NCBI GenBank assembly: GCA_048938005.1
Contig: JBHLMQ010000002.1
Location: forward strand, 64,001 to 128,000
From: Promethearchaeota archaeon
GTDB lineage: Archaea; Asgardarchaeota; Lokiarchaeia; Sigyniarchaeales; SOKP01
Direction: 5' to 3'
DNA: 64,000 nucleotides
Shown: piece by piece, positions 1 through 64,000 of the stretch
How the letters are laid out: the number at the start of each line of letters is the position of its first letter
Position numbering within the stretch: position 1 is the stretch's first letter
Position numbers and translations under genes: made by a program
The notes under the pieces: model-generated
What the model was told of the DNA's origin: nothing
Seen by the model: the letters and a program-made list of their open reading frames with translations, nothing else
Database searches by the model: none

Positions 1-2
1 CT

Positions 3-128
3 TTATCTAACATGGAAAATGCTTGTTGGGCGTGTAATGAGCCAATTGATAAATCTAAACCCTCTAAACCGTTTAAAATTGAGGAGGCCGAAGAAGGTTT
101 TAAAAAATCAGAAAAGTTTAAAGACTAA
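3..128 (+). CDS. 3' end of a protein running off the window, carrying the last CxxC pair of a RING-like zinc finger
   Basis: Not in the ORF track. The frame from nt 3 reads LSNMENACWACNEPIDKSKPSKPFKIEEAEEGFKKSEKFKD* (TAA 126-128). ENACWACNEPI aligns with GDKCWSCDNEI and GDKCWVCDNEI at the ends of the RING-like domains at 7357 and 10328. Confidence 0.7.
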   Translation, partial: LSNMENACWACNEPIDKSKPSKPFKIEEAEEGFKKSEKFKD

Positions 129-254
129 TGAATATCTTCTTGAAGAATTTACAGAATATTTTTTACAGAATAGAAACATTAAATAGATGAAATTTAAAAA
201 TTATTTTAATAATATTTAAGTTAAACCTATTAAAAAATAAAAAATGAAACTTTG

Positions 255-515
255 ATGAGAATATCCGTTGAAGATACGAGAACTGGTAAGTTAATAAAAC
301 TCGATGTTAAAGAACACCATCCAATTGAACGTATTATAGACATAGTTATTAAACATATGGGAATTATCAGTGCAGAACAACGCTCTTATACTTTAGTTCT
401 TCATGAGAAAGAATTGCCTAATTCAATTACAATTGAAGATGCAGTACATAAATTTGGTCTTCAAGAAAATGACAAATTATCACTATGGGCAAGAGTTATT
501 GGAGGAAATCTATAA
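255..515 (+). CDS. Ubiquitin-like (beta-grasp) modifier precursor with C-terminal GG plus a 2-residue extension
   Basis: ~86 aa with a ubiquitin-like pattern (MRISVED...GKLIKLDV...YTLV...ELPNSITI...GLQENDKLSL) ending RVIGG-NL. Adjacent to E2, E1 and JAB genes. ATG at 255 preferred over TTG at 252. Confidence 0.9.
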   Translation: MRISVEDTRTGKLIKLDVKEHHPIERIIDIVIKHMGIISAEQRSYTLVLHEKELPNSITIEDAVHKFGLQENDKLSLWARVIGGNL

Positions 516-598
516 ATTAATTATCCAATGATTTATTAATGTTAAAAATTTAAATTTATTTGCTTAAAACATCAGAAAATAAGAGCTAATTATTAATT

Positions 599-1177
599 TT
601 AATCATCAAGTATGATTACTTCATCTTCATCCTGTTCTTCTTCTATTTCTTCAATTTTATATTGTTTTTTAAGATCTTCCATAGTAGTTTTTTTAAAAAA
701 CTCAGCAGCTTCAAGACATATATCATATTTGAGTGGATCTTCTGGATTAGGATTTTCTACTAATTTTTGCAATGCCTTAACTGTAGTTTCTAAATCTGAA
801 AGCCTAGACCATTGTTTCAAAACATTTAAGCAGATATAACCGGTACCGGGGTCTTTAGAAGTAGTTAATTCAACCGGATGAATATTAGGATGGAAAATAT
901 TGGAATACCAAGCAAAATCGATTCCTCCAGGGTAAGGAAAAGATCTGTTGATTTTCATAAAAATACGATGAGATTTCTGAGGAGCTAAATTTTTAGGATC
1001 TTTATAATCTCCTAAAATGAATCCTATAGCTTTAATATTAATTAATAGTTCTATACTATTTTCATGCCAGACTATTGAATCTTTTTCAATTACTTTTAAG
1101 TGTTCTAAATTTTTAATTTCATTATTAATACGATCCTTCCATATTTCAAAAGGCAATTCTGGCATATTTTCTATCAA
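599..1177 (-). CDS. Ubiquitin-conjugating enzyme E2 (UBC fold)
   Basis: FPY motif, IFHPNI, G-YICLNVLKQWS with the catalytic Cys, LQKLVENPNPEDPL, and an acidic C-terminal tail. Confidence 0.93.
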   Translation of the reverse strand: MIENMPELPFEIWKDRINNEIKNLEHLKVIEKDSIVWHENSIELLINIKAIGFILGDYKDPKNLAPQKSHRIFMKINRSFPYPGGIDFAWYSNIFHPNIHPVELTTSKDPGTGYICLNVLKQWSRLSDLETTVKALQKLVENPNPEDPLKYDICLEAAEFFKKTTMEDLKKQYKIEEIEEEQDEDEVIILDD

Positions 1178-1267
1178 GTAAAATTATTATTTAAATTAAA
1201 TTAAAACATTGCATTTTTGATTATATTTGTTTCATAATGAAGTGTTTATATTTTTTATTTGCAAATA

Positions 1268-2152
1268 TTAACTAATAGATTTCTCATATGAACATGTCCA
1301 ACAATTAGGATCTTTTAACTTTTCAATGATATTAAATTTATTTGTAAGTCCATTATAATTTATTTGTTTTCCAATCACAGGTTCTCCTATTTGGGAATCC
1401 CATTTCCCATATTCTTTAAAGTGATCCAAATTTAGAATAAATTTCATAACTTGTTGAGATTGAATTCCTCCTATAATTGAAGTGGTACTTATAATAGTTG
1501 CCATTTTTCGAGTTGTTTCTCCATTTTCAGAATCGATTTCTTGTCCAGTACATGAAAATTTCTTCCACATTAAATCTAAATCTTTATCAGAAATTCCGCA
1601 TTGTAGACATGGAGCATCTTTAACTTCTGAATATACTGCTTGAATAGATCCAAAATGTTCATCTATACCAGAATCAATAAAAGGAATACCAAAATAATGC
1701 GCATAATTATTTGCTTCTAATCGCGCTTCAATATTATCCACACAAGAGCAAATGACATCTGATTTTTTATATATATTTTTATCAATTTCATTTAATTTAT
1801 TTTTATATGTTACAATTTCTACTTCAGGATTTAAAGTTTTAATCGATTCTTTTACAACATCAACTTTGTATTTGCCTTCAATATCATCTTCCATATTAAA
1901 TAAAACACAGCGATTAAGATTCGATCTCTCGATAATATCATAATCAATAATAATTAATTTCCCAATTCCCGTTAATGTTAAGTTCTTTACTAATTCATTT
2001 CCAGTAGCACCAACGCCTATTACCATTACAGTAGCATTAGAAACCTTTGATTGATCCCAACCTGCAATACGTTTTTGGCGATCATATTTATCTGAATCAA
2101 TTGATTCAAATCCAATTATTTTTATATCGAATTTATCTTTTTTTTCTGTCAT
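1268..2152 (-). CDS. Ubiquitin-activating enzyme E1 (ThiF/UBA family)
   Basis: YDRQ, GVGATG nucleotide-binding loop, GNELVKNL, DYDIIERSNLNR, CVDNIEAR, Zn pairs CLQC and CWTC, and a putative catalytic Cys in KKFSCT. Confidence 0.93.
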   Translation of the reverse strand: MTEKKDKFDIKIIGFESIDSDKYDRQKRIAGWDQSKVSNATVMVIGVGATGNELVKNLTLTGIGKLIIIDYDIIERSNLNRCVLFNMEDDIEGKYKVDVVKESIKTLNPEVEIVTYKNKLNEIDKNIYKKSDVICSCVDNIEARLEANNYAHYFGIPFIDSGIDEHFGSIQAVYSEVKDAPCLQCGISDKDLDLMWKKFSCTGQEIDSENGETTRKMATIISTTSIIGGIQSQQVMKFILNLDHFKEYGKWDSQIGEPVIGKQINYNGLTNKFNIIEKLKDPNCWTCSYEKSIS

Positions 2153-2218
2153 TTATTCATGAAATTCTATTCTTATTATTAATTTTAGAACAATACTTAA
2201 TAAATTAAGCTTTATTGC

Positions 2219-2713
2219 TTACTTTTTGGATGATATTATTGCATTACTTACTGCTTTATACTTCTTTTCTGATGATTTGTCAATTGTAAAAAATTTAAAT
2301 TCGTCTCTTATTGGATCTATAACTAATGCTACTTGATATGACTCAGGAAAGAAATATTCTTGAGTATGAATATCGGTTGATGATAAAAAACACCCAAAAT
2401 TAGGATGAGAGTGCCACCATCCAACGATTCTTAAATTATCATCTTTTTTCTTATTTTTTAATTCTTTAAATCTTTTTTCATATTCGCCGGCTTTTCCTTC
2501 AATTTGAGAAGTTGAGAAGTGATTACTATGAACCGCATCCTCAATGAATAATTGTTCTTCAATTATTATGTATATTTTCTCCTTCCATTTTAATATTTTT
2601 CCTATTAAATAACCAAAAATCTCCTTTTGAGAATTATTACTTAAGTCTTTTATTTGATCTAATACTTCTTCGTATATATATACTGGAAATACGAAATCTT
2701 CTTCTATTGACAT
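2219..2713 (-). CDS. JAB1/MPN+ (Rpn11-like) metalloprotease / deubiquitinase
   Basis: EIFGYLIG plus the complete JAMM motif VGWWHSHPNFGCFLSSTD, followed by VALVIDP. Confidence 0.95.
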   Translation of the reverse strand: MSIEEDFVFPVYIYEEVLDQIKDLSNNSQKEIFGYLIGKILKWKEKIYIIIEEQLFIEDAVHSNHFSTSQIEGKAGEYEKRFKELKNKKKDDNLRIVGWWHSHPNFGCFLSSTDIHTQEYFFPESYQVALVIDPIRDEFKFFTIDKSSEKKYKAVSNAIISSKK

Positions 2714-2776
2714 GCCTTCTAAATATAAAGTTAATTTAATTCATTAAAATTCTCAAAATTGATAACATATAAATTA

Positions 2777-5419
2777 TTATCGCGTACTTTGGATAAACTG
2801 ACGCTTTTTCTTCTTTTCTTTTTCCCATTTTTTACGTTCTGAACGAAGCTTGAAAAGATCAATGTCCTTATAAATTAAATTTTCTTCCTTTGGGGGTATG
2901 ATTCTTTCGATTCTCTCCTTTTCTGGAGTATATATAAGAGATTCACCATATTCAGCAATATTAACAAAAAAGCAATAAGCATAAATGGATCTTCGGGCAT
3001 CAAAATGAGCTGCTTTGAAATCAGCTGTAACTGGTGTGTATGCCGGATTAAAAATGAGATCCACTGGGGGTTCAAAATTTTTTAATTCTACTCGTAAATC
3101 CATATCAAGAAAATCTCTACATATTATTATTGCAATTCTACCAAACTCAGTATTACAGACAACCGTTTGTCTTGGAAACGCATCTATTTTTATTCCTTCT
3201 TCAAATTTTTTATTCTCAAAATGTATAATTGCCGGAATATGTTTTTCTTGTTCCCAAATAATTCCATCTGGTCCAATTACACTACATATATTTTGATTAG
3301 TTTCTAGGTTGTGAAATGAGCCAGGAACAATTAACATACCAAAAGATTTAGCTAAATTTGAAATCTCCTCTAAAAATTGACCATAATTGAGATCTATAGC
3401 CATTTCTGGAAATATGAGTATATCAACTTTATTATTATGAGCATTCTTAATCATATTTCTAACTGTATCTAATGTTGATTTAACTTTTTCTTCCCTAAGC
3501 CCTAATAAACCCGAAGCTTTTTCTTCATAATACTCGTTCATGAGATCTCCTGTACTAGACACCCCTATTTGAGCAATCCCAACTCTAAATTCTCTTTTTT
3601 GAATTTTAGGATATTTTTTAAGAAAATCATAATAGATTAGTTTATATTTCTTTTTTTTACCATTATTTTCTTTAACTTTCTTTATTTCTTCCTTTCGAGG
3701 AAATGAGGGTGCTAAAGTATCCATTGTACTCTTAGAAATTACTGGTTCACTAATTGTATTAAGCGCAGATATTATGATTTTTTCTTCTTTTTCGATTAAA
3801 TTCAAGCGATCTAAAACCTCCTTTTCTTTATCTTTGTATCCTGCTTCTCCAAAGAGTTGTGCTGCTGATTTAAACATCCCTGAACCAATGTCTAAAAGGT
3901 TTTTCTTCTCATCAAGGTTTAATTCTTCATCCGCTCTGATAATATACCATGTGGCATCAAAATAAGTTGAAGTAGCAAGTGCCCAATCAGCTTCACTTTC
4001 AAATCCACCTTTTCGATATAAATTAGCTGCATTCCTGAGATTCATTTTAATCTTTGGATAATATTCTGCTTTAACAGATGTCTCACTTGCCTTGTCGAAT
4101 TTAGAACCTAGTTCTAAAGCTTGACAAAAAGCAGAATTTCCTAAAGCTAACGATTTTGATTTATTATTAATAAAATGTTCACTAGCTTTATTAAATAACT
4201 CTACGGCTTCTGTGAACTTATCAGGATTATCATATTCTTCAGCGAATTCCATACATTCCCATGCTTTACAAAGATAATATATTGCATTTAACTCTTCTCT
4301 GTCTTGGTCTTCTATTACATAGGAACATAGATCTTTGAACTGAGATGCAGCACAAGAAAATTTCTCGGCAGCAGTGAGATGATCTCCTTGCTTTTCGAAC
4401 ATCCGTGCTTCTCCTATTTGATCCCAAATTTCCGAATAATCAACCTTTATTTCAACTTGTTCTGCTGGTTGTTCCATTTCAATATATTCCTTTGTATGAA
4501 CTACAGGTTTTTCTTCTGCTGTAATAAGATGTTTCTTTTCTTGCTTGGTCAAAATAGAAGTTCTTAATATTTCTTTTAAAATAAAAAGAATTTCGTTTTT
4601 AGATTCTTTTTTATTTGCAGAAAAACCAAATGTCTTTATAGCAAACATTTCTTCTATTTTTTCTGGATCAAACGCAGAATCCTTTAAATCTTGAAAGTTC
4701 GCAATGATGTAAAAATCTGCTTTATGGACTATAGGTTTTAATAATGACACTAGCTTTTGAGTTCTTCCCAAATTGCTTGCTCCAGAATTTGTAACAATTA
4801 ATATAACATCAACCGAATTTAATAGATCTCTATACAGATTCGAATTATTTACTAATTCTTCTAGATCAAATTCTCTTAAAATGCATTGTTTAATTTCTTT
4901 AAAATCTATAAAGTTTATTGGTTTTTGGATAATCTCAACTAAATCATTATCTAATTTTATAATTGTTTCTCCTGGAAATAAATTCATTATAGTTGTTTTT
5001 CCAACACCTTTTTCCCCGGTTAATAAGATTTTAGGAGGGATGAATATATTTTTTTCTATGAATTCATCAAATTCTTGAAAAACACTAACATTTCCAGTCC
5101 AATTTTCTAAGTATGGTTTATATCTTTTTATAAATTCTTTTTTCATTAATTCAACTTTAGATCTTGCTTCTTCTTCTAAATCATTTATATCTATAACAAT
5201 AACAAAAATACAATTGAATTCAATGGAATATGAATATATAAAATTAAAATTTTTAAAAACAAGAGCTTTTATCTCTCCTCCTTTAATTTCTTTGGCAAAG
5301 TTGCTAATTCCAGTAAGAAATCCACTAATAATGCTATTATCAATGTTAATTTGCTCAATAAAATCCTTAGAATAACAAGGTACTCCTCCTGGACCTATTA
5401 TGAATATCTTTAATATCAA
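2777..5419 (-). CDS. Multidomain protein: longin-like domain, divergent small GTPase, alpha-helical (TPR-like) region and C-terminal nitrilase/carbon-nitrogen hydrolase
   Basis: N-terminal IFII..GG.P.Y...ISGFLTGISNFAKE is longin-like. P-loop GEKGVGKT with G4-like ANFQD and G5-like FSA. Ala/Tyr-rich helical repeats follow. Nitrilase triad motifs IFPEM, QEKHIP and IIICRDF lie after VGIAQ. Confidence 0.8.
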   Translation of the reverse strand: MILKIFIIGPGGVPCYSKDFIEQINIDNSIISGFLTGISNFAKEIKGGEIKALVFKNFNFIYSYSIEFNCIFVIVIDINDLEEEARSKVELMKKEFIKRYKPYLENWTGNVSVFQEFDEFIEKNIFIPPKILLTGEKGVGKTTIMNLFPGETIIKLDNDLVEIIQKPINFIDFKEIKQCILREFDLEELVNNSNLYRDLLNSVDVILIVTNSGASNLGRTQKLVSLLKPIVHKADFYIIANFQDLKDSAFDPEKIEEMFAIKTFGFSANKKESKNEILFILKEILRTSILTKQEKKHLITAEEKPVVHTKEYIEMEQPAEQVEIKVDYSEIWDQIGEARMFEKQGDHLTAAEKFSCAASQFKDLCSYVIEDQDREELNAIYYLCKAWECMEFAEEYDNPDKFTEAVELFNKASEHFINNKSKSLALGNSAFCQALELGSKFDKASETSVKAEYYPKIKMNLRNAANLYRKGGFESEADWALATSTYFDATWYIIRADEELNLDEKKNLLDIGSGMFKSAAQLFGEAGYKDKEKEVLDRLNLIEKEEKIIISALNTISEPVISKSTMDTLAPSFPRKEEIKKVKENNGKKKKYKLIYYDFLKKYPKIQKREFRVGIAQIGVSSTGDLMNEYYEEKASGLLGLREEKVKSTLDTVRNMIKNAHNNKVDILIFPEMAIDLNYGQFLEEISNLAKSFGMLIVPGSFHNLETNQNICSVIGPDGIIWEQEKHIPAIIHFENKKFEEGIKIDAFPRQTVVCNTEFGRIAIIICRDFLDMDLRVELKNFEPPVDLIFNPAYTPVTADFKAAHFDARRSIYAYCFFVNIAEYGESLIYTPEKERIERIIPPKEENLIYKDIDLFKLRSERKKWEKEKKKKRQFIQSTR

Positions 5420-5729
5420 TTGTGATCTCTCGTTTTTACTTACAACTAATTAATTTAATAAAAGATAATAAAATTAATTAAAATGATTATGAAAAAGTTA
5501 TAATTGAAATCAATAAAACCTTGATAATTATAATGAATGTGTATCAAAGTTGAACGAAAAAGAAGAAAAAACTTTATCAAATAGTCCACCACCTAAAATA
5601 ATAGATTCTGAAGATAAGGAAATCTTAGAAAAAAGACCACCAAGCGAGAAAATTCTTTATTTTAACCTTATTAAGAATGATATTACTTTAAAAGAAAAAG
5701 ATAAAGAAGATTTCACTTAAAGCACTTTT

Positions 5730-6299
5730 TTAACTGGAACTTCGTAACTCTGCAAATATAGCTTTATATTTATAATATAATTCTCCTATTATCGCCTTAA
5801 ATGCTTCATTAACTCCTTCCCCTGTTTTTGCTGACGTTATAAAATAACCTAGATAGTTCCTTTTTTTAACAATTTTTTGAATTTTTGTATTGTCTAAAGA
5901 TTCTTTATCTACTAAATCAACTTTATTAGCAAAAACTACGACAGGGATGTTACCACAAAACTGTTTAATATCTTCATGCCAATTTGTTAGATGTTTAAAA
6001 CTTTCTTTACCAAGAGTGTTTTCTTCAAGAGTATATACAATAATAGCAGCTTTACTATCCTTATAAAAAGCAGGGCGCAAAAAATGAAATTCATCTTGAC
6101 CAGCAATATCCCAAAAAAATAGTTTACATTTATCTCCGTCGATAATTTCCTCAAAAACAGAAAATTGAGCTCCAATTGTTCTAATATAATCTTCCTGAAA
6201 ACTCCCTTGTGTAAATTTTCTTATTAAAGATGTCTTTCCAACAAAGCCATCTCCAATAACTGTAATTTTGAATATATACTGGTCTTTAATATCATTCAT
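5730..6299 (-). CDS. Rab-like small GTPase (Ras superfamily)
   Basis: Complete G boxes: GDGFVGKT, TIG, WDIAGQ, NKVD, TSAK. No C-terminal prenylation cysteines. Confidence 0.95.
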   Translation of the reverse strand: MNDIKDQYIFKITVIGDGFVGKTSLIRKFTQGSFQEDYIRTIGAQFSVFEEIIDGDKCKLFFWDIAGQDEFHFLRPAFYKDSKAAIIVYTLEENTLGKESFKHLTNWHEDIKQFCGNIPVVVFANKVDLVDKESLDNTKIQKIVKKRNYLGYFITSAKTGEGVNEAFKAIIGELYYKYKAIFAELRSSS

Positions 6300-6497
6300 T
6301 GTTTCAATTTGTGAATTCTTATATGATCAATTATAAATATCAACAATGGTTTAATATAAAACTTTTCTTTTGATGTATTAAAGTGAAATACAATTATTTT
6401 TATAACAAAAGCTTTATAAATTTGCTTATCAATGTTTATATTACAAAATTGTGAATCTATCAAGTAATTTTAAGAAAATATAATATAAAGAGGGATT

Positions 6498-7310
6498 ATG
6501 ATGGTTACAAGAACAGAAGATAGAATGGAAGTTTTGTTTGGTTTTTTTGGTACGCAAGTATCTGCAATTTTACTAATTATAGCTGCTTTTCTTTCTCCAG
6601 GATATAGCCCATTGAAAGATGCTGTAAGCTCGTTAGGGTGGGGTAATGTAAAATCATTATTCAGTATTAGTTTTGTTGTAAGTGGGTCATTATGCATCCC
6701 TTTTTACATATATCTTGAAAGAGAATTAATAAATATAAAGGAAAGTATTAGAAGGTTAGCAACAGGAGTGTCAATTTTTACTTGTGTATGTATTGCCTTG
6801 GTTGGAATAATTCCAGATAAAACTTACTTGGATATATTTGTATTATTTCACGGTTTTGTAGCATCAGTTAGTTTTATAGGATCAGCAATCTATATTGTTC
6901 TTTATAGTTATTTAATGTATAATGTTCCTAAAGCTAAAATGTATGAAGGACCAAAATTTAAAAAATATATAGCTTATCTCGGCTTCTTCATAGGCTGCAT
7001 ATTAATCGTCTTTTTAATAACAAATACAATTGCTTTAACTTTGTATACGATTACAATTCCTATAATTGAATGGATTTTAACCCTTTCTATTTATTTATGG
7101 ATTACATTGACAGCAATTCACTTAATATCATACAAGTTTTTTAACATCCCTGGTGTTTATTATAGAAGATCAGAATACCCTGAGGCATTGAAAAAGTTTG
7201 AAGACGCACTTCAAATTCTAAATAAACTTAATCTAAGTGAAGAACCTATATCAGAAACTCTAAAAGAAAATATAGAATTCTTGAAAAAAGAGCTGGAAAA
7301 AGAAACATGA
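6498..7310 (+). CDS. DUF998/Frag1-like multi-pass membrane protein with a C-terminal TPR-like helix pair
   Basis: PGYSPLKDAVSSLG and HGFVA motifs with 5-6 hydrophobic helices. The tail GVYYRRSEYPEALKKFEDALQI fits the TPR consensus. Confidence 0.7.
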   Translation: MMVTRTEDRMEVLFGFFGTQVSAILLIIAAFLSPGYSPLKDAVSSLGWGNVKSLFSISFVVSGSLCIPFYIYLERELINIKESIRRLATGVSIFTCVCIALVGIIPDKTYLDIFVLFHGFVASVSFIGSAIYIVLYSYLMYNVPKAKMYEGPKFKKYIAYLGFFIGCILIVFLITNTIALTLYTITIPIIEWILTLSIYLWITLTAIHLISYKFFNIPGVYYRRSEYPEALKKFEDALQILNKLNLSEEPISETLKENIEFLKKELEKET

Positions 7311-7356
7311 TTAATTATAAATAAAAGTGATAAAAAACAGTCATCGAAATTGATTC

Positions 7357-10044
7357 TTAGAGCTTAATTTCGTTATCGCATGACCAACATTTATCACCTT
7401 TTTCTTTTAAGATGATAGCGCATTTCATGCAATAACGTGTATTACAGTGAGGGCATAAATATATAAAACCGTCGATTTCTCCTCTGTGCACTATACAAAC
7501 ATATTTTTCCTTTTCGACAGCAACTTCCCCTTCTGTTTTTCGCAATTCTTCCAATTCCTCACGGCTTAATACATGTTCAGAAGAAATTATAGGTTTAGGC
7601 TTTTTAAGCTTTTTTGTGGGTAAAAGTGATAATTTTGTTTCGCCTTCAGGAATAACTCTTTTTCTAGATATTTTACGATGTCTTATTATCATCCCTGTTC
7701 CAAATATTCCTGCAATAGCAATTGTAATTAATATAATTGTTATTAAAAGTGGAAATGGTTCATCAGGTTTATCTATCCATAAAAAAATTTCAATTTTATC
7801 AGTTCCTGTTACTATTATATCATTTTGCCCGTCATTGTTTACATCTCCAACCCAAATGGACCCCCCTCTCCAATCCGTTTCTATTATATCCACATCCCAA
7901 TTCCCGGAAATTTTATTCCAGCTTAACATTGAGATACATCCACGTTTTCTGAATACTAAATCGTTTTGTCCATCATTGTTTGCATCTTCTATAAAAAAAC
8001 TGCCCCCAGGGTCATCACTCCCAGATGGCCTTTGCCATTTTTGTGGAACCCAATTCCTAGAAGTAATATTCCAAAATAGGGTGTAAATAAACGGCCCAGT
8101 TGGATCACTAATTGAGGTAACAATATGATTTTGACCATCATTGTTAATATCTCCTATAAAAATATCTATAGGTATATCTGTAGGTGCCAAACCTAAATTT
8201 TTAGTAATTGTTGGATTCCAATCCTTAGAAGTTACGTTCCAGCAAAGTATTGAAATGCTTTGATCATTTTCATTTGCTGTTACGATCTCATTTTGCCCAT
8301 CATTGTTTGCATCTCCTATAAAAATGTCTGCCAAAGTTGGGGTGTATCCAACATTCTTAGTGATCGTTTTATCCCAATTATTGGAAGTAGTGTTCCAACA
8401 AAGTATAGAGACAATACTACTATTACCTCCAAGAGCTGAACTTACGATATCATTTTGCCCATCATTATTTGCATCCCCCACAAATACATCATATGCTCCG
8501 ACTTGTTTCTTGATTCTTTTATCCCAATCGTTGGAAGAAGTGTTCCAGCATAGTATTGAAATCACGCCTCCATTTGCTACTACAATATCATTTTGCCCAT
8601 CGTTGTTCGCATCTCCCACAAAAACCCTTTGAGGCCAAAGTTCTACCTTTTTTGTGATTTCGGTCCAATTATTAGTTGTGATATTCCAGCAAAATATTTC
8701 AATATAATCGATAGAGGACATAGATTCATAAGGCGCATGTATAATATCATTTTGTCCATCATTGTTAGCATCTCCAATGCAAATGCTACGAGCGTTAAGA
8801 CTATCTATCGTCTGTAGACGACCAAAATGACCAGAAATTTGTTTCCAGCAAATTATTGAGACAGAATTATCTTGAAAATTTGCAGTTACTATGTCATTTT
8901 CCCCGTCATTGTTTACATCTCCTATAAAAACACTTGCATCGCCATCTATCTGCTCCCCAAAATCTCCAACATCCTTAATTATTTCTGTATCCCAATCGTC
9001 AGTAACTACATTCCAGCACAGTATTGAGACTGTATCATCCAAGTAATTTGCAGTAACGATGTCATTTTCCCCATCAATATTTACATCGCCTATAAAAACA
9101 CTCAGGGGGCGCCTACCTACAGATAATTGAATTTCTGCATCCCAATCGTCAGAAATCACATTCCAGCACAGTATTGAGACAGTATTGCCATTACTATTTG
9201 AGGTTACGATGTCATTTTCCCCATCATTATTTGCATCTCCTATAAAAACGCATTTCGGAGCTGATCCGACACTTTTAGAAATTTCTGCATCCCAATCGTC
9301 AGTAGTTACATTCCAGCATAGTATTGAAACTTTATTGCCAAAACCACATGTTATTATGTCATTTTCCCCATCGTTATTTGCATCTCCTATAAAAACACAG
9401 GCTGGGCTATCTCCGACATCTTTAGTAATTTCTGCATCCCAATCGTCAGTATTTACGTTCCAGCATAGTATTGAGACATTATTATCATTATAATTTGCAG
9501 TAATAATATCATTTTCCCCGTCATTGTTTGCATCCGCTACAAAAACACAATCCGGCTCTGATCCGACATTTTTAGTGATTTCTACATCCCAATCTTTTAA
9601 AGTTATGTTCCAGCAAAGTATAGAAATCGTATCATTTAAAAAATTAGCAGTTACGATGTCATTTTGCCCGTCATTGTTAGCATCTCCTATAAAAACGCTA
9701 GTAGGTCGATTTCCAACATTTTTGGTAATTTCTGCATCCCAACCGTTTAAAATTACGTTCCAGCACAGTATTGAGACATTATTATCGTAATAATTTGCAG
9801 TTATAATGTCATTTTGCCCGTCATTGTTTGCATCTCCTATAAAGACACAGCTTGGGGCCCATCCGACATTTTTGGTAATTTCTGCACCCCAATTACCTGA
9901 CGATACTTTAGGTGAGGAGTTTATGGAAGTTGAATTATATGTAGATGGGCCTATCTGAGGTCTATTTTCAGTTAAATTCACGAAGTTAAACTTTAGGATA
10001 AATAAGAAAATCAATATAAACGAAAAGAAGTTCCTCTTCCTCAT
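7357..10044 (-). CDS. Type I membrane protein with 14 FG-GAP/VCBS repeats, a TM helix and a cytoplasmic RING-like zinc finger (paralog A)
   Basis: Signal peptide MRKRNFFSFILIFLFIL (ATG 10044 preferred over the track start at 10062). 14 copies of (G)D(A/V)NNDG(Q/E)ND. TM PLLITIILITIAIAGIFGTGMII followed by RHRK. C-terminal CIVH-x10-CPHC-x4-CMKC-x10-CWSC. Confidence 0.88.
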   Translation of the reverse strand: MRKRNFFSFILIFLFILKFNFVNLTENRPQIGPSTYNSTSINSSPKVSSGNWGAEITKNVGWAPSCVFIGDANNDGQNDIITANYYDNNVSILCWNVILNGWDAEITKNVGNRPTSVFIGDANNDGQNDIVTANFLNDTISILCWNITLKDWDVEITKNVGSEPDCVFVADANNDGENDIITANYNDNNVSILCWNVNTDDWDAEITKDVGDSPACVFIGDANNDGENDIITCGFGNKVSILCWNVTTDDWDAEISKSVGSAPKCVFIGDANNDGENDIVTSNSNGNTVSILCWNVISDDWDAEIQLSVGRRPLSVFIGDVNIDGENDIVTANYLDDTVSILCWNVVTDDWDTEIIKDVGDFGEQIDGDASVFIGDVNNDGENDIVTANFQDNSVSIICWKQISGHFGRLQTIDSLNARSICIGDANNDGQNDIIHAPYESMSSIDYIEIFCWNITTNNWTEITKKVELWPQRVFVGDANNDGQNDIVVANGGVISILCWNTSSNDWDKRIKKQVGAYDVFVGDANNDGQNDIVSSALGGNSSIVSILCWNTTSNNWDKTITKNVGYTPTLADIFIGDANNDGQNEIVTANENDQSISILCWNVTSKDWNPTITKNLGLAPTDIPIDIFIGDINNDGQNHIVTSISDPTGPFIYTLFWNITSRNWVPQKWQRPSGSDDPGGSFFIEDANNDGQNDLVFRKRGCISMLSWNKISGNWDVDIIETDWRGGSIWVGDVNNDGQNDIIVTGTDKIEIFLWIDKPDEPFPLLITIILITIAIAGIFGTGMIIRHRKISRKRVIPEGETKLSLLPTKKLKKPKPIISSEHVLSREELEELRKTEGEVAVEKEKYVCIVHRGEIDGFIYLCPHCNTRYCMKCAIILKEKGDKCWSCDNEIKL

Positions 10045-10186
10045 ATTTAATCGCCCTAACAAATATTCTTACTGTTTTTCAAATTCAATTTTTTTAAAAT
10101 AATTCTTCTTTTACTTCTATATTTCTCCTTTATGATCAATATATTTTTTGGATTGAAGCACTTGCTAAAGGACTAAATACTTTATT

Positions 10187-10239
10187 GATTAATCTCTATA
10201 AGATGTTATAAAATAAAATCATATTTAACAATATTGTAC
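10187..10239. promoter_or_regulatory. Conserved upstream block of paralog A with two short palindromes (candidate promoter/operator)
   Basis: GATTAATC (10187-10194) and ACAATATTGT (10228-10237) are both perfectly kept in the second copy (13141-13148 and 13182-13191) while flanking bases differ. Confidence 0.35.
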
Positions 10240-10327
10240 ATAAAGAATATAAATATCGTAAAGAATGAAAATAAAAAAATTTAGATGAATAAAAAAAGTG
10301 ATAAAAAGCAATTATCGAAATTGATTC

Positions 10328-12997
10328 TTAGAGCTTAATTTCGTTATCACATACCCAACATTTATCACCTTTTTCTTTTAAGATGATAGCGCATTTCATG
10401 CAATAACGTGTATTACAGTGAGGGCATAAATATATAAAACCGTCAATTTCTCCCCTGTGTACTATACAGACATATTTTTCAGTTTCTACAGCAACTTCTC
10501 CTTCTATTTTTTCCAATTCTTCCAATTCCTCAGGGCTTAGTATGTGCTCAGAAGAAACTGTACTCAGAGGCTTTTTAAGCTTTTTTGTTGGTAAGAGTGG
10601 TAATTTTGTTTCGCCCTCAGGAATGGCTCTTTTTTTAGATATTTTGCGATGTCTTATTATCATACCTGTCCCAAATATTCCTGTAATGGCAATTGATATT
10701 AATATTATTGTCACTAAAAATGGAAATGATTCATCAGGATTATCTAACCATAAAAAGACTGAAATATATTCACCAGAAGATGATTCATGTGCTACTACTA
10801 TATCATTTTGCCCATCATTATTTACATCTCCCACAGAAACGTCAAAAGGACGAACCTCAACTGTTTTTCTTGTATCGATATTCCAGTCCTTGGAAATTAT
10901 ATTCCAGCTTAATATTGATATGGTAGGACCCATCCGATTTGCATTTACTACTTCATTTTGCCCATCATTATCTGTATCTCCAATAAAGACACACCTAGGG
11001 TTATCATTTTTTCTGAATTGCCATTTTTGTGTATACCAATTCCTAGAAGTAACATTCCAACATAGTATATAAATAGAACCAAATATATCATCACTTGAGA
11101 CAACAATATCATTTTGCCCATCATTGTTCGCATCTCCAATAAAAATATCAAAAGGTGCCACATTTAAATTTTTAGTAATTGGTGGATTCCAATCCTTAGA
11201 AGTCATATTCCAAACTAGTATTGAGATGCTTTTATTATCGTGATTTGCTGTTACGATCTCATTTTGCCCGTCATTATTAGCATCTCCTATAAAAAGAGTA
11301 TATGGGTTATCTCCAACATTCTTAGTGATTTTTTTATCCCAATTATTGGTAGTAGTGTTCCAACAAAGTATATCGACGGTGTTAGACGTTAAAGTTACAC
11401 CTACAATATCATTTTGCCCATCATTATTTGCATCCCCCACAAATACACTATATGCACTGATTTCTTTAGTGATTCTTTTATCCCAATCGATGGAAGAAAT
11501 GTTCCAACAAAGTATTGAAGTGAAGGCTCCATTTCCTGCTACAATATCATTTTGCCCATCATTGTTTGCATCTCCCACAAAAACGTCTGTAGGCATTGGT
11601 CCTACCCCTTTTGAGATTTGGGGATTCCAATTATCAGATGTAGCATTCCAGCAAAAGATTCCAATGTAATTAAGTACAGTAGTTATGCTGTAAGGTGAAA
11701 ATAAAATATCATTTTGTCCATCATTGTTAGCATCTCCAATGCAAATTCTATTCGAACCAATTCCATTTTCTATCATCTGCAGAGCCAAATGTCCAGAAAT
11801 TTGATTCCAACATAATATTGAAACAGAATTATCATCTTCATTTGATGTCACAATATCATTTTCCCCATCATTATTTGCATCTCCTATAAAAACACAGTTT
11901 GGGGCTGTTCCGACATTTTTAGTGATTTCTGCATCCCAGTTGTTAGCACTTACATTCCAACAGAGGAGTGAGAGTGTATCATCCCAATAATTTGCTGTCA
12001 AGATGTCATTTTCCCCATCATTATTTGCATCTCCTATAAAAACACTCATGGGATGTACACCTACGAATATTGGAATTTCTGCATCCCAATCGTCAGAACT
12101 TATATTCCAACACAGTATTGAGATAGTATTGCCGTCCCTATTTGAGGTTACGATATCATTTTCGCCATCGTTATTTGCATCTCCTATAAAAACGCAACTC
12201 GGAACTGATCCGACACTTTTAGTGATTTCTGTATCCCAATTGTCAGTAATTACATTCCAACATAATATTGAGACTTTATTGCTAAAACTATTTGTTATAA
12301 TATCGTTTTCCCCATCATTATTAGCATCTCCTATAAAAACACAGCTTGGGGCTGCTCCGACATTTTTGGTAATTTCTGCATTCCAATAGGAAGGAGGATC
12401 AGAAGTTACATTCCCACAGAGGAGTGAGATTGTATTATCCAAGTAATTTGCAATTACGATGTCATTTTGCCCGTCGTTGTTAGCATCTCCTATAAAAACG
12501 CTAGTAGGTTGATTTCCCACGTTTTTAGTAATTTCAGCATCCCAATCGTTGGAAGAAGTGTTCCAACAAAATACTGAAATGGTATCATCTAAAGAATTGG
12601 TAGTTATGATGTCATTTTGCCCGTCATTGTTAGCATCTCCTATAAAAACGCTAGTAGGTTGATTTCCAACGTTTTTAGTGATTTCTGCATCCCAAACCTT
12701 TAAAAATACATTCCAGTAAAGTATTGAGACAGTATTATCTACATAATTTGCAGTTACGATGTCATTTTGCCCGTCATTGTTAGCATCTCCTATAAAAACG
12801 CTAGTAGGTTGAATTCCAACGTTTTTAGTGATTTCTGCATCCCAAACTCCTGACGATGCTTTAGGCGAGGAGTTTATAGAAGTAGAGCTATATGTAGATG
12901 TGCCTATTTGAGGTCCATAATTAGTTAAATTCACGAAATTAAAATTTATTATAAATAAGAAAATCAATATAAATGAAAAAAAATTTTTTTTCCACAT
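10328..12997 (-). CDS. Type I membrane protein with 14 FG-GAP/VCBS repeats, a TM helix and a cytoplasmic RING-like zinc finger (paralog B)
   Basis: Same architecture as paralog A. The zinc-finger domain is identical except CWVC versus CWSC. Confidence 0.88.
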   Translation of the reverse strand: MWKKNFFSFILIFLFIINFNFVNLTNYGPQIGTSTYSSTSINSSPKASSGVWDAEITKNVGIQPTSVFIGDANNDGQNDIVTANYVDNTVSILYWNVFLKVWDAEITKNVGNQPTSVFIGDANNDGQNDIITTNSLDDTISVFCWNTSSNDWDAEITKNVGNQPTSVFIGDANNDGQNDIVIANYLDNTISLLCGNVTSDPPSYWNAEITKNVGAAPSCVFIGDANNDGENDIITNSFSNKVSILCWNVITDNWDTEITKSVGSVPSCVFIGDANNDGENDIVTSNRDGNTISILCWNISSDDWDAEIPIFVGVHPMSVFIGDANNDGENDILTANYWDDTLSLLCWNVSANNWDAEITKNVGTAPNCVFIGDANNDGENDIVTSNEDDNSVSILCWNQISGHLALQMIENGIGSNRICIGDANNDGQNDILFSPYSITTVLNYIGIFCWNATSDNWNPQISKGVGPMPTDVFVGDANNDGQNDIVAGNGAFTSILCWNISSIDWDKRITKEISAYSVFVGDANNDGQNDIVGVTLTSNTVDILCWNTTTNNWDKKITKNVGDNPYTLFIGDANNDGQNEIVTANHDNKSISILVWNMTSKDWNPPITKNLNVAPFDIFIGDANNDGQNDIVVSSDDIFGSIYILCWNVTSRNWYTQKWQFRKNDNPRCVFIGDTDNDGQNEVVNANRMGPTISILSWNIISKDWNIDTRKTVEVRPFDVSVGDVNNDGQNDIVVAHESSSGEYISVFLWLDNPDESFPFLVTIILISIAITGIFGTGMIIRHRKISKKRAIPEGETKLPLLPTKKLKKPLSTVSSEHILSPEELEELEKIEGEVAVETEKYVCIVHRGEIDGFIYLCPHCNTRYCMKCAIILKEKGDKCWVCDNEIKL
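12461..12810. repeat. Intragenic 150-bp-period repeats encoding FG-GAP blades
   Basis: gtcattttgcccgtc(a/g)ttgttagcatctcctataaaaacgctagtaggtt recurs at 12461, 12611 and 12761, and almost identically at ~9658. Confidence 0.9.
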
Positions 12998-13277
12998 ATT
13001 TAATCTTCCTAATATTTAAACTCAATATTTTTCAAATTCAATTTTTTAAGAATGATTTTTCTTTTAGTTTTATATTTCTTCCTTTAGGATCAAAATAATT
13101 TTTGGATTGAAACACTCCCTTAAGTACTAAATACTTGCTCGATTAATCTCTATAAGATATTATAAAGCAAAATAATATTTAACAATATTGTACGAAAAAA
13201 ATTATAAATATTGTAAATTATGAAAATAAAAAAGTTAATATGAATTATAAGCGAAGAGACTAATTCTATACAAGTTT

Positions 13278-13511
13278 TCATAGAGGAACAACGATATGAG
13301 TTTCGGTTCTATCGACACCTTCTATACTATGGATTTTTGCAAGGATTGTTTTAGCAATTGTTTCGACATCCTTTCCTTCCACTTTAACAATTATATCAAT
13401 ACCACCAGTTACAGGATGAGTTTCTTTTACCTCAGGAATTTTGTTCAATTTTCTGACAACGCTTTCCACAAATCCTGCCTTAGTTTGCATTAAAACGAAA
13501 CATAACGTCAT
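13278..13511 (-). CDS. Stand-alone Lrp/AsnC ligand-binding (RAM) domain protein
   Basis: 77 aa from ATG 13511. Pattern CFVLM...PEVKETHPVTGGIDIIVKV...IHSIEGVDRTETHIV. No HTH. Confidence 0.88.
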   Translation of the reverse strand: MTLCFVLMQTKAGFVESVVRKLNKIPEVKETHPVTGGIDIIVKVEGKDVETIAKTILAKIHSIEGVDRTETHIVVPL

Positions 13512-13777
13512 TTTTATAAAACTTCTCAATTTTTTTTATTAATTACTTATAGATAGTATCAAGGAAATTTAAAAATCTTTCAGTTTAATTTATTCTCGAT
13601 TTTTGTAAATAAGGGGATTTAAATTACAAAGAAGGGATTTAATTTAATTTGTTTTATTTTATAAGGTAATTGAATATCTTTTTTATATCTAAATGAATCT
13701 TTTTAAAGAATAGAAAAATAAAAATATATAAGGAAATCCCATTTAAATTTTTATTATTAGTCAAGGTAGAACCCAAT

Positions 13778-14728
13778 ATGATATTTACTTTTGAGAATAT
13801 TGTAAAAGGAATAATCTTTGGGGGAAACTTACTAAAGACGAAAATCAAAAAAATTCCTTTAGCAGTAAACTATGATTTAACCTGGCAGTGTAATTTAAGG
13901 TGTGAACATTGTTATTTTTATTCTTCAGCTGAAGAGATAAATGATGGTTCTGATTTAAATCAAAGAGAATTATCTAATGAAGAATGGATTAATGTTTTTA
14001 ATTATCATAGGAATTTGGGAGTACGTAGTGTAGCTTTGACTGGTGGGGAACCAACACTAAGAATGGAACTTCTGTATGAAGCGGTTAAAATATTCCCTTC
14101 TGTACAAATCGCATCAAATGGAATCATAAAATTACCCCAATTTAAATCAAAAAAACAACCAATTTATTGGGTAAGTTTAGATGGAGGAGAGGAAACGCAT
14201 AACTTGATTAGGGGGGCAAATATATTTAATAAAGTAATTGAAAATATCAAGGATGACAAGCGGGTTTTGATCTCTACAACTATAACCAGTAGAAATTATA
14301 ATGAAATAAGTACTGTTGTTAAAATCGCTTATGATGCGGGAGTTGCTGGCATATTTTTCTTATTGTATACAGGATATTCTGGTGATCCCCTATTGGTTAA
14401 AGGAGAGGTTCTCAAAAAAACAACTAAGAATGTTTTAATGAATATGCGTGATTATGGTGATTTCATTTTAATGTCAAAAAAAATGTTTGAATTATATATA
14501 TCTAAAGAATTTGTTCCTCATTGTATATTTAAATCGGGCGGAGTAAAATCTTATTACCCAAATGGGAAAAGAAAATTTTGTGTAATGGGAAATTCTCCAA
14601 AATTATGTGCTAATTGCGGATGTATTGTACCAGTAGGTTCTTATGCGCTTTCTAAGCTTGATCCAGAAACAATTGATAAATTAAAGACATTTTTTTATGG
14701 TAATAATAAGCGTTCAATAAGGGCCTAA
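13778..14728 (+). CDS. Radical SAM protein
   Basis: CNLRCEHC, LTGGEP, SNG, VSLDG, and a C-terminal Cys cluster (C..FCVMG..CANCGC). Start uncertain. Confidence 0.9.
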   Translation: MIFTFENIVKGIIFGGNLLKTKIKKIPLAVNYDLTWQCNLRCEHCYFYSSAEEINDGSDLNQRELSNEEWINVFNYHRNLGVRSVALTGGEPTLRMELLYEAVKIFPSVQIASNGIIKLPQFKSKKQPIYWVSLDGGEETHNLIRGANIFNKVIENIKDDKRVLISTTITSRNYNEISTVVKIAYDAGVAGIFFLLYTGYSGDPLLVKGEVLKKTTKNVLMNMRDYGDFILMSKKMFELYISKEFVPHCIFKSGGVKSYYPNGKRKFCVMGNSPKLCANCGCIVPVGSYALSKLDPETIDKLKTFFYGNNKRSIRA

Positions 14729-14842
14729 ATCAATTTTTTTATTTTTAATTGAAATATTAATTTTTTAAGTAGTATTTCTGAATCTTCTTATTTAATCAAC
14801 AATGACTCTAGATGAATGAGTAAATTATAGGGATTAAAGATT

Positions 14843-15691
14843 ATGAGAGAAATAAAAAAAGTCTTAATAATTGGTGCTGGTTTCACAGGGAAACAAATAG
14901 CTGCCACAACAGCTCTATATGATTATAACGTAAATATCTGTGATATAAACTCTGAAATATTAGCAGAAGCAAAAAAGTACATCGATGGAGTATTAAAACG
15001 AAACAAAAAGCTTGAATTAATCAATAAGGTATCTTATTACAATGAGATTGAAGAAGCTGTTAATGATGTAGATCTGGTTATTGAAGCTGTACCAGAGAAT
15101 ATTGGCCTGAAAAAGAAGGTGTTTTCCCAAATCGATCAAATCGCACCTATGAAAACAATAATTGCGACAAATAGCTCCTCAATTCCCGTTTCTAAGATTG
15201 AAGATGCTGTAGGGAGGAAAGATAAAGTATTAAATATCCATTTTTATCCCCCCATTCCTAGACGACCGATGGCAGACGTTATGCGAGGTACTAAAACGAG
15301 TGATAAAACATTTGATATTGGCATAAAATGGATTAAAAGTATAGGATGTTATCCGATTATTCTGAAAAAGGAATGCCATGGTTTTGTTTTCAATAGAATG
15401 TGGCATGCAGCGAGAAGAGAAGCTCTTAAAATTTGGGTGGGAGGGTATGCCGATATTGAAACTATAGATTTAGCATGGAAAACTTTTACGGGTATGAAAA
15501 TGGGCCCTTTCGTATTAATGGATGCTATTGGCTTAGACACCGTTTATGCTGTTCAAATGAGTTATTTTCATGAAAGTGGTGATTTTAGAGATAAACCACC
15601 TGACGAACTTAAAGAAATGGTTGAAAAGGGAGATCTTGGAATGAAATCTGGTAAGGGGTTTTACACGTGGAAAAAACCAAAAAAAACATAA
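14843..15691 (+). CDS. 3-hydroxyacyl-CoA dehydrogenase family protein
   Basis: GAGFTG, VIEAVPEN..LKK, ATNSSS, GFVFNR, MGPFVLMDAIGLD and GMKSGKGFY. Confidence 0.92.
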   Translation: MREIKKVLIIGAGFTGKQIAATTALYDYNVNICDINSEILAEAKKYIDGVLKRNKKLELINKVSYYNEIEEAVNDVDLVIEAVPENIGLKKKVFSQIDQIAPMKTIIATNSSSIPVSKIEDAVGRKDKVLNIHFYPPIPRRPMADVMRGTKTSDKTFDIGIKWIKSIGCYPIILKKECHGFVFNRMWHAARREALKIWVGGYADIETIDLAWKTFTGMKMGPFVLMDAIGLDTVYAVQMSYFHESGDFRDKPPDELKEMVEKGDLGMKSGKGFYTWKKPKKT

Positions 15692-15801
15692 AATTAAGAT
15701 TATCCCTATTATTTCAAATTAATAGATTATAATATAATAAAGGTAATTTTAAAAATAATAATCAAGAAAAAGGATATATAAGATGAAGAGGTACGATTTT
15801 T

Positions 15802-16716
15802 ATGAAGCCAAATTTACTAACCGATGAAAAAGTAATTATAACTGCTGCGATTACGGGCGGTATTCAAGGAAAATGGGCAAATCCTGCAATACCTATAACT
15901 CCTGAAGAACAAGCTCAAGATGCATTGGAATGTTATGAAGCAGGAGCATCAATATTACATCTCCATGTTCGTGGTGAAGATGGGCAAAATACGCCAGACT
16001 TGAAATATTATAATAAAGCAGTTAAACTTATACGTGAAAAATGTCCAATTATCGTTCAAATTGGAAATGGTATTGGTGCACGTGTAGCATATGGAGTTAA
16101 AACTAGTAGTAAAGGACGGAAGTATGGTCAAGCTATAGTTATGCCGACTCTTAAAGAAAGATTGAATCTACTTAATATAGATCCACCCCCAGATATGCAT
16201 ACTATTAACGCAGGTACCTTTGAATTTCAAACTAAGTATGCTAACCATACTTTTAACAATCCAATCTCTTTTAATAAAAAATATGTTGAAGGTTGTAACA
16301 AAAAAGGCTTTGGTATTGAGATTGAAGTATATGATACAGGTCATATTGCTAATATTGAGACATTAGTTTCAACGTTCAAGGTGCTAAAACCTCCATTACA
16401 TTTCAGTATTGTTTTAGGGATTGGTGGTGGCGCACCAGCAACTGTTAGAAATTTAATAAACATGGTTGATTTACTACCTGAAGGTTCTACTTGGCAAGTA
16501 GTTACAGTTGGTAAATTAAATCTTCGAATAACTACAATTGCTCTCTGCATGGGGGGAAATATAAGAACAGGACTAGAAGATATTCTCTATTATCGAAAAG
16601 GAGAGATGGTAGAAAATAATGCTCAATTAGTAAAGAGAATGGTTAGATTAGCTAAAGAACTTGGAAGAGAACCTGCTAGTATAGATGAAGCGAGAAATAA
16701 ATTAGGACTAAAATAA
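15802..16716 (+). CDS. Beta-keto acid cleavage enzyme (BKACE/Kce, DUF849)
   Basis: KVIITAAITG, PITPEE, AGASILHLHVR, EIEVYDTGH and GGNIRTGLED..NAQLV. Confidence 0.93.
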   Translation: MKPNLLTDEKVIITAAITGGIQGKWANPAIPITPEEQAQDALECYEAGASILHLHVRGEDGQNTPDLKYYNKAVKLIREKCPIIVQIGNGIGARVAYGVKTSSKGRKYGQAIVMPTLKERLNLLNIDPPPDMHTINAGTFEFQTKYANHTFNNPISFNKKYVEGCNKKGFGIEIEVYDTGHIANIETLVSTFKVLKPPLHFSIVLGIGGGAPATVRNLINMVDLLPEGSTWQVVTVGKLNLRITTIALCMGGNIRTGLEDILYYRKGEMVENNAQLVKRMVRLAKELGREPASIDEARNKLGLK

Positions 16717-16757
16717 AAATTAAGTACAAATCTTCAAAAAAAAAAATAAAAAATAGA

Positions 16758-18170
16758 TTATTTAAGTTCAGGATGTTTTTCTAATTCCTGTCTCATTTTT
16801 TCGAGTTTTTCGCCATGTAAATCGTAAGATCTAAAGAAGAGAATTGATCCTACTAGTGCTATTGATGGAAATACGAACATTAACGATTTTAAGCCAAGAT
16901 CTATTAAAAATTCATTTGTAGTAATGAGAGAATATTCACTCCAACCCGTTCCTGAAAATATAATGTAAATGGTTGTAATACCTAATATCATTGAGAATCT
17001 GTGAATAAATGCATTAACACCATAATAGCTAGCAGCTCTTCTTACGCCAAATTTGAGTGCGTCTTGATCAATTACATCACCATGAATTATATCAATAAAA
17101 AAGAGTGCCGCTGACAATCCAAAACCTACCGTAAAGAAAATAACCATTGAAAATGTTCTACTTATATCATTATCGGATAAAAAGATTAAAGGAAACAATG
17201 TAATTATCCATATTCCCAACCCAATCATAAGTCCTTTACGTGTACCAATCTTTTTTCTAATTCTTGCTTGAAGTGGCATAAAAATGGCTGCAGCTACTAG
17301 CGCTATCATTAAAGTTAATCCAATTAATAAAGAACCTTTAGTTCTTCCGAGCACATGAACCGAGAATAAAGGAAAAACTGTTAATAACACATTAAAACAA
17401 TACCATATAAGCATGTTTCCTAATGTAAATTTTATAAAAGTCCTATTTGAAAAGGTTATTTTTAAAGATTCAAAAAATCCCGGTCTTTTTTGAAAATCAG
17501 ATGCTTCTTCTTTTTTTTCTCTGACACCATAGAAAATGAATATAAATGCCGTAATCAATACTATAAGGTATAAGATTATGCCTGCAATAATATAATTTGG
17601 ATGAATTCGTGCTGCCTCTATAGCATCAGGTATTGCATTTTCAGTATCAGGTACTAAAGGATCAATGACAAAAGTTGGGACTAAGGATGCCAATATTACA
17701 GCAATCATTGTAAAAATTTTTATGTATACATTTACTTCCCCCCTCTGTTTTTCTGTTGGAAACATTTCGGGAAATATCGCATTTGTATTTACTGAAAACA
17801 TTGTATAAAAGAGCTCAAAGGTAAAAATTATGAAGATAAAGTACCAGAATTTAAAACTTGGGGGTGTTGTAAAGAGGAAAATCATCATTAATGACAAAGG
17901 AACAAATGCAATTATTAGATAAAATTTCCGTTTTCCTAATTTTCCTTTATGCTTGGTTTTCTCACTTAACGCCCCTAAAAGAGGGTCATTCACCATGTTC
18001 CAAATGCCCCATAGAACGAATCCAATCCACATTTCAAGCATCGAAAGACCTACTATTGCAAAATAGAAGGTAAAAATGTAAATAGTAAAGGCTTGGTACG
18101 TTAGCTGGTCAGGGAAAGCACTTATACCAAATAATACTTTTTCTTTTCGAGAGATTTTTCTTTCACTCAT
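16758..18170 (-). CDS. MFS transporter, glycoside-pentoside-hexuronide (MelB-like) family
   Basis: WNMVNDPLLGALSE, GKRKFY, DVIDQD..GVRR..YYG and about 12 TM helices. Confidence 0.88.
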   Translation of the reverse strand: MSERKISRKEKVLFGISAFPDQLTYQAFTIYIFTFYFAIVGLSMLEMWIGFVLWGIWNMVNDPLLGALSEKTKHKGKLGKRKFYLIIAFVPLSLMMIFLFTTPPSFKFWYFIFIIFTFELFYTMFSVNTNAIFPEMFPTEKQRGEVNVYIKIFTMIAVILASLVPTFVIDPLVPDTENAIPDAIEAARIHPNYIIAGIILYLIVLITAFIFIFYGVREKKEEASDFQKRPGFFESLKITFSNRTFIKFTLGNMLIWYCFNVLLTVFPLFSVHVLGRTKGSLLIGLTLMIALVAAAIFMPLQARIRKKIGTRKGLMIGLGIWIITLFPLIFLSDNDISRTFSMVIFFTVGFGLSAALFFIDIIHGDVIDQDALKFGVRRAASYYGVNAFIHRFSMILGITTIYIIFSGTGWSEYSLITTNEFLIDLGLKSLMFVFPSIALVGSILFFRSYDLHGEKLEKMRQELEKHPELK

Positions 18171-18361
18171 GTAATATCCCTTATTCAGTTTTAAAACAAC
18201 AATAAATTTTAACTAAATGTATTTAGATTTTGATCTTTTTAAAACTATTTCAATGATTATGAAAAAAATGTTGGCATCCATAAGATTCATTTAATTAAAA
18301 TCATATCCTAACTTAATCGTAAATTACTATTATTGATTTCAAAAATTAAGAACTTTGATTT

Positions 18362-18949
18362 ATGATGTCAGATCTTACTATTGAAGTAACATATTTTGAA
18401 AATGGAGGGCCTCAAAATACAGAAAAAGCATTACAAATTGCTAAAAAATACGCTGATCAATTTAATATCAGAGATATAATAATTGCGAGTACTAGAGGAA
18501 CTACAGCAAAAAAGGCTTTAGAAATTTTCAATCCAAATGAATATAATATACTAATAATTACACATTCTTATTATTTTATTGGCACTGAAAACCGACAAGA
18601 ATTTCCAGAAAATCTTATGGAAGAATTAAAGAGTAAAGGATTAAAGATTTTTACAGCTACTCATTCTATGGCAGGAATTGAAAGAAATATAAGGATTTCT
18701 TTAAAACAATGGATGCCTATTGATATTTTGGCTAAGTATCTTAGAACTAATTTCAGTCAAGGGACGAAAGTATGTATGGAAATAGCGAGTATGGCTGTTG
18801 ATGCAGGTTTAATTCAAGATTTAGAAAAAGATGTAATTTGTGTAGGGGGAACTGGAAGAGGCGCAGATACAGTATGTTTAATTAAACCTATGCCTACAGG
18901 TTTATTTGATAAACTAAGAGTTAAAGCAATTTTAGCTAAACCATTATAA
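18362..18949 (+). CDS. Pyruvate kinase C-terminal-like alpha/beta domain protein (DUF1867-type)
   Basis: YFENGGPQNT, IIASTRGTT, FSQGTKVCMEIASMAVDAG and GGTGRGADT. Confidence 0.85.
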   Translation: MMSDLTIEVTYFENGGPQNTEKALQIAKKYADQFNIRDIIIASTRGTTAKKALEIFNPNEYNILIITHSYYFIGTENRQEFPENLMEELKSKGLKIFTATHSMAGIERNIRISLKQWMPIDILAKYLRTNFSQGTKVCMEIASMAVDAGLIQDLEKDVICVGGTGRGADTVCLIKPMPTGLFDKLRVKAILAKPL

Positions 18950-19117
18950 CAAAAGAAGTTGATTTAAGAAATTTGAAAGAGCCTCTCAAGTATTATCATT
19001 TCATATCTGAAACAACTTATTTAAATAGCAAAAGTAGCAGAGAAATTGGAAATAAGTGATCCTGCTTTAATTTCATTTGAAAAAAAAAATTTTTAATAAT
19101 ATTTTTAATTATTACAC

Positions 19118-19516
19118 TTATCCTCTCTGTTTGATATAAGAGTAAATACCAAGAGCAAAAAGTATACACATTAAGATTAAACCCATGATAAATAGCAATA
19201 TAGTTCCAATGTTAAGTGTTGGGGCATATATAGCAAAAATGGTAATATTAATGATTATTGTTGGTATAAATAAACCAAATAAATACGAATACATCAATTT
19301 AATCTTATCCCATTCCTTTTTACGAAGAACTATAACTGCGAAAATGGAAGAGAGAAAGCAAATTCCCCCAAAGACTCTAAGATGATAAGGATCTGTCCAA
19401 CCGGTTATAGCCAGTATAAAAATATCAGCTAGAAATACATTTATGATCCCATATAAAAAAGTAACAATAGCATATGCTATAAGTGAAATTTTTGTAATTT
19501 TTTGAATTTCGGTCAT
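19118..19516 (-). CDS. Hypothetical 4-TM membrane protein
   Basis: 132 aa ORF with four hydrophobic segments. Confidence 0.7.
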   Translation of the reverse strand: MTEIQKITKISLIAYAIVTFLYGIINVFLADIFILAITGWTDPYHLRVFGGICFLSSIFAVIVLRKKEWDKIKLMYSYLFGLFIPTIIINITIFAIYAPTLNIGTILLFIMGLILMCILFALGIYSYIKQRG

Positions 19517-19699
19517 TCTTTTAACCTTCTATATATTTTTAATGTAATTTTTTTTCCTGAAAAGAACTCAAAATTTAATAAAATGAAATATTATAAAAAT
19601 CTTACTTTTTTGTCTAATTATAGTAAAAGTTAAAAATATGTAGAAATCAATTGAATTAATTTAAAGGAAGCGAATACATTAAAAAAAAAATAAAAAAAA

Positions 19700-20890
19700 T
19701 TAAATAATATCTAATTTTTTCCCAACTTTTTCTATAGCGCTTAATGCCATGTTTAAATCTTCTTTAGTGAGTAATGCATTCATCTGTACCCTTATTCGGG
19801 ATAATTCTCTTGCCACCATAGGAAACACTATGGGAGTCCCATAAATATTTTCCTCCTCAAAAAGTATTCGTGCTAATTCTTGGGCTTTTCCAGGATCACC
19901 GATGATTAATGGAATAATAGGAGTTGCCGAATTACCAGTATTATATCCCATACTTTGAACCTCTTTTTTAAAATAATTTGTATGTTCCCATACTCTTTTA
20001 ACATGTTCGGGCTCACTTTCAACAACTTCAATTGATGCTTTATTAGCGGCAACAACACCTGGGGGATGTGCTGTGCTTAAAAGATAAGTTCTGCTCTTAT
20101 TGGCACAAAATTCAATCAAATCTTTAGAGCCAGCAACAGTACCGCCGAAAACCCCAAATCCTTTACTCATGGACCCGCCCTCAACATGAACTTTACCTTG
20201 TAGATTGAAGTGAGCTACAATTCCTCGTCCATTTCCTAGGACACCCTCCCCATGACAATCATCTACGAAGATCATGGCACCAAAATCTTCTGCTATATTA
20301 GCAATATCCGCTAGAGGGGCCATATCTCCATCCATGCTAAAAACTCCATCAGTTATAATGCAAATTCTTCTTGCTTCTTCTTTTTCAGCTTCTTTAAGTT
20401 GAGATTCCAAATCTGATACATCTCTATGTTTATAAATAATTCGCTTAGCACCAGATAATCTAACACCATCAATAATAGATCCATGATTTAATTCATCTGA
20501 AACAACGATATCAGGTTTTCCAACTAGCATTGGAATTAATCCCGAATTTACAGCAAATCCAGTTTGACACAGAATTGAAGCTTCTACTTCTTTAAATTTA
20601 GCAAATTTTTCTTCAAATTGTTTTGTTAGATCAAACGAGCCAGCTATAACTGGTACAGCACCAGCACCAGCGCCATATTTTTTAGTGGCATCTATAGACG
20701 CTTGAACTACTTTTGGATGCGTAGCTAAACCAAGATAATTATTGGTATTAAGCATTAAAACTTCTTTTCCATCAACTACAGAATGCGGTTTGGAACCTTG
20801 CTCAAGATATCTTATAATCCATTCAAGGTTGTTTTTTCTTAATTGGGTCATTTCTTCCTTTAGAAAAGCAACAGGATCTCTTTTCATCAT
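19700..20890 (-). CDS. kbl: Glycine C-acetyltransferase (2-amino-3-ketobutyrate CoA ligase)
   Basis: NNYLGL, SDELNHGSIIDG, TDGVFSMDGD, DDCHGEG and SMSK (PLP Lys). Divergent from a threonine dehydrogenase. BioF-type activity is not excluded. Confidence 0.82.
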   Translation of the reverse strand: MMKRDPVAFLKEEMTQLRKNNLEWIIRYLEQGSKPHSVVDGKEVLMLNTNNYLGLATHPKVVQASIDATKKYGAGAGAVPVIAGSFDLTKQFEEKFAKFKEVEASILCQTGFAVNSGLIPMLVGKPDIVVSDELNHGSIIDGVRLSGAKRIIYKHRDVSDLESQLKEAEKEEARRICIITDGVFSMDGDMAPLADIANIAEDFGAMIFVDDCHGEGVLGNGRGIVAHFNLQGKVHVEGGSMSKGFGVFGGTVAGSKDLIEFCANKSRTYLLSTAHPPGVVAANKASIEVVESEPEHVKRVWEHTNYFKKEVQSMGYNTGNSATPIIPLIIGDPGKAQELARILFEEENIYGTPIVFPMVARELSRIRVQMNALLTKEDLNMALSAIEKVGKKLDII

Positions 20891-21070
20891 ATCACCTTAA
20901 ATTTTTTTATAATACGTGAGTAAATTATAATTTATGTCTATTATGAAAAGTATTTTAGTTTTACTTATCTAGGAATGGACATCAAAGATTGGATTTTTAT
21001 GAATAAAACTTTTTTTAGGGAATTAATTATGAATTATACTGACAATTTAATATCTTAAGATCTGATAAAA

Positions 21071-22018
21071 ATGAGAAGAATTCTTGTAATAGGCGCCGCG
21101 GGGCAAATTGGTAGTGAATTGGTACCATTCCTGAGGGAAAAATATGGTAATGATAATGTTATTGCTACTGGTAGAAAAACCCCCCTACCAGAAATTATAA
21201 AAAACACAGGGCCAGTAATTTACCTTGACGCATTAGAAAAAAATACCATTTCAAGAGTTTTTTATGAGTATGAGATAGATACAGTTTACCATATGGCTTC
21301 AATTCTTTCTGCCACTGGAGAAAAAATGCCTCAAACAGCTTGGGATATCAATATGAATGGTTTGATTAATATTTTAGAAGCTAGTAGAAAATATAATATT
21401 AAAAATATTATATGGCCAAGCTCTATAGCTGCATTTGGTCCTACTACACCTAGAGATAATACACCTAACATTACAATATTACAACCAACTACCATGTATG
21501 GTATAACTAAAGTAGCAGGAGAACTCTTAACTGAATACTATTACAAAAAATATAAACTAGATATTCGTTCAATGAGACTCCCAGGGATTATAAGCAGTGA
21601 AACTCTTCCAGGAGGTGGAACTACTGATTACGCTGTTGAAATATTCTATGAAGCAATCAAGAAAAAACAATATACTTGTTTTCTCAGGGAAGACACTGTG
21701 TTGCCAATGATGTATATGCCTGATTGTCTTAAATGCATGATCGATATTTTGGAGGCAGATAATTCAAAATTAAAGCGACGAGTATATAATGTTACCGGAA
21801 TGAGTTTTTCAGCAGGAGAAATAGCAGCTGAGATAAAGAAACAAATCCCAGAATTTCAAATAGATTATAAACCTGATTTTCGACAAGAAATTGCAGATTC
21901 CTGGCCAAAATCGATAGATGACTCTTTAGCGCGAGAAGAATGGAACTGGAATCCTTCCTATGATCTAGCTTCTATGACAAAAGATATGATAGAAATCTTA
22001 AGCAAACGACTTAAATAA
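21071..22018 (+). CDS. tdh: L-threonine 3-dehydrogenase, SDR/epimerase-like type
   Basis: GAAGQIG, LSATGE, PSSIAAFG, MYGITK, GGGTTDYAV, LPMMYMPD and RQEIADSWP. Confidence 0.88.
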   Translation: MRRILVIGAAGQIGSELVPFLREKYGNDNVIATGRKTPLPEIIKNTGPVIYLDALEKNTISRVFYEYEIDTVYHMASILSATGEKMPQTAWDINMNGLINILEASRKYNIKNIIWPSSIAAFGPTTPRDNTPNITILQPTTMYGITKVAGELLTEYYYKKYKLDIRSMRLPGIISSETLPGGGTTDYAVEIFYEAIKKKQYTCFLREDTVLPMMYMPDCLKCMIDILEADNSKLKRRVYNVTGMSFSAGEIAAEIKKQIPEFQIDYKPDFRQEIADSWPKSIDDSLAREEWNWNPSYDLASMTKDMIEILSKRLK

Positions 22019-22102
22019 CTTTTTTTTATTCTTTACATTCTTGTAATCTAATAAAATGGTTAAAATAATATTCATCATATACTTTTTTAAATGTAATTAA
22101 TT

Positions 22103-22888
22103 ATGGATGAGAAAAGTATGAAAATTGTTTTTCATGAAAAATATTATAATTCTGAGTATGCTTGGGATCCAGCTGCGTCTCCAGGACGATTAGAAGGAAT
22201 AATGAATAAAATTGCAGAAAATGAAGAATATAAGATAATTATTCCTAAACCTGCGACCGAAGAAGATATATTAAGAGCTCATACTCATAGACATTTGCAA
22301 AATATAAAAAGAAATACATTATTATTTGAGTTAGCTTCATTAGCTGCGGGTGGGGCAATATTGGCTGCTGAAGAAGCTTATAAAGGAAACCCTACGTTTG
22401 CAGTGATAAGACCTCCTGGTCATCATGCTTCAGCGGATTCATGTTGGGGATTTTGTTATTTTAACAACATAAGTATAAGTTTATTAAAGTTATATTCTGA
22501 TAACAAAATAAAGTCTGCGTTTGTCTTGGATTTTGACTTGCATACTGGTGATGGAAATATAAATATATTAACAAATAGGGAAGATGATTTTAAAGTGAAA
22601 ATTCTTAATCCCTATTCTAGTGGGAGAACGGGTTATATCAAAGAAGTTAAAGGGTATATGAAAAGTTTAGAGGATATCGATATTTTTGTAGCCAGCGCTG
22701 GTTTTGATGAAGGTATTGATGATTGGGGCCACAAATTATATCCTGACGATTATTTCGAATTAGGTAATTTAATGAAAATATATTCTGAAAAATTATGTAA
22801 AGGACGACGATATGCTTTATTAGAAGGAGGCTACAACCATAATGTTTTACCGAAAAATGTAAATTCTTTCTGCCAAGGTTTAAAATAA
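22103..22888 (+). CDS. Compact histone deacetylase family (AcuC/AphA-like) amidohydrolase
   Basis: RPPGHHA, GFCYFNN, DFDLHTGDG, SAGFD and LEGGY. Confidence 0.92.
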   Translation: MDEKSMKIVFHEKYYNSEYAWDPAASPGRLEGIMNKIAENEEYKIIIPKPATEEDILRAHTHRHLQNIKRNTLLFELASLAAGGAILAAEEAYKGNPTFAVIRPPGHHASADSCWGFCYFNNISISLLKLYSDNKIKSAFVLDFDLHTGDGNINILTNREDDFKVKILNPYSSGRTGYIKEVKGYMKSLEDIDIFVASAGFDEGIDDWGHKLYPDDYFELGNLMKIYSEKLCKGRRYALLEGGYNHNVLPKNVNSFCQGLK

Positions 22889-22905
22889 AAAAAGGAATTA
22901 AAGAA

Positions 22906-24030
22906 CTAGTTTTTAAAATAATTTAATACTTTTTGCATATGATGGTATGAACTTTTAGTTTTTGATAAATCATTTAGAAAAGTCGCATTTGCAAGAACAA
23001 TATGTTTCATCCCAACCTTAGCATATTCTTCTATTTTTCCTATTATTTCATCAGGTGTACCATGTAAGATGGAATCATCACACATTTTATGTGGAATTTT
23101 ACTAAGTGCCTCTAAAATCGTTGTTCGATCATAATGAGTTGGGATATAATCAAGTAATCCGTAAAAATCTTTCCCCAATGGGTGTTCTAATCCATATTCT
23201 TTAAAAACTGAGTTTGGAAATGTTAACAATATATTTTTAAGATAAGGGTTCCCAATTAATTCGTCACATTTATTATGATCCTCATCAATGACTAAATATG
23301 ACCAAAATCCTGGTGTAATTTCATCAGGATCTCTCCCAACTTTTTTTGCAGCATTATGAATGTGATTTAACCGATATTTATAGGCTTGAGGATCTGAATA
23401 TGCGGGTAACCAACCATCTCCCAATCTACCAGTTAAATCTAACATTTTTGGTCCATGTGCTGCAATCCAAATTGGAGGGTATTCATTTTTTTTGAAAGGC
23501 TTTATTGTTAGAACAGCATTTTTGAGTTTCCAAAACTCTCCATTATAATCAACCTTTTTATCACTTTCCCATAAAAGTTTGATAATTTTAATAGATTCTT
23601 CCAGTCTACTGACGGGGCGATCCCATTTTATTCCATAAGGAATAACATTTTCTCCTTCACCTGTACCTATTCCTAAAATAACTCTCCCTTTAGATATATT
23701 ATCTTGAGTGATCAACGTTTGCGCTAAAACCGCGGGATGTCTTCGAAATGTCTCAGTTACACTAGTTCCCAGTAATATTTCACTTGTATTCCATGCTGCG
23801 ACTGCCATTATTGAATAGACTTCATGAAAAATATGAGGATTTTCTTGGAATGTAGCTGCTTTGATAAGATCTGGTGTCCAGATTGATTCTGGGGTCCAAC
23901 CCATTAAATGATCCGCCATCCAAACGGAATCATAGCCAATCTCCTCTAATCTTGTGATTCGGTTTATACCTTCTTCAACTGGTCCAAAAATGCTGGTTTC
24001 GGTTCCTATTTTTATATCTGAAATATCCAT
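22906..24030 (-). CDS. LLM-class flavin/F420-dependent oxidoreductase
   Basis: GYDSVWMADH, RRHPAVLAQ, GRVILGIGTGE, PPIWIAAHGP and GDGWLP. Confidence 0.9.
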   Translation of the reverse strand: MDISDIKIGTETSIFGPVEEGINRITRLEEIGYDSVWMADHLMGWTPESIWTPDLIKAATFQENPHIFHEVYSIMAVAAWNTSEILLGTSVTETFRRHPAVLAQTLITQDNISKGRVILGIGTGEGENVIPYGIKWDRPVSRLEESIKIIKLLWESDKKVDYNGEFWKLKNAVLTIKPFKKNEYPPIWIAAHGPKMLDLTGRLGDGWLPAYSDPQAYKYRLNHIHNAAKKVGRDPDEITPGFWSYLVIDEDHNKCDELIGNPYLKNILLTFPNSVFKEYGLEHPLGKDFYGLLDYIPTHYDRTTILEALSKIPHKMCDDSILHGTPDEIIGKIEEYAKVGMKHIVLANATFLNDLSKTKSSYHHMQKVLNYFKN

Positions 24031-24059
24031 ACAATACCACTTAATTTAATATAAAAGAA

Positions 24060-25382
24060 TTATTTGATTTGGAAAAAAGATTCTTCAAATTCAGGGTTGT
24101 TTTGATATCTTCTCATAAAAAGCATAGGTGCTTTATCAAGATTTTTAAAAAAGTACGATGGTATTTTAATCCCTGCTTGCTTTAATGCTGCTTGTATATC
24201 TTCAAGGGATGGAGGGCATCCTTTAACAGCAATCATTTCATTAATATTAGGATCGTCTTTATTTGCATTATACATACATTGTCCAAACAAGATCGTTTTA
24301 TTCATTCCGGGGGTGGGTTTCATAACTTTTCCGGTTAAAATTTCAACCTTATCAAAAGGTTCACCCTTCCAAGCCATTTTTATACCAGATAAAAGAATCC
24401 CATTAAGGCCTGAACAGTATGTACACATCGTTTCGTCATATTTATGATATTTAATACCAGATATTCCTGCCTTTTGATATGGAAGTGGTAATGTGTTATT
24501 ATTAGAATAAATATAATCCCATTCATGAGGAGAAGCTAAATCTTCAATTTTTTCTCCAACTAAATCGATATCAGATAAATCTAATGGACGATTTCTATCT
24601 TTTGCAGCTTGTAGAAGATAAGGAACTGATGATGGATCAATATCTAATAAATTAGCACCTACGACATCAGCAGCAAATATATCTGTTGAGGCAACTAATA
24701 TGTTATTTCTATGAGCTTTACCATCAATTGCAGGTCCGCGTTCAAGAGTGTAAATTCCATCGATAATACAAAAGCAGGGTGGGATTTTATTTGCAAGCTG
24801 AGCTACATTATAGTGAAGATTTTTTACCGGATCAGCACTATGAAATTTTTTTCGTGAAGCGATATTAATAAGACCTTTTAAATTTTTCATTCCTAAGCTT
24901 ACTACACATTGTGCATGAGTTTTAAGTACAGGAATATCTACAAGAAAGTCAGAATGAAGCATATCAGCATTCATTTTAGCAGTTAATCCTTCTTTTAATT
25001 CGATGCTTTCAAAAGGTCTGTCGAATGTATTGAATACCTGAATTCCATATTTATCTTTGAGAGAATTATATCCAAGTTTTTCAAAAGCATCCTCAGCAGT
25101 TTCATTATCCTTCAAGCCTTCCGATACGATGCCTTCTCCGATGATAATATCATCAATTCCTTGCTCTTTAAGTAAAATTATTATGTCCTCAATAACGCGT
25201 GAAGTTGTTATTACACCCCATTTTGGAATATCGCAGTGTCGATTCCAATAAACAATATTGGGCTTGATAAACACTTTTGCTTTAGATTTTAAATGTTCAA
25301 AACCATTTGCAAGCTCAACAGCCTCACGTACTGATTCTAGAGGTTTTTCATATTTTACAATTGATACTAATGATTTACTCAC
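24060..25382 (-). CDS. DUF362 domain Fe-S protein
   Basis: IKPN, PVLKTH, SLGMKNLKG and IIDG..GP, with C-terminal CTYC / GQC / GCPP cysteines. Confidence 0.85.
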   Translation of the reverse strand: MSKSLVSIVKYEKPLESVREAVELANGFEHLKSKAKVFIKPNIVYWNRHCDIPKWGVITTSRVIEDIIILLKEQGIDDIIIGEGIVSEGLKDNETAEDAFEKLGYNSLKDKYGIQVFNTFDRPFESIELKEGLTAKMNADMLHSDFLVDIPVLKTHAQCVVSLGMKNLKGLINIASRKKFHSADPVKNLHYNVAQLANKIPPCFCIIDGIYTLERGPAIDGKAHRNNILVASTDIFAADVVGANLLDIDPSSVPYLLQAAKDRNRPLDLSDIDLVGEKIEDLASPHEWDYIYSNNNTLPLPYQKAGISGIKYHKYDETMCTYCSGLNGILLSGIKMAWKGEPFDKVEILTGKVMKPTPGMNKTILFGQCMYNANKDDPNINEMIAVKGCPPSLEDIQAALKQAGIKIPSYFFKNLDKAPMLFMRRYQNNPEFEESFFQIK

Positions 25383-25501
25383 GTAATCACACCTATACCT
25401 TTATTATTCTAATATAATGATTTGAATATTAAATATTTTAAAAATTAATTTATTTTGAAAAATAATTAAGCATTATATAACTAAAATACATTAGGGAGTT
25501 C

Positions 25502-26047
25502 TTATTTCTTTATTTTTTCTTTCCATTCCTCTGCTAAGAGACCCATTATTATTGCATCATGGTAACTTCCATTTGCCCAAATAAATTGTCGCTTTCTTCC
25601 TTCTTCTACGAATCCAACTTTTATGTAAGAATTTAAAGCCCTTATATTGAAATCATAAGTATATAATTCGATTCTGTTTAAATTAAGGGTAGTAAATCCA
25701 TATTCTATCAATAATTCCAATGCTTCAGTGCCATATCCTTTATCTTGATACTCTTTTTCCCCAATTACGATCCCTACTTCTCCTACTCGATTTTTCCACT
25801 CTATATTATGTATTCCACAATTTCCGATAATTTTATCTTTACCATTTTCATCTGGAATCATAATGGCAAAATTGATGGTATTTTCTCTGTTCTTAAGATT
25901 CTCAATCCAGTCTTCCTCCATCATTCTCGTCATTGGACGATACATTATCAGATATTGAGTAATTTCTGGATCATTGAACCATTTGAGATAGGAATCTATA
26001 TATTCTCTTTTAATAGGCCCTAATTTAACTCTATTCCCTCTTAACAT
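25502..26047 (-). CDS. GNAT family acetyltransferase (RimJ/RimL/SpeG-like)
   Basis: YQDKGYGTEA, NLNRIEL, NIRALNSYIKVGFVEEG and YHDAIIMGLL. Confidence 0.92.
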   Translation of the reverse strand: MLRGNRVKLGPIKREYIDSYLKWFNDPEITQYLIMYRPMTRMMEEDWIENLKNRENTINFAIMIPDENGKDKIIGNCGIHNIEWKNRVGEVGIVIGEKEYQDKGYGTEALELLIEYGFTTLNLNRIELYTYDFNIRALNSYIKVGFVEEGRKRQFIWANGSYHDAIIMGLLAEEWKEKIKK

Positions 26048-26126
26048 AGAAGAAAAAAATCAAGATCAAAATAAAAAATTAATTATTTAAGTAGATTTCA
26101 AAAAAATTGGTAGATAAAGTTGAATC

Positions 26127-28991
26127 TTAAAATGATATACCCTTATTTCGCGCTATGTATTTAACTATCTCGAAGGATACAATACATATTAATGAGATTA
26201 GAAAGCAGACTAACCAATCGAGACCAGTTAAAAACATAAACATGAAATTAATACCTGAATCCGCCAAAAAAACTTGAACTCCAGGGATATACATCAGCAT
26301 TAAGTAAACAAGAAAAAGAAATCCTATAATTAGATAATTTCTTCGTTTACTGTCTTCTATAAAGCTTTTTATTAAAGACTTATTGGGACGTCTAATCTGA
26401 AAAACTAAAAAAGATTCACAGAAAAAGAGGGTTGTCATTAACATTGTAAGAGTTTTTCCCACTTTCAAATTAACACCATCTGAATACAGGTATAAATCAT
26501 TGAGTGCACCAAAATTCCAATTTTCAAAACTAACACCATAAATTCCACTATAAGTTATATAATAAACTAGAAGCATACTTACAGCCAGTAATATTCCATA
26601 TATGAATAAGAGACCAACAGTATTTTTTGAAAGGATTTCTTCCGAATCACGTGGTTTTTCTTTCATTACATCTTTAGACGTAGTGTCAAATGTGAGTATT
26701 AATCCCGGAAAGACATGTAAAGTTATCGCTAAAAATATCCATTGATAATAGAAAGGCTCATCTAAAAAGTATGGCAAATTAAGTACTATAGCTAAGATGA
26801 ATTGAACTATTCCTTCAAAAACATTTATACAAATATAAAAAAATACTACTGCTCGAATTCTTGCGAAAATTCCTCTTCCATGATTGATGCCTGTAACAAT
26901 CGAGTTGAAAGAATCATCTGAAATAACCATATCAGAAGCTTCTTTAGCTACATCTGTTCCGGTAATACCCATTGCGATTCCTACATCAGCCATGTTAAGT
27001 GCTAAAGCATCATTTACGCCATCTCCAGTCATCGCAACGACCTTATTCTCCTCCTGATATTTTTCTACAATATCCTCTTTATGTTCCGGAGAAACTCTGG
27101 CGAAAACTTTTACTGGTTTGAATTCTTCATATGATTTAATATCTTTAACCATCTTTCCCTCTACAGCTATTTCATTTTCATCAGTTACAATGGCAATTTG
27201 CGATGCTATGGCCCTTGCTGTAGTAGGGGAATCCCCTGTAATCATGACAACACCCACACCCGCTTCATGACACTGCCTTACTGATTCTCTTACCCCTTCT
27301 CTTGGAGGGTCCAATATTGTTACAAAACCAATAAAAATCAAATCCGATTCACTTACTTTTCTTCCTTCATCTCCTTCAGGTGGAATTGTATCCATTACTT
27401 TATAACATAAACTTAAAATCCTATAACCCTGATTAGCATATAAATTTACAATTTCCATTACCTTTCTCTTGATATCTTCAGTAAAATTAATTTCAATATC
27501 ATTATATAAAGCCTTGGCACAAAGTGGGATTAGAATTTCACTTGCTCCTTTTGAAAAAGAATAATAGGAGTGATTCCGTTTATAAAGTTTAGTCATCCTT
27601 TTCAATGTGGAATCAAAAGGATATTCTGTTATAGACTCAAAATCATCAAGAAGATAATCTCCCATCCCTTTTTGAAATAAAACCATAAGTGCTCCTTCTG
27701 TGGGAGAACCAACTACGTCCCACTTAGGAATTGTTCTACCAGAAACCGTGATTTCATTTTTTATTAATGCTGAATTGTTATTTAAGAATCCTGAAGTTAA
27801 TAATAATTTAAGAGAAGGATATTCCTCAATGTGTTTCACATAAACTGGATTTTTTGGATCATCCATTAAAATAATCTCTCCCTCTGGAGAATAACCACTA
27901 CCAGTAATTCTAAATATTGAACCATTCGTCCAAGCATGTTGAATAGACATCTGATTTTTTGTTAAAGTTCCTGTCTTATCTGAACAAACTACACTTACTC
28001 TTCCCAAACTATCTACAGATGCTAGATTTCTTATAATGACTCCTACTCGAGCCATAGCTAAGACTCCGGTGATTAGAACAATAGTCACAAGAAGTGGGAT
28101 ATTGATTGGCATAAGATCAAGGGCAGAATTCAGGCTTTCAACAAATTCAAGTCGTGTAAAACTACTTGCTACCCAAATTATTAAAAGTATTATCAACCAA
28201 AAAGTTACAATAATTAATCCTAGCCATTTACCAAAATTATTCATTTTTTGTCTTATAGGAATTTCACTTGTACCTGCCTCTTCTAAACCATGAGAAATCT
28301 TTCCTATCTCTGTATCTCCACCAACTTTCACTACTATAGATTTTCCATTTCCAGTTGTAATATAGGTCCCATAGAATACCATATTACTACGTTCACCAAT
28401 AGCAATATCTCTTTTGTTTATCGCTTTTCCTCTTTCTCCTTTTCTTACAGGTTCAGATTCTCCTGTCAATGATGCTTCATTTACTTCGAGGTTATGTGAT
28501 TCAATTATTCTAGCATCCGCAGGAATTTTGTCTCCTTGGTTCAATGCTAACAAGTCACCAATAACAATTTCTCTAGTTGGAATCTCCTGTTTTTGTCCAT
28601 CCCTGATTATTGTTGAAGTTGGAGCAGTTAATTCTCTTAGTGCTTTTAATTTCTTTGTAGCTCTATATTGTTGAATAATAGCAACCATACAGTTAAGAAA
28701 TACTATGAACAGAGTTAAACCAATGAAAGTCAAATTTCCCTCTGCTCCAAAAAGCACAGCTAAGAATAATATTATTGATGAAACTAAGTAAATCACGATT
28801 AACCAGTTAAATAGAGGAGCTAAATATATTTTAATAAACCCTTTTGAAACTTTAGGGATTTCATTGAATCCATATTTTTCTAAACGTTTTTTAACTTCCC
28901 TTTCGGACAATCCTTTATTAGGATCAGTTTTAAGTTCACGATAAATTTGCCCTAATTCAAGATTATAATAACTTACTTCTGCAGATTCCAT
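26127..28991 (-). CDS. P-type ATPase with P2-like scaffold and non-canonical transport site (M4 PINIP)
   Basis: LTGES, CSDKTGT, KGASE, DPPR, MITGD, TGDGVNDA and about 10 TM helices. Confidence 0.93.
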   Translation of the reverse strand: MESAEVSYYNLELGQIYRELKTDPNKGLSEREVKKRLEKYGFNEIPKVSKGFIKIYLAPLFNWLIVIYLVSSIILFLAVLFGAEGNLTFIGLTLFIVFLNCMVAIIQQYRATKKLKALRELTAPTSTIIRDGQKQEIPTREIVIGDLLALNQGDKIPADARIIESHNLEVNEASLTGESEPVRKGERGKAINKRDIAIGERSNMVFYGTYITTGNGKSIVVKVGGDTEIGKISHGLEEAGTSEIPIRQKMNNFGKWLGLIIVTFWLIILLIIWVASSFTRLEFVESLNSALDLMPINIPLLVTIVLITGVLAMARVGVIIRNLASVDSLGRVSVVCSDKTGTLTKNQMSIQHAWTNGSIFRITGSGYSPEGEIILMDDPKNPVYVKHIEEYPSLKLLLTSGFLNNNSALIKNEITVSGRTIPKWDVVGSPTEGALMVLFQKGMGDYLLDDFESITEYPFDSTLKRMTKLYKRNHSYYSFSKGASEILIPLCAKALYNDIEINFTEDIKRKVMEIVNLYANQGYRILSLCYKVMDTIPPEGDEGRKVSESDLIFIGFVTILDPPREGVRESVRQCHEAGVGVVMITGDSPTTARAIASQIAIVTDENEIAVEGKMVKDIKSYEEFKPVKVFARVSPEHKEDIVEKYQEENKVVAMTGDGVNDALALNMADVGIAMGITGTDVAKEASDMVISDDSFNSIVTGINHGRGIFARIRAVVFFYICINVFEGIVQFILAIVLNLPYFLDEPFYYQWIFLAITLHVFPGLILTFDTTSKDVMKEKPRDSEEILSKNTVGLLFIYGILLAVSMLLVYYITYSGIYGVSFENWNFGALNDLYLYSDGVNLKVGKTLTMLMTTLFFCESFLVFQIRRPNKSLIKSFIEDSKRRNYLIIGFLFLVYLMLMYIPGVQVFLADSGINFMFMFLTGLDWLVCFLISLICIVSFEIVKYIARNKGISF

Positions 28992-29116
28992 AGTGAGTCT
29001 TCCACAGTTTTTAATATAATTTAAAGATAATTGAATTCAAAATTCTAATCAATATAATAAATAACCAATAATAATCATGCTTTAAAAAATTAAATATTTC
29101 TTATCAAGAAGTATTT

Positions 29117-31987
29117 TTAAAAATAAATATTTCTCCTTCTAACAATGTATTTAAATATCTCAATACCGATTATACCAGGTAAAGCAAGTAAAATACAAAT
29201 TAACCAATCGTCAAAACTTAAGAATAAAAAATTTAAATTAAGACCAAGCAAGTTATTTATAAAACTATTTACTGAAGATGAGAAGCACACTAATAAGACA
29301 TGAATTGCCAATGCAAATAAACAAATGAAAAGAAGTGGTTTATACAATTCTTCAGTTATACTCTTATACGCTGATTTATTTGGCCGTCTAAACGTCCAAA
29401 CAAAAAATGCTTCGAAAACATATATTGTTGTAATAAACATTGTCCTTGCTTTCATCTGTGTTAATTCTAATGGAGTAGATCCTATTGGGATATAACTTAA
29501 AGATGGATTTGTATTCCAAGGATTTAAAGGTATAATGCCTCCTAAAGTCAGTTGCAAAGCTAAAAATAGACCTAGTCCTCCTAATAAAGCTTGTATTAAA
29601 AGTAAAATCCAGAGTTTTTTACTTAATAATTCTTCTTCATTCCTTGGAGGTTCTTTCATAACATCTTTAGGATGTATATCAATAACGAGCGCCAATGAAG
29701 GGAGAGAATGCATAATTCCAAAAATATATATGTGTTGCCAATTCGAAGCAAATAGCTCAAATCCAATAAAGGGTTCGATAAGTTCAAAGGTAAAAAATGT
29801 TACTCCCTCCATAATATTAATACATATAAAGAAAAAAATAATAGTCCTTATTTTAGCAAAAATTCCTCTCCCAATTTTAACCCCTTGCTTAATGGATGAA
29901 AAATTATCATCAGTTATTACCATATCTGAAGTTTCTTTAGCGAGGTCGGTTCCAGTAATTCCCATTGCTACTCCTGCATTAGCCAGTTTTAAAGCAGGTG
30001 CATCATTGATACCATCTCCTGTCATAGCGCAAATTAGATCCTGCTTTTGATAATTTTCTACAATAATTTCTTTATCAGTTGGTTCTACACGCGCAAAAAC
30101 AGTTGTTTTGTTAAACTCAGCTAAAGGTAATTCTTTTATTTGATTGCCCGCAGCAACGAGATCTCCCTCTCTGTAAATCTCCATTTCAGAAGCAATAGTT
30201 TTTGCCGTTGCTGGATGGTCTCCAGTTACCATTACAACTTTAACTCCCCCACTCTGGCATTCTTTAACAGATTCTTTAACTCCTTGTCGGGGTGGATCCA
30301 TTATTGAAACAAAACCTAAGAAAATTAACTCTTTTTCCACTTCTTCTCTTTTTAAATCATCAACTTTTTGTATATTTTTATAAGCAACTGCTAATGTTCT
30401 AAATCCTTGATTAGCACGCTCAATTATTTTGTTTAAAATTAGATTTTTAGATTTTTCATCAAGATCTTTTAAAATTCCATCGATTTCAATTTGAGATGAT
30501 ATTTCCAACATTCGTTCAGGAGCACCCTTTGAAAAAGCAATAACTGTTGGATTATTTTCAGCTGTAGTGCAAATAGTAGTCATTCTTTTAACTTCTGAAC
30601 TAAATGAAAACTCGGTTTTTTTATCATATCTATTCTTGATGTCATATGGGAATATTCCCGCTTTTTCTGCTAAAACCAGTAATGCTGCTTCTGTGGGAGA
30701 TCCATAAGCTCTCCTTACTGCTTTCTCTCTCATACCCTTTAATTTTACTTTAATATCTTCGAATTCAAGTCTTGCAGTATTATTAACAACAATTGAATCA
30801 ATAAATTTATTAAAAGTTTTATCAGCTTTTAAATCAATAGGTGTACTATTTTTTAAAATCAATCCCTCTGCATCATATCCAGCCCCGGTAACATTATATT
30901 CTTGTTCGTTTAGCCAAAATTTTTCAACAGTCATTTCATTTTTTGTAATTGTTCCAGTTTTGTCTGAAGCAATTACAGACACACGCCCAAGCGATTCAAT
31001 AGCAGATAAATTCTTTATGATCACTCCACTCTGAGCCATATTTAATACACCTGTAATAAGAACTAATGTAGAGAGTAATGGTAAATTAATAGGAACAACA
31101 TTCATTGCCCTTATTATAGAATCAGTAAAAGCATTTACAATTTCATCTTGAATAAGATTATTTTGAATAGCTAAAATGGTGAGTTTGAAGGATATTAAAA
31201 TAATTAGATTGATTATTACAATAATTCCAAGGATTTTTCCGAGTCTATTCAACTTTCTGGTTAGGGGAATATCTTCTATACTACCCATTTCATTTAAAGT
31301 CTGGGAAATTTTTCCAATTTCTGTTTTAGTCCCTGTACCTGTTATTAATTCTTTTGCATTTCCAGTATAAACGTAAGTTCCCATAAATACCATATTGGAT
31401 TGATTTTGAATAGGTAATTGTTTTTTCTCTAAAGTATCACTATATTTTTCTACCGGCTCACTTTCACCTGTTAAAGGCGCTTCATCAACACTTAAATTCA
31501 TAGATTCTATAATACGGCCATCAGCAGGAATTTTATCCCCTTGCGTGAGTATAACTATATCTCCGGGAATTAAATCTCTCGTATTTACCTCAATATGTTT
31601 ACCATCTCTTAGGACAGTTGCTTTAAGTGCAGAAATTTCTCTTAGGGATTCTAATGCTTTTTGTGCTCGAAATTGCTGGATTATAGCGGTGATCGAATTA
31701 ATTATAACTACTGTAAAAGTTATTATCTGTGTGTCACCCCTACCTAATATTACGATAATGATTCCAGTTATAAGGAGAATCATTATTAAGAAATTGAAAA
31801 GAGGTGCAAGGTAAATTTTCCATATACTTTTCTTAATCTTAGGTAATTCATTGTAACCATATTTTAGATATCTTTCACTCAATACAGAAGATTTTAATCC
31901 CTGATCTGGATCAGTATTAAATCTCTCTAATAATTCATTAATAGGTAGATTATAATAAAATTCATCAGATCCAAGTTTGATTGACAT
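29117..31987 (-). CDS. P-type ATPase with P2-like scaffold and non-canonical transport site (M4 PINLP); tandem paralog
   Basis: LTGES, ASDKTGT, KGAPE, DPPR, MVTGD, TGDGINDAP and about 10 TM helices. Confidence 0.93.
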   Translation of the reverse strand: MSIKLGSDEFYYNLPINELLERFNTDPDQGLKSSVLSERYLKYGYNELPKIKKSIWKIYLAPLFNFLIMILLITGIIIVILGRGDTQIITFTVVIINSITAIIQQFRAQKALESLREISALKATVLRDGKHIEVNTRDLIPGDIVILTQGDKIPADGRIIESMNLSVDEAPLTGESEPVEKYSDTLEKKQLPIQNQSNMVFMGTYVYTGNAKELITGTGTKTEIGKISQTLNEMGSIEDIPLTRKLNRLGKILGIIVIINLIILISFKLTILAIQNNLIQDEIVNAFTDSIIRAMNVVPINLPLLSTLVLITGVLNMAQSGVIIKNLSAIESLGRVSVIASDKTGTITKNEMTVEKFWLNEQEYNVTGAGYDAEGLILKNSTPIDLKADKTFNKFIDSIVVNNTARLEFEDIKVKLKGMREKAVRRAYGSPTEAALLVLAEKAGIFPYDIKNRYDKKTEFSFSSEVKRMTTICTTAENNPTVIAFSKGAPERMLEISSQIEIDGILKDLDEKSKNLILNKIIERANQGFRTLAVAYKNIQKVDDLKREEVEKELIFLGFVSIMDPPRQGVKESVKECQSGGVKVVMVTGDHPATAKTIASEMEIYREGDLVAAGNQIKELPLAEFNKTTVFARVEPTDKEIIVENYQKQDLICAMTGDGINDAPALKLANAGVAMGITGTDLAKETSDMVITDDNFSSIKQGVKIGRGIFAKIRTIIFFFICINIMEGVTFFTFELIEPFIGFELFASNWQHIYIFGIMHSLPSLALVIDIHPKDVMKEPPRNEEELLSKKLWILLLIQALLGGLGLFLALQLTLGGIIPLNPWNTNPSLSYIPIGSTPLELTQMKARTMFITTIYVFEAFFVWTFRRPNKSAYKSITEELYKPLLFICLFALAIHVLLVCFSSSVNSFINNLLGLNLNFLFLSFDDWLICILLALPGIIGIEIFKYIVRRRNIYF

Positions 31988-32109
31988 ATTTGAAATAATT
32001 AAACCATAAAATTTACTTTAAATATTTAATAATAAAGTTTCTACAGTTTTTAATGGTTTATTATTTAATAAAAAAGTTTTCAATACTAGACAAATTTGAT
32101 TATAAGTCT

Positions 32110-33060
32110 TCAAGGATCTCCAAGGAGATCTCTTAAAGTATGATATTTCTTTCTAATTGTAGTACTTGAGAATTTACTATATTTCTCGATAAGGCTTTGC
32201 GTAAAAATCTTCCTGTTTTCTAGAGTTTGTGAAATATAATAAATTAATCCTGCTACAAAAGCCTTATAATTAATGTTTTGAATGTTTTCATATGTAATTT
32301 CATTGAGAATTTTATCCGCTGATAACTGCATATTAAGCTTTATCTTTTCGAATTGAGCCTTGTTTGAAAAAAAATCTTGCACCTCTTCAAAAGGAATACT
32401 GTTTAAATCTTTTTGAAAAACTATCTTTATTCTATTTTTAATTTGTTTTTCTAAATCTGTAGGGCTCATCTTTTCTTTAAACATCTTCTCCGTCCTTTTC
32501 ACTTTTAACATAGCGTTATTAAGCATTTTTTTATTAATTTTATGACCTAACTCTCTCGATACATCAATATATTCTTCGATTCGTATATTTGTAGTATCTT
32601 TTATTTGCATCCATACAATAGCAAGAAAAATTATAACCATATTTTGATAATTGTGGCGATGGTATTTATTATAGCGTAAATAGCGATCTTTAATTTCTTG
32701 ATACTTTACGTTATCAATATTTAATCCAATCCCATGACTTTTAAGTAATTCAATTGTTTTTTTTTGCTCAGTAAAGTCAGATTCATAGTCTCTGAACCAT
32801 TTTTCAAGTGTTTTTATTCGGTCATATTTTTCTTTGATTACAGGATCTTGAAGTGCTTTAGAATCACCTACCCTAATTCTTCTTTCATAATCTCTCTGTG
32901 CTTCTGTAAAAAACTCACTTGTTGATCTTGTATCCGCGAAAGCAACTTTATCTTCCATAATTAAGCCACAATCTTGGCAAACAATAAAACCACTATCTTG
33001 TTTGGTATTCTTATGAGAGCACTCAGAGATTTCCGAAATAACTTTCTTTTTATCTTTCAA
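32110..33060 (-). CDS. Divergent TFB/TFIIB-related protein (Zn ribbon plus cyclin-like repeats)
   Basis: N-terminal CSH..GFIVCQDCGL ribbon. C-terminal AFVAGLIYY...TQS......SSTTIRKKY..L parallels the second cyclin repeat of TFB. TTG start. Confidence 0.65.
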   Translation of the reverse strand: MKDKKKVISEISECSHKNTKQDSGFIVCQDCGLIMEDKVAFADTRSTSEFFTEAQRDYERRIRVGDSKALQDPVIKEKYDRIKTLEKWFRDYESDFTEQKKTIELLKSHGIGLNIDNVKYQEIKDRYLRYNKYHRHNYQNMVIIFLAIVWMQIKDTTNIRIEEYIDVSRELGHKINKKMLNNAMLKVKRTEKMFKEKMSPTDLEKQIKNRIKIVFQKDLNSIPFEEVQDFFSNKAQFEKIKLNMQLSADKILNEITYENIQNINYKAFVAGLIYYISQTLENRKIFTQSLIEKYSKFSSTTIRKKYHTLRDLLGDP

Positions 33061-33212
33061 AAGACAATCAGTTTAAAACTTTTAGTTTTACTAAAATAGA
33101 ATCTGGTAAAAAAACAATAATATTAAAAATTTTTATTAATTCCAAAAACAATAATAAGATTAATTGCATAAAAAAGTTTCTTGCTTTTTTAATCAATTTA
33201 AGTGGATTTAAA

Positions 33213-33797
33213 ATGGAATATAAAAAAGTTCTTAAATTTGTTGAAATCGTTGGTTCTATATTTATAATTATTTCAATAATCGAGATTGCATATATTATTT
33301 TGTTAAATTTTACTCAATTTAATATTGATGGTACCTCACTTATGTTATCAGAATTTATTTATTCTGCCTCAATCATCCCACTTTCAGGAACAATATTATG
33401 GCTTTTCCTGAATGCTTCTATGGTTTGTTTTTTAATCCTTGGAATTTTCATGTATAAGATAGCTTCAGATAAAAACATTGAAAGCAACCCATTAGCAAAA
33501 TTTTTAGTTGTTAATGGTATGGTGATTCTATTAGTAGGTTTTGTTAAAATGAATTATTTAGTACTATTAGGAAAAGAAAAGATTACAACCCTTTCCGGCT
33601 CAATTCCTTTTCAAACTGCGCTTTTTGATCGTAATATTACTCCACTTATGCCTGGAATATTCTGGACTTTCTTTATTTCAGTAAATTGTGCGATTTTAAT
33701 AACTGGACTAGCAGTAACAGCAGTTGGAATAAAATGGACTCTCCTAAAAGAACAAGCTGAAAAATCTAAATTAAATATTCAAAAAGAGAAAAAATAA
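33213..33797 (+). CDS. Hypothetical 4-TM membrane protein
   Basis: 194 aa ORF with four hydrophobic segments. Confidence 0.7.
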   Translation: MEYKKVLKFVEIVGSIFIIISIIEIAYIILLNFTQFNIDGTSLMLSEFIYSASIIPLSGTILWLFLNASMVCFLILGIFMYKIASDKNIESNPLAKFLVVNGMVILLVGFVKMNYLVLLGKEKITTLSGSIPFQTALFDRNITPLMPGIFWTFFISVNCAILITGLAVTAVGIKWTLLKEQAEKSKLNIQKEKK

Positions 33798-33799
33798 GT

Positions 33800-34726
33800 T
33801 TAAGATAATTTACTTTTTATTTGTTTTGCACGAGAACGTAGAGTAACCTCTGTAATCTTAGCTACATCAGCTACTTTTGATTGGGTTTTACGAATTGAAC
33901 CATTTTTAGCTGCAATATAAATACAAGCAGCAGCTAATCCTTTCGGGTCTTTTCCAGTCCTTTTTAACCCATTTTTAGAAGCGTCTTTTAACATATTAAT
34001 TGCGGTTTTTTGAATCTGAATAGGTAAGTCGAGCTCATTCCCAAATCGAAATACCAATGATTCCGCAGTTATTGGCTGATATCTTAAATTAAGTTCTGGT
34101 AACACCTCTCGAATAATCATAGCTAAACTTCTGTGAACAGTCCTTCTTGGTGTTAATGATGCTTCACAAATCTCATCTAATAATCGTGGAAAATCATGAA
34201 CGCGAATAGAAGCATATAATGACCCAGAAATAAATCCATTTATTGATCTCCCCATAGTCAATTTCTTTTTCGCGACTACACTGTATATTTTCCAGGCAGT
34301 TTCGGCAATATATTCTGGGATATTGAGTTTAGAAGTTAGCATTTTCAATTTAGGCTTTGCTTCCCAAAAATTCCTTTCAATGCTTGAAATTAATGAGTTT
34401 TGAATTTTTGAGAGTCGAGAGAAAAGGGCTTGCTCTTTGGCACCTATACTCTTCCCCTTGCTGTCTGTCTTAGTGTTCGGGAGCATAGTGCGAGGTCCAA
34501 AATCCCTCCAACGAGGTTCTGTCCTACGTCGGTTCTGTATTTCCTCGATTGTATACGCGCGTCTTTCATTTCCGACAAAGGTTCTTTCGAAGATGACTCC
34601 GCAATTTAGACAAACTTTATTTCCATCCCGAGATTCAATAAACGGATTATCACAGCATTCAGATTGGGGTAATTGATTTTCATCGATTTTAGTATTTTTC
34701 AAAAAGTCACGATATTGCTCATTCAT
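33800..34726 (-). CDS. tfb: Transcription initiation factor IIB (TFB)
   Basis: Zn ribbon (CC..VCLNCG), ERRAY..RRRTEP, RLSKIQ, ERN, LTMGRS, GKDPKGLAAACIY and TQ.KVA.VAKITEVTLRSR. ATG 34726 preferred over TTG 34753. Confidence 0.93.
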   Translation of the reverse strand: MNEQYRDFLKNTKIDENQLPQSECCDNPFIESRDGNKVCLNCGVIFERTFVGNERRAYTIEEIQNRRRTEPRWRDFGPRTMLPNTKTDSKGKSIGAKEQALFSRLSKIQNSLISSIERNFWEAKPKLKMLTSKLNIPEYIAETAWKIYSVVAKKKLTMGRSINGFISGSLYASIRVHDFPRLLDEICEASLTPRRTVHRSLAMIIREVLPELNLRYQPITAESLVFRFGNELDLPIQIQKTAINMLKDASKNGLKRTGKDPKGLAAACIYIAAKNGSIRKTQSKVADVAKITEVTLRSRAKQIKSKLS

Positions 34727-35040
34727 AGTGATCACGGGGTAACAAATTGTCAAAAAAGCGCTAACTACATCATATCACAGCTATTAATTTATTAATATAC
34801 GGTGATATGCTTATAGATCAAAGTTATGTATTTAAATATTTTGAAAAAAGATTGTTGAATGTGATTTTTTCTGAATTTTTTTTTAATAAATTATAAAGAG
34901 ATAAGGCTATTTTATCAATTTTTAAAAAATAAAATAAAAAATTTGTCAAAGTGTTTAATTTCTTATTAATTATTAGTGATTAGGTCAATATTCTACAGAA
35001 TGTTTTAATTGAAAAATAGAAAAAAAAGGATTTTTTATTT

Positions 35041-35352
35041 TTAATTTTTTATTACGGCTTCTAATTTTTGTTTAGTTTCAACAACTTCATTATATTTTCT
35101 TCTAATATATTTTATTAGTTTTATTAGAAGAATTGTTCCTACTATTGCCATAGTGAATAAAATTAAAGTACTATAAGGAGTAAATGAGCAATGTGCATAA
35201 TATCCTAGATAACACGGCTTACTTGCATCATCTGGAATAAAGGTCATAATCCCAGCAGAAATTCCACCTATTACTAATGATACTACAAATATTATGTAGA
35301 ATAATAATAGGAATACTTTTATGATATTTTTTAATATTTTTTTTATTTCCAA
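35041..35352 (-). CDS. Small 2-TM membrane protein with a Cys-containing loop
   Basis: Two hydrophobic helices flank ASKPCYLGYYAHCSFTP. TTG start. Confidence 0.65.
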   Translation of the reverse strand: MEIKKILKNIIKVFLLLFYIIFVVSLVIGGISAGIMTFIPDDASKPCYLGYYAHCSFTPYSTLILFTMAIVGTILLIKLIKYIRRKYNEVVETKQKLEAVIKN

Positions 35353-35634
35353 CTTTTTTCACCAAATTTAGGTTTGAGTTAATTTATTATTCAAAATCAT
35401 CCTCATATATTTCCATGTACGCTGAGAATTAGAAAAAATAATTAATATTAACAAAAGAAAGAATAATATTTTACATTGAAAAGTCAAAAAACTACGAGTT
35501 ATATAGTTCATTTATCAACTAATTGGTTGAAAATCTAATTATATTTGGTAATGAAATAGGTTAATTTAATCACGCTGACCTAAACTTAGAATTATATCGA
35601 GTAGCATTCCATATATAAATTAAAAAATTATGAG

Positions 35635-35832
35635 GTGATAATGATTAGTTTTAATTGTCCTTGCCCAAAAACAGGATGTTCGAACCATGGCAATTGTGAA
35701 GAATGTACCAAATATCACTCAACTTCAAACAGCTTGCCTTTTTGCCAACGCGAACATGGTTTTTTCACAAAAATTTTTTATAGAAAAAATTATGAAATGG
35801 TTCAAATGTTAAAAAGTGAGGGGAAAATATGA
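35635..35832 (+). CDS. Small Cys/His-rich metal-binding protein
   Basis: CPCPKTGCSNHGNCEEC...H....LPFC. The stop overlaps the flavodoxin start (ATGA). Confidence 0.75.
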   Translation: MIMISFNCPCPKTGCSNHGNCEECTKYHSTSNSLPFCQREHGFFTKIFYRKNYEMVQMLKSEGKI

Positions 35833-36323
35833 AAAAAGCACTAATTCTATATGATTCTGTATATGGAAATACAAAAAAGGTAGCGATGTCATTGAGTCGA
35901 GGATTAGAAGCTGGAGGAGTCTATGTAGATAGTAATTCTATCCAAGATTTTGATATAGAAGATTTAAAATACTATAATATCATTGGAATTGGTGGTCCAA
36001 CACACTATCGTGGAGCTTCGAAAAAAATGAAATCATTTTTAAACAGAATCAAACATCTCAAAATGGAGGATAAATATGGATTTGCTTTTGAGACAAAAGG
36101 AGAATTCCGCTTAGCTGGATCAGCTGCCAAAAGAATTACAAGATATTTAAATAAGTTAAAAATTAAGATTATCCATCACACTATTACTGGGATTGTACTT
36201 GATCAAGAAGGTCCATTAAAAGATGCAACTCTAGATTTAATGGAACGTATTGGATTAAATATCTCAGAAAGAATAAATAATATCAATACTGAATCAGAAC
36301 TTAAAGGAGGGATAAAAATTTGA
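35829..36323 (+). CDS. Flavodoxin family protein
   Basis: YDSVYGNTKKVA, IGIGGPT, FAFETK and GSAA. Confidence 0.9.
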   Translation: MKKALILYDSVYGNTKKVAMSLSRGLEAGGVYVDSNSIQDFDIEDLKYYNIIGIGGPTHYRGASKKMKSFLNRIKHLKMEDKYGFAFETKGEFRLAGSAAKRITRYLNKLKIKIIHHTITGIVLDQEGPLKDATLDLMERIGLNISERINNINTESELKGGIKI

Positions 36324-36661
36324 ACAATTTAAAGGTTAAAATTTTATTAAATCAGTTGAAGTGGATTCTTTTAGGAGGGGGCCCCATATTTTTCTTTATA
36401 CGAGCAATATATCTCGCAAGCACAGGAGGGGATACTTTTAGCACAGTAAATCCAGTTCTTTCTTGGTTTCTCCTCTTTTCAGAAATCAGTATTTCAGCAA
36501 TTTCTGGAAGTGCGGGGATTCTTGGCTTAATATCCTGGAATAGAGACAAACATCAAATAAAATTACACTATAAAAATTATTTGAAGAAAACAGTCTTGTT
36601 TGCAGGTATTACTACCTATATTATCCATTTTATAAGAGTCGCAATTTGGTTAAGTTTATGA
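36320..36661 (+). CDS. Hypothetical 3-TM membrane protein
   Basis: TTGA overlap with the flavodoxin stop, preceded by AAGGAGG. Three hydrophobic segments. Confidence 0.65.
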   Translation: MNNLKVKILLNQLKWILLGGGPIFFFIRAIYLASTGGDTFSTVNPVLSWFLLFSEISISAISGSAGILGLISWNRDKHQIKLHYKNYLKKTVLFAGITTYIIHFIRVAIWLSL

Positions 36662-36701
36662 GGGATATAAGCCGTTTAATCAATAAATTCCTTAATTTTT
36701 T

Positions 36702-37826
36702 CTAATAATTCTCTTTTAAGTAAGGTATGATTTCCTCACACATTAATTGGTTTGCATATTCCCAATTATATTTACTATTTTTATCTTCTAAAGGATTACT
36801 TATCATTAATACAAAATACTGAACTCCTGCTTTAATTAAATTCTCGAGTTTAGCAATAATCTCTTCTTTTGGACCGATTAAAGAAGAATCACGAATAAAT
36901 GAATCAGGAATATCCTTAACAATTTGATTAATTATGTCAAAATCATAGTTATCATATGATGAAAGTTTAGGTAGTGGAGAGGTTTCTGGATTATAACCAA
37001 GTTTCTGATATAATTCTTGCATTTCTTCGTTCCAGTAGCCCAATGTTTTTAGATGGTAAGGACTGTAAATAGCCAGAGATCTCTTTCTACCTGCAGTGAG
37101 TTCAGCTAAAGTATTTTCATCATCATCAATATAAATAAAGTTCCAATAACCAAATGTAAAATCTTCTAGTTTTCTTTTACTTTTACTGAGCCCTATTTTT
37201 ACTTCTTCCATTTCGATTTTATAAATTTTTGAATTAAATGAGTAAGGAAGCCATCCATCACCGATTCTCCCAGTTAATTTCCGAGTTCTAGATCCATTGG
37301 CAGCTACCCACACTGGTATATTTCCTTTAAGTGGTGAAGGCTGTAAAATAGCTTCTTGAAACTTATAAAAATCACCACTAAAACTTACTCTATCTCCATT
37401 TGATTTCCATAATTTCCTGAGAACTTCAATATATTCTTCCATTTTAGAGACTGGTTTATTCTTCTCAATCCCATAATTATCGAGATTGAATGCTTCACCA
37501 GGCCCTATTCCATATATAAATCTCCCATTAGAGATATGATCAATTGTAACACATATCTGAGCTACTATCTGAGGCAGATATCGATGAGGATCTGTTACTG
37601 CTAAACCAAGTTCAGCTTTAGATTTCATTTCCGCGTATACAGGAAAGAGTGCCCATACGTTATAATTTTGAAATGAAAATGAGGGCGGAAGTCCGCCTAA
37701 ATGGTCACCAACCCAAATACCATCCCATATATCTTCATTAATTGCTTCAATAAATTCCTTATAACTTTTCCAGCTTTTTGTATCCTTAAATATACTCATA
37801 TCGATTCCAAACTTAATTTTACTCAT
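36702..37826 (-). CDS. LLM-class flavin/F420-dependent oxidoreductase
   Basis: WDGIWVGDH, VTDPHR, DHISNGRFIYGIGPGE, PVWVAA and GDGWLP. Confidence 0.9.
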   Translation of the reverse strand: MSKIKFGIDMSIFKDTKSWKSYKEFIEAINEDIWDGIWVGDHLGGLPPSFSFQNYNVWALFPVYAEMKSKAELGLAVTDPHRYLPQIVAQICVTIDHISNGRFIYGIGPGEAFNLDNYGIEKNKPVSKMEEYIEVLRKLWKSNGDRVSFSGDFYKFQEAILQPSPLKGNIPVWVAANGSRTRKLTGRIGDGWLPYSFNSKIYKIEMEEVKIGLSKSKRKLEDFTFGYWNFIYIDDDENTLAELTAGRKRSLAIYSPYHLKTLGYWNEEMQELYQKLGYNPETSPLPKLSSYDNYDFDIINQIVKDIPDSFIRDSSLIGPKEEIIAKLENLIKAGVQYFVLMISNPLEDKNSKYNWEYANQLMCEEIIPYLKENY

Positions 37827-37932
37827 TGTTTTTCGCTTATCCTCTATTATATATCAAGATAATTAAAAAAAGGTGTTAACTAGTATTTATAAATTTAGTA
37901 TATTTTTATTTATAAAATCTGTTTATATTGCA

Positions 37933-38847
37933 TTATTTTTTATATAATATCTTCTCTTTCCAAGTCTCAAAATAATATACTTTATACATGATATCAAAAA
38001 TAATTGAATCAACATTTTCCTTTTTTATATTATCAACTAATTCCGTTAGTTCCTTCGTATTATTGACCCATACCCAACATAGAATTATATTAGGAAGATT
38101 GCTAAAAGTCCAGCAATAAAAGAGATTTGGATAAAATTTCTCATTTAATAAATGTGCGATTTCGTTTTTATCAACCGAAGGTTTTACAGTTATTTGGAAT
38201 GTTGCAAAAATATCACTTGAAGCTTCAGGATTAAAATTAATGGATAATTCAATGATACCCTCCTCAATCATTCTATTTAAGCGACGCCGAACTGTATTTG
38301 AGGTACTGTTAATTTCGTCTGCGACCTCGGCTATAGGTTTTCGAGAGTCATTATGTAGTGATCGAATAATTTCTAAATCAAGTTTATCATAGCTCATTGC
38401 TCTTGACTTTGGAACAATATAAGGAATTGGCGCAATATAATGTACTCCTGAAAGTAGTCCAATTTTTGGAGATTGAATTTTTGTGGCTTGGGATACAAAG
38501 GATGAATATTCATCTAATTGATGAATATTTTGCAACATTGCTCCTATATACATATAATTCCTACTTGATAATGCTATCTGCCAAGTATTATCATGTTTCT
38601 CTAATTCACCTATTACTTTATTCATATCTTGAACATTACTTTGTCCAAAAATAAATGTATAGATGGCATTTATCGCATAAGGTTTCAATCTTGCAGCAAA
38701 TTTTTCTATAATTCTTAGATCTATGAGTATTTGTACTCTTTTATATACAGCATTAACAGACAAACCTAAATAATCTGAAATCTCTCTATATGTTAATCTT
38801 GAATTGTTCATTAGAAGTAGAATAATTTTAAGATCAATTTCATCCAT
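37933..38847 (-). CDS. Tandem-domain Lrp/AsnC family transcriptional regulator
   Basis: Two HTH modules (MDEIDLKII..NSR...EIS..LGLS..AVYKRV and DKLDLEII..L..DSRKP..EVA......TVRRRLNRM). Divergent from the AOR gene across 59 bp. Confidence 0.9.
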   Translation of the reverse strand: MDEIDLKIILLLMNNSRLTYREISDYLGLSVNAVYKRVQILIDLRIIEKFAARLKPYAINAIYTFIFGQSNVQDMNKVIGELEKHDNTWQIALSSRNYMYIGAMLQNIHQLDEYSSFVSQATKIQSPKIGLLSGVHYIAPIPYIVPKSRAMSYDKLDLEIIRSLHNDSRKPIAEVADEINSTSNTVRRRLNRMIEEGIIELSINFNPEASSDIFATFQITVKPSVDKNEIAHLLNEKFYPNLFYCWTFSNLPNIILCWVWVNNTKELTELVDNIKKENVDSIIFDIMYKVYYFETWKEKILYKK

Positions 38848-38906
38848 ACATAAAAGAAATAAAAGAAAAAATAAAATATTTTCAGCTATTATAAAAATTC
38901 ATAATT

Positions 38907-40637
38907 ATGAACATTGTAAGAATCAATATTGAGAATGAAGATATTCAATTTAAAGAAATAACTCAAAATTCAAAATATTTCCTGCTTGGTGCTAGAGGTC
39001 TAAGTTCTCAGATTATTCATGATGACGTGCCTCCATTATCTGATCCTTTAGGGAGGGAAAATAAACTAATTCTTGCCAACGGTCTTCTTGGTGGCAGTCC
39101 ATTTCCTTGTTCTGCTCGTACATCAGTAGGCGCTAAAAGTCCCTTGACTAATGGTATAAAAGAAGCCAATGTGGGAGGAAGACCTGCCATGATGTTAGCA
39201 AGACATGGTATTAGGGCAATTGTATTAGAAGATATATCATCAGTATTAAAACTTATCTTAATTGATGAGGATAATGTTAAGATTTTACCTGCATTAGAAT
39301 ATAGAGGTTTAGGTAATTATAAGCTTCATTCGAAATTAAAACAAAAATATGGAGAAAATATTGGAGTTTACTCTATTGGTCCCGCAGGTGAGCATTTGAT
39401 GAAATCAGCAACTATAGGTGCTAATGATTTAGAAGGGTACCCAAGTAGGCATGCTGCTAGAGGAGGATTAGGAGCTGTAATGGGTTCTAAAAAGATTAAA
39501 GCAGTAGTTATCATACCCCCAAAAACCTCAAAAGTTGCAATGCATGATTTAAAAAAGTTTAGGAAAGCTTCAAGTCCATTTGCGAAAAATCTGGCTCAAT
39601 CTAAAGAAAAATTCTCAACATTCGGTACACCAATGATGATGGCAGGAATGAGTGGATACGGAGGCATTCCAACAAAAAATTTCCAAATGGGATCATATGA
39701 TAAAATTGAAAACATCTCAGGAGAAGCACTTCATGAACTTGTTGTTGCAAGAGGCGGAAAAAAGAGATTAGCATGTTCGCCAACATGTGTGATTAAATGT
39801 TCAAATTTAGTTGTTGATGAGCATGGAAACCATATAACATCTAGTCTAGAATATGAAACCATGGCATTAAATGGATCTAACTTGTTGATTGAAGATCTAG
39901 ATAGCTTAGCTAAGATTGATCACTTATGCGATGACATTGGTATTGATACAATTGAATTTGGAGGCACTGTGGGGGTTGCGATGGATTGTGGAAGAGTAGA
40001 GTGGGGAGATGCTGAAAAAGTTTTAAAAATCTTAGATAATGAAATACGAAAAAATACAGAAGAGGGTCAATTGTATGGTAATGGTGTTAAAAACATTGGA
40101 GATAAGCTTAATGCAAAACGAATCCCCCAGATAAAAGGACAAGGAATATCAGCTTACGATTGTAGAGTTTTTAAGGCAATGGGAGTGACTTATGCAACTT
40201 CACCTATGGGAGCAGATCATACATCTGGGGCAGCTATTGCTGGAAGAGTTGCGAGTCAGCATAAAGATTATGGAGAATTAACCAAAAATGAGGGTAAACT
40301 TGATTTATCTTTTGAATTACAAATTTACACTGCGATATTAGACTCGATGGGGTGTTGTTATTTTATAGGTCCTAGTTATGAAAACATAGAAATTGTAAAA
40401 AGTGCGATTAATGCTATGTACAATTTAAATTTGACAAGAAAAGATATAATCAACATTGGTATACAAATCATTAAAACTGAACTTGAATTTAATGATAAAG
40501 CAGGAATTACTCCAGAAATGAACGATGTTCCCGAATTCTTCAGAGAACAACCCTCAGAACCAGTAGATTTAAAATTTACTTTTGATCTTGATGAATTGAA
40601 ATCTTTTTGGAATAGATTAGATAATCATGAGTTTTAA
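38907..40637 (+). CDS. aor: Aldehyde:ferredoxin oxidoreductase (tungstopterin AOR family)
   Basis: KSPLTNGIKEAN.GG, IGPAGE, AARGGLGAVMGSK, CSPTCVIKC, EYET, DDIGIDTI and YATSPMGADH. Confidence 0.92.
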   Translation: MNIVRINIENEDIQFKEITQNSKYFLLGARGLSSQIIHDDVPPLSDPLGRENKLILANGLLGGSPFPCSARTSVGAKSPLTNGIKEANVGGRPAMMLARHGIRAIVLEDISSVLKLILIDEDNVKILPALEYRGLGNYKLHSKLKQKYGENIGVYSIGPAGEHLMKSATIGANDLEGYPSRHAARGGLGAVMGSKKIKAVVIIPPKTSKVAMHDLKKFRKASSPFAKNLAQSKEKFSTFGTPMMMAGMSGYGGIPTKNFQMGSYDKIENISGEALHELVVARGGKKRLACSPTCVIKCSNLVVDEHGNHITSSLEYETMALNGSNLLIEDLDSLAKIDHLCDDIGIDTIEFGGTVGVAMDCGRVEWGDAEKVLKILDNEIRKNTEEGQLYGNGVKNIGDKLNAKRIPQIKGQGISAYDCRVFKAMGVTYATSPMGADHTSGAAIAGRVASQHKDYGELTKNEGKLDLSFELQIYTAILDSMGCCYFIGPSYENIEIVKSAINAMYNLNLTRKDIINIGIQIIKTELEFNDKAGITPEMNDVPEFFREQPSEPVDLKFTFDLDELKSFWNRLDNHEF

Positions 40638-40646
40638 TCATTAACA

Positions 40647-41282
40647 TTACTTTTTCTTATTTCGAAGCATTGCATGAAAATAAAAATCAGAATTTGGAAC
40701 CTGTATTTTTCCAATAAGTTCAAATCCGAAATGCTCATAAATTTGAACATTTTTTTCATTTTCAGTATGTAAATAGCATGGTAAGTTTTGTTCATCAATT
40801 TCAGCAATTTTCATCCTTAATAATTTACTACTATAACCCTTACCTTGATGAATTGGATCTACACCAATAATAGCTAAATACCAATGAGGAAAATTCACAT
40901 TTTCCGTTTGAAATGAATTAGCAATTTCTTCAAAGATGCCCAACCTCTCCATAAATATTGGATCAGAAATTTCCGCTCTTTTAACTTTTCGCAATCTTCT
41001 ACTAATTTCCTTAGATTGTTTACCTATTATCCGATTTTTTATTCTATAAGGATACCAAACAGCAACACCCTCAATTTCCCTTGATGTTGTATATACCTCA
41101 CCAGATAAAATTCCAACTAAAATTAAAAGTTCACAGTGAGTAATAATTTTAGTCTTTCTTTCAATAGGATCTGGAAAACAATACACAAATAAAGGATCAT
41201 CTTGAATAGCTCGACCAATTACTTTACTTGCTTTTTCAATTTGATCTAGTTGCAATTGTTCAAGTTGATATAATTCACTCAT
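40647..41282 (-). CDS. GNAT family N-acetyltransferase
   Basis: HWYLAIIGVDPIHQGKGYSSKLL, and CYLHT...NVQIYEHFGF. Confidence 0.9.
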   Translation of the reverse strand: MSELYQLEQLQLDQIEKASKVIGRAIQDDPLFVYCFPDPIERKTKIITHCELLILVGILSGEVYTTSREIEGVAVWYPYRIKNRIIGKQSKEISRRLRKVKRAEISDPIFMERLGIFEEIANSFQTENVNFPHWYLAIIGVDPIHQGKGYSSKLLRMKIAEIDEQNLPCYLHTENEKNVQIYEHFGFELIGKIQVPNSDFYFHAMLRNKKK

Positions 41283-41403
41283 AATCTATTTTAAAGCATA
41301 TTTTTTTTATTTATCTAAAATTGGATTAATTGAATAATATTAATCATTAAAAAAGAAAATAAAATATATAAAATATACTAACCAAAAAACACTAATTAAT
41401 TAG

Positions 41404-42282
41404 GTGAATATATTGAGAATTGGCGCACATATGAGTGTTTCTGGGGGTAAACATTTGGCTTTCGAGACTGGAAAAGAATTGGGTTGCGAAGCAATTCAAG
41501 TATTTGTTAGAAATGTACGTGGTTGGATTTCTAAGCCTCTAGAACAAAAAGAGATAGGTGAATTTATAGAGAAGAAAGAAGAATTAAAAGATGAAATTTG
41601 GCCGATAATTTCACATAACAGTTATTTAGTAAATCTAGCAAGTTTAGATAAGGAGAAATTAGAAAAATCATATAATGCTATGCTTGATGAACTTACTAAA
41701 GTAGACCAATTAAGAATAGAATACGAGAACATGCACCCTGGGGTTATTCCTATCAGTGATAAGAAAGAAATTACTAAAGCAGAAGCACTAACTCAAATTG
41801 CTGATCAATTAAATAAGTTAATGGATGCCACAAAATCCTCAAAAGCTACTATTTTACTTGAAACGACTGCAGGACAAGGAAAAGGTTTAGGGAATAAATT
41901 CCACCATTTTAAAACAATAATAGATAAAATACAAAATAAAAATAGAATAGGGATCTGTTTTGATACAGCCCATTCTTTTGCAGCGGGATATGATTTTACA
42001 ACAAAAAAGGGATATGAGGAGATGTGGAATGAATTCGATGATGTTATTGGTTTGAAATATTTATTTGCATTTCATTTAAATGATACTGATAAAGAATGTG
42101 GCTCCAGAGTTGATAGACACACTCATATTGGTCAAGGAGAAATCGGGAAAGAACCTTTTGGTTTTTTTATAAATGATGAAAGATTTAAGGATATGCCGGG
42201 AATATTGGAAACTCCAAAAGGAAAAGATATGAAAGAAGATATTATGAACATAAAAACTCTTAAGTCATTAAGAAAGAAATAA
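41404..42282 (+). CDS. nfo: Endonuclease IV (AP endonuclease family 2)
   Basis: IGAHMS, HNSYLVNLAS, MHPG, LETTAGQG, CFDTAHSFAAGYD, HLND, DRHTHIG.G.IG and LETP. Confidence 0.96.
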   Translation: MNILRIGAHMSVSGGKHLAFETGKELGCEAIQVFVRNVRGWISKPLEQKEIGEFIEKKEELKDEIWPIISHNSYLVNLASLDKEKLEKSYNAMLDELTKVDQLRIEYENMHPGVIPISDKKEITKAEALTQIADQLNKLMDATKSSKATILLETTAGQGKGLGNKFHHFKTIIDKIQNKNRIGICFDTAHSFAAGYDFTTKKGYEEMWNEFDDVIGLKYLFAFHLNDTDKECGSRVDRHTHIGQGEIGKEPFGFFINDERFKDMPGILETPKGKDMKEDIMNIKTLKSLRKK

Positions 42283-42283
42283 A

Positions 42284-42691
42284 TCAAATCTCTACTTTAA
42301 ACCACATAGGGGAATCATCAGATGGTACGCCATTGTAATTTACAGTTATTTCTTCCCCTTTAGATATATTTCGAATAGTGATATATTTAATACATTTATT
42401 TTTATAATCATAGATATATTTTACATTCGGATTATACGAGTGATTTATAAACTGGCTAACACTTAAGGAAACCGCAGAATCATATTCTCCAACCCACTGA
42501 GGATCATCCCATTCAAAAGAATAATTAGATAAAACTGTTTCTTTAATTAAATCCCATTCTTTGTTAGAGATAAGAATAACATGGGCAATATCTATAATCA
42601 CTCCTTTTGCAATATCTATATTAGCAAATACACCTTTTCCTTTTTTTCTAGATATGAATTTTACTTCTAAAAGATTTTTCATGGAATTCAC
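42284..42691 (-). CDS. Stand-alone SET domain protein
   Basis: KGKGVFA, FINHSYNPN and RNISKGEEITVNY. Confidence 0.92.
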   Translation of the reverse strand: MNSMKNLLEVKFISRKKGKGVFANIDIAKGVIIDIAHVILISNKEWDLIKETVLSNYSFEWDDPQWVGEYDSAVSLSVSQFINHSYNPNVKYIYDYKNKCIKYITIRNISKGEEITVNYNGVPSDDSPMWFKVEI

Positions 42692-42752
42692 TAAGTAATT
42701 ATTATACTAATAGGTATTTAAATGGATAAATCTTATAGAATTAAAATTTATA

Positions 42753-43148
42753 TTATTCTACATCAAACCACATAGGACTTTTATCTTCAACAAGTCCATT
42801 ATAATTTACTGTTAATTCCTCTCCTTGAGTAATATCCCGAATAGCAGAAAATTCTATTGCTTTATTTTCATAATCATACAGGTATTTTAAATTGGGCTCA
42901 AATGAATGATTAATAAATTGACTTATGCTAAGAGTTATAGCATTTCTAAATGCGGGCATATGCTCTGGATCTTCCCAAATATAACAGTAATTATACAATA
43001 TTGTTTTATATATTTTCTTATAATCTTTGTTTGGAATAGGGATTACATGCGCAATTTCAATTACAGTCCCTTTTTCAATTGGTTTTTTAGCAAATGCTCC
43101 TCTACCTTTCTTTTCAGAAATCGGTTTTACTTCAATATATTCATGCAT
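42753..43148 (-). CDS. Stand-alone SET domain protein (tandem paralog)
   Basis: KGRGAFA, FINHSFEPN and RDITQGEELTVNY. Shares a SPMWF tail with its neighbour. Confidence 0.92.
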   Translation of the reverse strand: MHEYIEVKPISEKKGRGAFAKKPIEKGTVIEIAHVIPIPNKDYKKIYKTILYNYCYIWEDPEHMPAFRNAITLSISQFINHSFEPNLKYLYDYENKAIEFSAIRDITQGEELTVNYNGLVEDKSPMWFDVE

Positions 43149-43200
43149 GATTATACTTAAATATATATTAAATTTTAGAAGATTATTATAGTGAATAAAC

Positions 43201-44448
43201 TTATTCTTTATATTTTTCTGGATTTACACACCTTCGCCATTGCATAACGGTCTCTAAAGGGCCTAATCCTATAAGGAGATCACCCTCTTCGAAAATAAAA
43301 TCTGGTTTAAAACTGTAGATCCATTTATCTTCTCTTTTCATGGCAATTATATGAAATCCTCTCTTATAACGTCTATCTTGTAATTCACTATAAGTTTTAT
43401 CTTTAAAATAAGAATCTTCTGATAATCTTTCCCTTACAACTATTTCTGAAGTTTCGCGAATTGCTTGTTGTAGAATTGCGTGTGGTTCGAAACCTTTAAG
43501 AATATTTTCTGCAATGTGAGCAGCGGCATCAGATATTAATTCACAACTAAATACAATTCTCATTATTCCTGTGAGATCTCGAGGAGTTTCTACTAATTTT
43601 GCTAAATCAAGAAGATCTTTTTCTATCGCGATATTTAAACCATCCATTAATTCTTCCATTTCTAAAACATCTTCAGCAACCTCTTCATTTTTAAAAAACA
43701 AGGCAGCTAATGCTAATTCAATCATAGTTTCTGAAATATCTGTTATTAAAACGTAATTTTTCTGTATCTCCTCAATTTTTTCACAGATTTCTGTATTTTC
43801 AAGATCGATTATTGATTCTTTCTCCTGTTCTCCAATATCAAAAGAAAAAGGATCTTGATCCCTACATAATTTTTTCATTTCTATAATAGGTTGAATTTCT
43901 CCCTTAACAATTAAAATATCATTTATTAACACCTTTTCATCTCTTTCAAAGAGCCATTTATCTTCTCTACGTATTGCTATTAAATCAACTCCATGTTTAG
44001 ATCTAAAATGTACATCTTTCCTTGCTTGCCCAATGAACTCACAGCCCTTGTTAACTACAACTTTAACTATAGGTTCAGGTACATAACTAATATCACTAAA
44101 TAATTGACTAAAGTAGGAGATATCATTATTGATATATACAACCCTCGCAATATCTGATAATGCGTCAGAAATCTTGTCAATAGCGTAACCCATAACAACG
44201 AGGGGTTCTAATTTTTTCGCTCCATTTAGTCCTATTGGATGTGCTTGAATAATTTGGAAATTAAGCAAAAATGTAAGTTCATGAATTCTTTGTTCCATTT
44301 TATAGGCTTCATCAGCAAGTTCTTTACTTCCGAACTTAATTGCACTATAAGCCAGATCAATCATTAAATCGATATTTTTTTTCATTTCCCGAAGTATTTC
44401 TCTTAGGGAAAGAGGCTTGTATTTAAATTTTTTACTAGGTTTGGTCAT
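43201..44448 (-). CDS. Tandem PhoU/TrkA-C (RCK_C) regulatory protein
   Basis: Two repeats of (E/L)M(I)xLA..A....E.AxxxxxME...DA followed by G..(L/I)IA(I/M)(R/K)REDKW RCK_C motifs. Confidence 0.85.
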   Translation of the reverse strand: MTKPSKKFKYKPLSLREILREMKKNIDLMIDLAYSAIKFGSKELADEAYKMEQRIHELTFLLNFQIIQAHPIGLNGAKKLEPLVVMGYAIDKISDALSDIARVVYINNDISYFSQLFSDISYVPEPIVKVVVNKGCEFIGQARKDVHFRSKHGVDLIAIRREDKWLFERDEKVLINDILIVKGEIQPIIEMKKLCRDQDPFSFDIGEQEKESIIDLENTEICEKIEEIQKNYVLITDISETMIELALAALFFKNEEVAEDVLEMEELMDGLNIAIEKDLLDLAKLVETPRDLTGIMRIVFSCELISDAAAHIAENILKGFEPHAILQQAIRETSEIVVRERLSEDSYFKDKTYSELQDRRYKRGFHIIAMKREDKWIYSFKPDFIFEEGDLLIGLGPLETVMQWRRCVNPEKYKE

Positions 44449-44485
44449 ATAGTCCTATTCACTCACTTTTCATATTAATTTGATT

Positions 44486-45037
44486 TTATATAAATATTAT
44501 TATAAATAAAATTAAGAATAGAGGCGTTAGAAAATCAGCTAAAGATGTAAGAAATGGAATTAAAAAATTATTTGGATCCTTACCACGCTTATATAAGAAA
44601 ATAGCGCTAACAAACAATGCTACAAACATTATTATAAAAATCAATAAAACTGTAAGCGTAATAATAAAAATAATTAATAAGGGATTTACAATCTTAATAC
44701 CTAAGATGATACTAAATACATATCCTATTAATAACAAGGCTATTAAACTCAATAATAGGGTAATGAGTAATCCTAAAAAGTCTTCTTTTAATCTATCAGA
44801 TTTCTGAATTTTTGGAGGTAATGTACCGATATATAGGTGTGTGGTTAATCTCGATACAAGAACAGTTGATATATCACCTATTAAAGAATTCAAAGCTGGA
44901 ATTATTAAAAGTAATATTGGAATAGAGGTTAATACGGCTTTATTTGAAGATAATAAAGTACCAGAGACGAGCCCAAACAAAGAAGACAGAATTACTATGA
45001 TTATAGATTCTTTAAAAATTTTCATATAATACTTCAT
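44486..45037 (-). CDS. MgtE-type divalent cation transporter membrane domain (second half)
   Basis: IPALNSLIGD...SRLTTHLYIG and KRGKDPNNFLIPFLTSLAD. Confidence 0.85.
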   Translation of the reverse strand: MKYYMKIFKESIIIVILSSLFGLVSGTLLSSNKAVLTSIPILLLIIPALNSLIGDISTVLVSRLTTHLYIGTLPPKIQKSDRLKEDFLGLLITLLLSLIALLLIGYVFSIILGIKIVNPLLIIFIITLTVLLIFIIMFVALFVSAIFLYKRGKDPNNFLIPFLTSLADFLTPLFLILFIIIFI

Positions 45038-45592
45038 TTAGGGCACCCCTAGCATTATAATAGTTAAGAAAAAGCATAATACAGTAGAAAAATCGTCAAT
45101 TGCCGTCATCATGGGATTAACGACGTTATTTGGGTTTAATCCTCTCTTAAAAGCTACATAGTTTAATCCTGTGGAACAAGGAATTGAAATAGCGAGTGTT
45201 AAGATTGTTGAAATTATAGGAATTATAATTAAATACGGAATGGGAAGAATATATAATTTGAAGAAAACAAAATCTAAGATAATAGAGAAGATACCTATGA
45301 AAAATGCTGTTATAATTGAGAGTGTATAAGTGGCCAAAACATTTTCAACCCATGTTTTCCTAGAAAAATTTCCAATAACAAAATCACGAGATGTTCTAGC
45401 TATAAATGGTCCACTTAAATTACCCCTTAAAGATAAAAGAGCCGGAATCATCAATATTAAAACAGGAAAACTATTAAATGGCAAAATGAGTAATGAAAGT
45501 ATTATCCCCGCTAAGATATCCCCAATAATAGAGATAACCTCTGATGGGAAGGTTTGTTTAACAATTTTTCCTTTAGAGTCATGAATCTCCAT
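45038..45592 (-). CDS. MgtE-type divalent cation transporter membrane domain (first half)
   Basis: IPALLSLRGN...AR and KRGLNPNNVVNPMMTAIDD. Confidence 0.85.
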   Translation of the reverse strand: MEIHDSKGKIVKQTFPSEVISIIGDILAGIILSLLILPFNSFPVLILMIPALLSLRGNLSGPFIARTSRDFVIGNFSRKTWVENVLATYTLSIITAFFIGIFSIILDFVFFKLYILPIPYLIIIPIISTILTLAISIPCSTGLNYVAFKRGLNPNNVVNPMMTAIDDFSTVLCFFLTIIMLGVP

Positions 45593-45983
45593 ATACCATC
45601 CTCATCAGAATCCGTTGAATTAATATTATTTTCTTGAAACATTTCTTAATATAAAGTGATTTATTTTCCTTCTATTATTTATATTATCTATAATTATATT
45701 TAAGAATTTAGTTATACCTAATTCATTAGAATAATTTTTAAACTTATGATTCAATTTTAAATAACAGGGTAGTTTTATTAACCATAATTATAGTTTTTAA
45801 ATTCGATGGGATTATTTTTAAGGTTAAGAGACTCTAGAAAGATCTAATTAATTTTACAGATATTCTTTTGCTAATTATATCCATAAATGATATCTAATTA
45901 AACTTAAACAAATTTTATATGAATTCTTAATTAATAATTATTTAATTTTAATGAAAATATGAAATTTTAAGAGAGAAAGTTTA

Positions 45984-47636
45984 TTGAGCCTCTGGATTCC
46001 TGTAGCAAAAAATGAAATTCGGTTAAAAACAAGTCGATTTAGGAAAAATCGGAAATTATTCTTTATTGTAATTTTTTCAATATTTTTATTATGGTCATCA
46101 TATTTAGGACCAATTTTAATTGATGCAATATTGCCAGAAATTATAAAAATATTTTCCTCCAACTATGTAGGAATAATTATTCCATTAATTGAGTATACTT
46201 TTAGTACCTTATTTTTAATGTATGTAATGTATCCTCTCTTTATTCTTTTTAGAAAAGCAGAAATTGGTTACAAAGAGATCATATTAGCATCTCCAATAAA
46301 ACGCAGTGATATTATTCTTGGTGAATTTATAGGGCGTTTGCCTTTTTACGCTTTACTTATTCTAGGAATTGGTCCATTTGGTATAACATTGATATTACAG
46401 ATTAATCCAGAAATGAATATTTTCCATTATCTCATTTTTTATTTAATTTTTTTTTCATTATCAATTTTTGGATCATTTATTGGAACAATTTTAGCCAATT
46501 GGGTTGAATTCAGAATAGCTAGGAGCGAGAAGATAAAAGAATTAAGGAGTATCTTTTTAATCTTATTGGCAATTTTAGTTTTAATAATATTTTATTCTTT
46601 TCAATATTTATTTGGTCTATTTAGGACTTATCCAGAATTTAAAAACTTTCTACTTTTTTATCCATCTTTATGGTATTCAAATATAATTCTATACCTTATT
46701 GATCCTAAGTTTATAGAATTATCTTTGTTTAATATTTGGGTAAATATTGGTCTCGCTATTATAATTCCTCTTTTATCTTTCTATTTTTTCTATAAAATAA
46801 GTAATTATACTTATGATTTAAATTTTGAATTTAATAAAAAATTTAAAATCATTCATAAGGAGCATAAATTCTACAATTTTATTAAAAGAATTACGCATAA
46901 GAACTACAAAGGATTGGTCGTTATCCATTTTAAAGAATTTTTTCGGAAAAAGCAGAATAAAGTAAAATTAGTCTATATTATTGGAGTTATTTCAATGTTT
47001 AGCATTTTTTTATATTTAGCTTTAGAAAATCAGCCGTTTGTTTTTGAAACGAGTTTCTTAGGTATTCCTATAATTATTCAAATCATACTAAATCAAAATG
47101 TTTTAATGTTACTTATTTCATGGATGGGAAGTTTTATTTTTGGAATTTTAATGGGAATGTCTGCTTTTGTTGATTCTAAAGATGTATTATTTGTTTATAA
47201 AAAATCACCAATGGGTCTAAAAGCATTTCTTCAATCTTATTTATACGAAATGGTATATATTTTACTTTTGATAGATATTTTCTTTACAATCCTTTTCACA
47301 TTCATTTTTATTCTCGAGATATTAGTTTCATTAACTTTTTTTTTCATATTTATGATAAATAGCATTATTATCATTATTCAAGCAATAGGGATTCAATGTA
47401 TCAGACCTTTATTCGAGGAACGTCGTAAAAATATGATTTTTAACAATTATTATTTACTTGCCCTACAAGTTCTTTCTTTATTTATAACTCTCTATTTAAT
47501 TATCCCCGTTATGATAGGTACAATTGATACTTCTTCTGGTCTTTTTCTTATACTTCTAATTAATATTGGTATATCCACAGGATTAGCATCATTAATATTT
47601 TCATTTGGGATTCATAATTTAAAGAAAATTGAATAA
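45984..47636 (+). CDS. Polytopic membrane protein, putative ABC-2-type exporter permease
   Basis: About 12 TM helices in two halves. AKNEIR and ILASPIKRSDIILGEF, then KEFFR and YKKSPMG. TTG start. Confidence 0.65.
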   Translation: MSLWIPVAKNEIRLKTSRFRKNRKLFFIVIFSIFLLWSSYLGPILIDAILPEIIKIFSSNYVGIIIPLIEYTFSTLFLMYVMYPLFILFRKAEIGYKEIILASPIKRSDIILGEFIGRLPFYALLILGIGPFGITLILQINPEMNIFHYLIFYLIFFSLSIFGSFIGTILANWVEFRIARSEKIKELRSIFLILLAILVLIIFYSFQYLFGLFRTYPEFKNFLLFYPSLWYSNIILYLIDPKFIELSLFNIWVNIGLAIIIPLLSFYFFYKISNYTYDLNFEFNKKFKIIHKEHKFYNFIKRITHKNYKGLVVIHFKEFFRKKQNKVKLVYIIGVISMFSIFLYLALENQPFVFETSFLGIPIIIQIILNQNVLMLLISWMGSFIFGILMGMSAFVDSKDVLFVYKKSPMGLKAFLQSYLYEMVYILLLIDIFFTILFTFIFILEILVSLTFFFIFMINSIIIIIQAIGIQCIRPLFEERRKNMIFNNYYLLALQVLSLFITLYLIIPVMIGTIDTSSGLFLILLINIGISTGLASLIFSFGIHNLKKIE

Positions 47637-47638
47637 AC

Positions 47639-47914
47639 CTATTTAAAATCCTTTTTAATACCCCAAATTTTTTTCAGTCCTTTGATTAAAATATGTATTG
47701 CTAAAGGAACTAGTAATAAGAAGAAGCCTAGGGGATTAATGAAAATATTTTTAATAAATGTTGAGAGAACTTCAAATGGATCGAAAAAAAATAATTGGAT
47801 TATGAAAAATAAATAAATAGCAGCACCAAAAACGAGAAAAAAAGTATTTGCTTTTATTGTTGATAAATATATTAAAATAATAATTAAAAAAAGAAAAGAT
47901 TCAAGAATTTCCAT
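47639..47914 (-). CDS. Small hydrophobic membrane protein
   Basis: 91 aa ATG-started ORF with 3 hydrophobic segments filling an intergenic gap. Confidence 0.5.
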   Translation of the reverse strand: MEILESFLFLIIILIYLSTIKANTFFLVFGAAIYLFFIIQLFFFDPFEVLSTFIKNIFINPLGFFLLLVPLAIHILIKGLKKIWGIKKDFK

Positions 47915-47971
47915 TTTAGCAAAAAAATCTATGTTTTAAAATATATAAAAAAAAAGGATTTAAAAATTTGA

Positions 47972-48817
47972 TTAACTTATTCTTTTCTTTCTCTTTGTAT
48001 AATAGATTAAACCTATTACAGCACTAGTAGTAATTATTAAAATGATTGAAAGCTCATATCCGAAAATTTCTTCTTCTGCGAATCCTACGGTTATAATGGT
48101 TGCTCCACCATACTTAATGAGAGCATCACTAAGAACCCCATTAGCATTATATCTAACCGTGGCATCTACTTCACCAAAAGTTCCATTGAATATATAGTTG
48201 CTAACGTTAAATTCAAAGTATCCACCGGGATAATTAACATTCATTCCATTTTCTAGCGCAGTTATCGAAATGTTTCCTGGAATCTCCGGAACCATTGATT
48301 TAAGAGTATTAATTTCATCTTCAAGTATTGTCCAATTCATATTCATTGGCATAAACAAGCCCCCGATGGTTCCATTAGGAAAAAAAACGCCACTTGCAAG
48401 ATCCATGATTCCTCCTGTGTAGTTATCTTGGAACTTCACAATAATATGGTTAAATTCTGCAATATCCTCAATTGTAGTAGTTCCTGGAAAAACTAAAGAA
48501 AGCGAGCATAAAACGTTTACGTATTTTGTACCCATAAAATCCATTTCGTCTGAAACAGATTTAACGTTTACTTTAACATTAATACTTGCAGAACCAACAA
48601 AATAAGTTGAATAATCAGGGGGCATCTCACCAGTTATATTTAAGTCTTCATATAAATCTAGTAAAGGCTCTGCGTTTACTGTAATTTTCCATGTAAAGCT
48701 ATCACCAGCGCTTACTCCTACCCAATCAGGTGGAAGAGCATTAGAAACATTTATAGATGATAAAAATAATAAACAACCGACTATACTAATACCGATTAAT
48801 TTAATCTTATTCTTCAT
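47972..48817 (-). CDS. Secreted cell-surface protein with a C-terminal membrane anchor/sorting signal
   Basis: Signal peptide, W-VGVSAGD...W start of the mature domain, several N-x-S/T sequons, and C-terminal IFGY + TM + KRKKR (PGF/PEF-CTERM-like layout). Confidence 0.8.
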   Translation of the reverse strand: MKNKIKLIGISIVGCLLFLSSINVSNALPPDWVGVSAGDSFTWKITVNAEPLLDLYEDLNITGEMPPDYSTYFVGSASINVKVNVKSVSDEMDFMGTKYVNVLCSLSLVFPGTTTIEDIAEFNHIIVKFQDNYTGGIMDLASGVFFPNGTIGGLFMPMNMNWTILEDEINTLKSMVPEIPGNISITALENGMNVNYPGGYFEFNVSNYIFNGTFGEVDATVRYNANGVLSDALIKYGGATIITVGFAEEEIFGYELSIILIITTSAVIGLIYYTKRKKRIS

Positions 48818-49060
48818 ATTATATTCTCATCCTCTATTTTTAAAGAAATTAAAAAAGTTACAATTATAATTTCAATACAATTATTTAAATCTATCATTGA
48901 ATTTGCTGCTTCTTCTTAATATCAATTCTTTATATATATAAAGCTATAAAAATATATTTATATTATACAATTATTTGATTCTAATAAAACAGTTTTATTA
49001 GTACCTTGATATCAAATTTCATTTTTAAAGATAATTTAAATTGGATTACTATTAATATAA

Positions 49061-49774
49061 TTGATAATGAAATTTTCAAGATATGAATCAAGATTTAAAG
49101 CGGGAGAAATATTAGCAGATTTTGTTTTTAATAAGGATAAAACCCTTGGTATACATGTTTTTGATGATCCAAATCAATTTTTTTGCTTTGCGATTCCTAA
49201 TGGAGGGATCCCTGTTGTTGAAGGATTTTGTTTTAAATTGAATATTAATTATGATATATTAATTGTACGTAAAATTAAAATACCATTTAATACTGAAGCA
49301 GGTTTTGGATCAGTCACTCCCGATGGGACTATATTAATAAATCAATCTCTGCTATACCATTTAAACTTATCCCAAAAGGCAATCAATGATTCTATAGAGT
49401 TAACTAAACAAGAAATCAAAGAGAGACTTAAATTTTATGAAAAAGATTTAAAACTTGAGAATTTTTATGAGGAATGTATCTATAATAAACACATTTTCAT
49501 TCTAGATGATGGGCTAGCCTCAGGTTTTACAATGTTAGCTGCAATAAGCATGATAAAAAAATATCATCCAAAAAAGGTCTTTATTGCTGTTCCAACAGCT
49601 CCTCTTAGAACCGTTAAAAAAATTAAAGAAAATGTTGATGATGTTTTTTGCCCAAATATTAGAGAGGTTCTGTGGTTTGCTGTTGCAGATGCATATAAAA
49701 ATTGGTACGATGTACCTGAATCTGAAGTTGTAGAAATTTTAAATAATTCAAAATACTATGTGCAAAATATATAA
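49061..49774 (+). CDS. Type I phosphoribosyltransferase family protein
   Basis: AIPNGG, VRKI..P...E.GFG, ILDDGLASGFTM and AVP. Confidence 0.9.
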   Translation: MIMKFSRYESRFKAGEILADFVFNKDKTLGIHVFDDPNQFFCFAIPNGGIPVVEGFCFKLNINYDILIVRKIKIPFNTEAGFGSVTPDGTILINQSLLYHLNLSQKAINDSIELTKQEIKERLKFYEKDLKLENFYEECIYNKHIFILDDGLASGFTMLAAISMIKKYHPKKVFIAVPTAPLRTVKKIKENVDDVFCPNIREVLWFAVADAYKNWYDVPESEVVEILNNSKYYVQNI

Positions 49775-49830
49775 AAAATAATAGTATTTAGAGAGAATTC
49801 ATTCAGTAAAAAAAACTAAGATTTAGAAAG

Positions 49831-51213
49831 ATGCATATTGAATTAAAAGAATTCCTAAAATCAAATAAACGTCTGGTAATTATTTATTTTGGTTCTTTTA
49901 GTATACAAATTATAGTATTTTTAATAATTCAAGTTTTTGATTGGACCTCCCAGGAATCGTTAAATTCTTCATGGTTTAATCTATTGATGAATACAGTGGA
50001 ACCATATTCAGATTACAAATTTTGGTATCAAGGTTTTGCCAAACAGTTTATTTATGATGATTGGTTACCATACATTCAACAATTTGAAGACCCTTCTAAA
50101 TACCGAAATATTTTTGAGTACATTTTAGTTATTATTCTCGGAAATGGGCAGTTAAATTTCATTTATCCCCCTTTCTTTTTTTATAGCATAATTATTCCAG
50201 CATTAATCAGTATAGATTTAGTGTTTCTTCCTTTATTATTAGCAAATCTTTTATTACCATTTATAATTTATAAATTTCTTAATAATTTTTATGGAAAAAA
50301 TATAGCAGAATGGGGTTTTATCACTACAACCTTATGTCCCCTTTCAATTTTTTATAATGGGGGGTTATTACTAAATACATCTTATATAACTCTTTTTTTC
50401 GTTCTGGCATTATATTTTATTTCAATTAATAGATTTACATCAGCAACAGTCTTTTTAGCTATCTCTTTTCTTTTTAAACAAACAGCTATTTTTTTTATTC
50501 CTCCAATTTTAGCATACATAATCTTAAAACATAAGTCAAGTGAAAATAAAATTGGGTTTCTTAGCTATACCAAAAGCTTCCTTAAATATACAGGAATATT
50601 GGTGGCAATAATATTATTGGGATCATTACCATGGATTATTATTACTCCAAAAAATTATATTGAGGCGTTACTTGTCAATCAATCTATAACTTTTTATCCT
50701 GTATTTATTAATCCATGGTATAATTTTCCAGTACATTGGTATAGCTTTTTGATTGGATTAGGTGCTCCATATTGGTTATTGTATATCTTAGGTTTTCTCA
50801 CCTTTACTTTTATAGGGATAATACTTATGGAAATAATTGTTTTATTTTTATTGTTTAAGTGGCACCATAATGATGAATTGAATTGGAAGAAATTAATTGA
50901 TGTGATCATTTATGTAGCTTTTATAAGTCATCTTTTCCTTCCAAGGGGAGTATATAAATATTACTTTACTTTTCACGTCCCTCTTGTCATTCTTTGGATT
51001 TGCGTTCATTTCAATGACATTTTATCTAGTGATAGAAGTAAACAACTAAATTGGAGGTTAATATTCATACTTGGTTCTCTTATAATTATAATCATACCAC
51101 GTTTGTATTATTTGATAATAATTTGGTTAATTCTTGCTTTTATAATTAAAACAAATTTAAATCTCAGAAAACAAGAAATCCCATTAAAAATGGAAAACCT
51201 AGATTTAAATTAA
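49831..51213 (+). CDS. GT-C fold membrane glycosyltransferase (GT87/PIG-M/ArnT-like)
   Basis: D-Y...Y loop, PY, IYPP, LAISFLFKQ and more than 10 TM helices. Confidence 0.7.
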   Translation: MHIELKEFLKSNKRLVIIYFGSFSIQIIVFLIIQVFDWTSQESLNSSWFNLLMNTVEPYSDYKFWYQGFAKQFIYDDWLPYIQQFEDPSKYRNIFEYILVIILGNGQLNFIYPPFFFYSIIIPALISIDLVFLPLLLANLLLPFIIYKFLNNFYGKNIAEWGFITTTLCPLSIFYNGGLLLNTSYITLFFVLALYFISINRFTSATVFLAISFLFKQTAIFFIPPILAYIILKHKSSENKIGFLSYTKSFLKYTGILVAIILLGSLPWIIITPKNYIEALLVNQSITFYPVFINPWYNFPVHWYSFLIGLGAPYWLLYILGFLTFTFIGIILMEIIVLFLLFKWHHNDELNWKKLIDVIIYVAFISHLFLPRGVYKYYFTFHVPLVILWICVHFNDILSSDRSKQLNWRLIFILGSLIIIIIPRLYYLIIIWLILAFIIKTNLNLRKQEIPLKMENLDLN

Positions 51214-51296
51214 ATTAAAAATTAGAAACTATACTTTTACATAAAACATGATATATTTCAAGTTTAATATAAATACCTTATTTAAACTAGACTTTT

Positions 51297-52658
51297 TTAT
51301 CTAACCAATAAATCAGTTTGATATTTTTCTTTTTTTAAAAAAAAATGAAGAATATTAATCAAACTTATAATAATTAGTATTGAACTAAACAAAATTAGAC
51401 TATATAGATTACTTATTATTGATTCAAGATTAAAAATAATAATAATTAAAGCATATATAAGCAGGCTAAAACTTAGTATTAATATTGATTTATGTGTTTT
51501 ACTCTCTCTCCTAAAAAATCTTCCTAATAAGTAAAAAGGGAAGGCTAATCCAATAGATCCAATAACTATCAGTGGAATAAAGATTAAATAAAGTTCAATT
51601 CTCGATTGAAGTGAGAAATACACAATAATCCTATAATAGAATACATCAACTACAAGCTGATGAAATAAAAATAACTCAAGAGTCTCTTTTCCAGGAATCT
51701 CAAGCATTTTATTGATTTTTGTTGTATATTTAAAGAACCAAATTGAAAAGATAACAAAGGAAATTGTTATTAACGGATGATATAAAATCCTAATAAAATC
51801 TAAAAGAGTGTAATTTGTTATTGGGAAAAAAAAGTAAAACAATATAATAATAATTAATGATACAAGCGCAGTTAATCCAACACCATTTTTCTGTAAAATA
51901 TTTATAGATTTATTAGGATTTTTCCCTATCCAAAAACCTAGCAACATTCCAAAAAGAAAAACGAAAAATCGAAGCGCAAATAAACTATAATACCATAAAA
52001 AGTCTAGTTTTGGGGGTAATTGAGTAACTAAATCTTTAGATATTTCAAAAATAGTGTTGGCAAATACGTTAGCAAAGAAAAGATAACATATAAAAAGCAA
52101 AATACCCAAAAATGCTGTTAATTTAACATTTTTTTTTATGCATAAATAAAATAGTGGGAAGAGTAGATAACAGCTTAAAATTAATGTGATATACCAATGG
52201 GGTGGAGCGATAATAAAAAAATTAGGGTTAGTTGGAATAGATTGTAATCCACTCATATGAATTAATATTGAATTGGCATCAAAATTTTCATTAAAAAGAT
52301 AATAATTACTAATTAAAAAGAAGAATGTAGATATAATCAGTAGTGGGTAAATTCTAACAATTCTTCTTTTATACCATTTTTTCCAAGAATGTTCTTTCTT
52401 ATTACTTCTCATTACTCCGATAGTTAATAACATACCACTCAAAAATATAAAAATATCTCCGGTGCTTTCAATAATTTCGAAAAAGGTACGTATGAATATA
52501 TTCGAATGATCTTTAATATCAGAAAGCTGCCCTATATGCCATATTATTATTCCTATGATTGCTATGGCTTGTATGGAAGTAATACTTCGAAAAAAGCTTT
52601 CTAATTTTGCTTCATTCCTTTTATTGTGGATTAACATTTGATTCTTGTTATTTTCCAT
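51297..52658 (-). CDS. Acyltransferase-3 (OafA-like) membrane O-acyltransferase
   Basis: AIAIIGIIIWH, FIFLSGMLL, KRRIVRIYP, WYI..LSCYLLFP and G..TLELFLFH. Confidence 0.85.
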   Translation of the reverse strand: MENNKNQMLIHNKRNEAKLESFFRSITSIQAIAIIGIIIWHIGQLSDIKDHSNIFIRTFFEIIESTGDIFIFLSGMLLTIGVMRSNKKEHSWKKWYKRRIVRIYPLLIISTFFFLISNYYLFNENFDANSILIHMSGLQSIPTNPNFFIIAPPHWYITLILSCYLLFPLFYLCIKKNVKLTAFLGILLFICYLFFANVFANTIFEISKDLVTQLPPKLDFLWYYSLFALRFFVFLFGMLLGFWIGKNPNKSINILQKNGVGLTALVSLIIIILFYFFFPITNYTLLDFIRILYHPLITISFVIFSIWFFKYTTKINKMLEIPGKETLELFLFHQLVVDVFYYRIIVYFSLQSRIELYLIFIPLIVIGSIGLAFPFYLLGRFFRRESKTHKSILILSFSLLIYALIIIIFNLESIISNLYSLILFSSILIIISLINILHFFLKKEKYQTDLLVR

Positions 52659-52835
52659 CTATTTAACTTAATTATAATGAGTTTTGAATTAGTAATAGTA
52701 ATTAGATGTTTAAATAATTTGTTGAGCTTGAAAATGTTAAAATCACATTTTATAGCATTAACTGGGAGTTAGGCTAAAGGTAGAAATTACAGAAAGGAGG
52801 TTTAATAAAAGAAAAGTAAAAAAAAATTTTATAAT

Positions 52836-53102
52836 TTAAGCGCTAATCAAACGGAATAATATTGAAGCATGAGGAATATAGAACTCATCTCTTTTCTTTA
52901 TCACAACAGTGTGAAAATATTCAGCAAGCCCCAGAAATCCACGAATTACTGACTCATCTTCTTCAAATCTAAAAATTACAGCGGCTATAGCAGATCCCGT
53001 ATTGAAACTAACCTTATCATATACTCTTTCATCGATTAGAGGGATTTTTAATTCGTTGACAATTTCATAAACCCGTTTAATGAAGAGTTCTCGCTTAGGC
53101 AT
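52836..53102 (-). CDS. Small hypothetical protein
   Basis: 88 aa with soluble globular composition. Divergent from the proline-rich/actin genes. Confidence 0.75.
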   Translation of the reverse strand: MPKRELFIKRVYEIVNELKIPLIDERVYDKVSFNTGSAIAAVIFRFEEDESVIRGFLGLAEYFHTVVIKKRDEFYIPHASILFRLISA

Positions 53103-53396
53103 TTTTCATAAACCTTTTTAATTTATTCTATTCTAAAGAATTTTTTAGAAAATTGAATTTTTAATAATTTTTAAACTTACTAATGAAATATGTTATATAA
53201 TATTATTAGTTTAAGTTTTTTAATAATTAACGTTTTTCTAGATGTAGATAATATTGGGATTTATAGACTCAATTAAGAATGGAATAAAAATATAAATACA
53301 TATTAATATATTTTATATAATTAAAATATAAAGATTATAAATAGTAATTTTAATTTTAATCAATTTTTCAATAATATTAGAGGAATTGAGTAGAAC

Positions 53397-54092
53397 GTGG
53401 TCTCAAAAGAACAGAAGAAAATTGAACGAGTTATAAACTTTATGAAAAAGGGTTTAAATTCTCTTGCTGATGATCTGGAAGAAACAGTTAAGGGAATTAA
53501 TGATTTTATCAAATCTTTAGCAAAGGCTCAGAAGGATTTGAAGGAAGTTTCTGTTGGTGAAGAAGTTTTAACCGTTAGTACTTCCTCTAAAAAAATTGTT
53601 GCAGCAACTGATGGTCAAGCTAAAACAGCTGCTGCTAGTACATTATTTAGTTTATTAAGTACTAGCGGAGGTGCTGGAGCTCCAGTACCTGCAGCTGCTC
53701 CTGCAACAACACTCCCAGCAGCACCCGCACCCCCAGGTGCTGGGCCTCCATCTGCGCCAAAACCCCCTAGCGCAGGACCACCTACAAAAGCTGGGCCACC
53801 AACTGCACCACCAAGTAGTGTTGGGCCTCCAAGAAAGCCTGGTTTACCACCAGCTCCAAAATTACCTCCAACAGGCGGTGCACCCCCTGTAGCACCAAGT
53901 GCAAGCCCCCCAAAAGCCCCTAGTGGACCAACAAGCGCGAGTCCCCCAAGTGCCCCAGCATTTGCAAAAAGACCACCTGCACCAGCGGCAGCACCAACAA
54001 CAGCGGTTAAAGTAGGAGGAGGGTTGGGATCTCTTCGAGACGAAATGTTAGACGAATTAAATCGTCTAAAGAAAATTATGAGAGGCGAATAA
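53397..54092 (+). CDS. Coiled-coil, proline-rich protein with a C-terminal amphipathic (WH2-like) helix
   Basis: N-terminal heptad-like helix, ~110 aa Pro/Ala/Gly-rich linker (repeated GPP, APP, KPP), and C-terminal GGGLGSLRDEMLDELNRLKKIMRGE. GTG start. Confidence 0.8.
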   Translation: MVSKEQKKIERVINFMKKGLNSLADDLEETVKGINDFIKSLAKAQKDLKEVSVGEEVLTVSTSSKKIVAATDGQAKTAAASTLFSLLSTSGGAGAPVPAAAPATTLPAAPAPPGAGPPSAPKPPSAGPPTKAGPPTAPPSSVGPPRKPGLPPAPKLPPTGGAPPVAPSASPPKAPSGPTSASPPSAPAFAKRPPAPAAAPTTAVKVGGGLGSLRDEMLDELNRLKKIMRGE

Positions 54093-54370
54093 CGGCCCCT
54101 AAGATTTTTAATCTTCATTTTTCCTTAAAATCTTATTTCTATTATTTAGATATAGAGAGGATAAAAGATATAGAGATATTACGCGCAAATGTGATAATAT
54201 TATCTTAAAAAGACTTCGATTTCTACTTTTTTTGTATTAAGTGAATTTATTATCCATTAAAGATTCTATTAGCATAGAAGTAGGAAGGTTTTTTTAGTAA
54301 ATAAAATAATATATTAGATAGTGTCATTTTGGGTAGTTATCTTATTAATTAATTTGAAGTATAATAAAGT

Positions 54371-55492
54371 ATGGGAAATTTAACAGTTGTACTAGATATT
54401 GGTCAATTTAGTACCAAAATTGGATTCGCAGGAGAGGATAGTCCCTCACAAGTCTTTCTAACGATGGTTGGAAAACCAAAATATCAAAGTGTGGGTGCCA
54501 ATTATGAATCTAAGGCTTCTCGTGAAAATGAAATATATGTAGGTGACGAAATTCAATCTATTGGATTATATAAAATTTTTCATCCTATCGAAAAAGGAAT
54601 TGTTATTGATTGGAATCATTTTGAGAATATTATTGATTACATTTTCTATAATCTAAGAGTAGATCCTACACTTGTTAATATCTTATTTGCTGTGCATCCA
54701 TTATTTCCATATAAAGATTTAGAAAAAATATTTGAACTTTTTTTAGAAAAATATATGTGCATGAGTTTTTATCCTGTACTAGATTCCATGTTAACTTTAT
54801 ACTCAGGCGGTTTCCAAACGGGATTAATTATAGAAATTGGAGATAGTAATACAAGAATAGTTCCGATTTATGAAGGATATAAATTAGAACATGCAGTAAG
54901 GATTTTGGATATTGGTGGAAGAGTGTTAACTCGTCATATGGAACAGACTCTAGAATCTATTGGATGGTCTGTTGATTCTTCAATACGAAGAGAGTTGGTA
55001 AGGGTTTTAAAAGAAAAATCATGTTTTGTCTCATTAGATTATAATGAAGATCTAAAGCGAAGTGAACAATATGAGAAGGAATATTCTTTACCTGATGGTT
55101 CTACAATCTCACTTAATAAAGAAAGATTTATTGTACCGGAATTATTGTTTAAGCCATCATCAGAATTAGAAGAAGATGCATTACATGTAGCTATTATGGA
55201 TGTAATTGAAGCGTGTGATTTAGACATTCGTCCGGAATTGTTGAATAACATCTTTTTATCGGGTGGGTCCAGTATGTTTCCAAATTTAAAATCTCGCATT
55301 TATCAAGAATTAGAATTGGAATTAGCACGAAGAAAGAAAAAAGATCAAGTGATCAGAATAATAGCACCGATGGAAAGAACCTTTTCTGTATGGATTGGTG
55401 GATCAATCTTAGCGATGATCCCGGAATTTTCCCAAAATTGGATTACTCGCGCTAAGTATTTTAATGAAGGGATACCACCTAATTTACTATGA
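54371..55492 (+). CDS. Actin family protein (divergent actin/Arp-like)
   Basis: VVLDIG...KIGFAGEDSP, YVGDE, PIEKG, LYSGG.QTG, IGD..T.IVPIYEGY, IGGR.LT, KEK.CFV.LDY, Y.LPDG, ERF.VPE.LF.P, LSGGSSMFP and ER.FSVWIGGSILA. Confidence 0.95.
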   Translation: MGNLTVVLDIGQFSTKIGFAGEDSPSQVFLTMVGKPKYQSVGANYESKASRENEIYVGDEIQSIGLYKIFHPIEKGIVIDWNHFENIIDYIFYNLRVDPTLVNILFAVHPLFPYKDLEKIFELFLEKYMCMSFYPVLDSMLTLYSGGFQTGLIIEIGDSNTRIVPIYEGYKLEHAVRILDIGGRVLTRHMEQTLESIGWSVDSSIRRELVRVLKEKSCFVSLDYNEDLKRSEQYEKEYSLPDGSTISLNKERFIVPELLFKPSSELEEDALHVAIMDVIEACDLDIRPELLNNIFLSGGSSMFPNLKSRIYQELELELARRKKKDQVIRIIAPMERTFSVWIGGSILAMIPEFSQNWITRAKYFNEGIPPNLL

Positions 55493-55611
55493 TATATCCT
55501 ATCTTAATTTTTTAGAATATCCAGATAATATTAAGATAATATAATTTGTTAAATAAGAATTCTCAATATTAATTCATATTATAACCACTCCTTTTAAAGG
55601 TAAATTAGAAA

Positions 55612-55950
55612 ATGGAAAATTTTGGTGAAGATAGGTTTTATAAACCGAGCTATTCACTTTTATTTAACAAAATTAAAGATATCAAAACCCCAATAAAAAA
55701 TGAAATATTAATCGCTCTTCTTGATGGGCAATGGCATTCTGAATTGGAATTAATAAGAGTTACTAAAAAACAACATGTATTTGTCGGAGCTGTAACTTTA
55801 GGGACAATGATTCACGTATTAAATCATACTATTAAAAATAATTATCTTCAAAAAAAGATTGTAAATGGTAAAATGTATTATAAGTTGAACGATAATTATG
55901 TTGGATTAACAAGAGCAGCATATAGATTCGATGCAAACGATTTTCTTTAA
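55612..55950 (+). CDS. Hypothetical protein, probable winged helix
   Basis: EILIALLDGQWHSELEL helix pattern and a terminal beta-hairpin KKIVNGKMYYKL. Confidence 0.6.
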   Translation: MENFGEDRFYKPSYSLLFNKIKDIKTPIKNEILIALLDGQWHSELELIRVTKKQHVFVGAVTLGTMIHVLNHTIKNNYLQKKIVNGKMYYKLNDNYVGLTRAAYRFDANDFL

Positions 55951-55967
55951 TAATATTAAATAGCGTT

Positions 55968-58097
55968 TCATTTTTTTATGCATTGATCTTTATAAATTTT
56001 ATATTCTTCGCAATTTGAACAAAATTTGGAACGATTCTCATTCCAGCATTTAGGACATAAATAATAAGTAAATGATTTATTACTTTTTTTAAGACTAACT
56101 TTAAAAATATTAAAATTACAAATAGAACAGGTAGAATTTAATAATTCTAATTTTCCATTCTTAGGTAAAGACAAAAATTTATTACAGTTTTTATCAGAAC
56201 AAACTAAGAATCTTTTATTTTTAATATTAATGAATTTCATTTGATTTTTATTACAAAATGGACAATTTGAAGATGTGAGTGGGATTGTATAATCAATCTT
56301 ATAATTATCAACTTTAGAAACTAATGTGTGTTTATTTATTAGGAACTTATCAAATAGTTGTAAAAATTCTTTTCTTGTCTCATCTACAACATCCTTCATA
56401 TTTTTTTTCTCATTTTTAATTTCTTCAAGTTTTATTTCCACCCTTTTAGTAAAGTCTGGTTTTAAAAATGGTAACCATATTTCAATTAAATTTTCAATAA
56501 TAAATTTACCTAGATCCGTTATAATATAATGAAATTTTATTCTTTCTGTTAATTCACGAGTTTTTAATAATTTTATTATTATTGGTCGAGTTGCTTTAGT
56601 GCCTAGGTGATTTCTTTCCATTAGTTTTAGCAATGTTGGATCAGTATACCTAGGAGGGGGTTTTGTTTCTTTTTGGATAAATAATATCTCCTTTATTGGG
56701 ATTTTATCACCAATGATTTGGATTTCTTCATCGTATTTCGGTTTAAGAAAAGGGGCAATTTCTAAAAATCCTGGAGAGATTAGTGATACAACTTGAGCAA
56801 TAAATGGCTCCTCTTTAATTAGGATTTTTAAGAACTGTTTTGATTCCAAAGCTTCTTCTCCAAAAAGCGCAAGATAATGACGAGCAAGAAGATCATAGAC
56901 TCTTTTTTGTAAATTGTTTTCGAATCTTGAACTATTTAGCTCTAAACTTTCAAGAGGAGTGATAGGGGGGTGGTCTCCCATATCTCTCTTTCCTTTGGTA
57001 GGCTTTATTCTCTTATTTTTTAATAAATCTATAGTATAGTTCTTAAACTGAGTATGTAAAGTAAATTTTTGTAAAATTTCACGATGATTAAAATCTGATT
57101 TATAAACATCACTATCAGTTCTAGGGTAAGAAATTATTTTATTCAAATACAAAGCATTCATGGTGCGCATTGCCACATTTGCTGAAATTCTTAAATTTTT
57201 TGTTAACAGAACTAAAGCTTTTGATGTATTCAATGGAGTTGGTGGAGACCTTTTAATTACATCTTTGGAATTATCAATAATCCTTGCTATTTTTTCATTT
57301 TTAATTTTTTGAAAAATTTGTCTTGCTTCTACTTCTTGTTGTTTTTTGAAAGGATTAAGTTGATGATGCGCTCTAAAAACACCACTTTCGTGAAATAAAT
57401 CAGCATCAATTAGAAAATAAGGTTCTGGAATAAAATTTAAAATCTCTTGTTCTCTAAGATATATTAAATATAAAAGACAGGTCTGGACGCGACCAATTGA
57501 AGTAAACCTTACTCTAAATTTATTTAATAATGGGCGTAGAGTATTTGTTAGTTCTCTAGTAGCTGAAAATCCAATAAATGCATCAATAATTGATCTTGCT
57601 TCTCCTGATTCACCCCAACTATATTTAGGTATTATTAGATTATTAAATTTATTTATTATTTCATTTTTTTGAAGGGAACTAAGCCATAATTGCGATATTT
57701 GTATATTTGGATTTGCTTGTCTTACAAATGGAAGTGCATCAAATAATCCAATATTACACCCTTCAATATCAGCATCAGTTCCTATGATACAATGATCACA
57801 CTTTTTCGCATATTCTTTAACTGCTTTAATATATTGTCCCAAACCACTGATTTGGAATTTCTTAATGGATTTCGGATTTGTTATTATTTCTCGCGGAGGA
57901 GGGTTTGCCCAACTTTTAAAAGCATCAGTATTTCTATATTCGAGGAGATGGCCACGTAAAGGAATTACAAAGATATTTTTTGAATTAATCCAATATATAT
58001 TTAATGATTTTGTTTTTTTAATTGTTTTGACTTGCCCTAATGCATTTGCTATAGCTTCTGCGGCCTTGTTTTTTTCAGTAATAATTAATGTTGCCAT
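55968..58097 (-). CDS. topA: Type IA DNA topoisomerase with C-terminal zinc ribbons
   Basis: LIITEK, GHL, TDADIEG (TOPRIM), SIGRVQT, ISYPRTD (catalytic Tyr), DHPPITP, LGTKATR and several CxxC at the C-terminus. Confidence 0.93.
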   Translation of the reverse strand: MATLIITEKNKAAEAIANALGQVKTIKKTKSLNIYWINSKNIFVIPLRGHLLEYRNTDAFKSWANPPPREIITNPKSIKKFQISGLGQYIKAVKEYAKKCDHCIIGTDADIEGCNIGLFDALPFVRQANPNIQISQLWLSSLQKNEIINKFNNLIIPKYSWGESGEARSIIDAFIGFSATRELTNTLRPLLNKFRVRFTSIGRVQTCLLYLIYLREQEILNFIPEPYFLIDADLFHESGVFRAHHQLNPFKKQQEVEARQIFQKIKNEKIARIIDNSKDVIKRSPPTPLNTSKALVLLTKNLRISANVAMRTMNALYLNKIISYPRTDSDVYKSDFNHREILQKFTLHTQFKNYTIDLLKNKRIKPTKGKRDMGDHPPITPLESLELNSSRFENNLQKRVYDLLARHYLALFGEEALESKQFLKILIKEEPFIAQVVSLISPGFLEIAPFLKPKYDEEIQIIGDKIPIKEILFIQKETKPPPRYTDPTLLKLMERNHLGTKATRPIIIKLLKTRELTERIKFHYIITDLGKFIIENLIEIWLPFLKPDFTKRVEIKLEEIKNEKKNMKDVVDETRKEFLQLFDKFLINKHTLVSKVDNYKIDYTIPLTSSNCPFCNKNQMKFINIKNKRFLVCSDKNCNKFLSLPKNGKLELLNSTCSICNFNIFKVSLKKSNKSFTYYLCPKCWNENRSKFCSNCEEYKIYKDQCIKK

Positions 58098-58288
58098 TTG
58101 ACTTTTTGAACTTAGAAAAGAATACTTTAATTTAATCTCTGAAAAAGCAATAATATTTCATAACAGATAAATAAATTTCTGGTTATTATTAAAGAAAAAT
58201 TAACTACTATAGAATTTTAATTATTATATTACAATTTAAGGTTTTGATAGTTTTTAGAAAACTGAAATTAAAAATATTATATAATAAC

Positions 58289-61200
58289 TTAAATTGGTAA
58301 TGTAAAGGTAAATGTTGAGCCTTTATTTTGCCCTTCCGAACTTGCCCAAATTTTACCTCCATGAGCATTAACAATTCCTTTAGTAATATACAAACCTAAA
58401 CCAGTCCCTGCATCCTTAATATTAAGATCTTCATTTAGATTTGATGGCATAATTCTTTCAAATTTTTTAAATAACCTTTCAATTTCATCTTTGGCTAACC
58501 CAATTCCATTATCTTTTATTTCAAAGACATATTCATTATCCTCTTTTTTTGCAGAAATCTCTATCCATCTATAGTCAGGAGAAAATTTAATCGCATTTGA
58601 AATCAAGTTAGTAAAAACCGCAAAAATACGCGTAGGATCTACATTCAACATGATTTCATGTTCAATATTTAAAATTATCTCAAGATTCTTTTCATTGATT
58701 AAATAACTCAACTCATCAAGACAATCATTGATAATTTTGGTGACATTTATTAATTCCTTCTGCAATTTTAATTCCTCTTCATCAATTTTCAAGACATCTA
58801 AAAGCTGATCCATTAAAACTTCTAATCTTTTAATATTTCTCTGGATGGTTATTAAATCCTGTGTAACTTCAAGATTTAATTGGTTCCTATATTTCATAAG
58901 GATATAATCTGTGTATCCTGAAATTGAAATTAATGGTGTTTTTAATTCATGTGCTGCCATTGTTATAAAATCATTTTTGACTTTGTCAAGTTTTTTCAAT
59001 TCAATATTCTGTTCTCTTAATTTCTTCTCAGACTCTAATAATTCTTGTTCTAATCTGAATTTTTCTGTAATATCAGAAAAAGTTCCTTCAATTACCATAG
59101 GATTATTATTATCATCTCTTATAAGATGCGCATTTACTTGTACAACAATATTCTCTCCATTTTTCTTTTTTAAAGGTACGATGTAATTGCGAATTACTCC
59201 GTTTTTTTCTAATTGTCTTCTATATTTTTCATGATCCTTCGGTTTTTGCCAAGAGAATGGAGGCGGTTGTCCAATTAGATTTTCACGGAGATCATATCCC
59301 GCTATTTTACAAAATGCTGGATTATGATATAATAGATTTCCTTCCCATTGTGCCATATAGTATCCTTCATCCAAATTGGTTATCATATTTCTGAAGTTTT
59401 CCTCAGATTCTATAAGTTGATTTTCCATTTTCTTGTTTTCAGTGATATCCCGTATAATCGTTATTACTTGGCTTACTTTATTCTCGCTAAAGATTGGAAT
59501 TTTCCGAGTTTCAGTAAAAATTTCGATATAATTTAAAGTAATACTCCCTTCAGTAAGAAGGGTCTCCCCGCTATTAAAAACATGTTCGTACTCGTCCCGA
59601 ACTTTATCAGGTAAAAATGGAAATGCTTCAAAAACATTCTGACCAACAAGTTCTTTATCAATATCTAAATTCATGAGCCAAGAGCTAAAGGCAGAGTTGG
59701 ATAAAATAATATTTAAATCTCTATCGACAACATGTAGAGGATCACTTAATGAATTAATTGTAGTACGATATTGCTGTTCAGATTCTATTAGATCTTTTGT
59801 CCGCTCTAGTACCTTCTGCTCTAATTCTCTATTTAATTTTTTTAATTCTTCTTGCGATTTCTTTAATTCTTGATCAGCAATTTTTTTCTCTGTAACATCT
59901 TGTATTATTACCTGAAAAAAAGTTTCATCACCAATTTCAACTAGAGAATCATTTATACCTATCCACATTAATTTTCCATCTTTCGATCTAGAAATTTGAA
60001 CCTCAAGTGGTTCTGGGACTATACCTTTTAAGACAATTTGGTATCTTTCTTTAAAAAGAGGTAAAACCTTTTCAGGTTTTATGCCTATATCTAAGAAATT
60101 TTGGTTGATTATTTCCTCAATTTTCCTATTAAAGAATTTTTCAGTAGCAGGATTACAATCTATTATTTTTCCTTTTCTATCAACTAAAATAATTGAATAT
60201 GGGGAACTTTCGAATAAATGACGATATTTTGTTTCTGATTCTTTTATCTTCTGCTCAGCATTTTTCTTTTCAGTAATATCCTGAATTATAGCCTGAGTAA
60301 GGGTTTTATCTCCAATTTTAACCAAGGAACTATGGATAGACAACCAAATTTTTGTCCCATTAACTCTTGTGAGTTGAAATTCTAAGGGTCCTAATCTCTC
60401 ACCTTTTAAAAATCGCTTAAATCGATCTTTCAATATATTTATGAGATATTCAGATCTTTTGAGAACTGATAAAACTTCTGAAAATTTTTTTCCAATTAGA
60501 TCTTTAATTTCTAAAACAGAGAGTAAATCACTCATAATTGAATTACAATCAATTATAATTCCTTCTTCATCCATAAGCCATATACTATATGGTGAACTCT
60601 CAAATAAATGACGATACTTAATTTCAGATTCCTTTATTTTTTCTTCGAGAGAGAATTTTTCAGTAATATTTCGTGCTAAACCACTAAATCCAATTTTTTT
60701 TCCATCTAAATCGTATCTTAAATATACCGAAGATTCACATGTTACTAAATCTCCACTTTTATTTCGAAATTGGTATTGGAAATCTGACTCTGGTTGCTCT
60801 GTTTCATATACAATTCGATATACTTCAAAAATCTTATTTTTATTTTCTTCATCTACAAAAGTCTGAAAGTTCATTCCTAACAATTCATTTCTTGGAGTTC
60901 CTTGAAGTTCACATAGGGCATCATTAAAAAAGGTGAAATTTCCATTCAGATCAACTTCAAAGTAACTTTCTTTAATATTTTCAAGTATTCCCCGATATTT
61001 TTCTTCAGATTCTTTTAATTTTTGTTCTGCAATTTTACGCATTGTAATATCTTCATAGGTAACGAGTATCCCCATTACTTTCCCCCTTGAATCATGTAAT
61101 GGAATTCTGTTAATCTCAAAACAAGTCTGCTCACCTTTTGAAGTAATTAATGATTCGATAACATTATATTCGGGAGTATCATTTTTCATAATTTCAGCTT

Positions 61201-61861
61201 CCCTATCTTGAATTATTTTGCCAGGATCCTTAAGCCAAATTAGATCTTTATCAGTTCTTCCAATAATATTCGTAGGCTCTTTTATTCTATTTAAAAGAGC
61301 AAAATTCTTATTGCATCCCATATAGACCAAGTTTCTATCTTTCCAATAGATGAGTTGAGGTATATTATCCAGTATTAATTCCAACATTTCTCTTGTTTTC
61401 TGCACAAAAGTTTTTCCTTCTCTTGTTTGAAGAAGTTTCCAAAATTGTATCTCTGGTAAAGAATCTGCTAATTCATCGAAGCGAGCGTGACTTTTATTTA
61501 AATCAAATTCAAATTTTTTAAACTTGGTAATATCCCTACAGATTAAGAACACTTTTTTAGCATTATCTTCATAATCTATGAAACTTTTTCCCTTAATTTC
61601 AAACCATCTAAATGGATTATTATCATATTTGATTTGAGCTTCTCCCATTCCATGACCAAATTTGAATATATCTTTTATTAATGTTATTACTCGTTTGAGA
61701 TCCTCTAGACGAATAAAATCATCAATTTTTTTCTTTTCGGTAAAAGCTTGAAAATTAGTATATTCACATCGGTTCTTATCATTTAGGATAAATATAAGAT
61801 CATCAATATTTTCAGAGAAAATCTGACCAATTTTACTGTGACTTTTAAACGTGCTTGTCAT
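58289..61861 (-). CDS. Cytoplasmic multi-PAS sensor histidine kinase
   Basis: About 7 PAS/PAC repeats ending DIT/NIT/DVT. H-box AAHELKTPL, N-box NLISNAIKF, DNGIG, GTGLGL and GSTFTFTLP. No TM segment. Confidence 0.95.
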   Translation of the reverse strand: MTSTFKSHSKIGQIFSENIDDLIFILNDKNRCEYTNFQAFTEKKKIDDFIRLEDLKRVITLIKDIFKFGHGMGEAQIKYDNNPFRWFEIKGKSFIDYEDNAKKVFLICRDITKFKKFEFDLNKSHARFDELADSLPEIQFWKLLQTREGKTFVQKTREMLELILDNIPQLIYWKDRNLVYMGCNKNFALLNRIKEPTNIIGRTDKDLIWLKDPGKIIQDREAEIMKNDTPEYNVIESLITSKGEQTCFEINRIPLHDSRGKVMGILVTYEDITMRKIAEQKLKESEEKYRGILENIKESYFEVDLNGNFTFFNDALCELQGTPRNELLGMNFQTFVDEENKNKIFEVYRIVYETEQPESDFQYQFRNKSGDLVTCESSVYLRYDLDGKKIGFSGLARNITEKFSLEEKIKESEIKYRHLFESSPYSIWLMDEEGIIIDCNSIMSDLLSVLEIKDLIGKKFSEVLSVLKRSEYLINILKDRFKRFLKGERLGPLEFQLTRVNGTKIWLSIHSSLVKIGDKTLTQAIIQDITEKKNAEQKIKESETKYRHLFESSPYSIILVDRKGKIIDCNPATEKFFNRKIEEIINQNFLDIGIKPEKVLPLFKERYQIVLKGIVPEPLEVQISRSKDGKLMWIGINDSLVEIGDETFFQVIIQDVTEKKIADQELKKSQEELKKLNRELEQKVLERTKDLIESEQQYRTTINSLSDPLHVVDRDLNIILSNSAFSSWLMNLDIDKELVGQNVFEAFPFLPDKVRDEYEHVFNSGETLLTEGSITLNYIEIFTETRKIPIFSENKVSQVITIIRDITENKKMENQLIESEENFRNMITNLDEGYYMAQWEGNLLYHNPAFCKIAGYDLRENLIGQPPPFSWQKPKDHEKYRRQLEKNGVIRNYIVPLKKKNGENIVVQVNAHLIRDDNNNPMVIEGTFSDITEKFRLEQELLESEKKLREQNIELKKLDKVKNDFITMAAHELKTPLISISGYTDYILMKYRNQLNLEVTQDLITIQRNIKRLEVLMDQLLDVLKIDEEELKLQKELINVTKIINDCLDELSYLINEKNLEIILNIEHEIMLNVDPTRIFAVFTNLISNAIKFSPDYRWIEISAKKEDNEYVFEIKDNGIGLAKDEIERLFKKFERIMPSNLNEDLNIKDAGTGLGLYITKGIVNAHGGKIWASSEGQNKGSTFTFTLPI

Positions 61862-62148
61862 CTTTAATGATTACCCCATTTAACTTTTTAGGATTTAAAT
61901 CATACAATAGTAAAAGAGAAAATTAACATTTTCCTATTATAAAAATTGGAAAAGTAAAATATAATTTTTATCTATTTAGAATTTTTGGTGATATTATATA
62001 TAAGCTACTCTAAGAAAAATTATCTCTCTATGGATTAATTTCTAATATTTTACTATAGAAAGAATTTAGCATTCTTAAATAACTATTTAGTAAATTCATG
62101 TTATTTATAAGAAGAACCTAAAGAATAAGTTAATGAATTATTATTATT

Positions 62149-62631
62149 TTAATCCTTAATTTTAAATATTTCTTGGACTGATTTATTTCTCTCTCTTTCA
62201 ATTATCTCCTTCCAATTTGGTTCTATTATATTGAAAGCTTTTAGTGTCAATTCTTTTATATCATCATCAGAAGAATCTAATAAAGGGCCAAGATATGCTA
62301 AAGCTCTTCTATCTTTAATTCTTGTCAAACTTTCAATTATATATATTATTCTGTATTTATCTGGATTGTATTTCTCTTGTTCCTCTTTAAGGAATTCTAT
62401 AATTCTTAATGTTGCTCTCCCGTCTCTAATTCTTCCTAAAGCCTCTATTATTTTATTGATTACCATATGATCTTTTTCAGATCTGAGAGCTCTACAAAGT
62501 AAATTTGTTGCTCTTCCATCTTTCAATAATCCAAGTTGTCGGGCAGCTTCAGCTCTTTTCTGCCATTCATCATCATGAAAGAGTTGTCTTATTAAGGTGT
62601 TAAATTCTCTATTCTTTTCATGCCAATTCAT
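62149..62631 (-). CDS. HEAT/PBS-lyase repeat protein
   Basis: RAEAARQLG..KDGRA, IIEALGRIRDGRA and IESLTRIKDRRA repeats. Confidence 0.88.
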   Translation of the reverse strand: MNWHEKNREFNTLIRQLFHDDEWQKRAEAARQLGLLKDGRATNLLCRALRSEKDHMVINKIIEALGRIRDGRATLRIIEFLKEEQEKYNPDKYRIIYIIESLTRIKDRRALAYLGPLLDSSDDDIKELTLKAFNIIEPNWKEIIERERNKSVQEIFKIKD

Positions 62632-62728
62632 AATTTAAGAATAAAATTATAATAATTATTTTATAATTTGATGATTATAGAATATAAAACTCTAATAAAT
62701 AGATAATTAACTCAATAAAAAGTAATTT

Positions 62729-64000
62729 TTATTTATTTAAAAGAGAATTCATATGATCAATTCGTTTTTGTAATAATTTTCGTGTACCTACATCCTTTCT
62801 ATGAAATAAATTACCTTTAATACACTCTACTCCTGCTTCAGCAATCTTTTCAGCTTCTTCTAATGAATTTGCAATTCCCAATACTCCAATTGCTCTTGAA
62901 GTTGTAGTATATATCTTTTCTCCTTCTCTATAAACTGAAGCATAATAATATTTTGCTCCTGTCTTATCAATTTTCTCTTTATTTATTTGAACAGATTCAT
63001 CCTTTTTGGGATTAACAGGATATCCTTCTGGAGCTAAATATTTGCACACAGTTGCCTTATTTTCAAATTTAAAGTTATGAGATAATTTTCCATCTATGAT
63101 CGACCAGCAAATGTCCACAAAATTTCCATTAAGGAGAGGTAAAACATTCATAGCCTCAGGGTCGCCCCATCGAGAATTGTATTCAATTAATTTTAATCCT
63201 GTTGCAGTTTTCATGAATTGTCCATATAAAAATCCTTTATATTCTACTCCAATTTCTGTTTTTACTGCTGCGATGGTTTTTTTCATATCTTCAAGTGCTT
63301 TATTTAAATCTTCTTGAGTAATAAATGGCATAAGATGATCTTCCATAGAATAGGAACCCATCCCTCCTGTATTTGGCCCCTCATCATCTTCATAAGCTCG
63401 TTTATGATCCTGAACTAATGGTGATCCAAGGACATTTATTCCATCAACGAAAGTTTGTAGAGTGAATTCTTCACCATCACATTTCTCTTCTAAGAGAAAC
63501 CTGCTTTTTTGATTAACTAATTCTTGACAATATTTCAAAATATCTTCTTTTGAAAATAAATGATCTCCATAAACTTTTACTCCTTTACCACCAGTTAAAC
63601 CCTCAGGTTTTACCACAATATTAATTTCTCCCATTTCTTCTATATAACTCTCTACTCCTTCCATTGAATTAAACATTTTACTCTTCACGTTTGATTGAAT
63701 CTTATATTTTTCTAGCAGTTTTCTTGCAAAAACTTTTGATCCCTCTAACTGAGCCGCTTCAATTTTAGGTCCTACGCATGGGAACCCCCCTTTCTCTAAA
63801 GCATCAACTATTCCAACCACTAAGGGAGCCTCAGGTCCAATTACAACAAAATCTATATTTTTTTCTTTACAAAATTCAATAATTTGTTTAAAATCTGTTT
63901 CAGAATGAATTTTAATATCTTTACTTAGATCTTCTAATCCTGCGTTTTTAAAACTCATAAATGTAAATAGATTTGCCCCACCATTAACAAGAGCTTCGCC
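62729..64000 (-). CDS. purD: Phosphoribosylamine-glycine ligase (5' end beyond the window)
   Basis: VIGPEAPL..G, AAQLEGSK, VVKPEGLTGGKGV, QDHKR..GPNTGGMG and EYNSRWGDPE. The frame stays open to nt 64000 (GEALVNGGANLFTFMSF). Confidence 0.96.
   Translation of the reverse strand, partial: GEALVNGGANLFTFMSFKNAGLEDLSKDIKIHSETDFKQIIEFCKEKNIDFVVIGPEAPLVVGIVDALEKGGFPCVGPKIEAAQLEGSKVFARKLLEKYKIQSNVKSKMFNSMEGVESYIEEMGEINIVVKPEGLTGGKGVKVYGDHLFSKEDILKYCQELVNQKSRFLLEEKCDGEEFTLQTFVDGINVLGSPLVQDHKRAYEDDEGPNTGGMGSYSMEDHLMPFITQEDLNKALEDMKKTIAAVKTEIGVEYKGFLYGQFMKTATGLKLIEYNSRWGDPEAMNVLPLLNGNFVDICWSIIDGKLSHNFKFENKATVCKYLAPEGYPVNPKKDESVQINKEKIDKTGAKYYYASVYREGEKIYTTTSRAIGVLGIANSLEEAEKIAEAGVECIKGNLFHRKDVGTRKLLQKRIDHMNSLLNK

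Follow-up and report, generated by a model that had tools for sequence, protein, structure and literature searches.

The window analysed here, a stretch of 64,000 nucleotides from an Asgard archaeon, encodes two neighbouring P-type ATPases (A and B) that share the architecture of Ca2+ pumps and differ from them at the residues of the ion site. The locus raises the question of what such pumps carry, and whether they are variant Ca2+-ATPases, relatives of lipid flippases or members of a lineage of their own.

Gene pair and catalytic motifs

The products of the two genes (Table 1) are 42% identical over their full length. Pfam assigns E1-E2_ATPase (E-values of 3.7e-46 and 1.8e-40 for the two genes), Hydrolase, Cation_ATPase and Cation_ATPase_N/C to both, and scores of 302 and 280 bits with TIGR01494 (cut-off 62) place them in the P-type ATPase superfamily. 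Their homologues are labelled Ca2+-transporting or cation-translocating ATPases in public records. Among the 120 matches listed per gene, identities range from 71 to 100% for A (71-91% across the best 119 listed homologues) and from 65 to 100% for B.

Reading of the translations and recomputation of the coordinates confirmed intact copies of TGES, DKTGT and GDGxND in A as well as in B, as a preliminary description had stated, and returned the same positions for the M4 motifs that it had noted in place of PEGLP. As these three catalytic motifs are intact, A and B look like working, catalytically competent P-type ATPases. The stretch of M6 leading to the His reads A-I-T-L-H in gene A and F-G-I-M-H in gene B. 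In the alignment to LMCA1, a solved Ca2+-ATPase, PINI stands opposite PEAL and AITLHVFP opposite NLVNDSLP; this alignment and the family columns described below bear out the exchange of the M6 Asp for His. Retention of the M5 N-x-x-E and the M8 Glu was likewise verified, the M8 equivalence being weakly aligned. We take the corresponding SERCA residues to be numbered E309, N768, E771, N796, T799, D800 and E908, with His759 of gene A in the column of D800, and the M5 Asn, M5 Glu and M8 Glu to be site-I ligands of SERCA.

Table 1. Coordinates of the gene pair and its motifs within the window.
Feature	Residues	Position	Strand	Remarks
Gene A (P0001, 954 aa)		26127..28991	minus	P-type ATPase, Asgard PxNxP/His subfamily, clade A; ORF and translation
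Gene A, M8 FCESF	857-861	26409-26423	minus	Glu859 kept; least certain alignment column
Gene A, M6 LHVFP	758-762	26706-26720	minus	His759 at column of Ca2+-ligand Asp
Gene A, M5 INVFE	722-726	26814-26828	minus	Asn723 and Glu726 kept
Gene A, GDGVND		27009-27026	minus	
Gene A, phosphorylation motif DKTGT	338-342	27966-27980	minus	
Gene A, M4 PINIP	295-299	28095-28109	minus	Ile at Glu column of PEGLP, Asn at Gly column
Gene A, TGES		28455-28466	minus	
B-A intergenic spacer		28992..29116	minus	125 nt, 82% A+T
Gene B (P0002, 956 aa)		29117..31987	minus	Paralogue, same subfamily, clade B; upstream of A
Gene B, M8 VFEAF		29405-29419	minus	
Gene B, M6 MHSLP	759-763	29699-29713	minus	His760
Gene B, M5 INIME		29807-29821	minus	
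Gene B, GDGIND		30002-30019	minus	
Gene B, phosphorylation motif DKTGT	342-346	30950-30964	minus	
Gene B, M4 PINLP	299-303	31079-31093	minus	
Gene B, TGES		31460-31471	minus	

Conservation of the membrane site

For close homologues, the best 120 matches per paralogue, query included, were combined into an alignment of 240 rows. All 240 rows carry P-[ILV]-N-[IL]-P in M4 and DKTGT, together with Asn and Glu in M5, His in M6 and Glu in M8, so that the pattern is not a matter of chance. The A-domain motif is TGES in 232 rows and SGES in 8, and in clade B M4 reads PINLP in 119 of 120 rows and PVNLP in the other. In a 58-row alignment of the diverse family, P295 and E726 (gene A numbering) are invariant, and N297, P299, N723, H759 and E859 are at least 90% conserved.

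The columns specific to the family include N62, Q108, N297 and H759, at which canonical pumps have D or S, E, G and D, respectively. Throughout the clade, the M4 Glu has given way to Ile, Val or Leu and the neighbouring Gly to Asn; in M6, Ser, Thr, Ala or Phe replaces the Asn, and His replaces the Asp (the column holds His in 37 of the 38 family rows and Asp in 29 of the 31 canonical ones). The acidic column of M1, in which Asp is the commonest canonical letter, has changed to Asn, and M2 ends in Gln in place of Glu. The acidic Ca2+ machinery is replaced across the entire clade, and Asn297 (M4), Asn723 and Glu726 (M5), His759 (M6) and Glu859 (M8) form a near-invariant polar cluster. Fixation of the substitutions across a large monophyletic clade supports the earlier view that they are under selection. 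As a signature for the subfamily we propose P-hydrophobic-N-hydrophobic-P/V/I in M4, N-x-x-E in M5, His-x-x-Pro in M6, Glu in M8, an M2 ending in QQ, and monophyly, all of which apply to A and B.

Phylogeny and distribution

The tree was calculated from 38 diverse family rows, 31 PEGLP-type rows and the genome's own P3A and P1B pumps, after removal of the M4, M5, M6 and M8 motif columns, with profile scores and their controls standing in for eukaryotic P2, P3, P4 and P5 references. The 38 family rows form one clade (SH-aLRT 100), which groups with the 31 prokaryotic PEGLP-type rows (SH-aLRT 96), apart from the P3A and P1B pumps. In this tree free of eukaryotic references, A and B hold a P2A position.

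In a search of 1.84 billion representatives, the family comprised the best-scoring 35 matches and 9 lower ones (8 fragments and P0297; P0322 was counted by identity only), and the PEGLP/N-x-x-x-D pattern began at rank 36. A family profile (E <= 1e-280, a threshold calibrated on family rows that were also training rows of the profile) detected members in 202 of 301 Asgard species genomes, in 69 of the 90 high-quality ones, and in 13 of 30 GTDB families. The eight deep clusters with organism names divide into seven from Asgard archaea and one from Korarchaeota; the ESM Atlas returned only generic P-type ATPase clusters, the first mostly from Promethearchaeota. The family occurs in some two thirds of the Asgard species genomes sampled, and A keeps 71-91% identity; both point to a putative housekeeping function, in the physiology of membranes or ions, within the lineage nearest to eukaryotes. 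A full-text literature search yielded no description or characterisation of this subfamily; of the earlier proviso that the motif might belong to a widespread and already characterised prokaryotic subfamily, the first half holds within the Asgard archaea, and nothing in that search bore out the second.

Predicted structure and other pumps of the genome

The AlphaFold2 model (pLDDT 82.8, pTM 0.75) has M4 unwound at residues 292-296 and M6 at 758-760. All 49 PDB matches listed by Foldseek are P2 pumps, namely SPCA1, SERCA, LMCA1, H,K-ATPase as well as Na,K-ATPase.

The same genome encodes a separate canonical Ca2+-ATPase with PEGL and N-x-x-x-D, a P3A H+-ATPase on contig C37 (984 bits with TIGR01647, cut-off 615) and two CPC-type P1B pumps; A and B are not redundant with these ordinary pumps. 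A second H+ pump would be partly redundant beside the true P3A, and two P1B metal pumps are there too, both of which count against the assignment given in the following section.

Proposed subfamily and cargo

We favour, with a probability of about 0.7, the reading that A and B belong to a new P2A-derived subfamily of cation pumps with one remodelled site, a monophyletic and almost Asgard-restricted offshoot of the prokaryotic P2A pumps. Such proteins would run a normal E1/E2 phosphoenzyme cycle and would move one small cation per cycle, other than Ca2+, through a remodelled site at the position of the old site I. The chemistry of this site, with one His, two Asn and two Glu, has no counterpart among the characterised P2 pumps that we found, which makes the family well suited to expression, transport assays and cryo-EM.

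Judged by residue chemistry, monovalent cations (H+ or Na+) have about an even chance of being the cargo. A borderline divalent metal (Zn, Mn, Fe, Co or Ni) is a tentative second candidate, Ca2+ after all an unlikely one and a non-ionic cargo a very unlikely one, the remainder being left to other substrates. To our knowledge, His is not a usual ligand of Na+ or K+, which speaks against the subfamily assignment in its present form. Once the cargo is identified, the P-type ATPases would gain a new specificity class, and the set of pumps ascribed to the archaeal ancestor of eukaryotes would become more complete.

Three other pump classes were compared with the pair. P3A H+-ATPases of the AHA2/Pma1 type share the Ile/Val at the M4 Glu column and the second proline (excerpts of PMC4937031). 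As in those pumps, transport of one ion per cycle is probable and a built-in counter-ion plausible. A and B differ from them in having His in M6 in place of the proton-carrying Asp (M6 of the genome's own P3A pump reads LLNDIP) and in the M5 N-x-x-E, where the own P3A pump has a different M5. The latter pump sits on a different branch of the tree, and with 355 and 341 bits for the two genes against the cut-off of 615 (TIGR01647), A and B lie outside the P3A class.

P1B-4 metal pumps (sCoaT) resemble the pair in a functionally essential M6 His at the level of the ion site, and this His, of the motif HEGxT, has been put forward as a counter-ion built into the pump and perhaps a ligand too (excerpts of PMC8880997), which gives a precedent for His in M6. 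They belong to another P-type class, with P1B topology and SPC in M4, and we draw an analogy only, claiming no homology of the motifs.

For P2C pumps, a likeness shows in the C-terminal half (M5-M10) of gene A, for which, searched by itself, the best solved matches are Na,K-ATPase alpha-4 and the non-gastric H,K-ATPase (E of 4e-10 vs 3e-7 for SERCA, a small margin). The Asp/Glu ligands that Na,K- and H,K-ATPases have in M4 and M6 are absent from A and B, the P2C model gives 385 and 361 bits for the two genes against a cut-off of 946, and no beta-subunit gene was seen among the ten neighbouring ORFs scanned. A P2C-like M7-M8 loop was considered as a trait of the family and rejected, as the local likeness is restricted to clade A.

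Relation to Ca2+-ATPases

The alternative that A and B are still Ca2+ (or Mn2+) pumps, with a variant set of ligands at site I, starts from the closest relatives. LMCA1 (PDB 6zhf), SPCA1 and SERCA1 are the best sequence matches (E of 1e-122, 1e-117 and 1e-102), and LMCA1, SPCA1 and SERCA are also the best fold matches, sharing the Pfam architecture, TGES, DKTGT, GDGxND, the M5 N-x-x-E and the M8 Glu; three of these side chains, two in M5 (Asn, Glu) and one in M8 (Glu), are site-I ligands in SERCA. The best NCBIfam match is likewise a Ca2+-ATPase model, the PMR1-type TIGR01522. Its scores of 480 and 472 bits for the two genes are nevertheless far below the cut-off of 798; family members reach 437-521 bits and ordinary prokaryotic members 604-711, all under the cut-off. 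TIGR01116 (424 and 448 bits, cut-off 703) and TIGR01517 (384 and 396 bits, cut-off 507) give the same picture, so that neither gene reaches the equivalog cut-off of any of these Ca2+-ATPase models.

The site itself argues further against Ca2+. Site II, the most widely conserved Ca2+ site, with the M4 Glu and the N-x-x-x-D of M6, is wholly replaced in A and B: M4 reads P-I-N-I/L-P instead of PEGLP, the M6 Asn is lost, and the central Asp common to both sites is His. The acidic residues of M1 (Asp to Asn), M2 (Glu to Gln at its end) and M4 are gone as well, and the M7-M8 loop is longer than in Ca2+-ATPases and contains a conserved Asn. As the substitutions are clade-wide and the genome has its canonical Ca2+-ATPase elsewhere, the earlier statement that these are not ordinary Ca2+ pumps is upheld, and we regard Ca2+ transport by the pair as improbable.

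The Ca2+-ATPase label is used by databases and by one paper, PMC7997004, excerpts of which report that all five Asgard proteomes studied have orthologues of the putative Ca2+ ATPase TC 3.A.3.2.21, taken there as support for Ca2+ signalling. These orthologues could be proteins of the A/B type or the canonical Ca2+-ATPase. With the Ca2+ ligands gone from the subfamily, the inference of Ca2+ signalling would fail for A/B-type proteins, if they are among the matches of that paper.

Relation to lipid flippases

A still less probable alternative is that A and B are lipid flippases or carriers of an organic cargo such as a polyamine, either related to P4 or P5 ATPases or convergent analogues that arose from Asgard P2A pumps. 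The Asgard phylum holds the closest known archaeal kin of eukaryotes, which lends the idea some appeal, and the first M4 proline, shared with P4 flippases, is present in all P-type ATPases. Like the P4 flippases (ATP8A2, Drs2p with CDC50), A and B have a hydrophobic residue, Ile, at the Glu position of PEGL in M4, as in PISL; neutral residues have taken over the acidic columns of M1, M2 and M4; and in a few members Ser takes the place of the M4 Asn (PISIP in one genome, PVSIP and PWSFP in two representatives).

Profile scores reveal no special affinity of the family for P4 or P5 models compared with ordinary Ca2+-ATPases. With the P4 model TIGR01652 (cut-off 431), A and B score 108 and 106 bits, three deeper members 89-113 and three PEGLP Ca2+-ATPases 96-110; with the P5 model TIGR01657 (cut-off 618), A and B score 241 and 236 bits, the family 223-241 and control Ca2+-ATPases 212-274. 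Pfam gives Cation_ATPase_N and Cation_ATPase_C, and no P4- or P5-specific family at E <= 0.001. In terms of motifs, P4 pumps are defined by DGET and by PISL without the second proline (excerpts of PMC4937031), and P5A pumps by PP(E/A)LP in M4 (excerpts of PMC10654040, which also call P4 pumps unique to eukaryotes). A and B have TGES, a second M4 proline that is present in all 240 rows, and no double proline in M4. The Ile/Val feature is common to P3 H+ pumps such as AHA2 as well (excerpts of PMC4937031), and the P3A pump of this genome has PVALP in M4. The near-invariance of five membrane-core residues (two Glu, one His, two Asn) and the listed fold matches, P2 pumps throughout, also argue against this alternative.

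No CDC50 (PF03381) match was obtained in the 95%-complete genome, in a search run without a positive control, and a scan of ten neighbouring ORFs revealed nothing CDC50-like. Of the caveats already attached to the flippase idea, the retention of TGES and of the second M4 proline holds for both genes; kinship or analogy to P4 flippases found no support in the P4-model scores, TGES and the second M4 proline, and nothing that we found favours a lipid or organic substrate. Were this improbable reading true, an Asgard-specific P2A offshoot would have lost the charge of its acidic ion path and moved beyond ion transport to a lipid head group or an organic amine. Such a change would be a counterpart, among the archaea most closely akin to eukaryotes, of the one from which P4 and P5 ATPases arose, and A and B might handle two different cargoes.

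Tandem arrangement and gene neighbourhood

Among the 65 related loci that offer 3.1 kb or more of upstream DNA, all from close relatives, 64 have gene B directly upstream of A and on its strand, with a gap of 74 to 2868 nt (median about 150 nt). Only in the GTDB family of the window is the tandem a fixed feature. One to four scattered copies occur in the other Asgard lineages examined: in three of them one family member was seen per genome, and a fourth genome has four scattered copies and no tandem. The tandem is an old duplication inside the clade.

That A and B form an obligate heteromer, or that one regulates the other, is the least probable of the alternatives: the conserved order and the strong conservation of both paralogues would suit it, but neither protein has lost a catalytic motif or any part of the membrane site, other Asgard lineages examined have single or scattered copies, and synteny among close relatives can by itself explain the pairing.

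Gene context was considered as a clue to the cargo and discarded, as no regulator, chaperone or subunit recurs in the neighbourhoods scanned; in a Pfam scan of four other Asgard genomes, the genes flanking family members are unrelated from one place to the next. The sequencing runs listed for the locus comprise 20 of DNA and none of RNA. Clustering of the ORFs of 80 related loci placed a GNAT gene, a DUF362 gene, a luciferase-like gene, TFIIB, a Zn-ribbon TFB-like gene and one for a small membrane protein with no Pfam match near the pair of the window, a set of conserved neighbours that looks like general synteny among close relatives.

Motifs and architecture of the two ATPases

The window, with a G+C content of about 30%, carries two paralogous P-type ATPase genes, termed A (P0001) and B (P0002), which are listed with the other features in the table. 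The encoded proteins are 42% identical from end to end and share the Pfam domains Cation_ATPase_N, E1-E2_ATPase, Cation_ATPase, Hydrolase and Cation_ATPase_C, i.e. a P2/P3-type architecture. TGES, DKTGT and GDGxND are present in both translations, as is a Glu in M8. The membrane motifs of genes A and B read LMPINIPLL and VVPINLPLL in M4, INVFE and INIME in M5, and QWIFLAITLHVFP and QHIYIFGIMHSLP in M6, respectively. In an alignment with LMCA1, for which a structure has been solved, PINI falls on PEAL and AITLHVFP on NLVNDSLP; for the ion-site columns of SERCA, the established residue numbering was used. A preliminary description of this DNA had given the two reading frames with these catalytic and M4, M5, M6 and M8 motifs, and proved right in each detail checked against the ORFs, the translations and the LMCA1 alignment. 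Genes A and B encode intact P-type ATPases of P2A descent which, as read from their sequences, have lost Ca2+ site II.

Features in the window and at other loci, with positions in the window unless a locus or contig is named
Feature	Position	Strand	Remarks
Gene A (P0001)	26127-28991	-	long ORF, 954 aa
M5-M10 half of gene A	26130-26924	-	residues 690-954
B-A spacer			125 nt between genes B and A, 82% A+T
Gene B (P0002)	29117-31987	-	long ORF, 956 aa
TFIIB gene and 316-aa gene	32110-33060 and 33800-34753	-	upstream of gene B
194-aa protein gene	33213-33797	+	divergent orientation, two genes from the pumps
P3A H+-ATPase homologue	contig C37:13477-15942 (locus L125)		same genome, outside the window; TIGR01647 984 bits, cut-off 615
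661-aa ORF	L117:11225-13210	+	genome G075; overlaps the stop codon of a family ATPase by 4 nt
Presenilin-family ORF	L122:11833-13206	+	genome G213; immediately 3' of one of four family ATPases

An AlphaFold2 model (pLDDT 82.8, pTM 0.75) displayed local unwinding of M4 and M6 at the motif positions, and a Foldseek search of the PDB with this model returned P2 pumps only among the 49 matches listed. When the M5-M10 half was used alone, the best solved matches were Na,K- and non-gastric H,K-ATPases. The M7-M8 loop of gene A bears a local likeness to these pumps, seen in clade A only; in Na,K- and H,K-ATPases, the beta subunit binds at this loop.

Conservation and phylogeny of the subfamily

For each paralogue, the best 120 listed homologues were aligned (identities of 71-100% for gene A and 65-100% for gene B). 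In these 240 close homologues, DKTGT and P-[ILV]-N-[IL]-P occur without exception, and so do Asn and Glu in M5, His in M6 and Glu in M8; TGES is found in 232 and SGES in the remaining 8. Searched exhaustively with HMMER, a set of 1.84 billion representatives at 50% identity yielded 90,349 hits, the best 150 of which were examined. Ranks 1-35 (P0241-P0275, 1095-535 bits) are family members, and from rank 36, at 525 bits and below, the motifs switch to the PEGLP and NLVTDxLP of ordinary prokaryotic Ca2+-ATPases; nine further family hits, eight fragments and the full-length P0297, lie at lower rank among the 150. The family pattern is present wherever M4 or M6 is covered in 43 of the 44 family hits, with the fragment P0322 assigned on 81% identity alone. 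The substitutions are the mark of a clade, not of two odd genes.

In a diverse alignment of 58 rows, P295 and E726 are invariant, and N297, P299, N723, H759, P762, E859 and the M2 pair Q107/Q108 are at least 90% conserved. Comparison of 38 family with 31 canonical (PEGLP-type) rows revealed N62 in M1 where canonical pumps carry D or S, Q108 in M2 where 30 of the 31 carry E, two further distinguishing columns (R331, N404), and an M7-M8 loop that is longer and contains a conserved Asn. By these family-specific columns, the acidic positions of M1, M2 and M4 have been neutralised, as have those of the M6 site. A few members have Ser for Asn in M4 (PISIP, PVSIP, PWSFP; locus L101 of genome G074 and representatives P0267 and P0275), and in P0267 the M6 His is missing as well; such members could form sub-lineages whose specificity differs again.

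For phylogenetic analysis, 72 rows and 807 columns were subjected to an IQ-TREE quick search under LG+G4, with the M4, M5, M6 and M8 motif columns deliberately removed and fragments excluded. The rows comprised 38 family members, 31 PEGLP-type sequences (every third of 97 eligible representatives, n=30, plus the copy of the source genome) and, as outgroup, the P3A and two P1B pumps of the same genome. In this tree, which holds no eukaryotic sequences, all family rows lie on one side of a single branch (SH-aLRT 100), and the P3A and P1B rows are split from family and PEGLP-type rows together (SH-aLRT 96). The two paralogues A and B belong to separate starred sub-clades of the family, and their duplication is therefore old within it.

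Taxonomic range

The named sources of the best listed hits are nearly all Asgard (Promethearchaeota, Loki-, Thor-, Odin-, Heimdall-, Hod- and Hermodarchaeota), with a single row labelled only 'bacterium'. Among 80 genomic loci related to gene A, 67 have Asgard titles, 11 are titled 'uncultured archaeon' and two bear bacterial names; the latter, a Nanopelagicaceae bin (L049) and an Aerophobetes bin (L070), contain the Asgard A/B pair, with 66-72% identity to gene A, and are probably mis-binned Asgard DNA. A family profile built from the 58-row alignment kept the family apart from PEGLP-type pumps, with 997 bits or more for full-length members and 894 bits or less for the latter, the family rows of this calibration being the training rows. 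At E <= 1e-280, it matched in 202 of 301 sampled Asgard species genomes, covering 13 of 30 GTDB families, and in 69 of 90 high-quality Asgard genomes; a looser single-protein search, which also counts ordinary Ca2+ pumps, gave 277 of 301. An exact-sequence look-up of 30 deep clusters found organism names for eight, seven Asgard and one Korarchaeota.

The subfamily is a real one that occurs widely within a single phylum and is mis-annotated. No description of it was found in a full-text literature search; a comparative transporter study lists a putative Ca2+ ATPase for each of the five Asgard proteomes that it covered, perhaps these proteins (PMC7997004).

Relation to P4 and P5 ATPases

The preliminary description had also proposed that the pumps might be relatives or analogues of P4 lipid flippases, on account of M4; kinship with P4 was not borne out. 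Against the P4 model (cut-off 431 bits), genes A and B score 108 and 106, three deep family members 89-113 and three ordinary Ca2+-ATPase controls 96-110, which does not favour P4; with the P5 model, the family reaches 223-241 bits and the controls 212-274. The family carries TGES where P4 ATPases have DGET and, unlike them, retains the second M4 proline, and the 49 fold matches listed are all P2 pumps. The resemblance is based on one residue that is not P4-specific: Ile or Val at the PEGL Glu position is also described for P3 ATPases such as AHA2 in a review of P4 ATPases (PMC4937031). A search of the source genome for CDC50, run without a positive control, gave no match. According to a 2023 review of the field's open questions, P4 and P5 ATPases exist in eukaryotes only; Asgard archaea go unmentioned in it (PMC10654040).

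Predicted ion site and cargo

The source genome also encodes an ordinary Ca2+-ATPase, a P3A H+-ATPase and two CPC-type P1B pumps. The P3A protein has PVALP in M4, with a hydrophobic residue at the PEGL Glu position as in the family, and LLNDIP in M6; for prokaryotic P3A pumps, the same review calls the function undetermined (PMC10654040).

In the membrane core of the family, a cluster of five residues, a His with two Asn and two Glu, is nearly invariant and has the look of an ion site. We infer that N297, N723, E726, H759 and E859 would make up one remodelled cation site in the place of the former site I. The M6 His could serve there as a ligand. Alternatively, this His may act as a built-in counter-ion, as proposed for the M6 His of P1B-4 pumps (PMC8880997), in which case the pump would be electrogenic and without counter-transport.

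As cargo of the remodelled site, we favour a monovalent cation, H+ or Na+, at a probability of about 50%, because the acidic columns of M1, M2 and M4 are neutralised and M4 is P3-like. A borderline divalent metal, which the His/Glu/Asn pocket would suit, appears unlikely but deserves consideration; Ca2+ is decidedly improbable, and a non-ionic cargo would be more surprising still.

The A/B tandem and neighbouring genes

In 65 related loci, the sequence upstream of gene A extends for 3.1 kb or more, and 64 of these, all but L069, have gene B there in the same orientation; in four shorter loci, B is present but truncated. The B-A gap ranges from 74 to 2868 nt. All tandem loci stem from the GTDB family or order to which the window belongs. 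Of five other Asgard genomes, three had one family member each and one had four scattered copies; the fifth had none among the loci read, with three P-type ATPase places outside them, and was later matched in the profile search. Being confined to the window's family or order, with single or scattered copies elsewhere, the tandem is a feature of this lineage, not a property of the family.

The 316-aa gene upstream of gene B has only a weak match to the TFIIB zinc ribbon and may be a divergent paralogue of TFB. Of the 80 related loci, 56 and 44 contain ORF clusters that match the two TFIIB-like genes in size and strand, the pairing of cluster to gene being inferred. The 194-aa protein is hydrophobic, apparently multi-span, and without a match in Pfam; a cluster equal in size and strand is found in 54 of the 80 loci. 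At L117, the 661-aa ORF matches PF09743 (eukaryotic E3 UFM1-protein ligase) over one short stretch (E 1.5e-10) and may be an Asgard eukaryote-like gene. The L122 ORF was assigned to the presenilin family by PF01080 (E 1.2e-19).
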